Positions 1 through 64,000 of a stretch of DNA of 64,000 bases are shown piece by piece. Made by a program: the position numbers and the translations under genes. Below the pieces are notes generated by a model, which saw only the letters and a program-made list of their open reading frames with translations, was not told where the DNA came from and did not search any database. The DNA lies in the NCBI GenBank assembly GCA_951406725.2, contig CATOCA020000002.1, positions 372,001 through 436,000 of the forward strand, written 5' to 3'. Every line of letters starts with the position of its first letter. The stretch's first letter is position 1. The stretch is from Octopus vulgaris (Eukaryota).

Positions 1-305
<305 letters not shown>

Positions 306-565
306 ACAAAATTAGAGAATGGAGAAACATACTTAAATCAGTAAAACATCAACTATCCGATGATACTCAATCCATACTTTAATACACCATTACATATGAG
401 TAAAGGCAATATATAAAATGAAATGAGATATACAGTAATAGTAAAAAGATAAAGAGATATAAGTAAAAAATTTCAAATATAATATGCAAATAAATCAAAA
501 CTGACAGCTGTTTCGGCAGTGAGGGCAGTCATACCTCATTTAACCTATAAGCCATAAAGGCAGGT
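306..565 (-). repeat. pLTR-like fragment with 3' half of a hammerhead motif; diverged paralog at ~1247-1515
   Basis: Minus strand reads CCGAAACagctGTC (~499-517) and CCGAAACagctGTA (~1495-1508). Both islands share ATGGAGAAA..TAAATCA..GAT(A/G)ATACTCAATC..ATACTTTA. The CTGANGA half is lost. Confidence 0.5.
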
Positions 566-631
566 ATATATATATATATATATATATGTATATAGACATA
601 TATATATGTGTATATATATATATACACACAC

Positions 632-662
<31 letters not shown>

Positions 663-683
663 TATATGTGTATATATATATAT

Positions 684-718
<35 letters not shown>

Positions 719-1099
719 CTAGCAGTATCGCCCGGCGTTGCTCAGGTTTGTAAGGGAAATAACTATAAAGCATTTTTAGAGAGTCATAGCCCAAAAATAG
801 CAAAAAAAAAGGAAAAAAATGGTAAATTTTTTTGAGAGTAAAAAAAGGTGGAGTTGCGTCCCCTAGACAGTTTGCAGTTTGTGTTTCTGATTCTCGACCC
901 CATGTCGAATTTATCGATTTTGTTCAGAACTGGGGGAACTTTTCAAAATTTTCGCTGCGTTAGTTTTGAATTATGACATTGGGCTATGTGTGTGCCAAGT
1001 TTCATCAGAATCGGTTGAAAGCCGTGGTCAGGGTGAGGGTACAAGCAAACAGACACACAGAAACACGCACAGACAAACTGCCGTTTATATAGAGAGAGA
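719..1099 (-). mobile_element. Non-autonomous Helitron-like element
   Basis: On the minus strand it starts TC and ends with a subterminal hairpin (cc(t/c)gagcaacgccggg) plus CTAG, inserted in A|T. The last ~50 nt match 63011-63059. Confidence 0.7.
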
Positions 1100-1190
1100 T
1101 ATATATATACACACATATATATATATATATATACACATATATATATATATATACACACATATATATATATATATACACATATATATATAT

Positions 1191-1247
<57 letters not shown>

Positions 1248-1640
1248 AGATAAGAAAATGGAGAAATACATCTAAATCAAATGTCATTTACCAGATAATA
1301 CTCAATCACATACTTTATTAAACCACCACATAAGAGACTGTAAGGTTAAATATAAAAAGCAGAACAAATCAGTGTACATAAAGGAATGTACATAAAAAAG
1401 TGTACATAAAAGAGTAATGTTGTATAATAAGTAGAATATATATAAAAGCGAATATAAATACAAGTAAATATAAATATAAGTATAAATTAGATCTTACAGC
1501 TGTTTCGGCCATAGACATACATGTATATATACAAATGCATATATATAGACATACATGTATATATGCACATGCATATATATAGATATACAGGTATATATAT
1601 ACATGCATATATATAGATATACATGTATATATACACATGC

Positions 1641-1699
<59 letters not shown>

Positions 1700-1721
1700 T
1701 ATATATACACAAATACATATA

Positions 1722-3430
1722 ATGGTTAGTGAGTGCTGTGCAAGCCATGTACAGGGACACTCTCAGTAAGGTGAGGATTGGCAACCAGTACAGTGAAGAA
1801 TTCCGGGTAGAGGTAGGGGTCCACCAAGTTTCAGTCCTCGGCCCCCTCCTATTTATCATAGTCCTCCAATAACAGAGGAATTCAAGACAGGATGCCCCTG
1901 GGAGCTCCTCTATGCTGACGACCTTGCTCTAATAGCTGAGTCACTATCAGAACTAGAGGAGAAGTTTCAAGTGTGGAAACAAGGATTAGAATCAAAGGGT
2001 CTTAGAGTCAACCTAGTAAAAACCAAAGTCCTAATAAGTAGGAAGGCAGGTAAACCACAAATCCCTTCAGGTAGATGGCCCTGCTCGATCTGTAGAAAAG
2101 GTGTAGGTAGAAACTCTATAAGATGTACCCAGTGTAAGCTATGGACACATAAGTGGTGCAGCAATATCTGAGGAAGGCTAACTGGGAAGATAGTTTTGCA
2201 TGTGGCAGATGCTCAGGAGCAATAAACACTGAAAATGTGCAGAGAACAACATCCACCACATTCCAAGGAGAAAAACTAGAAGTAGTTGATAGTTTCTGTT
2301 ATCTAGGTGACCAAGTCAGTAGTGGGGGAGGGTGCGCTGAAAGTGTAGCTGCTCAAATAAGAATAGCCTGGGCTAAGTTCAGAGAGCTCTTACCTCTGCT
2401 GGTGACAAAGGGCCTCTCACTCAGAGTAAAAGGTAGACTGTATGATGCATGTGTATGAACAGCCATGCTACATTGCAGTGAAACATGGGCCGTGACTGCT
2501 GAGGACATGCGTAAGCTTGCAAGGAATGAAGCCAGTATGCTCCAGTGGATGTGTAATGTTAGTGTGCATACTCAACAGAGTGCAAGTACCTTGAGAGTAA
2601 AGTTGGACCTTAGAAGCATCAGATATGGTGTGCAAGAGAGACGACTGCACTGGTATGGCCACGTGACAAGAATGGATGTGGATAGCTGTGTGAAAAAGTG
2701 CCACACACCTAGTGGCTGAGGGAACCTGTGGAAGAGGTAGACCCAGGAAGACCTGGGATGAAGTGGTGAAGCATGACCTTCGAACATTAGGCCTCACCAA
2801 GGCAATGACCGGGACCTTTGGACATATGCTATTCTTGAGAAGCCTCGGCAAGCCCAAGTGAGACCATAACCTCATGGCCTATGCCAGGGGTGTAACCATC
2901 CCACTTATGCGTACCTTTCCTTCATTGAACACTAAGCTCTGCTTGCGAAGACCTGTTGAGCAAGTGAAATCGAAATCAAATTCGATGATTGGCATCCATG
3001 CTAGTGGAGCGCTAAGAGTACCATACAAGCGCGATCGTTGTCAGAGCAACAAACTGACCTCCATGCTGGTGGCACGTAAAAAGCACCATTCGAGTGTGAT
3101 CATTATCCGCGTTGTCTTACTGGCACGTGAAAAAACATTCGAGCGAGGTCGTTGCCAGTGTCACTTGACTGGCTACTGTGCAGGTGGCACATGAAAAGCA
3201 CCATTTGAGTGTGGCCGTTGCCAGTACCGCCTGGCTGGTCCTCGTACTGGTGGCATGTAAAAGCACCCACTACACTCTTGGAATGGTTGACGTTAAGAAG
3301 GGCATCATGCTGTAGAAACTCTGCTAGATCAGATTGTAGTCTGGTGCAGGCATCTGGTTCGCCAGACCTCAGTCAAATCGTCCAACCCTTGCGAGCATGG
3401 AAAGCGGACATTAAACGATGATGATGATGA
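1722..3430 (+). mobile_element. 5'-truncated RTE-clade LINE (RT 3' part, 3' UTR, (GAT)n tail)
   Basis: Translates to GVHQ.SVL.PLLF, YADD and RLHWYGHV. Near-identical to 40085-41705. Broken by stops and frameshifts. Confidence 0.93.
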
Positions 3431-3439
3431 TATATACAC

Positions 3440-3508
<69 letters not shown>

Positions 3509-3600
3509 ATTTTAATCCAAACGGGAAACAAAAAAACAACAACAATGGAACAATTACAGTATTATTATTAATAGGCGCTCAGGAAATGGAAGCAGGGAGG

Positions 3601-3637
3601 TATGACGTTTCGAGCGGAGCTCTTCGTCGGAAACATA
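3601..3637 (-). ncRNA. Minimal (helix-III-less) hammerhead motif of Penelope pLTR type, one core substitution
   Basis: Minus strand: tttC(C)GACGA-a-GAGC-tcc-GCTC-GAAACGTCa, i.e. CTGANGA-like core, 4-bp stem II and GAAACGTC. Confidence 0.55.
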
Positions 3638-4329
3638 AAGAAGGAAGCGAGAGGAAAGAAAGATCCCGGAGCGGGCAACGGAGATAGAGAAAAAAACGAC
3701 TGGTGTTAGGAGTAGCACATGTTGAAAGGCGGATGTTTACGATAACAAGAGCAAAGTGGGTTTTTAAAGGCAAAAGAGTGGAGACAAGGTTGGTAACGCA
3801 ACAGATGTGTGTGTATGTGTGAGTGTGTGCGTGTGCGTGTGTGTATGTGTGTGTGTGAGGCGAGGTAAAAAAAACAAAAAATATATGTATGTGTTAGTGT
3901 GTGCGTCTGTGTGTAGGCGTGTGAGGTAGGGCGAGACGGTGGTCAGCATAGCAGCAGCATAGCAGACAAAGGTCAGTAGTGAGAAAAGGGAGGAAGGAGG
4001 AAGGGAGGGAGGGGAAGGGGTGGGGGCGTATGTAGCGTGCCAGCGTGTGTTGAGTAGTAGTGTGTGTGTGTGTCCAGTGTCGTGGTAGTATTAGTGGCGA
4101 GTAGATTGAATGTGTGTAAGAGTAATGTATATGTTTAAGCAATGTGTGTATATGTGTGCGCGTGTGTGTAACGAAAAAAAGGGGGGGGGGTTAGGAAAAA
4201 GACTCCAGCGGAGGGGAAGATGGAAGAGTGGTCCCGCGGAGACGGGCGTGGGAAAACCCAACGACAAGCGACATCCCAGGAACGGGCGGGAGGTCTCGTC
4301 GGGTCCAAGGGCGAGGTGCATGCGGTGCG

Positions 4330-5691
4330 CATGCGTGCGCGAACCGGCGCAAGCGCGTGTGTGCGCGCGCCTGCGAGTGTGCGCGTACGTATGTGTGTGT
4401 GTGGATGTGTGAGTGTGTCTGTGTGTATGTCTGGGTGGCAGTGTGTCCAATGAATGTATGTGAGTATGTGTGTATATATGTGTGTGCATAGATGTATGTC
4501 CGTGTGTGTGTGTGTGTGTGTATGTGTATGAGTGTGTATGTATGTACGTGTGGGTGTGGGGAAGTGTGTGTATGTGCATGTGTGTGCGCGAACATACAGG
4601 TGTGTGAGTGAGTGCGTGTGTGTGTATGTATGTGTGAGTGTGTATGTATGTGTGTGTAGGATGCATGTATGTGTATGGGTGTATGTATGCGTGTGTGTAT
4701 GTATGTATGTGTACGTGCGTGTGTGTGTGTGTATGCGTGTAGGCATGCGCGTGTGCATGCGTGCATGTATGTGCGTATGTGTGTGTGTGTGCATGTGTGT
4801 GGGTATATATGTGTGTGCGTATATGTGTGTGTATGTGCGTACATGTGTGTGTGTATGCATGTGTGTGTGTAGGTGTGTAGGCGTGTGTGTATAGGTGTAT
4901 GTATGTAAGTATGTATGGGTGTGTCCGTGTATGTGTGTATGTATGTGTGTGTATGTAGCTGTGTGGGCGTGTGTATATGTGTGTGTATGTAGGTGTGTGG
5001 GCGTGTGTATATAGGTGTATGTATGTATGTCTGGGTGTGTCCGTGCATGTTTGTGTGTGTGTGTGTATGCATGTGTATGTAGGTGTGTGTGTACGTGTGT
5101 AATGTATGTGTGTATGCGTGTGTATGCGTGCGTGTGTGTATGTAGGTGCGTGTGTATGTGTGTGGGAGTGTAGGTGTGTGTGTGCGTGTGCGTGTTTATG
5201 TTGGTGTGTGCGTATGTGAGTGTGAGTGTATGGGTGTTTGTCATGCATGTGTGTGCGCGTGCAGGTGAGTGTGTGTGTAAGTATGTGTGTGTGTATGTTT
5301 GTGTGAGTGTGTATGTGTGTATGTCTGTGTGTATGTATGTGCGTATAGGAGTATGTAGGTATGTGTGTGTGTATGTATATGGGTGTATGTATATATGTGT
5401 GTGTGTGTGCATGTGTATAAGTATATGCGTGTGTGCGTATGTGTGTGTATGTGTATGTGTGTGTGTTTTTGTATGTGTGTAGGCGTGAGTGTGTAGATGT
5501 ATGTATGTATGGGTGTGTGTCAGTGTGTGTTTGTGTGTGTGTGTAGGTAGATGTGTGTGTCTGAGTGAGGGTATGGCTGTGTAGGTGTGTGTGTGTATGA
5601 ATGTAAGTGTGTGTGTATACAAGTGTAATGTATGTATGTAGGTGTGTGTGTGTGTGTATGTGTACGTGTGTATGTGTGTATATATGTATAC

Positions 5692-5723
<32 letters not shown>

Positions 5724-5785
5724 GTATATATATATATGTATATATATACATGTATACATATATATATATACATATATATATATAC

Positions 5786-5831
<46 letters not shown>

Positions 5832-5840
5832 ATATATACA

Positions 5841-5887
<47 letters not shown>

Positions 5888-5920
5888 ATATATACACTCA
5901 TATATATATATATATATACA
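4330..5920. repeat. Long degenerate (GT)n/(GTAT)n then (TA)n microsatellite
   Basis: Direct inspection. Source of the spurious His/Thr/Tyr-rich ORFs. Confidence 0.95.
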
Positions 5921-5921
5921 T

Positions 5922-6174
5922 GCAATAATAAATCTCTGAACAAGGTAAAGACAGTAACTACACGACAATTTGAAGTATATTTGCCATCTAAATATAGCTA
6001 ACCACTAAGGGTGGATGTTACTGTAGCTTGTAGCCCCAGGAGAACATCTTCTCCAGCTGGCTATTGACACACTTTCTGTGCCCTATCGGTATTTGCAAAG
6101 GGAGGTCATCCTTCCCTCATCAACCTAAATGCAGTTTCTGGGTATTGACCCGTCATCAGCGCACGACAATCACC
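5922..6174 (-). repeat. Partial copy of the 345-nt HHR (retrozyme-like) monomer; HHR lacks its cleavage-site/stem I' strand
   Basis: Reverse complement matches 7950-8220. Contains GGTGATTGTCGTGCG-CTGATGA-C-GGGT-caat-ACCC-A-GAAAC-TGCA, then jumps to TTTAGGTTG (about 14 nt missing). Confidence 0.85.
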
Positions 6175-6314
6175 TTTCTCTTTATTATAGGCACAATGGC
6201 CTGAATGCAGAGGGGACATAACAATACAATACAGGACATGGGGTACATATAATAAAAATACAAAAAGGATGATATGAAATGAAATGGCCTACGAGCCCCA
6301 CAAAGCTCGCAGTT

Positions 6315-7666
6315 TCATTTACAATTACAGTTATACTGTCTGGGGTGTTCGTCCGTAATGTAAACAAGTAATTCATCTGGCTCTGTAACTCCAGGCAAAC
6401 TGTCATATCGAACGTAATGCACTATGGTTACAGTTGTATCTGAAAACAAATCTTTTAATTTATTTACCGTCTCTTTTTCCACTATTGCAGCCTTTATTTG
6501 GTTATCGTATATTCTCGGGTTCAATTTTATTCTCGTTAGATTTTTCATTATTGCTAATTTTTTCTCAATTTCTTTACCTTTTGTGTACAATATTACAGCT
6601 CTGAGATTCTTTCTTTTAGGTCTTCCTCCTTCCTTGCATACTTTCAGACATTCTTCCACTTTTGTTGACCATTTTTCCCATTCCTCCCACCTTGAACCTC
6701 CACTCACTTTAGTTGTTGTATCTCTCCCTTTGTGTATTTGATCCTCTGTCTCATCAGCATGCTCCTTTTTAGTTTTTTTCTTATTTTGGTCTTTGGATGG
6801 TGATTCCACCCGTGTCCGCTTTCTATCCTCTTTTTCTTCTGTTCTTTCCTCTTCTTTCTCCTTCACTAACTCGTCGTCACTTTCCATATCTCCTAAATCC
6901 TCTGTTAAAGCTCTTATTGCTTCCTCCAGTGTTATCTTCTTCACTTGTATTTCTCCTTCAGGACACACATCCTTCATGTGCCCTCTTCTCTTACATAACA
7001 CACCGGAGGTCTCCCCTCGACCACAACTCTCAGTCGTGTCTCGTCGGGGAACACCAACTCCTCCGGGATGATATACAAATCTAGCATGGTTATGTGAACT
7101 AAGGCTTCCACCGCATAACCCCACCAGTTTATTTCATTCGACTTTTCCACCTTAAGTATGTCCACGTTCTCCTTGCAGTTGTAGATTATTGCAGCTACTA
7201 TTCTTTCGGTATCAAGTTCCGGTGGGATTTTGCTTATTCGTATCCTCACCGCTCTTCTTCCACAATAACTAGGGAGTAAAACCCATTTTTCCGATCTCAA
7301 CACTGTCGTTGCGTTCCTTTTCGCTTCATCTTCATTTTCAAAGCGAACATCTACCGTAGCGTATTTTCTACCTCTATTGTAGAAGGTAGTTCTTCATTTT
7401 ATTTCTTGTAGACATTTTTCAATCTCTTCTACTTCTGCTACTTCTATTCTTTTTGAGACCACATTCCATGTTCTGTATGTTATGGTTTTTTTCTCCGCTT
7501 TTTTCACTTCGTCTTCAGGTTGTGTAACCCTCAGACAGTCTCCTTCCTTCTTGAAGCTGTCGTAGTATTTCCTCAGATTTTCCTTGTCGATAATTATTTC
7601 TTTTAACTGTAATTCGTTCGCAGCCAGGCTTTTGCCTGCTGCTCCCACATAAGTTTGGGCTTGCAT
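6315..7666 (-). pseudogene. Tx1/L1 ORF1-like protein (RRM-like + CCHC knuckle + basic/acidic linker + C-terminal domain), copy A
   Basis: ORFs 7394-7702 and 6974-7303 are in one frame separated by an in-frame TGA. A frameshift near 6990 leads to 6315-7124. Motifs: RIRISKIPPEL, VVVEGRPPVC..CKRRGHMKDVCP. About 56% identical to copy B over the first 90 aa (hand count). Confidence 0.75.
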
Positions 7667-7775
7667 ACCCAACAAAGAATTCAACAATTCAACAGGATGC
7701 AACAGTTTTCAACAACAATAATCAACAAAATTCAACTCACAACCGCAAATCCAATTCTTTGGATCCGTCACTGAT

Positions 7776-8310
7776 CTTAGTGGTTAGCCATATTTAGATG
7801 GCAAATTTTACTTCACATTGTCGTGCAGTTACTGTTTATACCTTGTTCAGAGATTTATTATTGCTTGTTTACAAATTTTCAAGATCAGTGACGAAAAGTC
7901 ACTGGAAAAAGGATATATGTATTTGCATTGGGACCCTTCCATCAAAACCGGTGATTGTCGTGTGCTGATGACGGATCAATACCCAGAAACTGCAGTCCGT
8001 GCGTATCACTTAAGTTGACGAGGGAAGGATGACCTCCCTTTGCAAATACTGATAGGGCACAGAAAGTGTGTCAATAGCCAGCTGGAGAAGATGTACTCCT
8101 GGGGTTACAAGCTACAGTAACACCCACCCTTAGTGGTTAGCCATATTAAGATGGCAAATATACTTCACATTGTCATGCAGTTACTGTCTATACCTCGTTC
8201 AGAGATTTATTATTGCTTGTTTACACTTTTTCAAGATCAGTGACACTGGAAATAGGATATATGTATTTGCATTGGGACCCTTCCATCGAAAACCGGTGAT
8301 TGTCGCGCGC
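7776..8310 (+). repeat. ~1.5 tandem copies of a 345-nt HHR-containing monomer
   Basis: CTTAGTGGTTAGCC..GGTGATTGTCG occurs twice; GGTGATTGTCG starts at 7950 and 8295 (period 345). Confidence 0.9.
7951..8009 (+). ncRNA. Type I hammerhead ribozyme
   Basis: GTGAT-tgt-CGTGTG | CTGATGA | c-ggat-caat-accc-a | GAAAC-TGCA-GTC | CGTGCG-t-ATCAC. Intact core, 2-bp helix III with palindromic TGCA loop, bulged helix I. Predicted cleavage after 7997. Confidence 0.85.
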
Positions 8311-8444
8311 ATAGTTGAAGTGTTGCTTTTTGCGGAGTTGGAGTTTATGATATTGTGAGTTGCAGAAATTGTGATTAGAAATTTTATTGTTGAAAGTACT
8401 ATTATTGAATTTTGAAAATTATTTTGTAGCTACCCTTTGAGGGT

Positions 8445-9716
8445 ATGCAAACAACAAGTTATGCTCAGGCAGCAGGCAAAAGCCTGTCGGCCGGCATGTT
8501 GCTGCTGAATGAAGTATTAATTGAGAAGGAAGGTTTGAAGAAATATTTCGAAAATTTCAAGAAGGAGGGTGATTGCTTACGGATCACACCATCCGAGGAA
8601 GACTCAGAAAAAGCGAGGAAAAAGATTATTGTATATAGAACGTGGAGTGTGGCCAACAAGAAAATAGAACTGGCAGGAACAGACGACATTGAGGAATGTC
8701 TTACGAAAATTAAAGACAGATCGACCTTCTACGCAAGAGGAAGGAAGTTCACCACCATGGAGGTGCGGTTTGAAAGTGAGGAGGAGGCCAAGAAACACGC
8801 TACCATGATATTAAGAACAGCTACGTGGGTGCTTCTCCCATCCTATTGTGGAAAATGAGCAACCAAGGTGAAAATAGGAATGGTGCAGCCGGAGTTAGAG
8901 GTAGAGATACTTGTAACATTTATAATTGTAAGGAGGATGTGGACATCCTAAAGGTTGAAAAATTGAGAGACGTCAACTGATACATATTACCCTGCCAGAT
9001 TTGTACAACATTGCAGAAGAGTTAGTGCTCCCTGACTGAGAGTCGTGGTGGAGGGGAGACCACCAATATGTTTTAACTGTAAAAGAATGGGACATATGCA
9101 AGCAAGGTGTCCCCTAAGAGAAGCACAGGCAGAAGAGGAGGAAATGTGCAGTGACGCAGCGAGAACGGAGAAAGAAGACAAAGAGGAAAAGGAAAAAGTT
9201 GAAGAAAAAACGGCAGAAAGAAAGAGAACAAGGGTGGAGTCACCACCAAAAAGCTCAAAGAAAAGTAAAGTAGAAAATGAAGGAAAAGTACAGAGATTCG
9301 AGCCCAGGAACTGAAAACAATGACAATGAGTGAAGAAGGTAAAACCAGAAAAGAGAAATGCGAAGAATGGATGAGGAAAGTGATGGAGAGAGTAAATCAT
9401 GTAAAACAAACAGGATGACCTACGGGAGAGAATGCAAGAAGGTTAATTTTGTATGTAAAAAATATGGAGATTGAAAAAAGATTAACCAAAACAAAAGGAC
9501 TGATACGAGTGAAATTAGAAAACGGCATGTTCGAACCAAGTGCTAGAGCAGTATTAATAGAAAAAGAAAAAAATAGACAAATTGGTAGAGACATTTAAAG
9601 GAAAGATTAAAGTAAGTAAAATAGACGTTCGCTATCACAGCCTGCCCAACGTAATTGGGATGGAGGATGTTATCAAACATATGGATAAGTGGAACAGTTG
9701 CAAAATGTATAAATGA
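8445..9716 (+). pseudogene. Tx1/L1 ORF1-like protein (RRM-like + CCHC), copy B
   Basis: MQTTSYAQAAGKSL..WVLLPSYCGK, then VEGRPPICFNCKRMGHMQARCP (CX2CX4HX4C), ERKRTRVESP and a C-terminal LILYVKNMEIEKRL..IRVKL..VRYHSLP block homologous to copy A. Several stops and frameshifts. Confidence 0.75.
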
Positions 9717-9877
9717 AACTGCGAGCTTGGGGGACTCATAAGCCATTCCATTTCCCATTACACATAACTCATTTTATAATCATTATTTGTTTTATGTACC
9801 CCAAATTTTGTATTGTTTAGTATGTAAATTGTAATGTACTATTTATATTCAGGCTACATGCCTATAATTAAGAGAAA

Positions 9878-10063
9878 GGTGATTGTTGTCCGTGTGTATC
9901 ACTTAGGTTGACGAGGGAAGGATGACCTCCCTTTGCAAATACTGATAGGGCACAGAAAGTGTGTCAATAGCCAGCTGGAGAAGATGTTCTCCTGGGGCTA
10001 CAAGCTACAGTAACGTCCACCCTTAGTGGTAAGCCATATTTAGATGGCAAATATACTTCACAT
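9878..10063 (+). repeat. Partial copy of the 345-nt monomer, HHR core deleted
   Basis: GGTGATTGT then TGTCCGTGTGTATCACTTAGGTTGACGAGGG..ATATACTTCACAT matches 7950-8170 minus the CTGATGA..GAAACTGCA segment. Confidence 0.88.
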
Positions 10064-10137
10064 ACATATATATGCTCATATATATACACACACACATATA
10101 TATACACATACACACACACACACACACATATATATAC

Positions 10138-10190
<53 letters not shown>

Positions 10191-10344
10191 TATGTATATA
10201 CACATATATGTGGGAAAAAATAAGTTCAAAAGATAGCTATTCAAACTTTTTGAGAGGTCCTAAAAGAGAAAGAATGATTTCTAATAAAGATTCATCATAT
10301 TCACAAAAAACACTCAAAGTAAGTAATAAGAATATGGAAACAGT

Positions 10345-11817
10345 AGTTGGAAAATATTGTTATAGGCATAAATATACCATAAACAATTACAGAAAAATGG
10401 AGGAGAAAAAGATGCTGCATCAAAATTAGATTTAATACAAAATAGGATTCAGTATATATGCGCGTTTCAAAGGACAATACAAATATGTAAGAAAAAAATT
10501 ATAATCATAGTAATTATAATTAAATTCATGCATTGTCATTTTTGTAAGGACATCCAAAAAAGTTTAATAGAATAAGTAAAATAAGATACAATAAGGGAGA
10601 ATACAAATGGGGTAATATGGAAAAATATTGGATATATACAAGCAAGTTGTAAAATGGAAAAAATAACAGTAATAGTAAGAGAGACAAAAGAGAAAAAAAA
10701 AAGACAGACATATCAATGTGTATGCCCGTCTATATATATGCAGTAACCTATAACAAAAATCAGAATAAAAATCTAACGGATATGTTTAAAAAAATGGTAA
10801 CAGGTCGAGACAAAGTATAATAAACAGGGCCAAGTTTGTATGGTAGAATATAACGTAACAGGTGAACTAGTAGAAAAAGACAATGGAGAGTTATACATAT
10901 TAATATTGAAAAACGAAAAAATATATATATTTTTTTACACAAGGCTAAAAGTGATAGGCAAGACTATGTTTGAAAAAGGTTACAATATTTAAGTAAAAAT
11001 GTACATACATTTGGCTTTTCTGTTTCTCCTAACTTATTTCTTTAACAATAGAAAACAAAATCTTTACTACAAGAATTAAACCTTCTCTACTACTTATACT
11101 AACCCCAACTATTCAAATAGCTCTGTATCTTCTACCAATGATTCCCATACACAATCTCTTCCTCTATCAACACATAACAATAGTTCGTCTAATATTAGTA
11201 GCAATTGTAACTGTAGAAACCCTAACACCTGCGAGGTTAAAAGTAATTGTAAAATGAATTATGTTGTATATAATGCTACTATAACAACACATGATCTCTC
11301 TAGGTTTCATTATATAGGTTGCATGCAGACCCCACTTAAATTACGTTTGAATAATCATAAATCATCTTTTAATGATCCTCGGAAAGAAAGTAGTACTAGT
11401 TTATCCAAAGAGGCATAGCAACTTAAAAGAGACAACATAAATTTCACAATTTCTTAGAATGTTGTTTCTTCTTATAGAATTAGAAATAGAACGTGCCCTT
11501 TATGCCTTGAAGAGTCTTATATAATTATGAAAATGAATGGTTCTATCTTAAATTCGAGAGATGAAAGAGTTTTTCTCTTGTAAGCATATGTCCAAATTTC
11601 TTTTCACTAACCTTAAACAGTATTATTGATTACCTCTTTGTCATTTTCTTATTGGTTCTTATTACATTCTTAGGTTATGTGTATGTATGTATGTGTTCTT
11701 GTGTGGATATGTGTATGCACTTGCGTTCATGTTTTTATATGTATGTGTGCATATATGTATATGTGTATATATATGTACATATGTATATATTTGTATTTTT
11801 ATGTGTATGTATACTTA

Positions 11818-11848
<31 letters not shown>

Positions 11849-13037
11849 TCACATGTAGGTATATATGTATTTTTGTGTTTGTGCATGAATGCATTTTATG
11901 TTTTTCTCTACATGTGTATACACAAGTATATGTAGGTGTGTATGTATACTTCTTTTGTCTGTAAATGCATGTTTTTTGTGTATGGATACATTAACACACA
12001 TGCATATACGTGTGTATATCTGTGCATATATATGTGTATTTCTATGTTTTTTCTTTGGTGTATTTTGCATGCACATTTGTTTTTTTGTTTTTTGTTTGGG
12101 ATGTGTATATATTATGTGTATTCATGTGGGTGTGTATATATATATATATATATAAATATATATTTATTTATATATATATATGAATGTATATACATGTGTG
12201 CGTGTACATGTATGTGCATGTTTGTAGGTGTGTGTATGTATATATACATATATGTATATGCATATATATGTATGTATATGTGTGTGTATGTATGTGTGTA
12301 TATGTATATATATTTATTTATTTATATCTATATATGTCTTATGTGAATACATCTTTATTTTGTATCTTCCCTCACACCTGCACCCTTGTATGTGTATATG
12401 TGAGAGTATGCACATTTTGTGTATGTGTGTGTGTGTGTGTGTGTATGTATATGTGTATGACAATATATCCCTATGTGTTAAGTGTATACGTTTTTTCTAT
12501 CATTTGTAATTTTTTAATAATTTTCTCTATATATTCGTTTTTTCTTCCTACTTTTTTCTGATTGTGTCCCCTACCCCGGGCTAGTTTTTGAGTAAGATAA
12601 CTTTCTTGAATACATCAGCCAGTCTTGTTTGTGATCAATGTTTTTTTCCTTAAGTTCTCTTTGGTTTTTTTCCCTGCTTCTTTGTACATTTTACTTAAAT
12701 ATTGTAACTTTTTTCAAACATAGTCTTGCCTATCACTTTTAGCCTTGTGTAATATATATTTTTTCATTTTTCAATATTAATATGTATATGTACAACTCTC
12801 TTTTATTTTATTAAACTTTTGATGTCCTTACAAAAATTCCTCACACTGATGAGAATGACAATGCATAAATTTAATTATTATGATTATATTTTTTCTTACA
12901 TATTTGTATTGTCCTTTGAAACATATGCATGTATTGAATCCTATTTTGTATTAAATCCAATTTTGATTCAACATCTTTTTCTCCATTTTTCTATAATTAT
13001 TTATGGTATATTTATGCCTATGACTATATTTTTCAAC
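10345..13037 (+). mobile_element. Penelope-like element remnant (GIY-YIG endonuclease) with inverted pLTR
   Basis: ~11200-11610 translates to NCNCRNPNTC..VVYNA..YIGC..LRLNNHKSSF..TSLSK..CPLCLEE..LNSRDE. 10345-10570 and 10890-11010 are inverted copies of 12815-13037 and 12680-12790. Confidence 0.8.
12841..12939 (+). ncRNA. Hammerhead motif in Penelope pLTR (long helix II, weak helix I)
   Basis: CTGATGA (12846), GACAATGC..GTATTGTC helix II, then GAAACAT-atgc-ATGT-A. Confidence 0.6.
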
Positions 13038-13092
13038 TACACACATATATATTTGTACATATATATATATATATATACACACATATATATAT

Positions 13093-13127
<35 letters not shown>

Positions 13128-13161
13128 CATATATATATACACACATATATACACAAATATA

Positions 13162-14418
13162 CAGGGTGTTCAATTTAAAAGCTGACTCAATTCTATTTAT
13201 TAATAGTTATAAAGAATGTGCAATATTACGGTCAAATCTACTTTTTATTGAAATGCTCATTTGAAAGTTACAACTTCAAACTAGTTCCAAAACATGTTGA
13301 AATTGTTGGCCACCACATTGTAGACATAAGTCAACATGACGATGTTTGTTCTGGAACACATTAATCAAAACTTCACAATATTACAATATCAGTAATATCC
13401 ATATACAGTTCATCAAGTGTGTGTGGATTCTTTGCAAACACAGCGTCCTTGATATAGCCGAATAAAAAGAAATTGACAAGTGTTAAGTCTGGCGATCTGG
13501 GTGGCCAGAAGCCTTTCGTGATCAACCTGTGTTCAAAAGTTTGTCATAAGTGAAACAAAGTGTGGTTGCTAGCATGACATGTTGCTGAGTCCCGTTGAAG
13601 CTATGCGTTACTTTTTTCATTATCATTTAGCTGCTCAACAAACTGATCAATTATTTCACAATAACATTCTGAATTCAAGGTTTCTCGGAAAAAAATCAGT
13701 CCTATTATTCTTCGCCTGCTGATAGCCATCCATACATCAATCTTCACTGCATGTAAGGGTGATTCGACATACTCATGAGGATTGGGAGCACTCCAGATGC
13801 GAGTGTTTTGCAAATTTAGGTATCCTGATAGGTGAATTCAAGCTTCGTCACTGAAGGTCATGTCAAGTTGGTTGTCATCCAGGTTTTCTTGAAACCATTT
13901 GCAGTAATCTAATCTTTTGGTAAGATCAGCAGGAATAGGTTCATGTAAAGAGGACATGCGATTTGCAAAGAGCAGTATGGCAGCTGCCAACAGATAATTC
14001 AGTTTCATGAGACAAGCATTGCAGATTTCCTGGGACTGCAAAGAATTCGTTGACAGATATCTTCCACATCATCAGAAAGGCGGGTACGTCGGCAAACGTG
14101 TTTCTTGTTTTCAACTGAGCCTGTCTTCCTAAACTTTTTAATCAGAACATTAATTGCCTTTTAGTTGGTGGAGGCACATTTGGATATTTGCTCTTAAAAT
14201 TGGTAACGCAATAGTCAAAGGAGTAAATCCATCACTCATTGATAAAACGTTCTGATCTAAAATAAGATTCCACAATAAACGAATGTTGCTGCACTGATAA
14301 CACCATTACGACTCCAGTAGAAATCTCGAATGTGTTACACTTGTAAATGGCTAAAATCAATTTGGCATAGCAAGTTTGGCAGTTAATCAATTGAGTCAAC
14401 TTTAAATTGAACACCCTA
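13162..14418 (-). mobile_element. Tc1/mariner-superfamily DNA transposon (DD37D/DD41D-like), decayed transposase
   Basis: TIRs CAGGGTGTTCAATTTAAAAGCTGACTCAATT and AATTGAGTCAACTTTAAATTGAACACCCT, flanked by TA. Minus strand gives FIVESYF, FSDEA, QNTRIWS..NPH and WPPRSPDLT..FFLFGYIKD. Confidence 0.9.
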
Positions 14419-14425
14419 TATATAA

Positions 14426-14742
14426 ATCATCATCATCATCATTTAGCGTCCGTTTTCCATGCTAGCATGGGTTGGACGGTTCAACTGGGGTCTGTGAAGC
14501 CGGAGGGCTGCATCAGGCCCAGTCAGATCTGGCAGTGTTTCTACGGCTGGATGCCCTTCCTAACGCCAACCACTCCATGAGTGTAGTGGGTGCTTTTTAC
14601 GTGCCACCCGCACAGGTGCCAGACGAAGCTGGCAAACAGACACGAACGGATGGTGCTTTTACGTGCCACCGGCACGGGGCCGGGCGAGGCTGGCAACGGA
14701 CACGAACGGATGGTGCTTTTACGTGCCAGGCGAGGCTGGCAA
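14426..14742 (-). mobile_element. RTE LINE 3' UTR fragment
   Basis: Reverse complement of 41515-41705 including the (GAT)n tail. Confidence 0.88.
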
Positions 14743-15292
14743 TAAAGTTGTTTTGTGTTCTATAGTTTTCACGGACAATGGGTACGATATTAATTGTTGT
14801 TGTCTGAGATTTTAGTGTAATCACTAAATCATCCATAACTTTTGTATTATCCTCTCAAATTACACCAAAATCTCAGACAGTAGCAATTACTATCGTATTT
14901 GTTGTGTGTGAGAGTTGTAGAATATAGAACAACTTTGATAGGGGCTTATACCTGCTTTTCTCGCGAAAGCAGTGCCTTTCTGAACATTTTGGCCGCAACT
15001 GTATATATATGTGTGTATCGTGTCCGCTGCTAGCCTCACCTGGCCCCCGTGCCAGTGGCACGTAAAAGCACCATCCGTTCGTGTCCATTGTCCTATATAT
15101 ATATATATATATATATATCGCCATGATAGATCAGTAGCCACTACACACATTTTTTTCTCTCCTTGTTTCTATCTGTGTTCCTTTCTGTGGAGAAGAGCAC
15201 AGGCTCAAAATGTAAAAGAATTCCCGAGCGTTATATTAATACATCTGTTTGTTTTCTACACCACCTGTCTTTGTCTTTTTTTCATGAATTCT

Positions 15293-15338
<46 letters not shown>

Positions 15339-16072
15339 GCATATATACATATATATATGTGCATCCAAAGCAATGATTAGTAACTTACGAAACTGGTATG
15401 CTTGAATCTCTTTAATAATTCACAACAATGACTTTTATCACTTTTATTCCTACCTCAGTTCACCTAATTGTATATATCTTTCATTACTTTTCATAAAAAG
15501 CGTATACTTTTTTTGATTTACAATATGCATTTTCATATGTGTACTTTTTATTTTGTGATGTAATCTTTGGACTAACAATGTTTGCGGCTAAAGAGAACTT
15601 TAAGCCATCTTTTATATCAATGGTATCTGTAATAACAGATTGTTTCAAGAAAACCTGGATGACAACCAACTTGACATACACACATGTACAAATATATATA
15701 TATACACACATACATACACAAATACATAAGAATCAGTTACCAATAGGTACAGTATATTATTCTTATTGAAGAGGGGATAAGAAGAATAGGAGCAAACATT
15801 ATAGTGTGAGAGGAGTACAACTTAATAGAAATGGTAAGGCATATGAAAGGGAAATATATATATATATAGGCATATATAGATTTCATATGTTGCTTTCCAA
15901 GGTTCATGTTATTTCGTCCAATGGTATTATTGGTACATGTCTCTAACACACACTCTTTGCATATGCATGTATTTTTACAAATATTTTAGAATAAATAAGT
16001 AGACGTAATAGAATGTCTAACAGTTGATATATGTCATTTCTGTATCCCTTCCATTTTCTTTTTGCCATATAT

Positions 16073-16105
<33 letters not shown>

Positions 16106-16161
16106 CACACACATATATATATACCCACACACACATATATATATACACACATATATATACA

Positions 16162-16209
<48 letters not shown>

Positions 16210-16254
16210 TACACACACACATATATATATATATAAGCACATTTATATATGCTG

Positions 16255-16512
16255 AGACCCCCTTCGGTCACGACACAGACCATGGGATTGCACCTAGAAA
16301 GTTACCCTCCCAGGCACAAGTCCAGGCAAGGTTGTTTATGGAAGACCAGCAGTCGTCGTTGCATACCGGCCTCCCCACTCCACATCACCAGTGTTATCTA
16401 AGGGAAAGGCAAAGGCCAATACAGCTCAGCATCTATGACGTTGCAACTCATTTCTACAGCTGAGTGAACTGGAGCAATGTGAAATAAAGTATCTTGCTCA
16501 AGAACACAACAC
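16255..16512 (-). mobile_element. 5'-truncated SINE (same family as 52462-52800)
   Basis: Reverse complement of 52537-52790. Confidence 0.85.
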
Positions 16513-16714
16513 ACATATATACTCACATTTATATACACACATATATACACACACACACATATATACACATATTCACACACACACACACATATATACATAT
16601 ACACACACACCTATATATACACACACACATATACATATGCATATATATATATATACATATGCTTATATATGCATAAATATACATATATATATAGATATAT
16701 ATATACGTATGCAT

Positions 16715-16919
16715 ATACTCTTTTACTTGTTTCAATCATTTGATTGTGGCCATGCTGGAGCAACGCCTTTAGTTGAGTAAATCAACTGCGGGACTTATTC
16801 TTTGTAAGCCTAGTACTTATTCTATCGGTCTTTTTTTTCCAAACTGCACACAGCAACTCCTGTGCCTCGCAAATCGATTTTCGAACCTTATTGGGTTCTC
16901 ATCAGAAGCATCTTCATCG

Positions 16920-16958
<39 letters not shown>

Positions 16959-17165
16959 ATATGTTTATGTGTCTGTTTGTCCTCCCAGCATCACTTGACA
17001 ACCGATGCTGGTGTGTTTACGCCCCCGAAACTTAGCAGTTCGCCAAAAGAGACCGATAGAATAAGTACTAGGCTTACAAAGAATAAGCTCTGGGGTCGAT
17101 TTGCCCGACTATAAAATGGTGCTCCAGCATGGCCGCTGTCAAATGACTGAAACAAGTAAGAGAGA
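16715..17165. mobile_element. Two oppositely oriented 3' fragments of the SINE family at 22661-23085
   Basis: AGAATAAGTACTAGGCTTACAAAGAATAAG and GCTCCAGCATGGCC..AAATGACTGAAACAAG appear in both orientations. Confidence 0.8.
16863..16910 (-). ncRNA. Hammerhead-like motif
   Basis: Minus strand: tgctt-CTGATGA-GAACC-caataa-GGTTC-GAAA-atcgat-ttgcg-aggca. Perfect helix II and palindromic helix III loop, but irregular cleavage-site register. Confidence 0.5.
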
Positions 17166-17177
17166 TATGTATATATG

Positions 17178-17218
<41 letters not shown>

Positions 17219-17219
17219 G

Positions 17220-18210
17220 TATATATATACACATGCACACGGTAGGACAACTTTGCTTTTTGTCCTTTCAGGATTAATAAAATAAAATACCAGAGAAGTA
17301 CTGGAGTTAATAGTATCAACTAACCTCTCCTGAAAAAATGCTGGCCTGTGCCTAAATGAAACACCATTAAGTGTAGCAAGCTGGCCAAATCATTAGAGTG
17401 TTGGAATGAATGTCTTGTAGTATTCCTTCCAGCTCTTTATGGTGGCTTTGCACTGAAGTTAGAAACATTCTTTCGGGGTTGATAAATAAGACCCAATTGA
17501 GCACCAGGGTTGATGAAATCAACTAGCCCCTCCTAACAAATTCCAAACCTTGTGCTTATAGTACAAAGAATTATTATTATTATTACTATCAGCATTAAGG
17601 GCAGTGACCTGACAGAATTAGAAAAGCAAACAGAATGCTTTGCAATATTTCTTCCACCTCTTTACATTAAGTTTAAATCCTATCAAAGTGAACTTAACTT
17701 TTTATCCTTCTGGAGGTCAATAAAATAAAGTACCAGGCATGTCACTGAGGTTGATGGTATCAAATAAGTACCACTCCTCAAATCTGCTGGCCTTGAAACC
17801 TAAATTGTAAACAGTTAATCAGGGTGGTTAGAATAATGGAAAAATGCCTTGCAGAATTTAAGTTCTTTACATTCTGAGTTCAAATCCTGCACAGATCAAC
17901 TTTGCCTTTAATCCTTTCAGCGACGATAAAAATAAACTGCTAGTCAAGTATTAGGGTCAATGTAATCAATTAAAACCCATTACTATTAAGTGGCAAATGG
18001 CAAAATCATTGGACCATCAGACAAAATGCCTTACAGTAGTTGCTCTGGTTTTTTACATTCTAAATCTGAATCCTGCCATGGTCAAATCTGCCTTTCATCA
18101 GGGCTGATAAATTGCCAGTTAATTACTGGGGTCAATGGTTTTGACTGTTCCTCTCCTCTCAAAAACACTGGCCTTGTGTCTAAATCAGAAACAATTATTG
18201 TTATTACTTT
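17220..18210 (+). repeat. Cluster of about 5 old, diverged SINE-like copies
   Basis: Recurrent GAGTTCAAATCC..AACTTTGCCTTT..ATCCTTTC..GATAAA..AAGTACCAG..GGCCTTG. Related copies at ~26740-26900 and ~28435-28650. Confidence 0.6.
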
Positions 18211-18725
18211 GTTAATACCAGAGAAACTATGAAACAATAGACAACAATAGAATGGTATCAGGTAAACAAACGAATCAGGAATGAAAAAAAAGCTGCATTA
18301 GTGTACACAGAATCAAGAGAAGCCAAAATTACTTTCTGGTAGTGGGGTGTATGGACAGGATCCAAGCACTGCATCATGCTCCAGTATCTGCTTTGGCATG
18401 GTTTCTATGGCTGGATACCCTTCTTAATGCCAGTCACTTTACAGTGTATAGAGTGTTTTACTCATGCTACCAAAAAATAACAAATCAGATGTTGATATAT
18501 ATCTTTCATTATATACCCTACTTCAATTATGTGGTTTAAGATGTAGGGATCACCACTCTGACAATGTTGATAACTCTAGAAGCCATGAAGAAACCTGCAA
18601 GCCAAATCTTCATATCACATGCTTATCCTCTTACAAAAGGAAGGACATATTGGACAATGTAGTCTTTCATATACTTAAATAGGCAGATTGATCCTCAACT
18701 GAGTAATTCAGAATAAAATGCAATC

Positions 18726-19020
18726 TGGAGTAAAGATTGTTTGTCAACATAACATGGCAGTCCTGGTTTAGGATGAATATTCCTGTAATTTAGCCCCGGG
18801 AGACATCGTCTCCAGCTGGCTATATGACACGATCTGTGTCTTTATATTTTTGAACAAGGGGATCTAGCACCCCACTCAGCTCAAAACAATATCTGTGTAC
18901 CGCAATTTCCAGGTTATTTCCCTTCATCAGCACAGAATAATTGTTCCTCGGGTTAAATTACAGCAACATTCGTCCTTAACCAGGACTGCCATGTTATGTT
19001 GGCAAACAATCTTTACTCCA
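18726..19020 (-). mobile_element. Short HHR-containing element with ~75-bp terminal inversion, related to the 345-nt monomer
   Basis: 18726-18800 is inverted versus 18945-19020. Minus-strand HHR at 18892-18936: TCTGTG-CTGATGA-aggg-aaataa-cctg-GAAAT-tgcg-GTA-CACAGA. Shares TAGCCAGCTGGAGA..TCTCC.GGGGCTA with the monomer. Confidence 0.8.
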
Positions 19021-19397
19021 AAGTACTGTTGCTGAATATCTCTCGCGAGATCTAAAAATAGTAATTTTCTAAAATGCACAACCACATGGTTTTTGCAGCA
19101 CCTTTGGCAAGTCAATGTCTTCTACTATGGTAGCAGGCTGATGAGTGGATCTGTTAGATGAAAACTGTTGATAAGTTGAGCTATATATAAGATCAGTGGG
19201 TGTGTGTCTGCCTCTCATTACTTGACAAGTGTTGGCTTGTTTAGATCTTTGAAACTTAATGGTTCAACAAAAAGAGAGCAGTTGAATAAGTACTGAAGTC
19301 AATAATATTTCAAGGCAGTGTCCTAGCATGGCTGTAGTCAAACGACTGAAACAGGTAAAAGAACAAAAAGACAGACATACAAGTACACACATATATA

Positions 19398-20922
19398 CAC
19401 CGTAAAAATCCATGTAATTTGTGCACCTGTGTAATTTACACAAGTGATTTTCAGGATAATAATAATAATGCCTTCTGCAAGAGAGACGACTGCACTGGTA
19501 TGGTCATGTGGCAAGAATGGATGAGGATAGCTGTGTGAAAAGTGCCACACTCTAGCGGTTGAGGGAACCTGTGGAAGAGGTAGACTCAGGAAGACCTGGG
19601 ATGAAGTGGTGAAGCACAACCTTCGAACATTAGGCCTCACTGAGGCAATGACCAGTGACCAAGACTTTTGGAAATATGCTGTGCTTGAGAAGACCTGGCA
19701 AGCCAAGTGAGACCATAACCTTGTGGCCTATGCCAGGGGTGTAACTAGCCCACTTATGCATACCTTCCCTTCATTGGACACTGCTTGTGAAGACCTGTTG
19801 AGGCAAGTGAAATCGAAATCAAATTCGATGACTGGCATCTGTGCTAGTGGAGCAGTAAGAGCACCATCCAAGTGTGACTGTTGCCAGAGTGGCTAACTGA
19901 TGTTCGTGCCGGTGGCACGTAAAAAGCACCAGTTGAGCGTGATCGCTACCAACGTCATTTTACTGGCACTTGTGCCGGTATGCAAGTGACATGTAAAAAA
20001 AAACACGATTTTTTTTGTGGCCATGCCAGTACCACCTGACTGGCCCTTGTGCCGGTGGCACGTAAAAGCACCTACTACACTCTCGGAGTGGTTGGCATTA
20101 GGAAGGGCATTCAGCTGTAGAAACTCTGCCAGATCAAAATTGGAGCCTGGTGCAGCCATCTGGTTAGCCAGCACTCAGTCAAATCGTCCAACCTATGCTA
20201 GCATGGAAAGCGGACGTTAAACAATGATGATGATGATGAACATAGCAACCGGCGAAATACCGCTAAGCATTTTGCCCAGTATACTAATGATTCTGCCAGC
20301 TCACCACTTCTATGGGCAGAATTTATGAATCGTTTACTGTGAAGGAGAAATTAGATATGTTGAATATGCATTTGAACGTGGCAATAGAGCTGCTGGAAGG
20401 CATTTTAATGTAAATGAAGCCCATGTTCGAAATTGACGTAAACAGCATGGCAAAACTGTGCCTAATAGTAAACAGACAAAAATAAAAACATACAATCAAG
20501 ATTATCCATATCATTACATTTTTTTCAGTCAGCAATATTCATATCACTATGTATGTCAATGGTGCTCCATTTTGATAGGTAGAAACTCCAAGCAATGTAA
20601 AATATGACCCGGACTGTGTTTACCAGCACTTGAATGTCAGACTTCAAAAAGTACTTAACCATTTAATGGTTTTAGTAAATTTATACAGAAACAGTAAGCA
20701 TTATACCGTCCAACATAAATAAAAGTCAACTTCATTATATTTAAGCCATTATATTTTCCATAAAAATTGACATTAAAGAGTCAACTTCCGGTATGAATGT
20801 CTATGTTTTGTACATCAACAAATAAATTCTGGAAACGATCTACTCATGTAATTTACGCACCCACTAAAGTTTATCTTTATTTTTGCGTAAAAAGTGTGTA
20901 AATTACATGGGTTTTCATGGTG
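19398..20922. mobile_element. TA-flanked TIR DNA transposon (Tc1/pogo-like), interrupted by an RTE fragment
   Basis: Left end CACCGTAAAAATCCATGTAATTTGTGCAC versus reverse complement of right end CACCATGAAAACCCATGTAATTTACACAC; TA on both sides. Confidence 0.6.
19476..20240 (+). mobile_element. 5'-truncated RTE LINE 3' end
   Basis: Matches 2631-3430 and 41000-41705; (GAT)n tail. Confidence 0.92.
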
Positions 20923-21018
20923 TATATATATATATATATCTAGTTAATCAATAAAACATATCAGAAAAGAAGCACACTCTAAAGAATTATTAAAACAAAA
21001 ATTAAATTCTGGTCATAA

Positions 21019-21078
21019 GAGTTACCAAAGGTTTTGTATCCATGAAAGCCACAGCCTTGTGGACAGCTCATCAGACTC
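21019..21078 (-). ncRNA. Hammerhead motif with G-to-A core mutation
   Basis: GAGT-CTGATGA-gcTGTCCA..TGGATAc-(A)AAAC-ctttg-GTA-ACTC; perfect 4-bp helix I. Confidence 0.65.
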
Positions 21079-21871
21079 GGATCTTTTCCTTTTGAATAGC
21101 ACTTTGTAATATAATTTCTAGGTAACTAAAAAGTTTTAAACTTCGTATACTGGTAGAATGTGTTTATAAAACATCATTTTCTCTTGGCTTTATTGAGAAA
21201 ATTCTATAGGTTGTATCATATTTCGTCTAAAATTTCTTGCATTTCTGCAATTTTAACCAATCAGTTACCTCCATTGACGTAAATAACATTCTGTGCATAA
21301 TGAATATGTCCCTCCTTTAAGAAACTGATTGGGTTTATTTACATTTGTGAAGAAAAAAAGATGCCCTTCAACCCCTAACCTTAACCCTAAATCTAAAATA
21401 GATTGAAATGCAATAGATCGATACTAGGGCCATAATTATCGGTGACATTTTCATTTGACACTGCTAGAAAAAAATCCCATTTTCCATAGCAGTGTTGTAT
21501 GAAATTGTCACCCATAATTATAACCCTAGTATCGATCTACTGCATTTCAATCTATTTTAGATTTAGGGTTGGTTAGGGTTAGGGGTGGGGGAAGAGTATC
21601 TTTTTTCTTCACAAATATAAATAAACCCAATCTGTTTCTTAAAGGAGGGACATATTCATTATGCACAGAATGTCAATGGAGGTAATTGAGTGGTTAAAAT
21701 TGCCGAAATGCAAGAAATTTTAGACGAAATATGTTACAACCTATAGAATTTTCTCAATAAAGCCAAGAGAAAATGATGTTTTATAAACACATTCTACCAG
21801 TATACGAAGTTTAAAACTTTTTAGTTACCTAGAAATTATGTTACAAAGTGTCGTTCAAAAGGAAAAGATCC
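21079..21871. mobile_element. Foldback MITE with ~385-bp inverted arms and 8-bp TSD
   Basis: Ends GGATCTTTTCCTTTTGAA and TTCAAAAGGAAAAGATCC. TSD TCAGACTC at 21071-21078 and 21872-21879. Confidence 0.92.
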
Positions 21872-22660
21872 TCAGACTCTATACGAAAAGAAAATTAAAT
21901 TTTCTACCATGCAGACATGAGGAAACGCTCAGATATCAAGAGGATGGGTTATCTCCCCTGGAACAGAGGATAAAAAACCCTTACAGACCCAAAATAGCCT
22001 ACCAGCAAATGGGGAGATCCAATTTTCCAGTAGATAGTATTTGAAATGGATACATTTAGAGAAAACTTTTTTATGACTATTTAATGTCCTTTAGCATAGT
22101 CCTTAATAATTCTGGTTCTCTTCGCGATGCAGATTTTGCAATAACCACTCCCATTAATATATGGGCCTGGATGTTCTATTATTTTCCACCTGATATCACA
22201 TGGGGTCCCTTAATCTTTGAGGTGCCACACATGGTTGGCCAGGGACGTGACAAAACATCTTTCTGGAACTCTGAAGGATGACTAGCAGTTGCGGAAGCAA
22301 TGTTTGAAAGATGTACTGGCTGATCTGATATATTTACATACTTGGGATGTGACTATATTCGGGCAATTCTGGTATATCTCTTATAGGCTCTGGGCCTGGG
22401 GATGTTGCTGGTAACATTGCTGAGGTTAATATGGTGCAATGATCTGACAGTGCTATCGTTTCTGGCCATATGGTTGCAATGTAGCTGCTGGCATTAGTGT
22501 TGGTGCGGCTGGTAGTAACATACATCTGCGTGGTAGAAAGTTTAATTTTTTTGTCTTTGTAGAGTTTGACAAGCTGTCCACAAGGTTGTGGCTTTTGTGG
22601 ATACAAAACCTTTGGAATTTAACTTTTTGTTTTAAAATATATATATATATATATATATAT

Positions 22661-22825
22661 GGCGCAGGAGTGGCTGTGTGGTAAATAGCTTGCTAACCAA
22701 CCACATGGTTCCGGGTTCAGTCCCACTGCGTGGCACCTTGGGCAAGTGTCTTCTGCTATAGTCCCAGGCCGACCAATGCCTTGTGAGTGGATTTGGTAGA
22801 CGGAAACTGAAAGAAGCCTGTCGTA

Positions 22826-22892
<67 letters not shown>

Positions 22893-23085
22893 TTGTGTTT
22901 GTCCCCCTAGCATTGCTTGACAACCGATGCTGGTGTGTTTACGTCCCCGTCACTTAGCGGTTCGGCAAAAGAGACCAATAGAATAAGTACTGGGCTTACA
23001 AAGAATAAGTCCCGGGGTCGATTTGCTCGACTTAAAGCGGTGCTCCAGCATGGCCGCAGTCAAATGACTGAAACAAATAAAAGAG
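22661..23085 (+). mobile_element. tRNA-derived SINE with internal (TA)n(TG)n
   Basis: A-box-like TGGCTGTGTGGT, B-box-like GGTTCAGTCCC, CCTTGGGCAAGT core. Minus-strand copy at ~36255-36680. Confidence 0.85.
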
Positions 23086-26000
23086 TAGAGTTTAGCTGTT
23101 CTAGTAAAGTATGATTTTAGTGGCAGATAAGGGTAAACTGACACCTGTGCTGATCATTTGTATCTTTGAAGAACTCCAACATATAAAGCACAATATTTGT
23201 AATATACCTAAGTTTACACCTACCACAAGGGAAGCCTCTATGTGGTCGTCCGTCCTGCTAGAAATAGCAGCGAATTCTCCCTGAAATTACTTTACACTAT
23301 ATCAAAAAAAAGGACACTTGGCATGTGATCTTAAGTTCTTTGTAGGTAGGAAAAATGACGAAATGATCAGGTTGGAATTCTTTTAAAAATCAGTTGCTCG
23401 CTCAGGCCTGACATGGGGATTAAACTGCAACTTCCATGTGTTCGCTATAAAACAACCCTACTGCTTTAAAATTCTTAAGTCAAAAAAAAAAAAAATAAAA
23501 AGAGAAAAGACACAATTGGTAATGTAGTCCAGAGAAAAAGACAAGATGGTCGCGACTTGATTGTCCTGGAACAGGTTTGTTCATCCAGAACCGACCTGGG
23601 CATTCCAAAGAAACTAGAAAAAATAATAAATAAAATGCATCGTACAAATAACACCTTAAAGAGAAACAAAACCGAATTTCTTTTAAAACGGTAGATCTTC
23701 CAACACAAATAATAATTAACTCCTATGATAAGATCGGGTAAAGGAGAATAATATTCAGTTAAATTGCACAAAATGAATCTGAAGTTGATAACATGAAGCA
23801 TTTAGCTCATAGTTCGGGTCAAAGGATTATTGTTTATATAAAGGAAAGGTGTTTATTTCTATGAGAAGCGTTTTATGATTAGAGGTGTGTAAAGAAAAAA
23901 TGTGTTCTGTGGATACGATGCATGACTTGGCTAAAGCGGGTTTTGGTGTCCAACAGACAAACGTTCAATATCATCATAAGAAGGTATATAAATTATAATA
24001 CGATAGATATGGGTATATTCGAAGGAGAAAACACACGAGAGAAACGTTTGTGGATAATAAACATATACGTGCTTCACAAGTCTTAACTGCTCTAAAAACG
24101 ATGTAGTTTTCACTGCAAGTGCTTAATACGAAATATAAAGGATGGAAAAAATTTTGAATATATCATACAAAGCAGAAGTGTGTGGTCATGAATGTATAAC
24201 CAAAATAGTGCACTGTTCGAGATAGTCTTCCAAGTTGAAAGTTTAAACACGACTGTCCAACTAAAAATGTTGAAAGAATTAATAAAGGTGAGCTAATTAT
24301 ATTCACCCTTAATTTTTTACGTGTTGCTTACAAATATTATTAAAAACTGAAGGAATATCATTCGACAGTTAGGTTTGATTGAGTATAACAATAAAGAACC
24401 AATGGTTAAAGATCAACCTTTAAAAAACAAAATAAGAAAACCAAATGCAGAAACACAAAACAGTTTGAATTCTGTTGAATACTAAATTGACGAGCCATAT
24501 CTAAAATTTAATACAGGAACATATAAACAGAATCTACAGTTCGTAACTGAACTAATACAGTGAGTGCACTATTAAGAATATAATTACTGGCCATAACTGC
24601 ACCTGTGTTTTAGCCATGCTGGAGCGAAAATAACCGCACGTTGTTTTGTGTGTGTGTGTATGTTACAATAATTTTTATCTAAACTCACACATCAGCTGAA
24701 CATTCATGTTTAGGAGTCAATAAGTAAAATCTTTTCCGAATTATAAAGGTAATTATGGTTCAATTATTAAGTAACAAAAATACAAAAGCTTTCTTTTTTC
24801 CTTTATTCTAAGAAAAAATTATAATCAACTTAATTAGCTGAAAAAAGTAATGTTTAGACTCAAATTAGAAATTACTTTCTTGAACAAAGAGAAAGTTTTG
24901 GAATTATTATTTGCCAGTGAGGAAAGAATTTGAAGAATTATTGACCAAGGTAGTGAAATAGAATATTTTAATACTTCACTACACACGATGAAAACAAATA
25001 GCTTAGAAAGGTTAGATGAGTGAACAGCATCTTTTCTTATTACACTCAAAACGCTTTTCTTGATATATAATGTTTAAAAAATACTTGAAAAAATTAAAAG
25101 CACTTTACACATACATGTGCATATGTTATTATCGTTAATGAGATTCAGGGAGTAAATTTGAAAGAATTATAGAGGAATCTAGTCCTCCCAGCAACAAATA
25201 ACGCTACAATTTCTTATGATAAACAAAACTGGTAATTTGAAACAAATGATAGTGAAACAAGCAAAAATGTCAAAATGAAATGGGAAATTCAATGGAGATA
25301 TGGCAACCTGGCTATTTAGAGCAGTGATTCCACTATGTTAGTTGTCATGCCACCCTGAGTTGACATTCAGTAAAGATTTCATAGTTGCAGTTTCCTTAAA
25401 AGACATTGGCACCAATCAGACTCTTAATATCCGTTCTTATCTCTCTTCCACTCTGTATCTTCACTTCCCATTGTAACCACAAAGAAACACCACTAGTTCT
25501 ACTGTTGGATTGTTCTAAGCTACAAGGCCGATTAATGGTTTTTATATGTCATTTTTCTCAGCTGTCGAGGTTACAGTGATGAGCTGCCAGTTGTCTAGTA
25601 GTTACTGTTGTTTTTCGTTACTTATTACAAATTAGAAATTATCAACCTCAGTCTGCTTTGCACAAGGACAGATCTTCGTTGGAACAATTAGATTATTTCC
25701 CTAATAGTAGCAAATCAACAGGACCCTATAAGCCATAAACAGAGATTGATCGAGTAGCAGTAAAAAGAGAAATATACAGATATAGAGTGAGTGAGCGAAG
25801 AGAAGAAAGAGAGAGAGAGAAAATGAATGGGAGAGAAAATTGCGGAACAGAAAAATAATCAGACTGTATAATAGTAGTAGACGTCAAATTTGAGGAGCTT
25901 CACATACGCGCGCACCCGCGTCTGTATAATACCCAGATGAAATAAAATAACCCATAAGCACAGAGATCAAATAAAAGAGAAAAAAATGATTGAGTGAATG

Positions 26001-27619
26001 GGAGGGGGAAAAGAGAAAGTGAGAGAAACGACAGTCAGTATACATTAGTAGTAGCAATAGTAATAATAAAATGAAAACGAACTTCCTTGAGAAAAATAAA
26101 ATAAACACCTGGTTTAATAACTTTTTTCGTCAAAACAAATATTATCAATCACTCACACGCAAACATATATATATATATATATATCAAAATTTGCAATTAA
26201 TTTGATTGATTTGAAGCAGTCGCCACTCATGACAACACCGACCCCACCTTCACTACCGGTTTTGTTTTGTTTTTTAAGAACCAAACTCAAGATCTTTCTT
26301 ATCCTAATTTCCTTCCTTATTTTTTTAATTTTTTTTATTTCTTGACAATACATAAAAGCTTACCAAAATATGTCCTATATCCACTTGAAAGAGACTGCAA
26401 AACGTCAACTGTTGAACGCTTCTCGAAAAGGGGCCGTTGCGTTAGGCCGACAACACTACTGCTGCACTTGCGCCTGCGCAACATTTCATAAGTTGTGTAA
26501 AAAACTTGGAATGCTCTTGGGGAAAACGAATCTTCTGCAATTAAGAAAAAAAGGCTGTGCGTTGGAGTTGATCAAATGTGTTTTACAGTTATTTCTTTTT
26601 GCTTCATTTTATTATATGGTCTTTTTAGCCATTGCTATGGTTTCTTAACTCAAATACCAAACAGGGTCATTTATCTCTTTCATCCCCTCGACGTGAATTA
26701 AATATGTTACTTGTTAAATATTGAACTGTTAGCACACCGGACAAAATGTTGAACGGTATTACGTTTTAAGTTCAAATGCCGCCGTGGTCGACTTTGCCTT
26801 TCATCCTTTCAGGGTCGATAAAAGAAATACCAGTTCAATACTGGGGTTGATTCACCTCCTCCCTCGAAATTGATGGCCATGTGCCAAAATTTGAAAATAT
26901 TAGTATTGAGAGCAGCGCATGCCATCAAAGTGACACTGGGGTACAAATATATGAAGCTCAATATACCCATCATGACTACTCGTCTGATAAGGGTACACCA
27001 AGCACATGCATCACAACCATATGTGCATGACATGGTGATCTCATATCAAGATAAACAATGCATGACCTTGCAGGTGAGCCCAATTAGAATTTTCTTCAGG
27101 TCAAGTAGCCCATCCCACTCAAAAGGTCCCTGAATAAGGGTTGTTTAAGGATGGTGAATGAAACACCTATGTTTCCAGAGGTGAATTATTCAAACCCCAT
27201 AGAATTCCTCTCAACACTATGATGTTATCCCACCACTTCTGCTCTTGATCAGAATTGTACATATCATCTGTCACTAAGGAACATGATTATGGTCAAACAA
27301 CTGACAAGCAAATCTGTGGTATTTAGCAGAATATTTGCTGTAGCCCATCTTTTATATGAAGACAAAACATGTACATGATAACATCCAATCATGAGAGCTA
27401 GTGCTTGGTACTGCATAAGGGCATTTATTATTATTATTAAAAATTATTTTTATTGTGCATATTTCTCGAACTTGGTTGTTAGTGTCCTGAGTGCCCTACG
27501 ACTACTGGAATGACACACACCCTCCTCATAGTCCACATTCTTGCAATTTCATCTTTTAGTAGTCTGTATTTTTCAGTCTTTTCTAATTCTTTGTCACTTA
27601 TGCATTCATCCCCAGGCAT

Positions 27620-28120
27620 CGTCTGTGCTTCTGTGCAATGTCTGCAACATAAAATGGCAAGATAAGATATCAAATGTCAAAATCTTAGAAAAATGTGGCA
27701 TCACCAGTATCCAAAGCATGCTGCCAAGAATTCAGTGCAGATGGGTAGGACATGTTCAAATGAAAGATGATTACATTTCAAAAATTCTTTTGTGTGGCCA
27801 ACAAGTAGAGGGATATCACGGTAAAGGAAGACCTGTTCTTGGGTATAAAGATAAGTTGAAGCAATCACTAAAATCTCTACAGCTTATCATGACATTTTGA
27901 GAAAGTCATTACCTAAATTGGTCTGCATGGTGTAGAATGTGCCAAGATGCATCAAAACAATTTGAGTTGAAGAAACATAACAAGAAAAGAATTATATCCT
28001 GCAATCAACAGACATATTTGTCCAATCCCAGGCAAAATCAAAATCAATAGTGTCCCTATTGTGTGTTAATAGCAAAATCAATGCCTGGACTCAAATTACA
28101 TCTTCACATCCATCGCAAAT
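27620..28120 (+). mobile_element. Old RTE-type LINE C-terminal fragment
   Basis: IKWQDKISNVKILEKCGITSIQSML..RWVGHV..KGRP..YKDKLK. Confidence 0.7.
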
Positions 28121-28233
28121 AGATGCAGCTTCTTTTGTTCTTTTATTTTTTAAAGTTTTCTCTTTTTTCTTTTCTTTAAATCCTTTCCCTGAAACATTCA
28201 TATATCAAAATCAATGGGAGTGACCGTTATTAC

Positions 28234-28284
<51 letters not shown>

Positions 28285-28659
28285 ATGGTCTTATTTTGTC
28301 ATGTACTTTCACTGCACTACTGAGCACAGCTCTGTGTGCCTTGGGTATGTACAGTGGTTTTATTTTCACTGTACTAAAAGTACTTCGCATAGGATGTGTA
28401 TAGTGCCTTATCATTATTACTGTTGTGGTTAGAATGTAGTGAACTGGCAGAATCGTTAGAACACCAGGCAAAGTGCTTAGTGGCATTTTGTCCATCTTCA
28501 GGTTCTGAGTTCAAATTCCACCAAGTTTGGCTTTGCCTTTCATCCTTTCAGGGTGTATGAATAAAGTACCAGTGAAACACTGAGGTTGTAGTAATCAACT
28601 AGTCCCCTCCCCCAAACTTACAGGCCTTGTGCCTATAGTAGAAAGGATTATTATTATTA

Positions 28660-31020
28660 TTGTTTTACTTTTGAGAATGCTCGGTCTTGTTTGATCTGGT
28701 AGATTCTGTGAGAGCAGACAGCAGCCTGCTGTCAGAGGTTTCACAGTGTCTCTTTCTGTACATTATAAGTTTTGATACTTGGTTGTTAATTACTGTGGGA
28801 GACATTCAACATCTAAGTACCAATCTCAAAATCCTAGCTGTCCCCAGCAGAGCAGTTTTTTGGACTTGTCAATTCCAATTTCTCTAACATATTTCTCAAA
28901 CTTGGTTGTTAGTGTCCTGAGTGCCCCTACGACTACTGGAATGACAGACACTCTCCTCATAGTCCACATTCTTGCAATTTCATCTTTTAGTAGTCTGTAT
29001 TTTTCAGTCTTTTCTAATTCTTTGTCACTTATGCATTCATCCCCAGGCATCACAATCCCCAGGTATTGCAATATCTATAATCTTGGTTTCCTTTTTCCTT
29101 TATCTCACAAAAATATCTGGTCTCCGAGCATTGATTAGGGAGTCACATTGGATTGTAAAATCTCACAGTATCTTATATTCCTTGTTCTCAGTGACTCCTG
29201 GTTCATGTTTGTATCAGTTCTGTGCTTTCTTAAGGCTGTACTTTTCACATAACCTCCAGTGGACAAACTTAGCCACATTATCATGCCTCCTTTTGTAGTG
29301 GGCCAGCTTGCTACACTCTCTCACAGTATATGAGATTGTTTCATTTCTGCTGTAATACATCCTACAAAAGGGTGATTCATCATCATCTCATCATCATCAT
29401 CATCATCATCATCGTTGTTCTTATTTATTTGGAACTTGGTGCAATTAGTTCTCAGGGCTTTTTCTTGGGTGCTGCATATCAATACCTCAGTGCATCCTTT
29501 CAGATCATCTTTTCTTAGCTATCTCCAAGTGTTGATCTTGTCTTTTCCTTTGATTTCTCTCAGGTATTGCCCATGCAGTGATTTAATTTTCCAATTGTTA
29601 CCCTGCGTGCATAGGTGAAAGCAGGATATTGTAGTCAATTGTCTTTGTCTATTTGTCTGTGTGTTTGCAAAATTACCGGAAAATGGCTGAACGGATTTTC
29701 ACCAAATTTGGCAAAACTACTCACTAGGTGAGTGGCTCGAAATGATGAAAATTTGGTTTGATTATCTTCAAACATACATAGATAGACGACTGGGTGTGTG
29801 TTTGTGTGTGTGTGTGTGCAGTAATGGATTCGAGGGTTTTGTTTATTTATGAGTTGATTTCTTAATTTCACTGGAGTATAATGATAATACTTTAAAATAC
29901 TATAATATTTATAATGATAATACTATAATACCTATAATGATAATATTAAAAAAAAAAATTTTTTTTAATCAAACTTACAAATTTCCTGATAAACAAGTTG
30001 AGTCAAACACAAAGCTTAATTCAGTTCAATTAAAAAGCTTGGGTAAGCAATGCAATGTAAGCCACCCTATAATTTGTGAAAAAATTTATCCACGTGCAGG
30101 GTATGTATCCCTCCTCCAATGCCTTTTTTTCATTTACCCTTTCTTCTTCATCTTGTGTCTTAAATGTTTGTGGGTGCATCACATTTTCGGTAGGTATTGT
30201 ATTGTTAATTCTAACAGCAGCAAGCAAGGATTCACTCTGCTGTTTTATGTACCATCCCAGACTGTTCTTCTTGTTGGCAAAACAGCTCTTGCATATGAGG
30301 CCACTTTCTCTCCCTGTTCCTAAGCACAGTCTGTCAGTATTGCTTTTGGGGTGTAGTTCCTTGTTAATTGTCATCACATTTCCTAGTTTTCCCGTCCATT
30401 TCCTCAAGCTCATTCTTTGTCCACCTAACAACACATTTGCCATATTGCATAAACGAAACAGCCCATATGTTCACTGCCCTGATCTTGAGCCTACTTCTCA
30501 TAATTAATTTGGTTCCTCTGAAATATTCTCACCTAAAGCTCTCCTTCATTTCATTTTCTTTGATTTTGTAGTATGCCAAAATCCCCAGATATTTATATCC
30601 ATTAGTCTCAATATCTTTGATTTTCTCACCATCAGACAACACTACTTTGCCACTTTGTATTATAAGCATACAATACATTTTAATCCCAAATTCCATTCCA
30701 ATATCCTTACTAAATATCTACAATGTTGAAACTAGGCCATTTATTTCATGTTCAGTCTTCCCAAAGATCTTTAAGTCATCCATATATAATAGATGATTTA
30801 ATTTTCCTCCACTTTTCAAGATGTACCCTGATGTCACTTTCCGTAGAATTTGTGTGAGTGGTATCATATAAATTACAAACAGTAATGGTGATAGGCTATC
30901 TCCTTGAAATATGCCTCGTGATGTTAACTCCCACCAAAAATTTTCCACATGAATTTAACTCTGTATTCCAGTTTTTCATTGATCTCCTAACAAAATTTGA
31001 TATGTTATCAGACACCTGTA
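28660..31020 (-). mobile_element. R4/Dong-like LINE remnant (RT + restriction-like endonuclease), next to (TAA)n
   Basis: GIFQGDSLSPLLF, HLLYMDDLK and KELEKTEKY..LKDEIARMW..VIPVVVGAL. 27467-27620 duplicates 28900-29050. Confidence 0.75.
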
Positions 31021-31029
31021 CCAGCTCAA

Positions 31030-31960
31030 GACTTCTCTGCTTGAAAGTTGCTTAGAGCATCAGCAGCACTACTCAGTTCACAACTATGGTCACAAGTTCA
31101 TATGGCTAACATTTTTTATGAACTTCAGGTTGAACTGATAGTTGTTCTAGTACATCTTCTTTAGGTTACCCTGGACACAACTGCTCTGCTCAAGTGCACT
31201 GTATAATAGTTGTCGTAGACCCCAAGAGTTGTCCATACAGAACATGTGAGCTTGTCTATCTGAGCTAAACCTTGAGAATCCTTTCTAGTGCATCTGGAGT
31301 TGGCTCTGTGAGGTTGGTGAGACAGCTTTGCCAATGAATTTGCATGATCAATCATAGAAAACTGTTATGAAATGCGTAACACAAGTCACTTTATGTGTTG
31401 GTGATATAACATCCATGTCTCACAGCCATACAAAATTGCAGAGAGCACAACAGCATTATTTTCAGTTGGGTAGAGAAGTGATGGTTCTTGTACTGCAGTA
31501 CTTTAATGCAGATACTTCCAAGTACCTGGCTAGCTTTCTTGATCCTCAATGTAACTTCTTTGTCGATGTAACTTCTTTACCATTTAAGATGGTATTCCCC
31601 AGATATCTGAAGCTGCTGATGTCTTGCAGCAGTGTGCTATTGTGGAGTATTGCTGGTCACAAGAGGATTCCATTCTTCTCTGGCCCAACAACATTGATGC
31701 CACAGAATCTGTCTATAATTGTATCCTTGGTGTGCCACGAGTGTAGAGTTATTGTTAGTTCTTCTATAATAAGCTTTTTAAGAGTTTTTGAGGGTACTTC
31801 AAGGCAACAAAGATCAAACAAAGCCCATCTTGGCGGTAGTTGAAGAAACCCATGTAGTTGGGAGAGGAAGAGATTGGTAAAAAAAAAATGCAGCTCAGCT
31901 TCACACTGCTGCCTTTGGGCAAGCAGAGTCAAGTAACACTTCTCTGGGTGGATCCTAGCT
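31030..31960 (-). mobile_element. Degenerate RTE-type RT fragment; related piece at ~35830-36250
   Basis: Minus strand gives IEELTIT..TKDTIID..G..V and FRYLG. Shares AAGTACCTGGCTAGCTTTCTT with 36155-36175 (inverted). Confidence 0.5.
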
Positions 31961-32596
31961 AATTAAAGACAATGAGGCCAGCAATTCCAGGGAGAGAGAG
32001 AGCATTTCAATCTGCTCCTAAACCACCCCTTCACTGTTGACCAATCAGCTCTTGACCAAATTCCCAGAAACCAGAACTTGGGCACTTCATTGACACTCCA
32101 TACCTTAGCTGAAATCCAGTAAAGTGATCAAGCAGATGAGCTGTGGCAAGACATCTTGCAGGAATAGCATTCCTAAATATTTGTACTAGGTTTAGATTAG
32201 GTGTTGTAGGAGGCATTCTACAATTTTCTATTTAGTACTTGTAAAGAGAAAGAAGCTTCCCATTATGAGTAAAATCCAGGCTCACATCATTATCCATAGG
32301 CTCGTCTCAAATATATCAGAGCAAACCTCCTTAATTCTCTGATCAGAATGCAGATTCAGACTAGATATGACTTTCATTGTGAGGCAAATACAGAGAAATG
32401 CCTTAAGTAGAATTTGAACCTGTACTTTTGTCTTCATTGACTTGGGGAAAGTTTTGACACAGTGAACTGATAAGTTTTATGAATTGTCCTCAAAAAGACT
32501 GGGTCCCCTTCCAACTCAACAACCTTATTCACTTCTACCACAATGACATAACTGGAGAAATGCTCTCAGCTGACAAACATAGAAATACATACATAC

Positions 32597-34557
32597 TGTA
32601 GCAGAAGCATGTTCACAGTTTGGCTCTTTACCTTCAAGTACCTACATTTTGGCTCATCACCATTGTTTTCCGCAAGTGGTCACATGACCTGATCACATAT
32701 TGATAAACCCAGCCATGCCAATTGGATGCTTTAAGTTACCCAATCAGACCAGCTGAGCGTGGGAAATTTATGCCTCTTTCTTGGAGCCTACCATCAGCTA
32801 TTTAAGGAAACCTTTCCTGCTATTTCTTTTGTGAGGTGGGTTTTGCATGAGCAAATTTGGATCTTTGGCAGAGAGCAAGTTTTATTCTGCAGGCAGCCTC
32901 ATGATTAAAGTTTTTCTTAACCATTTTCCATTTTCCAGGCCCTGCATGCAAGACATTATTTTACTTTCAAACATTACCTCTTACTACTACTACCGACCTT
33001 TTCATGCCAGTACAGCATTGTCTACTTACTAGAAATAGCAGTCATTTGCTCATCAATATTTCTCAGCTAAATACGCAACCATTTTTGATGCTTTCTTTTG
33101 CATTTCTTCATTTTGATTTTCCAGCATTTCTTCATTTTGATCTTCTTCTTTGCCAAGTTCACTTTTTTTTATCTACTGTTCACGCTGCTACATTTCAGTT
33201 TGGTTATTTTTAGTTACAGCTGCTGTTGTGAATTTTTGCCTCTACATGAAAAGTCATTTTCCTGCTTCTCATGGCTGGAGAATGGGGATACTTGGATTTT
33301 TTTTCAATTGCATAGTACCTTTTAATCCTGCATTTTTTTATCACTCTTCTTCAGCTTTGTTTGTCAGAGATTACAAGGAATTAAAATCTCTAACTTAGAT
33401 TCAGCAGTTTGCTGCTGCCACTTTTAGGATTTTCATTTGTCATCTTCAAACAGAATCACCTCCATACACACCAATTCAAATTTGACGAACTCTCATCCAC
33501 TGCCACCTTGGATTTCAACATTTTCTTCACCATTGATGTCAGCAGATTTTTTTCTTCACCTGCAATGATTTTTTATTTCAACCTGCTTAACTGTGAGAGC
33601 TTCACATCTCATTTTTGCTGCCATTCTACATCCTTTTTTGCAGAAGCTACAGTAACCAGCAGACTTCAACATCCTTCTTTGTCACAGTGTTTATTGCTTA
33701 CCACTGTTTTCACTACTGCAAGTTCAGCTTACTCATGATCATTCCTTTGTACCAGCTCATCACTTACAGTATTTAGTGAACTATCTACAGATCATGAAGT
33801 TTTTGCAGCTTCACATCATTGGATTCACTTTCTTTCGACCTTTCAGAACTTCTTCGGAATTCACCCCACACTATTACTTTTGAACCAGTATTTTTTTTTT
33901 TTTCAGATTCATGTTTTTGATATCGGAGATTACAATTTAGCAAAAACAAAAATGTTAATTTTTGAAATGCTGGTAGCCAAACTGCCTTTTACAGATGAAT
34001 CTGAAAAAATAAAAAATAAAAGATTACTGGTTCAAAAGTTATAAAGTGGGATTTCTACAAACTTTTGGCTATTTTTCATAGTAGTTGTACTGTACATGTC
34101 TATTTCAGTTTTACTCATACTTTTTTCTCTTTTTTATTGCATTTCCTTTTTGTACATTTTTGTTCTTACCATTTGTTGTACATTTTTCCTTCTAGCTAGA
34201 GTTTTTTTTTTTTTTGCATCTTTCCCTTGCAGTCATTCTTATGGTCCTAGGGAAGTTGTAACAGACACATGTTTACAGTTTGGCTCTTTACCTTCAAGTA
34301 CCCACATTTTGGCTCAACACCATTGTTTTCTGCAAGTTGTCACATGACCTGGTTACACATTGACAAACCCAGTCATGCCAATTGGACACTTTAAGTTACC
34401 CAATCAGACCAGCTGAGTGCGGAAAATTTATGCCTCTTTCCTGGAGCCTACTGTCAGCTGTTTAAGGAAACCTTTCCTGCTATTTCTCTTGTGAGGTGGG
34501 TTTTGCATAAGTTTGGATCTTTGGCAGAGAGCAAGTTTTATTCTGCAGGCATCCTCA
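32597..34557 (+). mobile_element. Small non-autonomous LTR element (LTRs 32597-32901 and 34257-34557)
   Basis: Two ~300-bp direct repeats, each TG..CA. Purine run AGGGAAG precedes the second. Internal ~1.35 kb without an intact ORF; no TSD seen. Confidence 0.7.
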
Positions 34558-35294
34558 TCTATCCTTCGATGCGTATGTTTGTTCCTGTCTTTCAGCACAA
34601 GTGATGTCTCATATTTTGTTTCCCTGTTTTACATCGCATACATCATCATTATGTATCAACTGCATATTGAATCATTGTGTATATATTCTGACCTTTCCTT
34701 CAAATGTATCTCAACAGCTTTGCTGTGTTCATGCTTTTTAACAGGTTGAATAAATCATCGCAATCCTGGTTTCCCCATTCTTCCTTTATCTATACACACA
34801 GTTTTACTCAAATCAGCATTATTTATCTACACAAACTTCACTCATTAAAATACATACATATATGTGTATGTATGCACGTGTGTATGTGTGCAGACATGTA
34901 TATATGAAATATATTTTGTCAAGTTATGGATTCACTCTCAGACTTATTTATTCACTGTTAGATTTATTTTAAGCTCCTTTTCTAAGTGGCCAGACATAGC
35001 TTCTCTGAGCTTATCATTCCCTGGATATAGATATATATATAGAGAGAGTGGGAAGATGGACAGAAAGAGATTGAAGAAAGAGAATAACAGAACACAGTAC
35101 AGGGCTGGTACTTTCATGATTGACTGCGAAAGGATGAAAGGTAAAGTTGACCTTGATAATATTTTGAGTCTGAGTGCAGACAGCCAGATCAATTCAAAGC
35201 ATGCTAGCTAACTCTCAAATGATTCTGCATAGTTCCTTATTGTAGAAACTGTTCTGAGTTAATGAAAGTGGTGATGTAACTCCTGTTCTTTTGT

Positions 35295-35668
35295 TATTAC
35301 CTCCGCCTTGGCAGAGGCTGAGATATTGCTTTCAGTCATGTTTGTTTGTTTGTTCGTCTGTGGACAAGATATCTCAAGAACCACTGGATGGATTCAGATA
35401 AAACTTTCAGGGATGTTTGGCCTCACAACTGGCATAAACTGATTAGATTTTGGGATCGATCCAGTACTGGACAAGGATTCTGGATTATTTTTCCAGTTTT
35501 TTTAAAATTAATTTTTGAGAGCTGTCAGGTTCATTTTTAATATTCTCGTTGTTGAGAGTAGTCGAGTTTATTTAAGATATTCTCATTTTAAAAATCATCT
35601 CTGGCTAATCATTGAGAGGGCGTTGGTGTTGCTTTGGCAGAGGTTTGCGCTCTCTGAGTACTCTTGTT
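35295..35668. mobile_element. Short non-autonomous DNA element (Helentron/DINE-like)
   Basis: TTATTACCTCCGCC..GGCAGAGG hairpin, (TTTG)n microsatellite and terminal GGCAGAGGTTTGCGCTCT. Architecture only; family not proven. Confidence 0.4.
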
Positions 35669-36254
35669 CATTTATTAATATTACTCCCAATACTGACCGG
35701 CTGTTTTATGTAAGAGTTTGAAGCAGAGAACATCAGGCAATTCACATCCCCTTTTCTTCCGTCTGGACCTTAGTAACAACTGGTTATTGATACAGCTATG
35801 ATACACACACACACACACACATTTCTGTTAAAAACCCAGACACGGGCTTTTTCAACTACCGCCAGGATGGTCCTCTGTTTCATCTTCATTGCCTTGAAGT
35901 ACATGCGAAGACTCTCAAAAAGCTTATTATAGAATAACTACCTAATGATGACTCCACACTTATGGCACACCAAGGAAATAATTATAGATTCTCAGTTGCA
36001 TCAAAGGTGTTTGGCCAAAGAAGACTTAAATCTTCCTGCAGCCTGCATCCAGCTGTACTCCATGATAGTATGCAGCTGTGAAACATCAGATATCTGGAGA
36101 ATAATATCTCAAGCAATGAAGAACTCGACAAAGATGCTACATTAAAGATTAAGAAAGCTAGCCAGGTACTTGGAAGTATCTACTTTAAAGTACAAGAACA
36201 ATCGCTTCTCCACCCAACTGAAAATAATGCTGTTGTACTCTCTGCAATTTACTC

Positions 36255-36680
36255 ATTACTCTTTTACACGTTTCAGTCATTTGACTGTGGCCATGCTGGA
36301 GCATCGCCTTTAGTCAAAGAAATCGACCCAGGACTTATTCTTTGTAAGCTTAGTACTTAGTCTATTGGTCTCTTTTGCTGAACCACTAAGTTTTAGAGAC
36401 ATAAACACACCAACATCAGTCGTCAAGCGATGGTGGGGGAACAAGCACAAAGACTCACACATATAAATAAATAAATATATATATATATATATATAAATAT
36501 ACACACACACATATATACATGATGGACTTGTTTCAGTTTCCGTCTGCCAAACCCACTCACAAGGCTTTGGTCAACCCAAGGCTCAAGTTGAAGACACTTG
36601 CCCATGGTGCCACACAGTGAGACTGAACCCAGAACCATGTGGTTGAGATGCACGCTTCTTACCACACAGTTATGCTTGAG
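36255..36680 (-). mobile_element. tRNA-derived SINE (family of 22661-23085)
   Basis: Reverse complement match including the tRNA head and 3' GCTCCAGCATGGCC. Confidence 0.85.
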
Positions 36681-37259
36681 ACCATTCTGAGGTACTGAGC
36701 CTCCATGTGGCTTCTTTCAGTTTCTATCTACCAAATCCACTCAAGGCTTTGGTCAGCCTGAGGCTATAGTAGAAGACACTTGCCCAGTGTGCCTTCTGGG
36801 GAAATATAGTGCAACTATATTTCCCTGTATCCTTTCAGTAAGTTGCATATTTCATGTTCTTGACACTTATTCAGAATATCATTTCCCTGTAGTATTTTGC
36901 TTGTCAAGAATTGCAGGAACCGACAGCTGTTACATTACAAGCCATTAACCATTCACCAATACCCACATCCATGACATTAGATTTTAATTTGCAAAGAGAA
37001 TTCAGGTGGATTTTTCTGACTGCAGATCTCCTTACTATATATCACTGGAGCTATTTTTTTAAAAATCACTAAGCTCTTCTTGTTGACTTTGAAACAAGAA
37101 ACTAATTGACTCTGAAACTGACTTATCAATACAAGGTATGAGCATGAAATCTACTACTGTTGGTCCTCTTTTCTTTTTAGCCTCTTCATCTAATCACTAC
37201 ACATGATCCTGAAAAAGTTTCCTGATATCATTTGCACTGGTGATGCATCACTTTTGTCA

Positions 37260-38100
37260 CAAAAGATCCTCCTGATTCTGCTTCACTGAGACCAAATGAA
37301 AATAGCAAAAGATGAATTCAGCCATATGTTGGAACTTAGCATAATTCGACCTTCCTGTAGTAATTGCGCTTCTCTGCATAGGGTTCCAAAGAAAACTGAC
37401 TGAGATTGATGTCCTTGAGGAGATTATAAAAGATTTAATGCTTTCAGTGTTCTGGATAAATATCCTATTCTTCACATCCATGGTTTCTCAGCTTCTCCAC
37501 ATGGTTGTATCATTTTTTTGAAAATTGACAAAGTTTGTGCTTATTATTAGATTCTCTTAGAACCTGCTGATGTTCCTAAAGCTGCAATAACTACCCACTT
37601 TGGACTCTTTGAATCTCTCAAAATGTCTTTCGGTCTTGGGAATGCTGCGAGTTCATTTCAATGATTTATCGACAAAGTGGTTTTGACTTTGTGTTTGCTT
37701 ATATTGACTTATTAATTGTAAGTGCTTCAGAAGAGCAACATGAACAGTATTTGGAGCAAGTTTTTATTAGGGTTATCACTCTATTGTGTTATCACTCTAG
37801 TTATCACTCTAGATGCAGTTGTGAAAAATCCTGTTCCTACATCATTAAGGAAATTGCAAGAATTCCACGTCCTTATAAACTCTTATAGGTGGTTCATTCT
37901 GTACTATATGGAGACAATGTATCCATTAAAGGGATTTCTACGTAATCTTAAATGGAAATACAAGAGTGTCTCCTTAACTCCAACAGAGTTACATAAAGTA
38001 GAAATAACTAGAGAAATAACTTTATTAGCCCACCTGATACCAGACAACCTTATCCCTTGTGGTGGATGCATCGAATGTAGAAGTCGGTGGAACACCTACA
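37260..38100 (+). mobile_element. Degenerate Ty3/gypsy RT remnant
   Basis: YPILHI..FLKID..AYY..DVPKAAITTHFGLFE..MSFGLGNAASSFQ..FVFAYID. Confidence 0.75.
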
Positions 38101-38257
38101 TACTAAGGTAAAAATTGTGATATACTCTTGTAAAAATAAATGTTGTTAAACAATGTTTGGGGTTGGTTTTAATACAGGACACCACATAGTCTAAATATCA
38201 AATCAATATGTCAAGACACATCAAACCAAACCACACAAACAATATATATATATATTA

Positions 38258-41200
38258 AGATTGTTGAGATGCTTGAGCGGAGACGTGTAGATTTGTGCTG
38301 CATCCAAGAAGCAAGGTGGGAAGGAGGTTCCGCTAGGTTCCTCACAGGCAAAGAACACAGGTACAAGATTTTCTGGGCAGGGAACACTAATGGGATCGGG
38401 GGCGTGGGTATACTTCTTGCGGAGAAATGGGTAGATAAAGTAATTGAGGTAGTCAGAGTATGTGACAGAGTACTTAAGATTAGATTAGTGCTTCACCATA
38501 GGCCAGCTACTATTATCTTGGCCTATGCCCCTCAGTTGGGGCTACAAGAGGGGCAGAAAGACCAATTCTATGACACCCTATTGCAGACTACCTCGTTGAC
38601 GAATGACAGAGACCTTTTTGTGGCTGGTGATTTCAATGGACATGTTGGACAATGTGCAGGGGGCTTCCATGGCATACATGGAGGCTATGGTTTTGGTTCC
38701 CACAATGAGGAGGGAACCAGACTGCTGGAGTTCTGCAATGCAAATGATCTTATGGTTTGCAATACCAACTTCAGGAAACCCGCCCGTCACTTAGTCACCT
38801 ATCATTCTGGCAGACACACTTGCCAAATTGACTATATCCTCGCCAGAAAAAGAGAAAGAGGGCTGCTTATAAATGCCAAAACCATCCCAGGCGAAGAATG
38901 TAACCCTCAACATAGATTAGTTGTTAGCAACTTCAGGATCAGGGCTGAATGGATGCCCAGAAGAAGACCAGTCTGGAGGAGAAGGGTCTGGAAACTTAAA
39001 GATCCTGCAAATGAGCAGAGATTTAGAAACGTATTACTCGAAGCCTCTGATGAAATAGAAGGGGGTATAGCATCACATAATGTGGAAGACAACTGGAGGT
39101 TTCTACAGGACAACCTGCTGAGAGTCACTGACCAGATCTGTGGCTGGTGCAAAGTCCCCACTTGACCCAAGGTAATGTGGTGGTGAAACAATGTGGTTGA
39201 CAGGCCTATTAGACAAAAGAAACAGGCTTGGAAGGACTGGAAGAATAGAGGTAGCAGGGAATTGTATCAGACTGCCAGAAGGGAAGCTAGGAGACAGGTT
39301 TATTTAGCCAGAGGGGAAGCAGATAAGAAAAAATTTGCCAATGTTCTGCACTGTGAGGACCAACGACTTGAGGTATTTCGTTTTGCAAGACAATGTGTGA
39401 GAGAACATCGTTATGTGGTAGGAGAGAAATGCGTTCGCATGGATGATGGTTCACTTGCGCTAAATGAGGATGCAAAGAGAGAGGCTTGGAGACGACACTA
39501 TGAAAGGTTGCTGAATAAGGAAAATGAATGGGATAAAGAGAGTCTGCCGAATGTCGACCCAACAGAGGGCCCAGCTATCCGAGTTGACAGTTCTTTGGTA
39601 GTTATGGCAATTAGAAGCATGAAGACAGGGAAAGCCCCAGGCCCATCAGGAATTACTGCAGAGATGCTCAAAATATCTGGCAGTGTTGGCTATAGCCTAG
39701 TCACCCGTATAGTTAACCAGATGATACACGAAGGAGTCATACCCAATGACTGGTGTAGCAGCATAATAGTCAACTGCTACAAAGGTAAAGGTGATGCCCT
39801 AGATACAAATAATTACAGAAGTATCAAGCTGTTGGATCAGGTAATGAAAGTAACGGAGAGGGTCATAGCCCAATTGATTAGGGAGAGAGTCAACTTAGAC
39901 GAGATGCAGTTTGGTTTCGTGCCAGGGAAAAGCACCACTGATGCAATATTTCTGGTGAGACAGCTGCAGGAGAAATACCTAGCCAAAGATAAGCCCCTGT
40001 ACCTGGCTTTCGTTGACATGGAGAAAGCCTTCGACAGGGTCCCCCAATCCCCTATCTGGTGGTCAATGAGGAAACTAGGGATAGATGAATGGCTAGTGAG
40101 AGCTGTGCAAGCCATGTACAGGGACGCTGTAAGTAAGGTAAGGGTTGGCAACGTTTACACTGAAGAATTCAAGGTAGAGGTTGGGGTCCACCAGGGTTCA
40201 GTCCTCAGTCCCCTCCTATTTATCATAGTCCTCCAGGCAATTACGGAGGAATTCAAGACAGGATGCCCCTGGGAGCTCCTCTATGCTGACGACCTTGCTC
40301 TAATTGCTAAGTCACTATCAGAACTGGAGGAGAAGTTTCAGGTGTGGAAGGAAGGATTAAAATTGAAGGGCCTTAGAGTCAACCTAGCTAAAACCAAAGT
40401 CCTAATAAGTAGGAAGGTAGACGAACCACAAACGCCTTCAGGTAGATGGCCCTGCTCGATCTGTAGAAAAGGCGTCGATAGAAACTCTATAAGATGTACC
40501 CAGTGTAAGCTATGGACACATAAGAGGTGCAGCAATGTCAAAGGAAGGCTAACTGGGAAGATAGTTTTTGTATGTGGCAGATGCTCAGGACCAATAAACA
40601 CTGAAAATCTGCAGAAAACAACTTCCGTCACTTTCCGGGGGGAAAAACTAGAAGTAGTTGATAGCTTCTGTTACCTAGGTGACCAAGTCAGTAGCAGGGG
40701 TGGGTGTGCTGAAAGTGTAACTGCTGGAGTAAGAATAGCCTGGGCAAAGTTTAGGGAGCTCTTACCTCTGCTGGTGACTAAAGGCCTCTCGCTCAGAGTA
40801 AGAGGCAGACTGTATGATGCTTGTGTACGAACAGCCTTGCTACATGGCAGTGAAACATGGGCCGTGACTGCTGAGGACATGCATAAGCTCACGAGGAATG
40901 AAGCCAGTATGCTCCGATGGATGTGTAATGTCAGTGTACACACTCGACAGTGTAAGTACCTTGAGAGAAAAGTTGGACCTAAGAAGCATCAGCTATGGTG
41001 TGCAAGAGAGATGATTGCGCTGGTATGGTCATGTGGCAAGAATGGATGAAGATAAGTGTGTGAAAAAGTGCCAATCCCTAGCAGTTGAGGGAACCCATGG
41101 AAGAGGTAGACCCAGGAAAACCTGGGACGAGGTGGTGAAGCATGACCATCGAACTTTAGGCCTCACTGAGGCAATGACTAGAGACCGAGACCTTTGGAAA

Positions 41201-41705
41201 TATGCTGTGCATGAGAAGACCCGGCAGGACAAGTGAGTCCATCCCGTGTCCCTTGCCAGGGATTTAGCCAGCCCACTTATGTAGGCCTTTCCTTCCTTGA
41301 CACACAAAGATCTGTTGAGGCAAGCGAAGTCGAAATCGAATTCAAAATTGAACCAATCCTATGACTGGCACCTGGCAGTTGCCAGGGCTGCTGGACTGAC
41401 TCCTGTGCAGGTGGCAAGTAAAGAAACGCCGTTTTTGACCCTGTGCTTGAGGAGATCCATTGAGTCAAGGACACCAACATCAAAGATCAATGGAAACTGC
41501 AGTTCTGAAACTTGTGCCGGTGGCACATAAAAAGCACCCACTACACTCTCGGAGTGGTTGGCGTTAGGAAGGGCATCCAGCTGTAGAAACACTGCCAGAT
41601 CAGACTGGAGCCTGGTGCAGCCTTCTGGCTTCCCAGATCCCCGGTCGAACCGTCCAACCCATGCTAGCATGGAGAACAGACGTTAAACGATAATGATGAT
41701 GATGA
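38258..41705 (+). mobile_element. Near full-length RTE-clade LINE (APE endonuclease + RT)
   Basis: 38269-39165 (CIQE, GDFNGH, IDYIL, HRLV) and 39193-41049 (QFGF, DMEKAFD, QGSVLSP, YADD) share a frame, separated by two TGA stops. Frameshift near 40950; (GAT)n tail. Confidence 0.96.
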
Positions 41706-41736
41706 TATATATATTATATATGTGTGTGTGTGTGTG

Positions 41737-41770
<34 letters not shown>

Positions 41771-41785
41771 TTATGAATGTATGTA

Positions 41786-43000
41786 TGTAGCGGGATGTGA
41801 TGTTGAGGGATCAACGTAAGTTGTCAGGTATAGCAGATGATGTTAGGCATGTTAGACCAGTATCGATGAAAAATAACGAAGAAAGAATAGGAATGTATTT
41901 TACATTATTTATTTGGTCATAGTTGCATTCACTTGTTGGATACTGAAAGCTTGATTTGAAATATGAACAAATATGCAGCTACATAATGCAGGCAGCTACT
42001 TCGAGTCAGTTGTGTACACAGAGAAATGTGTGAAGTAAAACAGAGGAAAGAGAATGTTGATGGGATGAGATAGTACAAAAACATATATTGTGTCTGTGTG
42101 TGCATTCGCCCATTGCTTCTGCTGTGTTGTCTCTCTACCTTGTTGCTCTGCTGACTGTCCGTGTTTGCCTATGGGCTGGTATTTATAAAGGCCCATTCTA
42201 GCTAGAAGGATGAATATATCATTATAAGAGTGGCTTATACACATTTAGGCCACTTGCTGTCCATTTGAACTTTCTGTGACATATTGATGTCCTCTGGGAC
42301 ATGTGTAGCAACATTCTGCTGTTGAGGGCTTGCAGGTGAAAGATGGAACATAGATGTCCACAAACGACTGACATATTTTGAAGGATCAGGAAGAGACTTT
42401 AGAGAAACAGGTGTTAGCATTTGACCAGGTAAAGTCAATGCCATCCCATAAACAAATTCAGCCAGAGTATGTCTGACTCACTCCTTAACCATGGATTGAA
42501 TACCAAGGAGGATGAGTGGAAGATATTCCAGCCAGTTGGAGCAGTCTGGATAGGCTTTAATAGCTGCCTTAAGTTGGCAGTGAAAGCATTTAACCATGCC
42601 ATTTGCTGATGGGTGATATACTGTTGTCATTTCAGTGAAGAGGTGAGAATTGAACTGACATCCTCTGTCAGTGGTGATTGTCGCAGGTGTGCCAAAAGGT
42701 GAAACCCAGTAAAACACTAGCATTTTGGCGACAGTTTCTACGGAAGTATCCAATGGGGGAAAAGCTTCCAATCAGCGAGAAAATCTGTCAACACAGGCGA
42801 GGTGAGTGCAGTAGTTAGAAGGAGGCAAAGGTCCAATAATGTCGATGTGCATGTATTGAAAATATGCATCAGGAGTTGCAAATGAACTGATAGGAGATTT
42901 AATGTGTCTGTTAGGAGTTGTGTCACATGCTTTTTGGCATGGGACACAGTTCCTAACCTATTCGTGGGTGTCCTTGTTGGGTCACTCAAAACAGGTCAAT
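41786..43000 (-). mobile_element. Gypsy integrase remnant with putative 3' LTR (41786-42241)
   Basis: FGTPATITTDRGCQF..YHPSANGMV..HCQLKAA..WLEYLPLILLG. The LTR is bounded by TG..CA. Confidence 0.75.
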
Positions 43001-43016
43001 ATCAGCTTTTGTGTGA

Positions 43017-45660
43017 TGTAGACACCAGGATGTGCTAGGGAATGCAATGCAAAGTGTAGTGTGGTGGAGGAAAAAGACAACATAAAAAGAAACATATGGG
43101 AGAAAGAAATACAAAGACCTTACCTGTTGACCTTGGTGGGATGAGCGATAATTGTCAAGAAATAGATACGTCCTTGCATGCTGCCGTCTCTTCCCGAACT
43201 GCCCGCACTTGTTTCCTGCCCACGCATGCCCTGTGGCTGTGCCACAGGCCCCTGCAGTCTTCACTTGCATCTGCCTCATCTGCAATCCTCTCCACCAACA
43301 CCACATAGCTCATCACAGCCCATAACACCACTAACACCACACACACCCCTGATCTACAGATCATTCAACCGGCTTTCCCACTCACTCCTCACTCCCGAAC
43401 TCACACTTTAACTGGTTTCATAATCAGCCAACCAGGGAGGAGGGTGCCACTGTCTGTGGTCACCGTGCAACCCTGGGACTGGCCTGAGTTCCTGGCATGC
43501 TGCTGCTGGCTTCATCATCTTGCCTACTGATACTGTCTTCATCTTCTTGCCTACTGTTGCTGTCTTCATCTTCTTGCCCACTGCTGCTGGTTCCATCCTC
43601 TGAGGCATTGACAATCTTCCGCACATCCAAAACGAGGTGTGGAATACCATCGACTTTCCCCATCATGATGTACACCATGTGTTTGGGGGTTTTACCCAAA
43701 CTTCTTCCCCTACCTGCACGAAGGCATGCTCTTCTGTCCCGGGTCGCATCGATGCAATACACGGATGCCTCCACTCGTACCTGAATATTGCTCTGTGTGA
43801 CACCAACTCCTCAGCCTGTCCTGACCTGGGTGACATATTGTACCAGAATACGGCCTCATTTGGTGAAATGTGGCCGCTCTCTGCCATGGTCTTGATGGTA
43901 CGATGGTACCATTTCTACTTGGCCGGTATGCTGCCATGAAGAAGTGGTTGACCTGCCATTTATCAAGCATTTCTTTCAGCACCTCCGAGCGAAATGCAGT
44001 GCCATTATCCAGAAGCAGCTCATCCATGGGGCCTCGTTCCAGGAATATCTCATTTAGTACTTTCACGATTTCCTCTGCAGTCCCCGTCTTCATCTCCCTC
44101 CATATGACCAACCGCCCCAATCCGCAGTCAACCATTGAGAGGTATGTCCCCTGCCAGTAGTGTGTTATGTCCACCTCCAGTCATTTCCAGTTGTGGTCCA
44201 CTTGAATACTTCCTGCCTCATGTGCACCCAGAGCAGGGTCAATGGACTGACACCTGTCACAGCTGCTAACCACTCTCTGCATGCTTCATCTTGTTACATT
44301 GGAGTCGACTTTCCTGTCCCTCCCCATGGTATGCAATCTCCTCAACTTTGAGCCACTCAGACAGCATACTGCAGCCACAGCCTGCTCAGCATCCTCTGGA
44401 AACTGCAACCAGGCTCGCTTTACCCTGGTCAGGATGTCTGCCCTGTTCTTCTCAGAAAGTACAAAGATCACGCTCAGCCTCAGATCGAACTCAGCGGTTA
44501 GTTCATGCAGTATCCCCAATCAACGCTTTACCAACATCACTGCGGCCCCTTTGGTTTGCACCCTCCACACATTGCTGTCACCCAACCAAGTACAGTGGCT
44601 GAATCAGTCCTGATTTTTATGGTGCACAGCCCCCACTTCAAGGCTAGGTTCACTCCCTTCAACACAGCATCCAACTCTGTCACATTGATATGATTGCAGT
44701 CATCTGTGTCCCTGAGCCAGGCTGCATCTTCCACCATGACACCTCCCACTTCCAAGATAACCCCTATTGCTATGCTACTGGCGTCACACTATACAATCCT
44801 GCTCTTTGCTTTGGGAACATACCAACTGCCCTCGCTGGATCTTCTGCTCTCACTCTGACCAAGACTTCCTGTATCATGTCGGTCGTCTTCTCCCCCACTC
44901 TATCGTTCCACTTTGCTCCTTCGGCTTGTCTCTTGATGAAGTTACATGCTGTCCAAAGCCATCCTGCAATCGGGTAGTGTCCCACCAGCTTCCCACACAC
45001 CGAGAACAGTTCCCGTCTACTCATGCTGATGCCCAGTTCGGGAATCTCGTTTCCTCGCCAGAACACCAATGCGCCGGCCTTGTCTCTCCATAGCTTGAGG
45101 CCCAGTGCAGCGCCTCCCTCCATTGCTCCTGGTGGTTTGGCGATCACTCCAAAACTCTTCAGGTGGCCTATGACCTCCATTGCTGGCATTACGGTTTCAT
45201 CCACCAGAATGTCATCAATGTACGAATTGGTGGCCCTTTTTACTCTGTCCACCTTTCCCAGGATGGCCTTGAGAATTGTCGCCATAATCTTTGGTGCTGA
45301 ATTTAGCCCGAACCCCAACCTGGTCAGGCAGTATGTCCGGCGCTTATACCTGACAAGCTGATACTTCCACAGTCTCTCAGTTACATGCACTTTCATGCCG
45401 ACTTCAAATCGACGATTGTGGAGGCCCCTGTCATCTGCCTCCACTCTCGCAAGGTAACCCTGCAGACATCTGTGGCCTCGCCGCCCGTATGACATATGTG
45501 GTCATTCAACTCTCGGAAGTCAAGCACCAGTAGCAAATGACCTCAGGCTTGGGTGACTTGCAGTCTCGTACCATGTGCAGGCCCTGACACCAGAAACACT
45601 GTCCTTTGAATGGTCGCACATGTTCTTTGTTTGACCCCTCTCCGCTACTCCTTGCTCATC
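43017..45660 (-). mobile_element. LTR retroelement pol remnant (RT-RNaseH-integrase) with 3' LTR 43017-43358
   Basis: RLGFGLNSAP and YIDD; RNase H HINVTEL..TDS..NRADILTR; integrase MDITH..DNGTAF. LTR ends TGTAGA..TCTACA. Confidence 0.8.
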
Positions 45661-46430
45661 TTGTTTGCTCGGGTGACTCTACAGCTTCCAAGACTACAAT
45701 TGTATTCATCTTGGCTTAGATAAAATGACTAAATTAAGGGGTCTTACTAACTCTTAAGAAGTTGAAATTTTAGAAATATTACTTCATTTGTGTTTAATAT
45801 CTGTGGTTAAAATTTCATTAACAGCAAAAATACATGAATTTTCATGGGGTTATAGCCTCATTTATGCTCTCTTACTTTCAAACATATATTGCATTACATC
45901 TGTCCTTAATCAGAGAATATAATATCCAAATTTCATAAAGATCCATTCAGTACTTTTGACCTAGTTTTGGATCATAAAAAATGACTAAAATTTTGGAGTT
46001 AAGGCCCCCATTAGGGGGTCTTAGAATCCTCATGAGAAGCAGAAACTTTAAGAATACTTCTTGATGTGTGCCAATTACCCATGGTTGAAAATTCATCAAC
46101 ATCAAAAATTTACGAATTTTCTTGGGGGTTCTGCCCACTTCAAGCCATCTCCCATTCAAACCAAACATATTGTTTCATACCCACCCTTATGCATTGAATC
46201 TAAGTTCCAAATCTCATAAGAATCCATTCAGTAATTTTGGTCCATGAAATTGTATGAAATACACAGCATTACCCTTCTCCCTAGGCTTGGATTTTGTGTT
46301 CCAAATTTCATTAGGATCAGTGCAGTAGTTTTCGAATGTATGAGTAACACACGAAAACACATAAAGACATTGACTTTCATATAACAGATATGAATATGCA
46401 TATATACATACATGTATATATGTGTGTGTG

Positions 46431-46469
<39 letters not shown>

Positions 46470-46470
<1 letters not shown>

Positions 46471-48730
46471 ATAAAAACGGTAAGACAACAAAAGAATGAA
46501 AGAGACCTCGATATTATGTAAATAGAGGAATTTATCTGTAAATGTAATATGTGACAATTATTCGGTAGCCATGATAAAACTCTGAGATTCGGATGCCGAG
46601 GTGGAAATCCATGCCGCCATCTCTTCAGTTATCCGGCCATCGGAAAAAATTCTATGAAAAATGACCGTTATACAAAATTACTGTGTGATTAACCATTATT
46701 AAGACAAAAGAGCTATTCGAATGACCGCTAAGTGAGGGGAGGGAGTAAAAATAAGGGGGTAAAAAGGTTCATAGTATTCGCGTAAGCGTGCATGTTCATA
46801 TCTACACATGTGCGCCCGCACACCCACGTGCATGAGCCTAAAACTATACTCATCCACCCTCACTTGAAACGTACACAACCTCACCCACACCATTCACCAA
46901 ATATATATATATACAAACACACACACATGCACACCAAAAAGGTTTCATACACATGTCTATATACGTACAAACACAAGAAAACACAGGGCTAAGGGTAACA
47001 ATACAGAAAAAGGTTAAACCACATCTATATATGCACACACACACGCGCACACAAAAAAGTTCATATACACATGAAAAAACAGAGCTAAAGGCAAAAATAT
47101 AAGAAAATGTGCAAAATAAATGAGTAAAACACGTCTGTATACTCACATACTTGCAAGCACACACACACGCACACAACCACATGCGCACACAAAGGATTCC
47201 ATATACACGTCTATATATGCACAAGGAAAATGCAGAGTGGAAGGTAGAATACAGAAAAATTATGTGTAAAAAATATATAAGCAATATCTCTATAAATATG
47301 TAAAAAATATAAATAAAAATATATAAGAAATATAAGTAAAAGATATAAAGAGATAAAAAGCTTGAACGTGGACACAATACCGAAGGCAAGTTCTATCTGT
47401 AATCTCGGGGGGACCAAAAACGTAACAAATATCTGGCCACATATGGGCATGAACCTAAAAGTTCAGTTCTTGAATTCAGACATGTAGCAGGGTCTAAGCT
47501 GCTTTTCCAAATGAGCCATCTTTCCATATCACATAGACCGCACTTTCCACTGCCGTTGGTGTAGGGCTTACACTTGGTTAAGATCTTCCAATGGATATTG
47601 TAATTGACACCTTTATCTTTTAAGTACCATATATGACTGGATAATTTGGTCATTTTCCTTTTTTCCCAGTGCCTGAAGCTCAAGGTGTGATTATTGAACC
47701 TGGCCTTGAAATTACCCTCTGTAAGGCCCATGTATTTCTTCGTCAAAACTGTCTTTAGTGGATATAGAGTCCACAGTAGCTTCATAAATGATGGTCTCGG
47801 ACATGCAAGCTCCATTTAGCGGGCACAAATTTTTCTCTCTGCAAGAACAGCTGGTTTCGTATTGTGGTTTTTGTGTGTTGTGTGTGATTATATTTTTAAA
47901 ATTGGTAGTTGAGCTGAAACTGATTTTTAAGTTGTGTCTATTGAAGAGCTTTCTGTAAGTATGGTTGACTGGAAAATGTCTATCTACCAGTGCTAAGAAA
48001 TACTTGCCTATATTGAAGGTCACCTCGGGTGAGTAGGGGTGTGTGAACCAGATGGTGTTCCTATTCCTACGTTTCCTCTTCTTTATCATTGGCCTGGTGG
48101 CAGGTGTATACGTTATTTCTTCAGTAAAACCATTATCTTTTAGAGCCTTATTATATACTGGGGCAACGCTATTAAAAATGTCCTTATCGGAGGAGAGGCT
48201 AGAAATTCTCTTGCTAATGTTTTCAACTAAATTTTTAAACACTATAGGGGGATGGTAGGAACCTACATTAATATAACTACGTCTATCATTGGGTTTCCTA
48301 TAAGGCTTATAAATGTTCTTATTTAGATTTAAGGACACATCTAAGAAATTGACAACCATCAGGCTGGTGTCTGTAGTTATACTAAGTCCGAGGGTTTTAA
48401 TCAAATGGATAATGTCCTTCCTAAACCGATCCTGTGCTGGTCCATTGGTATTTGTAGTTAAGGTGAGGGCATCATCTTTGTAAATGGTGAAGTATACATC
48501 AGGAAAGGTTCCGCCAACGTATCGAGTAGGAATAATCCAATAAGATCACATATGCCTGCTCCATCATATGACCCCATGCTCACATCGAAAGCACCTCTGT
48601 ACCGATACAGAGGGTGATTCATTTACATTGCATACATTTACTTTTCTATGCAGCATTTCTTTGCCGACCTATATTGGATCTTTTGCATCGAGGTATGGTG
48701 GAAAATTATCAGTTTACACAATAGAAAAAG
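46470..48730 (-). mobile_element. Penelope-like element (RT + GIY-YIG) remnant with pLTR
   Basis: MGSYDGAGICDLIG, YKDD, VNFLDVSLNL, YRKPN, CSCREKNLCPLNGAC..IIYEA, YMGLTEGNFKARFNNH, CGLCDME and LNSRTEL. Confidence 0.9.
46573..46633 (-). ncRNA. Degenerate hammerhead in Penelope pLTR
   Basis: GATAA-CTGAAGA-GATG..CATC-cGAA(T)C-tcaga-GTT-TTATC; 5-bp helix I, one core substitution. Confidence 0.55.
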
Positions 48731-48944
48731 TCCTAAAGAGAAAGCGGTGAATGTGTAGCACCCAAAAACTAATAAAATGCAGTTGGCAAAAATATTAATC
48801 AAAGAAACCGAATTATGGATTTTTAATTTTGGGTGAGAGTTTTGTAGTGATTAGTTTAAGTTAGAATAATTATATGAAAAAGAGCGCTCAATGTGAAAAC
48901 AGAGGCAAATCGTACCTCACAAATGAATACTGCTGGCAGTACTG

Positions 48945-51779
48945 ATTTCTTTATTGATCACAAGGGGCCAACATAGAGGGGACAAACACACATGCGAGGG
49001 CAATTAACAAATGAAAAATGAATGAAAATGGATTATTACAATGAAGGTGAGACGGCCACCCTGGCCTCGCTCCAGGATGGTTACGTGATTTCAATTATTT
49101 CAAACAATCTTATAAATGTTCTTTTAGAATGTTCATTGTTAGTTCTCTGAAAAATGAAATCTCAACAAATTTTTACTCACCACTTAATATCGTTTTTAAT
49201 GTCGTCATAATCTACCAGTCTACCACTGGGGTGCAGGGTTCAATACTCACCTCAGACCCCAGTGGATTGAAATGCTTCCTTCAAAGTTCTGTATTTTTCT
49301 TCATTTATTAAGATGCATTTTATGTCTTTATCATATCCTTCTGAAAGTTTCACTCTAATAATCTTTTTCATTTTCATTATTTTCCTCTCCACTTTTTGGT
49401 TAGTAAATAGATTTTGTTTTTGTGTACGTCTTGTGTGTCTGTGTATCTGTGCCCTTATGCTTCTGTAGCTCTGTGATATTGTAGCAATATCGTTACACTC
49501 ATTGCTATCTTCACTGTTTGAGAAGAGTATTAAGAATAATCTCGTTCGAGATTACAAACATCTTCGGCTAGTTTAACATTGTTGTAAACACTAATTCGAT
49601 TGGCTGACACGTGGTCTCTACTACGTTCGCACCGCTGGTTGTCACGTGACGCGACGCGATTTGCCTCCGCTTATTTTCGCGCCATTGTTCCAAGCAGCCA
49701 ATCACAGCTTTCCATTTCTGAAGTTCGTTTTGAGCCTCATAAACCTTATATAAAGAAGGGTTCTCAGACAAATATTCGTCTTTGGTTCAAGTCCTTCTCA
49801 AGGCGAACCTCTGACCACAGAGTTCGTCTTTGGTTCTAGTTCTTTTCAGAACGGACCTCTGACCACACAGAGCATACTCGACCATGTTCCAGTTCGAAAG
49901 GCAGGCGACCACCATTATATCAAGAGAAAAATAACCAAGCAGAATATATGATGAAGACGCAGCAAAAACCAAGCGACGGACACAACTCATCGCCAAACAT
50001 CGAAGATTTAATTTGTACACAAGATGACCACAGATTCAACTCTAGCGGTTAGGTGAAAATCTCACCACGGCAAAAACGGCTACAGTTAACACATCTGGAA
50101 GTATATTCATATCAAGAGAAAGATAAACACAACAAGTGATTCAATTAATCTCAACTACGAGACGCAACATCTTGATATGGAACTCTTACACTCCGTGTAC
50201 CTCATAAACGGTAAATCAATTATCTGTCTTGAGTTCTAGTTCTTCTAAGAACTACCTTAAGCCATCTGCTACTACCTGTTGCTGGGCTGATACCAACAAC
50301 ATGAACTGTGAACCAAATTCCATTGTTATTCCTCTGGTCAGTACCTTTTATGTCTCACGAACACACAGACACAAAAACATGCTAACACTTACAAACTTCC
50401 AACCAACATGATTGTAAAATATGTAAAATGAATAATGTATATAATTCAAAAAGAAATCTTGTTGTCATTCCACTTGTTTTCTATTGCCGCTGTATGTATT
50501 ATATGGTCTGTAATATTTCATTGAGAATGGGATCGCGTGCGATTGTATTCCATATACGATACGACTGCATGTGATCCTATTTTTATAATATCATGTGTCT
50601 GTATGTCTATATTCTTATGTGTCTGTGTGTTTATGTGTCTGCGCCTCTGGATGTTTGTGTATCTGTAAGTCTGTGTTTACTTGGTGTTTCTGTTCTACTT
50701 GTGGTATTTTTCTATGTGATCCTAAGAGTGTATTGCTTCTGCTTGTTGTTGTTGATGGGTCTGTTTTCTCCTGTGTTTTTTGTTTTTTCTGTTGTAATTC
50801 CTTTTTAGGCAGTGGATTCCTCCTCTCTCTCTCTTCCATGTTTTAACTGCTATGAACTTTGTGTTCTGTTCTGTGTCTTGGGTCTTCATCTCCACTTTCA
50901 TTTTGCCTTCTTCTGCTTCTGTTTCTGTAACTTCCTTTGTTAGTTTAGGATGCCTTCTTCTAATGTGTTTCTTCTCTCCACACTCATGACAAGTTGGTGG
51001 CCTCCCCTCCAACATTACTTCAAGTTTATCCTCATTTGGCAGCTCCACTGTTTCTGGAATTGCTCCGTATTCCATCGGATTTGCTGTAAAATACATCTCC
51101 AACCATACCCCCAATAATTTATTTGTTGAGTCTGGGTTATCTGTAATACTTTCACATCCTCGTTTTCTCTGTTCTCTCCTACAGGGAAAACTGCTGCCAT
51201 TATCCACTTGGGATCAATTCCAGGTGGAATCCTGCCTACCCTGATCCTAGTAACGTGTTTACCTAGGAGGTAGGCAGGAGTGTCCATTTTCCCCTGGAAA
51301 GCACCTCAGTGGAGTGTCTTCTTGCCTCCTCTTCAGAGACAAATTAAATGCCACTGATGCGAACCTTCTTCCTCTTGTATAGAATGTTATTCTTTCCTTC
51401 AACTTTTCCAGACACTCATCCACCGCCTCCTGCATTGCATTCTCGAAACTCTTGCTTCTTTTCAAAAACGGTCTGTAAGTTATTACTCTACTTACCATTT
51501 TTTCCTGTCTTCTTCTGGGGGGGGGTCAACTTTATGTTTGATCCCCCTCTTTATCATCCCTTGATATTTTGTGAGCAGCTCCACATTACAATATACTTCA
51601 CACTGTTCTAGCATATCTGGAATGACTGCACTCTGACTTCCCGTCACCACCACGTAACTCTTCATTTAGATAAAAAATCCAAAAGCTAATTCTTCAATTA
51701 GATAAAAAGTCTTCATTTAGATAAAAAAAAAACTCTTCGTTTAGATAAAGATTCCAAAAGCTAACAAATATCGCAAATA
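48945..51779 (-). mobile_element. ORF1-only Tx1/L1-like element (copy C) with 19-bp TSD, interrupted by a solo LTR
   Basis: TSD AATACTGCTGGCAGTACTG at 48926-48944 and 51780-51798. The ORF remnant runs 51665 to ~49200 (RITFYTRGRRF, RIRVGRIPPGID, NYWGYG, LEGRPPTCHECGEKKH, KIIRVKL..IKCILI). 3' end GTCCCCTCT..GGCCCCTTGTG..AATAAAGAAAT. Confidence 0.8.
49480..50586 (+). mobile_element. Probable solo LTR
   Basis: Interrupts the copy C ORF, starts TGTAG and is flanked by ATAT. Contains ATTGG/CCAAT boxes, GTCACGTGAC and TATATAAAG (~49748). Confidence 0.55.
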
Positions 51780-52461
51780 AATACTGCTGGCAGTACTGTG
51801 CAAGCAGTCGATAAGAGCTTGCCACAGCTGACAAAGTAAAGTATTGATTTTTTCCAGCTGGGTGTGTGTCAAATTTTTCGGTGGCTCAAGCCAAATCCTA
51901 AGCAAATTGAGAGTAGTCTCTATATGTTGGGGGTGCAGAATTTCAAGGAAAGATTATAAGAAAATGTGTCCTAAGTCAAAGAAATCACACATGTCAAATT
52001 TGATGTGAAATTCAGTTGAAAATTGTAGGAGAAGTGGTTCACACAACACACACACCCAGACAGACAACTTTTAATATATAAGATCAAACATATACTGTTG
52101 CATAGACATGGTGGGTTCAAATCTTAGGCGAATTGAGAGTAGTCTATATATGTTAGGGTATGGAATTTCAAGGAAAAAATTATGAGAAAATATGTCCTAA
52201 GTCGAAGAGAGCACATGTGTCAAATTTGGTGAAATTCAGTTGAAAATTGTAAGAGTAGAAGTGGTTTACTCAACATACAGACAGGCAGACAACTTGCCTT
52301 TTAATATATAAGATAGATAGATAGATATGTATGTGTGTAATCATGCATGCATGCATTTATGTATATATGTATGTTTGTATGTATATATAAATAAATGTAT
52401 GTGTATGTGTATCTATCTATCTATCTATCTATCAATATATATATATATATATATATGTGAA

Positions 52462-52800
52462 GGCGCATGGCTCAGTGGTTAGAGCGTCGAGCTTACGATC
52501 GTGAGGTTGTGAGCTCGAATCCCGGAACGGGCTGCGTGTTGTGTTCTTGAGCAAGGCACTTTATTTCACGTTGCTCCAGTTCACTCAGCTGTAGAAATGA
52601 GTTGCGACGTCACAGGTGCCAAGCTGTATCGACCTTTGTCTTTCCCTTGGATAATACTGGTGGCGTGGAGAGGGAGGCTGGTATGCATGGGCGACTGCTG
52701 GTCTTCCATAAAACAACCTTGCCCGGACTTGTGTCTAGGAGGATAACTTTCTAGGTGCAATCCCATGGTCATTCATGACCGAAGGGGGTCTTTACCCCTT
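52462..52800 (+). mobile_element. Full-length tRNA-derived SINE
   Basis: A-box TGGCTCAGTGG, B-box-like GCTCGAATCC, central TTGAGCAAGGCACTT..CACTCAGCTGTA block resembling conserved SINE central domains. Confidence 0.85.
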
Positions 52801-52862
52801 TATATATATATATATATATACACACATATATATATATACACATACATACATATATATATAAA

Positions 52863-52895
<33 letters not shown>

Positions 52896-52935
52896 TATAC
52901 TTATAGCTCCGTGTCTATGTGTTCAGTCTTGGCAA

Positions 52936-53022
52936 CCTACTGAAGATGCAACGCCAGATATAGACTGAAATTATTTTATTTCAATCTGTATTTAAGTCTG
53001 CAGAAACCTTGCAGGGTTTAGG
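52936..53022 (+). ncRNA. Type I hammerhead ribozyme with extended helix II
   Basis: CCTA-CTGAAGA-TGCA..TGCA-GAAACCT-tgca-GGGTT-TAGG. Intact core, palindromic loop III, GUU triplet. Confidence 0.75.
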
Positions 53023-53568
53023 ATTAAGGTAAAAGATTTGATTTTTCAATCAATTTCGGAATTACAACAGTTAGTGGCTTGGAGTTTAACTACTCTTTCT
53101 AGTGAGTCAGATATCCTATTCTTTGGGTATCTCTTTTGTGTTTGAATGTACACTGTATTCTTCTCTGAATAATATATAGCCTATTGACTAATTTTTTCCT
53201 TCTCGCTAGACCAGTGGTAACTAAAAATTTTTTCGATAAATATTCTTGCTACCCTAAGATTTTAATATATATATATATAAATATATATCTATATATATCT
53301 ATAAATATATATCTATATATATATATAAATATATATCTATATATATATATATATATAAATATATATCTATATATATAAATATATATCTATATATATATCT
53401 ATATATATAAATGTATATCCAAAAAGCAATAAAGATTCAAGTTAATTTAAATGAATTTACTTGAATATGGTACCTAACTTAGATGCTCCAAAAAAAACTA
53501 TACTGTTTTAACAATACAGTAATGTGGGGTGATTATAAGCGAGAAAGAAGCAACAAGAATGGATAGGT

Positions 53569-53659
53569 TTTTAGTACAATCGTTTCATACAAGGACAGGC
53601 TTTATTAAAAGTTGTAAAAATTGCAGCATATAAACGTGTCCTGTACTCATCAGCTAAAA
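53569..53659 (-). ncRNA. Type I hammerhead ribozyme in an inverted pLTR-type island (53538-53606 inverted at ~54251-54319)
   Basis: TTTTAG-CTGATGA-GTACAGGACA..TGTCCTTGTAT-GAAAC-gatt-GTA-CTAAAA; 6-bp helix I. Confidence 0.8.
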
Positions 53660-54525
53660 TACATGTGAGTTCTCTAGACATCCTATTGGTTGAGGCTATA
53701 CTCATGAAGTAGATAATTAAGTAACATAAACAGATTTCCAAAGTTCATTAAAGTTCTTTAAAGATGATGTACAGTCTTATCACAGAATTTTAAAAAAGTT
53801 TTAACAGTATCACAGAGAAGGTGACCTAATCCACAGTGCACATATGAATATCCAGAGATATGATGAGGGATTACATACTCACAGACGACAAATTTATCCA
53901 TTGTTAATCAAAACGAGGTGGGTCTCAATTCCTGCTTATTAGCATTACAGAGAGGGTGAATTAATCCTTTGTATAGATGCACAATTTCCAATGGTGTAGA
54001 TGTAAATTTCCAGAGAAATGAAGAGGAATTTCATATTCACAGGCGATAAATTTATCAATGGTTGAACACAATGAGGTAGGTATCAATTCTTGTTATATGA
54101 TTAGGTATTTGCCACATTAATCACATTACTGCTATTTACAAGAGGCTGTAGCTATTTAACTGTTAAAGGCTGAAGGGCTTTCTAGAGAGGCAAAGAATAG
54201 AAAAGGGGAGGGAATAGAAGAAAAGAGAGAAAATAAAGGAGGAGGAAGCAAATAAAGCCTGTTCTTGTATGAAACGATTGTACTAAAAACCTATCCATTC
54301 TTGTTGCTTCTTTCTCGCTATAAATGTATATCTATATATATAAATGTAAATCTATATATATAAATGTATATCTATATATATAAAAGTATATCTATATATA
54401 TATAACTGTATATCTATATATATAAATGTATATCTATATATATAAATATATATCTATATATATAAATGTATATCTATATATATAAATGTATATCTAAATA
54501 TATAAATGTATATCTAAATATATAA

Positions 54526-54573
<48 letters not shown>

Positions 54574-54858
54574 AATATATAAATGTATATATATATATAT
54601 AAATATAAATATAAATATATAAATATATATCTATATATATAAATGTATATCTATATATATATAAATGTATATCTATATATATAAATGTATATCTAAATAT
54701 ATAAATGTATATATATATATAAAAATATATATATATCAATATAAATATATATATAAATATATATATATATAAATATATATATAAATAAATATATATATAA
54801 ATATATATATAAATATATATATATATATAAATAAATATATATATAAATGTATATATAA

Positions 54859-54935
<77 letters not shown>

Positions 54936-54939
54936 TATA

Positions 54940-55190
54940 CCCTGCATGGGGTGCATGCAGATGTCTTTAAAATGAAACTGGATCTCTTCCTGTCAGGTGT
55001 CCCAGATGAACCAACTTCACGGCAGGAGGTGCAGATGAGGGCAGCTGCATCGAACTCTCTCATGCACCAAATGGCAGTTGCTAGAAAGCGTTCGTGAAGT
55101 AAAACCAAGTAGCAACACCAAATGGCGGTGCCCCAACATGGCCACAGCTCATGAGCTGAAACTAGAATCAATCAATCAATCAATCAATCA
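54940..55190 (+). mobile_element. 3' end of the CR1/L2-group LINE with (AATC)n tail
   Basis: Matches 58090-58320. Confidence 0.88.
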
Positions 55191-55223
55191 TATATAAATA
55201 TATATATAAATATATATATATAA

Positions 55224-55298
<75 letters not shown>

Positions 55299-56039
55299 TA
55301 TATAAAAATATATATATATAAATATATATATATAGATATATATATATATAAATATTTATATATAAATATATAAATATATATATAAATATATATATATAAA
55401 TATATATATATATAAATATATATATATAATAGGATTAGCTCGTATACGAGTAGGTATATATTTGTAAAAAATGAAGTTCGAAAATGCTGCTATATTATAC
55501 AATTTTTAATTTTTATATATACATTATAACATGTTTCAGTTCCTGAAATGAACCTTATCAAAAAAAGTTATATATAAAAAAAGACAGCTCATGCCGTCAA
55601 ACACAAGAAATTCATTTATAATACACAACGGAGTCAGACATCTTAGAGTTCATGTATAGTTGATATATAGTTTGAAGTAAGTTCATTCATGCTATATGTT
55701 CAAAGTGTTCGATGCAGTGGCCCACGGTGGCGATACGTATTCAATACAAAAAACAGATCAAGGTGGTGGAAAGCAGTCAATACAGAAGATTGATGTTTCC
55801 GAAAGAGCGAGGAATTCATTTTTACCTTAAGCAATTGTGGTGACCCATGGTGGGTGTTCGCTGGGTGGTTCTAGTGAGTCTTGTGAATTGCTCGGTTTTA
55901 TAATGCCTGTTAGGTGGTCAGTCCAGCGTAGCGTGACGTCATCAATGTTTTGACCAATCGTTTCGTTAGGTGGCTTTAGTCAAGCAGAACGGGACGTCAT
56001 CATCATTTTGACCAATCGCTGTATTATAACTATATAAAT

Positions 56040-56118
<79 letters not shown>

Positions 56119-56184
56119 TATATATCTCAAGGGCGGTGCCCCAGCATGGCCTCAGCCGGATGGCTGAAACAAGTAAAAGAGTAA

Positions 56185-56237
<53 letters not shown>

Positions 56238-56274
56238 AAATATATATATATATATATATAATATATATATATGA

Positions 56275-56344
<70 letters not shown>

Positions 56345-56610
56345 ATATAAATATAAATACATATATAAATATATATATAAATAAATATATATATAAATAT
56401 ATATATAAATATATATATAAATAGATATATAAATAAATATATATATATAAATATATATATATAAATATATATATAAATATATATATATATAAATATAAAT
56501 ATAAATATATATATAAATATGTATATATAAATATATATATAAATAAATATATATATAAATATATATATAAATATATATATAAATATATATATAAATAAAT
56601 ATATATATAA

Positions 56611-56643
<33 letters not shown>

Positions 56644-56653
56644 AATATATATA

Positions 56654-58320
56654 ATAAAGGCTATAGATGAGATGAAAACAAACTCAGCTACTGGCCCCGA
56701 TGGATTCCCGGCAATCCTTCTAAAAGTATGTAAGAGAGTCCTAGCAAGACCACTGCAGTCTCTCTTTCAGAGCTTCCTTGCAACTGGCAAACTTCCAAGA
56801 AAACTGAAGGAAGGTAAAATATGCCCTATTCATAAAGGAGGTAGCAGAGCGGAGGCCAAGAACTAAAGAACTATCTCTCTGACCTCACACATCAGCAAGG
56901 TCATGGAACGAATAGTCAGAAGGAAACTAATCATCTTCCTTGAAGAAAATGACTTGCTGCCTGACACCCAACATGGTTTCCGACCAGGAAGAAGCTGCTT
57001 AACTCAGCTCCTACAACTCTATGACTGGGTGCTGAAACGACTGCTCAACCACACAAATGTGGAAGTGATATATCTCGACTTTGCAAAGGCCTTTGATAAA
57101 GTCGATCATGGAATGATATGTCACAAACTGCGTGATCTCAACATAGTTGGAATACTGGGAGAATGGCTTCATGACTTTCTGAAGGATAGAAGTCAGGTGG
57201 TAGTAGCCAATGGGGCCACTTCCATTAACACACAAATAGTGAGCGGTGTTCCGCAGGGCACTGTTTTGGGACCACTACTGTTCATAATGGCCCTTTCAGA
57301 CATGCCCTCAGCCACGCAAGGAGCCACGATCACAAGTTATGCAGATGATACAAAAGTTTCACAGGCAATACAGAACCCTGAAGACACTAAGCACCTGCAA
57401 TTTGAGCTGGACAAAATATACAAGTGGGCTGAAAAGATTAGCATGCAGTTCAATGCTGAAACGTTTCAAGCTTTATGCTATCAGCATGCAAAACTGAATG
57501 CAATACCCAATGAATACACTGGACCTGGAGGGATTGCAATCCCAGAGGCACAATCAGTGCGTGACCTGGGTATTCACATGAGTGATGACACGACATTTCA
57601 TGTACATGTTACTAAACTGGCAATGAAATGTAGACGGCTGGCCGGATGGATTCTCAGAACCTTTAGAACAAGAGAACAAGAAACCATGATGGTCCTCTGG
57701 AGGACACTTGTCCTAAGCCACTTTGACTATTGCTCTCAGCATTGGTCACCATCCAGTGTCAAGTTGATCACAGAACTTGAGGCGATTCAATGTAGCTACA
57801 CGAAGAAGATAGCCTCTGTGCAGAATATAAGCTACTGGGAAAGACTCAAGAGATTAAAACTCTATTCCTTGGAGCGTAGGCGAGAAAGATATGCCATAAT
57901 ATACATCTGGAAGATCCTGGAGGGACTTGTCCCAAACTTTGGCATCGAGAGTTACACAAATGCCAGAACTGGGCGCCACTGCATGGTGCCTAGGGCTCCA
58001 AATTTGCCATGAAGATGTAGGTCAAGATACTGTGATAGCCTGGGCTTCCGAGGCTCACAGCTCTTCAATATCCTCCCGAAGAACCTAATACCTGCATGCG
58101 GTGGATGCAGATGTCTTTAAAATGAAACTGGATCTCTTCTTGTCAGGTATCCCAGATGAACCAACTTCACGGCAGGAAGTACAGATGAGCTGCATCGAAC
58201 TCTCTCATGCACCAAATGGCAGTTGCTAAAAAGCATTCGTGAAGTAAAACCATGTAGCAACACCAAATGGCGGTGCCCCAGCATGGCCACAGCTCGTAAG
58301 CTGAAACTAGAATCAATCAT
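56654..58320 (+). mobile_element. 5'-truncated CR1/L2-group LINE (RT)
   Basis: ATGPDG, QHGFR, DFAKAFDKVDH, SGVPQGTVLGPLLF, YADD, RDLGI and YSLERRRER; AATC tail. Confidence 0.92.
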
Positions 58321-58388
58321 ATAAATATATATATAAATATATATATATATAAAAATATATATATGTAAAAATATTTATATATATAAAT

Positions 58389-58624
<236 letters not shown>

Positions 58625-59184
58625 TATATATATAATATATATATATATATAAATATATAATGATATGTAGAAAAATACAAACTGAGACAAGAACGCATAA
58701 AAACTTAGAAGACGATACAACAAACACAGACAGGACATTCGAAGCCCTCAGTCTTCAGTCAAGAACCGGATCATCGTAGTAATTTCGGCTGATTAATCTT
58801 GAGATTACTAGAAGCGGCCAGCCCTCCAGGAAAAACTAAGCAACGAGCATTAGAAAAGCTAAGCTAGGAGCGTAGATTTCCTGGAAGAAGGATCGAATGC
58901 ATACAAACACAAAGACAGCAAAACGGACGGTGCCACACGAATATAAAAAAAAAACAATAATGAAATACAAAAACGTGGAATACAAAAGCAATAATGGTAA
59001 AAACAGCAAGTGTCTTACGACTAATAACAGTGCAAACAATATATAAATATATATATAAAAATATATATATATAAATATATATTTATAAATATATATATAT
59101 ATATATATAAATATGTATATATATATAATATATATATATATATATAAATATGTATATATATATAAATATGTATATATAAATATG

Positions 59185-59263
<79 letters not shown>

Positions 59264-59464
59264 ATATATATAAATATATATATATATAGTATATATATAA
59301 GTATATATATATATGAAAATATATATATATATATATAATTAATTAATAAGGGTGAGAGAATTAGATACTAATTTAATAGTATGTCTATTCAACACCAAGT
59401 GGTCTAGTGCTACGAGAAACCTGGATTATTATAATATTTTATAACATATTATAATATTTTTACA

Positions 59465-61072
<1,608 letters not shown>

Positions 61073-61240
61073 AAGTCTCTCAAGAACGGGATTTTTGCCC
61101 TGTTACTGAGTGTTTGCAGTCCTCTGATATATACTTATATATATATTTATATACATATATTTATATATATATATATTTATATATATATATATTTATATAT
61201 ATATTCATATATATATATATTCATATATATATATTTATAC

Positions 61241-61274
<34 letters not shown>

Positions 61275-61305
61275 TTATATATATATATATATTTATATAT
61301 ATTAT

Positions 61306-62020
61306 ATTGAGGGTACTACTATTCGTAGATACCAACACGCTAAGAGGGACCAATGCGGTCAAAACTACTAAAATAAACAAAATTTTAACGAATGCAGAAC
61401 TTCAAAACACATCATTTCAAAAAAGAATTCAGTTACATATCACATGTGATTTCGCATTTAATGCAGAATATGCATTTCATGTTCCTCAGTGCAAGAAACT
61501 CAAGAAATATAAGAGAAAACATAACATTACAAGCTCGATAGCCAACCGTAGAATTCGTCGTAGCATGTACGAATGTTTATCTTTACATATCTATGAAAAT
61601 GGCAGGCTTATTCGCAATGCATTTCGGTACCCAAATTGTCTAGTCGGAATAAAAATTCAGTATTGAACTATTCCGGTGAAAAATATAAATTAACAATTGA
61701 GGATAAAATCTTTAAAAGAAATTATCAGTAGTCAGCGTGAAAAACCTCGTAAGAGAAAAAATCCGTAAAATCTTCCTCTTTGAAAATATTCATTTACATT
61801 GAGGGTACTACTATTCGTAGATACCAATACGCTAAGAGGGACCAATGCGGTCAAAACTACTAAAATAAACAAAATTTTACCGAATGCAAAACTTCAAAAC
61901 ACATCATTTTAAAAAAGAATTCAGTTACATATCACATGTGATTTCGCATTTAATGCAGAATATGCATTTCATGTTCGTCAGTGCAACAAACTCATTTTAT
62001 CCTCAATTGTTAATTTATAT
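61306..62020 (-). repeat. 492-nt tandem monomer with two hammerheads (61433-61494, 61925-61986) and short terminal inversion
   Basis: 61306-61494 is repeated at 61798-61986. Minus strand: TTGCA-CTGA(G/C)GA-acat..atgc-GAAATCAC-at-GTGATA-TGTAA. 61995-62020 inverts 61684-61708. Confidence 0.8.
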
Positions 62021-62023
62021 ATT

Positions 62024-62063
<40 letters not shown>

Positions 62064-62107
62064 TTGATATATATATATTTATATATATATATATATATTT
62101 ATATATT

Positions 62108-62139
<32 letters not shown>

Positions 62140-62223
62140 TTGATATATATATATTTATATATATATATATATTATATATATATATATATTTTATATATAT
62201 ATATTTTGATATATATATATTTT

Positions 62224-62254
<31 letters not shown>

Positions 62255-62349
62255 ATATTTTGATATATATATATTTTTATATATATATATATATTTATAT
62301 ATATATTTAAATATTTATATATATATATTTATATATATATTTATATATT

Positions 62350-62382
<33 letters not shown>

Positions 62383-62493
62383 TTATATATATATTTATAT
62401 ATTTATATATATATATAAATATTTATATATATATTTATATATATATTTATTTATATATATATTTATATATATATGTATATTTATTTATATATA

Positions 62494-62553
<60 letters not shown>

Positions 62554-62556
<3 letters not shown>

Positions 62557-63059
62557 ATATATATAAAACTCTAGTTGTGTGAGTGTCTGTCCCCTTCGAT
62601 TTAGATTCCTAACTCCTCCCACATTTTGCGGTGCAGTTTAACCAAATTCGGGTATCTTATAGTCGTGATTCATATCGAGCCCGTCTGACTATTAGCGCGC
62701 GTCAACGATGAGTCTACGATTTTAAAAATAATTTAACATCATTTTTTATTCCATTTTAATGCATAAAATGCATCGTATGTCGATGGCGGCGGAGTTGGCG
62801 TCCACGCTCACAGCTGCACCTGTTTGCTTCTCCCCCTTCCCTCCCTCGTGAAGCTGTGGGGAAGGGAGTGTAAAGAAATCAACGTCGTAAGGCGTTGTGA
62901 AGGAAACCAGCGTTCTTTTAGAACAACGACTTCATGGCTTGAAGACACCAAAACAAAAATGGCTAAGAAAGCCCGAATTTATAAGGGAAGTAACTCTCTA
63001 AAAATGCTTATATAGTTATTTCCCTTACAAACCCGAGCAACGCCGGGCGATACTGCTAG
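62554..63059 (+). mobile_element. Non-autonomous Helitron-like element
   Basis: 5' TC, 3' hairpin CCCGAGCAACGCCGGG then CTAG, inserted in A|T. Confidence 0.75.
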
Positions 63060-63076
63060 TATATATATAAAAATAT

Positions 63077-63229
<153 letters not shown>

Positions 63230-63266
63230 AATATATAAGTTAAAAGAGATTAGGAGATCGAAAATA

Positions 63267-63307
63267 CACCTGACGGATGTCATTGAAGACATGAAACGAT
63301 TGTAGTG
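63267..63307 (+). ncRNA. Hammerhead motif (one core substitution)
   Basis: CAC-CTGACG(G)-ATGTC-attgaa-GACAT-GAAAC-gatt-GTA-GTG. Confidence 0.6.
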
Positions 63308-63483
63308 GCGGTTTATTTCTTCATATTAAAAAATTTTTAGGTATTGATTAAGTCTTTCCTTGTTTGTTTTGCAAAATAGTGGTTTTGTTTCGAATTATAT
63401 TATATAATATTTTACTATAAAATTGGATTTAATCCTAAATCTGATTTTTCCCTGTAAATTTGGATTTATTCCCTAATATTTAT

Positions 63484-63652
<169 letters not shown>

Positions 63653-63677
63653 GGATTTATTCCCTAATATTTATTAT

Positions 63678-63940
<263 letters not shown>

Positions 63941-63967
63941 TTGGATTTATTCCCTAATATTTATTAT

Positions 63968-64000
<33 letters not shown>

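Follow-up and report, generated by a model that had tools for sequence, protein, structure and literature searches.

Probable targeted insertion of ORF1-only LINE derivatives beside the hammerhead of Octopus vulgaris retrozymes

Within a window of 64,000 nucleotides from Octopus vulgaris (contig CATOCA020000002.1, positions 372,001 to 436,000), two elements, A and B, lie inside Penelope-type retrozymes, immediately 5′ of hammerhead helix I. They very probably stem from an L1/Tx1-group LINE lineage, of which they retain ORF1 only, and likely arrived independently by target-primed reverse transcription, with endonuclease and RT supplied by an autonomous relative that has a preference for this DNA site. 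Across the genome the LINE family and its ORF1-only offshoots recur 5′ of the hammerhead, and recognition of that DNA by the LINE enzyme is the likely reason. Direct observations comprise the junctions, the duplications, the presence in several host subfamilies, the autonomous families and the uncoupled variants. Of the two origins offered by the first-pass annotation, support was obtained for the ribozyme helix as target of an ORF1-only Tx1-like family, namely from a partner lineage, site-matched duplications, several hosts and tandem stacks.

Elements A and B and their retrozyme host

The boundaries and head-to-head layout of A and B, as annotated initially, were borne out (Table 1). Both 3′ ends read GCCTATAAT(A/T)AAGAGAAA and are joined to GGTGATTGT. 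A joint at the same nucleotide holds for A and B, but the register varies genome-wide. Directly 5′ of B stands GGTGATTGTCGCGCGC, and its reading as a target-site duplication of helix I can be kept for B; however, no such copy lies 5′ of A, and part of the B copy may be element-borne, because L008 and L012, whose hosts belong to another retrozyme family, likewise show TGTCACGTGC after their own local duplications. In comparison to L082, A has lost its first ~25 nt and the upstream target at the inversion junction.

Table 1 Features of the A/B locus, in window coordinates.
Feature	Positions	Strand	Remarks
(TA)n microsatellite	5679..5918	.	left edge of retrozyme insertion
Retrozyme arm 3′ of A	5922..6174	minus	monomer positions 1 to about 265; 93% to full monomer
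Element A	6175..7765	minus	ORF1-only (HAL1-like), subfamily A; tail AATAAAGAGAAA
Inversion junction	7766..7778	minus	short monomer piece (about positions 285-297), oriented as A; read from sequence
Partial retrozyme monomer	7776..7949	plus	monomer positions 180-345
Complete retrozyme monomer	7950..8294	plus	345 nt
Type I hammerhead (predicted)	7950..8009	plus	helix I 5′ strand 7950-7964; 3′ strand 7998-8009
Duplicated target, 5′ copy	8295..8310	plus	helix I 5′ strand; final bases may be element-borne
Element B	8311..9877	plus	ORF1-only (HAL1-like), subfamily B; tail AATTAAGAGAAA
Retrozyme arm 3′ of B	9878..10063	plus	up to monomer position 221
(CA/TA)n microsatellite	10059..10209	.	right edge

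The proteins of A and B agree at 50 of their first 90 residues (56%), as annotated, and the entire elements show 62% nucleotide identity, which rules out a single local duplication as their common origin. Likewise, the reported lack of RT and endonuclease was upheld by a tblastn search of 5922-10063 with the ORF2 P0017, which gave zero matches. As to coding capacity, A and B do encode ORF1-type proteins, but both window ORFs are broken: that of A starts at 7666, meets a stop at 7394 and shifts frame near 6995, while that of B (8445-9674) contains stops and frameshifts.

An RRM-like plus CCHC protein, proposed earlier from the letters, is supported by a zf-CCHC profile match (E 1.3e-4), by a structure model (pLDDT 81) whose best matches are tandem-RRM proteins (E 1e-4), and by a fold comparison of middling score (VIA Z 8.2 at best). 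The ORF1 of A and B is thus predicted to comprise two RRM folds plus CCHC. Comparison of A with B yielded a dN of 0.22 and a dS of 2.3 or saturated; the ORF1 of this lineage is under purifying selection. An intact ORF1-only copy of 431 aa is present at L003. Among 70 fetched copies, 40 carry a sense ORF1 5′ of the tail and none a sense ORF2. A and B are HAL1-like in that ORF1 is their sole product and homologous to LINE ORF1: it aligns with the autonomous ORF1, at 25-31% identity to B across the N-terminal domains. ORF1 gave no match to Transposase_22, the mammalian L1 ORF1 profile expected of HAL1 proper; A and B are analogous to HAL1 and not members of the mammalian HAL1 families.

The host repeat qualifies as a non-LTR retrozyme, with a tandem monomer in the 170-400 nt range and a type I hammerhead. 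The annotated HHR in a 345-nt repeat was recovered as a type I core at 7965-7997, consisting of CTGATGA (7965-7971), stem II, GAA and the palindromic stem III ACTGCAGT (7989-7996), with cleavage predicted after C7997. It is backed by cross-copy pairing: among the 75 distinct cores of the fetched loci, 66 have a palindromic stem III and 48 a proximal helix I of 6 bp, and the stems show compensatory changes between retrozyme subfamilies. Pairs were counted on these cores rather than on a MAFFT alignment of 11 hammerheads, in which no gaps had been placed in the variable stem III. At Rfam gathering thresholds no hammerhead was reported in the window or in 31 loci, the single match being to U2, and single-strand folding of the window hammerhead was not significant (z 0.57). 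Genome-wide, we found 1263 strict hammerhead cores and none with the control pattern; a monomer search returned 3910 first-look candidates, 40 of which were scored. The hosts have the catalytic core in common, and their helix I sequence varies widely. Penelope-type fragments lie beside monomers in L015 and L045.

The arm 3′ of A lacks 15 nt, including the GUC triplet and the helix I 3′ strand, and the arm 3′ of B lacks about 36 nt, including the entire catalytic core. Excision of the element RNA by flanking HHRs, as suggested at first, is impossible for the window copies, since their downstream ribozymes are deleted. Contigs of four runs guessed to be RNA span A and B, some of them identical in sequence, and none has a joint at the cleavage site, which is evidence in neither direction.

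Genome-wide junctions and autonomous relatives

A search with the shared tail, GCCTATAATAAAGAGA, gave 153 genome matches and none for the control. One hundred of the 153 were listed and represent 75 distinct places, of which 70 were fetched and the remaining 5 judged off-target by eye. Random flanks of other copies had been named beforehand as an argument against targeting; among the matches listed, 36 of the 75 places border on a hammerhead and 10 on its helix I strand (46 in total), but 29 lie away from hammerheads, so the specificity of the ORF1-only lineage is a preference. A pattern joining tail and core matched 81 times (control, 1). Set against the strict cores, as proposed for monomers with and without the insert, this leaves about 94% of cores empty, the two counts coming from different patterns. 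Of 34 copies scored for tail-to-core distance, 31 fall at 17-23 nt and three at 26-35 nt. Every on-target copy lies in the ribozyme's sense orientation, which the tail-to-core pattern itself demands. A strict sequence motif for the A/B register was sought among the copies and none was found.

Duplications of 16-23 nt that match the local site occur in several retrozyme subfamilies, and duplications of at least 15 nt were present in 26 of 70 copies compared to 4 of 70 for a control stretch. The A/B family bears the marks of LINE-type insertion, duplications and 5′ truncation, with duplications flanking truncated copies both off target (L141, L146, L152, L167, L179, L191) and on target (L168, L193). 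Subfamily A occupies mono1, GGCA and GGAC hosts with its own local duplication in each, and at L082 elements C, A and B are stacked in tandem at one site. Window B is 95.0% identical to a B in a different host subfamily (flank 89%) versus 92.9-93.5% within its own. Direct insertion predicts an upstream retrozyme and a duplication, yet some 14 of the 36 copies on target have neither when judged by eye; a duplication is also absent from roughly two thirds of those off target, so later decay may explain the absence in both groups. Some places are local duplicates: C17 has four of them, and several more lie on C29 and C10. At the window locus, L115, L176, L181 and L201, different elements occupy the two arms of a single locus, a situation commoner than an occupancy of about 6% would predict.

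The search for an autonomous partner lineage with ORF1 and ORF2, recommended earlier, was successful. Families X, U and P carry a separate ORF1 5′ of an ORF2 with APE, RT and a C-terminal zinc-binding domain (profile matches Exo_endo_phos, RVT_1 and zf-RVT), which places them in the L1/Tx1 group. One ORF2 is intact (P0017, 1129 aa), and the best PDB match of ORF2 is human L1 ORF2p (E 4e-40). Domains and behaviour point to the Tx1 clade; no named Tx1 reference was among the ORF2 homologue matches. The ORF1p found here is of type I (RRM plus CCHC), which has been described as consistent with Tx1 (PMC5203782).

In the young family X, 22 of 23 tails lie at hammerhead sites, and the hosts of two of these belong to the same subfamily as the window retrozyme. 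All six copies examined are full length with an identical duplication on both sides, including a private variant, and only one of the six has an intact upstream core in the same direction. None of 20 informative LINE sites shows the flank split of X1/X4/X5 (four sites downstream, one upstream). The nine junctions of group X resemble one another, and a fused composite was considered and rejected on account of the many free copies of its host subfamily (299 rows including duplicates) and the uncoupled variants. Family U, the sister of X, has 7 of 12 tails at hammerheads and 5 of 12 at the 5′ ends of U2 snRNA genes, all at TTYATCG. Its U2 insertions lie a few bases 5′ of nucleotide 1, with a duplication of about 20 nt and the complete U2 sequence kept downstream. 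The copies of family U hardly differ from one another (0.15% in the ORF2 3′ region). More than 20% of flanks in one repeat has been taken as target preference in Tx1 elements (PMC4494074), a level exceeded by the A/B/C tails listed, by family X and by family U (12/12 over two targets).

Families X and U use a site 8-10 nt further upstream than the A/B/C register, at TTYRTCG. An older autonomous family (L085, L086, L088, L091) shares both the terminal AATAAAGAGAAA and the register with A/B/C and may be their best partner; beyond the last 12 nt, its 3′ UTRs and those of A and B are only loosely alike. In the proposed sequence of events the retrozyme locus would predate the element, nicks by the autonomous ORF2 would fall close to where helix I starts on the bottom strand and 16-23 nt further downstream on the top strand, and the common tail would prime without a poly(A) tract. 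ORF1p would act in cis, which would lead to purifying selection on ORF1. The determinant is likely a short DNA motif read by the endonuclease, since TTYATCG is also the site of family U at U2 5′ ends. The retrozyme, which is multicopy and apparently dispensable, is likely a safe harbour for the LINE.

Alternative explanations of the hammerhead position

Targeting could instead proceed through ribozyme RNA: the element is co-transcribed with its host, self-cleavage sets the RNA end or ends, and target sequence included by read-through base-pairs with the DNA at the nick, as for R2 in rDNA. R2 carries its own HDV-like ribozyme. It uses a restriction-like endonuclease, and a borrowed ribozyme is in our case purely hypothetical. 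R2 in 28S rDNA is otherwise similar in its site-specific insertion into a multicopy, probably transcribed unit, and co-transcription with the target can strengthen specificity (PMC4494074). This route differs from targeted insertion in the determinant alone and overlaps with it otherwise. It would fit a catalytic core shared by hosts whose helix I is not, the uniform sense orientation (required by one pattern), the full-length family X copies and the target sequence captured at some 5′ ends (L008, L012, L103). However, we consider it improbable, as family U inserts equally at U2 5′ ends, where no ribozyme exists, intact upstream cores are rare in family X, upstream flanks do not track the LINE, and AATAAA at the element end suggests ordinary polyadenylation. 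A broader scheme is conceivable, though on balance doubtful, in which the LINE is a hyperparasite of ribozyme replicons: it would land 5′ of the hammerhead and thereby obtain or free its RNA through transcription and self-cleavage of the retrozyme, shift between U2 and retrozyme via the shared TTYATCG, and occasionally be moved with its loaded retrozyme by Penelope machinery as a protein-coding unit (L003).

That HHR-ORF1-HHR is a stable protein-coding retrozyme, excised as RNA, circularised and reinserted whole by Penelope-type machinery, is in our judgement very unlikely. At L003 a Penelope-type inverted, 5′-truncated copy does hold the 3′ end of B with the downstream monomer, its arms being 98% identical over 676 nt and its inner junction free of duplication; L003 and L004 have a common 3′ flank variant that is missing from their 5′ copies. 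The missing upstream retrozymes would also fit, as would loci that end at monomer positions ~220 or ~265 next to (TA)n, same as free retrozymes. Yet one element subfamily occurs in unrelated hosts with local duplications, duplications also flank off-target copies, most cores are empty, other head-to-head pairs are only 79-93% alike, and the downstream ribozymes of both window copies are dead. Targeted insertion is favoured because element and flank variants are uncoupled; the composite raised by the first-pass annotation is thus unsupported as a rule, and an ORF inherited as a unit with both ribozyme flanks is suggested at L003 only. Passive carriage by the retrozyme now and then is plausible, and a dedicated family was not seen. 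Random insertion followed by preferential retention in retrozymes, or by spread through gene conversion or segmental duplication, would account for the local duplicates noted above. This can hardly be credited, since orientation and register are fixed over many chromosomes with many independent junction forms, dispersed duplications match their local sites, and 10,000 sites of 40 nt amount to about 1e-4 of the genome by arithmetic compared to the 61% observed among listed tail places.

Relation to known systems

Tx1-clade LINEs that target other repeats include Tx1 in Tx1D, Tx1-Mar in Mariner-N4_AMi, Tx1-9_AMi in Harbinger, Kibi and Koshi, and 'satellites' of unspecified kinds are named among Tx1 targets (PMC4494074). 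The octopus elements resemble them in APE type, RRM+CCHC ORF1, site preference in another repeat, duplications near 16-20 nt, tandem stacking at a regenerated site and non-autonomous passengers carried to the same site; unlike those listed there, they target DNA just 5′ of a retrozyme hammerhead (PMC4494074). Family U is similar to Keno/Utopia at U2 genes, sometimes in tandem, but their 3′ flank begins at U2 nucleotide 39 and that of family U upstream of nucleotide 1, and family U also uses hammerhead retrozymes (PMC4640811). HAL1 (half-L1) is likewise a non-autonomous L1-group derivative with ORF1p as sole product, described for mammals (PMC5753468), whereas here we find a cephalopod lineage with type I ORF1 (RRM+CCHC), several old subfamilies and a target preference. 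The host shares with metazoan non-LTR retrozymes and Penelope pLTR derivatives the monomers of about 350 nt, type I hammerhead, short tandems, inverted 5′ arms, microsatellite flanks and non-coding nature; serving as a LINE target sets it apart, such nesting being absent from the accessible parts of those reports (PMC7229834, bioRxiv 10.64898/2026.07.22.740005, bioRxiv 10.1101/2021.04.23.441226).

For Octopus vulgaris, 13 active L1-Tx1 families have been reported, and the words 'ribozyme', 'nested' and 'target' do not occur in the main text of that paper (PMC13282606). The literature searched, with Repbase entries outside its scope, holds no description of a LINE targeting hammerhead repeats, and the pair of hammerhead retrozyme and U2 5′ end as targets of one family is absent from it. 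Tx1-type transposon targeting and a HAL1-like derivative are known in kind; the hammerhead-retrozyme target appears to be new. Ribozyme retroelements would thereby join the targets of site-specific LINEs, with three nested parasites: Penelope-type machinery, retrozyme, and LINE with ORF1-only passengers. The HAL1-like lineage, with ORF1 under selection despite saturated synonymous divergence, offers a test case for ORF1p in cis. Family U has two unrelated targets with a common short motif, and because its copies are nearly identical and its sister family X provides a contrast, target switching by an APE endonuclease is directly testable. Site-specific LINE enzymes are of interest for targeted gene insertion, and an intact ORF2, P0017, is present in this genome.

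Elements A and B and their host repeat

The window is G000:C32:372001-436000 of a 2.8-Gb animal genome. Its ORF1-only elements A and B are in head-to-head arrangement, as the first-pass annotation had described, and a single retrozyme locus edged by TA/CA microsatellites contains both. Paralogy at low identity also holds, with 50 of the first 90 residues identical (62% nucleotide identity over the whole elements), as does the common 3′ junction, an AATAAA-type tail followed by GGTGATTGT. The proposed upstream duplicate is present for B and absent for A, in which both the upstream target and the initial ~25 nt of the element are missing at the inversion junction. Both reading frames are broken in the window, and the hammerheads downstream of A and of B are each partly deleted. 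Homologs of the ORF came only from Octopus bimaculoides, as proteins with 53% and 63% identity. Together with the Argonauta ORF2 relative noted below, this places the host among the octopods.

An intact ORF1-only copy at the fetched locus L003 encodes 431 aa including a CCHC knuckle. A model of residues 1-245 built from 12 sequences (pLDDT 81) resembles tandem-RRM proteins with modest scores, in line with the earlier RRM-like plus CCHC assignment. As modelled, the protein is a type I ORF1p, a class linked to Tx1 (PMC5203782). Comparison of the A and B ORF1 yielded a dN of 0.22 and a dS of 2.3 or saturated; dN/dS inside ORF1-only subfamilies was ~0.2-0.3.

Neither Rfam nor single-strand folding detected a hammerhead in the window. 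Comparison across fetched loci supports one: stem III is palindromic (ACTGCAGT, ACTCGAGT, ACATGT, ACTAGT, ACATGCATGT) in 66 of 75 distinct cores, its outer two pairs being preset by the search pattern. A 6-bp proximal helix I was present in 48/75 cores, compared to 506/2000 random cross-pairings, and pairing partners co-change between subfamilies. The mean helix I duplex energy was -15.5 kcal/mol versus -9.7 kcal/mol in shuffles. The palindromic stem III suggests what we presume to be a dimer-type hammerhead. Dimeric hammerhead motifs are mentioned in PMC7229834. Genome-wide, the strict core pattern gave 1263 matches (control pattern, 0) and the monomer 3910 first-look candidates, arranged as short tandems and in some cases with inverted arms. 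The host repeat with its predicted ribozyme agrees with published descriptions of non-LTR retrozymes.

Genomic sites of ORF1-only elements

A tail-hammerhead junction pattern matched 24 places (control, 0). The DNA preceding them belongs to subfamily A, to subfamily B or to a further, third set of ORF1-only elements, and in one case to an ORF2 end. An element-centred tail search returned 153 rows, with 75 places (C1-C12) among the 100 matches listed; 46 of these 75 were on-target, five unfetched places being read as off-target. Among 70 fetched tails, 36 enter a hammerhead monomer, 10 enter a helix I strand beyond which comes a different element or a break, and the other 24 lie elsewhere. The hammerhead preference of the tail is incomplete. 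ORF1 lay upstream of the tail in 40/70 copies, and sense ORF2 within 3.6 kb upstream in none of the 70.

Duplications of at least 15 nt flanked 26/70 copies versus 4/70 controls, including on- and off-target, full and truncated ones. About 14 of the 36 on-target copies lack an upstream retrozyme; duplications are missing from off-target copies more often than that. Subfamily A occupies three hosts differing in helix I sequence, with a local duplication at each. Both arms are repeatedly occupied by different elements (window, L115, L176, L181, L201; arm identity 79-93% outside the window), and one site, L082, holds a stack of three different elements. No strict sequence motif accounting for the A/B register was found.

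The same tail recurs at the non-ribozyme sites GGAGGTCATCCGAACGTGCGA (L014, L018, L156), CCTCTTTTTCTCCAACTCGACACC (L144, L179) and GCGTCGAGTAGAGCG (L184, L186, L187), with no Rfam match at those scanned; these are possibly other repeats serving as secondary targets. The L005/L077 element, a B-like body (85%) whose 5′ and 3′ ends differ from B, sits at the duplicated site TCATTCGAAATTTGTCC after another element's tail and is a recombinant with another target.

Features at further positions
Feature	Location	Strand
Family U just 5′ of U2 snRNA genes, in tandem in one copy	L134 (G000:C3:20.79-20.83 Mb); C23:43315637	
Unrelated RT-bearing repeats (three)	window 38173-41046; 44773-45501; 56867-58009	
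Tandem array of about 16 units, 50 nt each, repeating the first 42 nt of the hammerhead	L029, G000:C23:42842945-42843736	
Degraded retrozyme-like fragment	window 18770-18830	
Distant ORF1-only element, 27% to P0001; tail AATAAAGAAA; site without a ribozyme, duplicated over ~19 nt as CAGTACTGCCAGCAGTATT; split by ~1 kb of other sequence	window 48950-51800	minus
5′-truncated reading frame	window 47400-48550	minus
ORF1 element at hammerhead site, 28-nt duplication, inverted ORF2 3′ piece within	L194 (G000:C12:45.26 Mb)	
Recombinant B-like element	L005/L077 (G000:C12:44.58 Mb)	

Autonomous LINE families

The autonomous partner sought by the first-pass annotation was found, starting from the ORF2 end at a hammerhead junction. 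It is a family of 2246 first-look candidates with APE, RT and zf-RVT domains, the nearest named ORF2 relative being from Argonauta. By eye, 18 of 30 loci end at a hammerhead or helix I strand and 6 elsewhere, the remaining 6 being placed in neither class. An older branch matches A and B exactly in its AATAAAGAGAAA end and in its register.

Family X is young (copies ~95-97% identical, ORF2 intact), and 22/23 of its tails lie at hammerhead sites in several host subfamilies; a full-length copy with duplication was found in the window's own retrozyme subfamily. All six X copies examined carry an identical local variant in both duplicates, a flank-dividing split was seen at 0/20 informative LINE sites, and many copies of the main host are empty. 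Its sister, family U, has seven of 12 tails at hammerheads (two subfamilies) and five at U2 genes, where it duplicates AAATTTATCGCTTCTCGGCC; every site (12/12) starts TTYATCG. This U2 site differs from that of Keno/Utopia (nucleotide 39, PMC4640811).

Tandem arrays at L103 and L111-L114 (G000:C9, C29) join LINE ends to ORF1-bearing elements via TTACTCCAGACT, which is part of helix I in the GGCC family; no retrozyme surrounds these arrays.

Probable mode of insertion and of retrozyme mobility

We consider it probable that the ORF2 endonuclease would nick DNA close to the helix I start, that priming would occur on the short A-rich tail, that insertion would duplicate 16-23 nt of target and that ORF2 would be supplied in trans to ORF1-only elements. 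This scheme builds on observed structure, counts, duplications, partner families and uncoupling of element from flank, its steps being modelled on Tx1. Target choice in Tx1 is set mainly by the endonuclease according to PMC4494074. Participation of the ribozyme RNA, whether in target selection or in processing, is possible but unlikely; that these are dedicated protein-coding retrozymes, one of the two readings first suggested, we regard as very improbable.

Tx1 elements in other transposons, satellites and snRNA genes have been described, one target class being named just 'satellites' (PMC4494074), as have HAL1 elements (PMC5753468). In the literature covered, mostly non-subscription and without Repbase, we found no LINE targeting hammerhead repeats, no hammerhead-targeting ORF1-only passenger and no dual U2/retrozyme LINE family.

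At L003, an inverted arm repeats the 3′ end of B plus the downstream monomer at 98%, with no duplication at the inner junction, a layout matching the pattern described for Penelope-like insertions. From this inverted-arm pattern, loaded retrozymes can probably be moved as entire units on occasion. The 5′-truncated reading frames in L015, L045 and the window, which we take to be Penelope-type RT/GIY-YIG, are candidate retrozyme mobilisers. Those in L015 and L045 adjoin retrozyme monomers at (TA)n.
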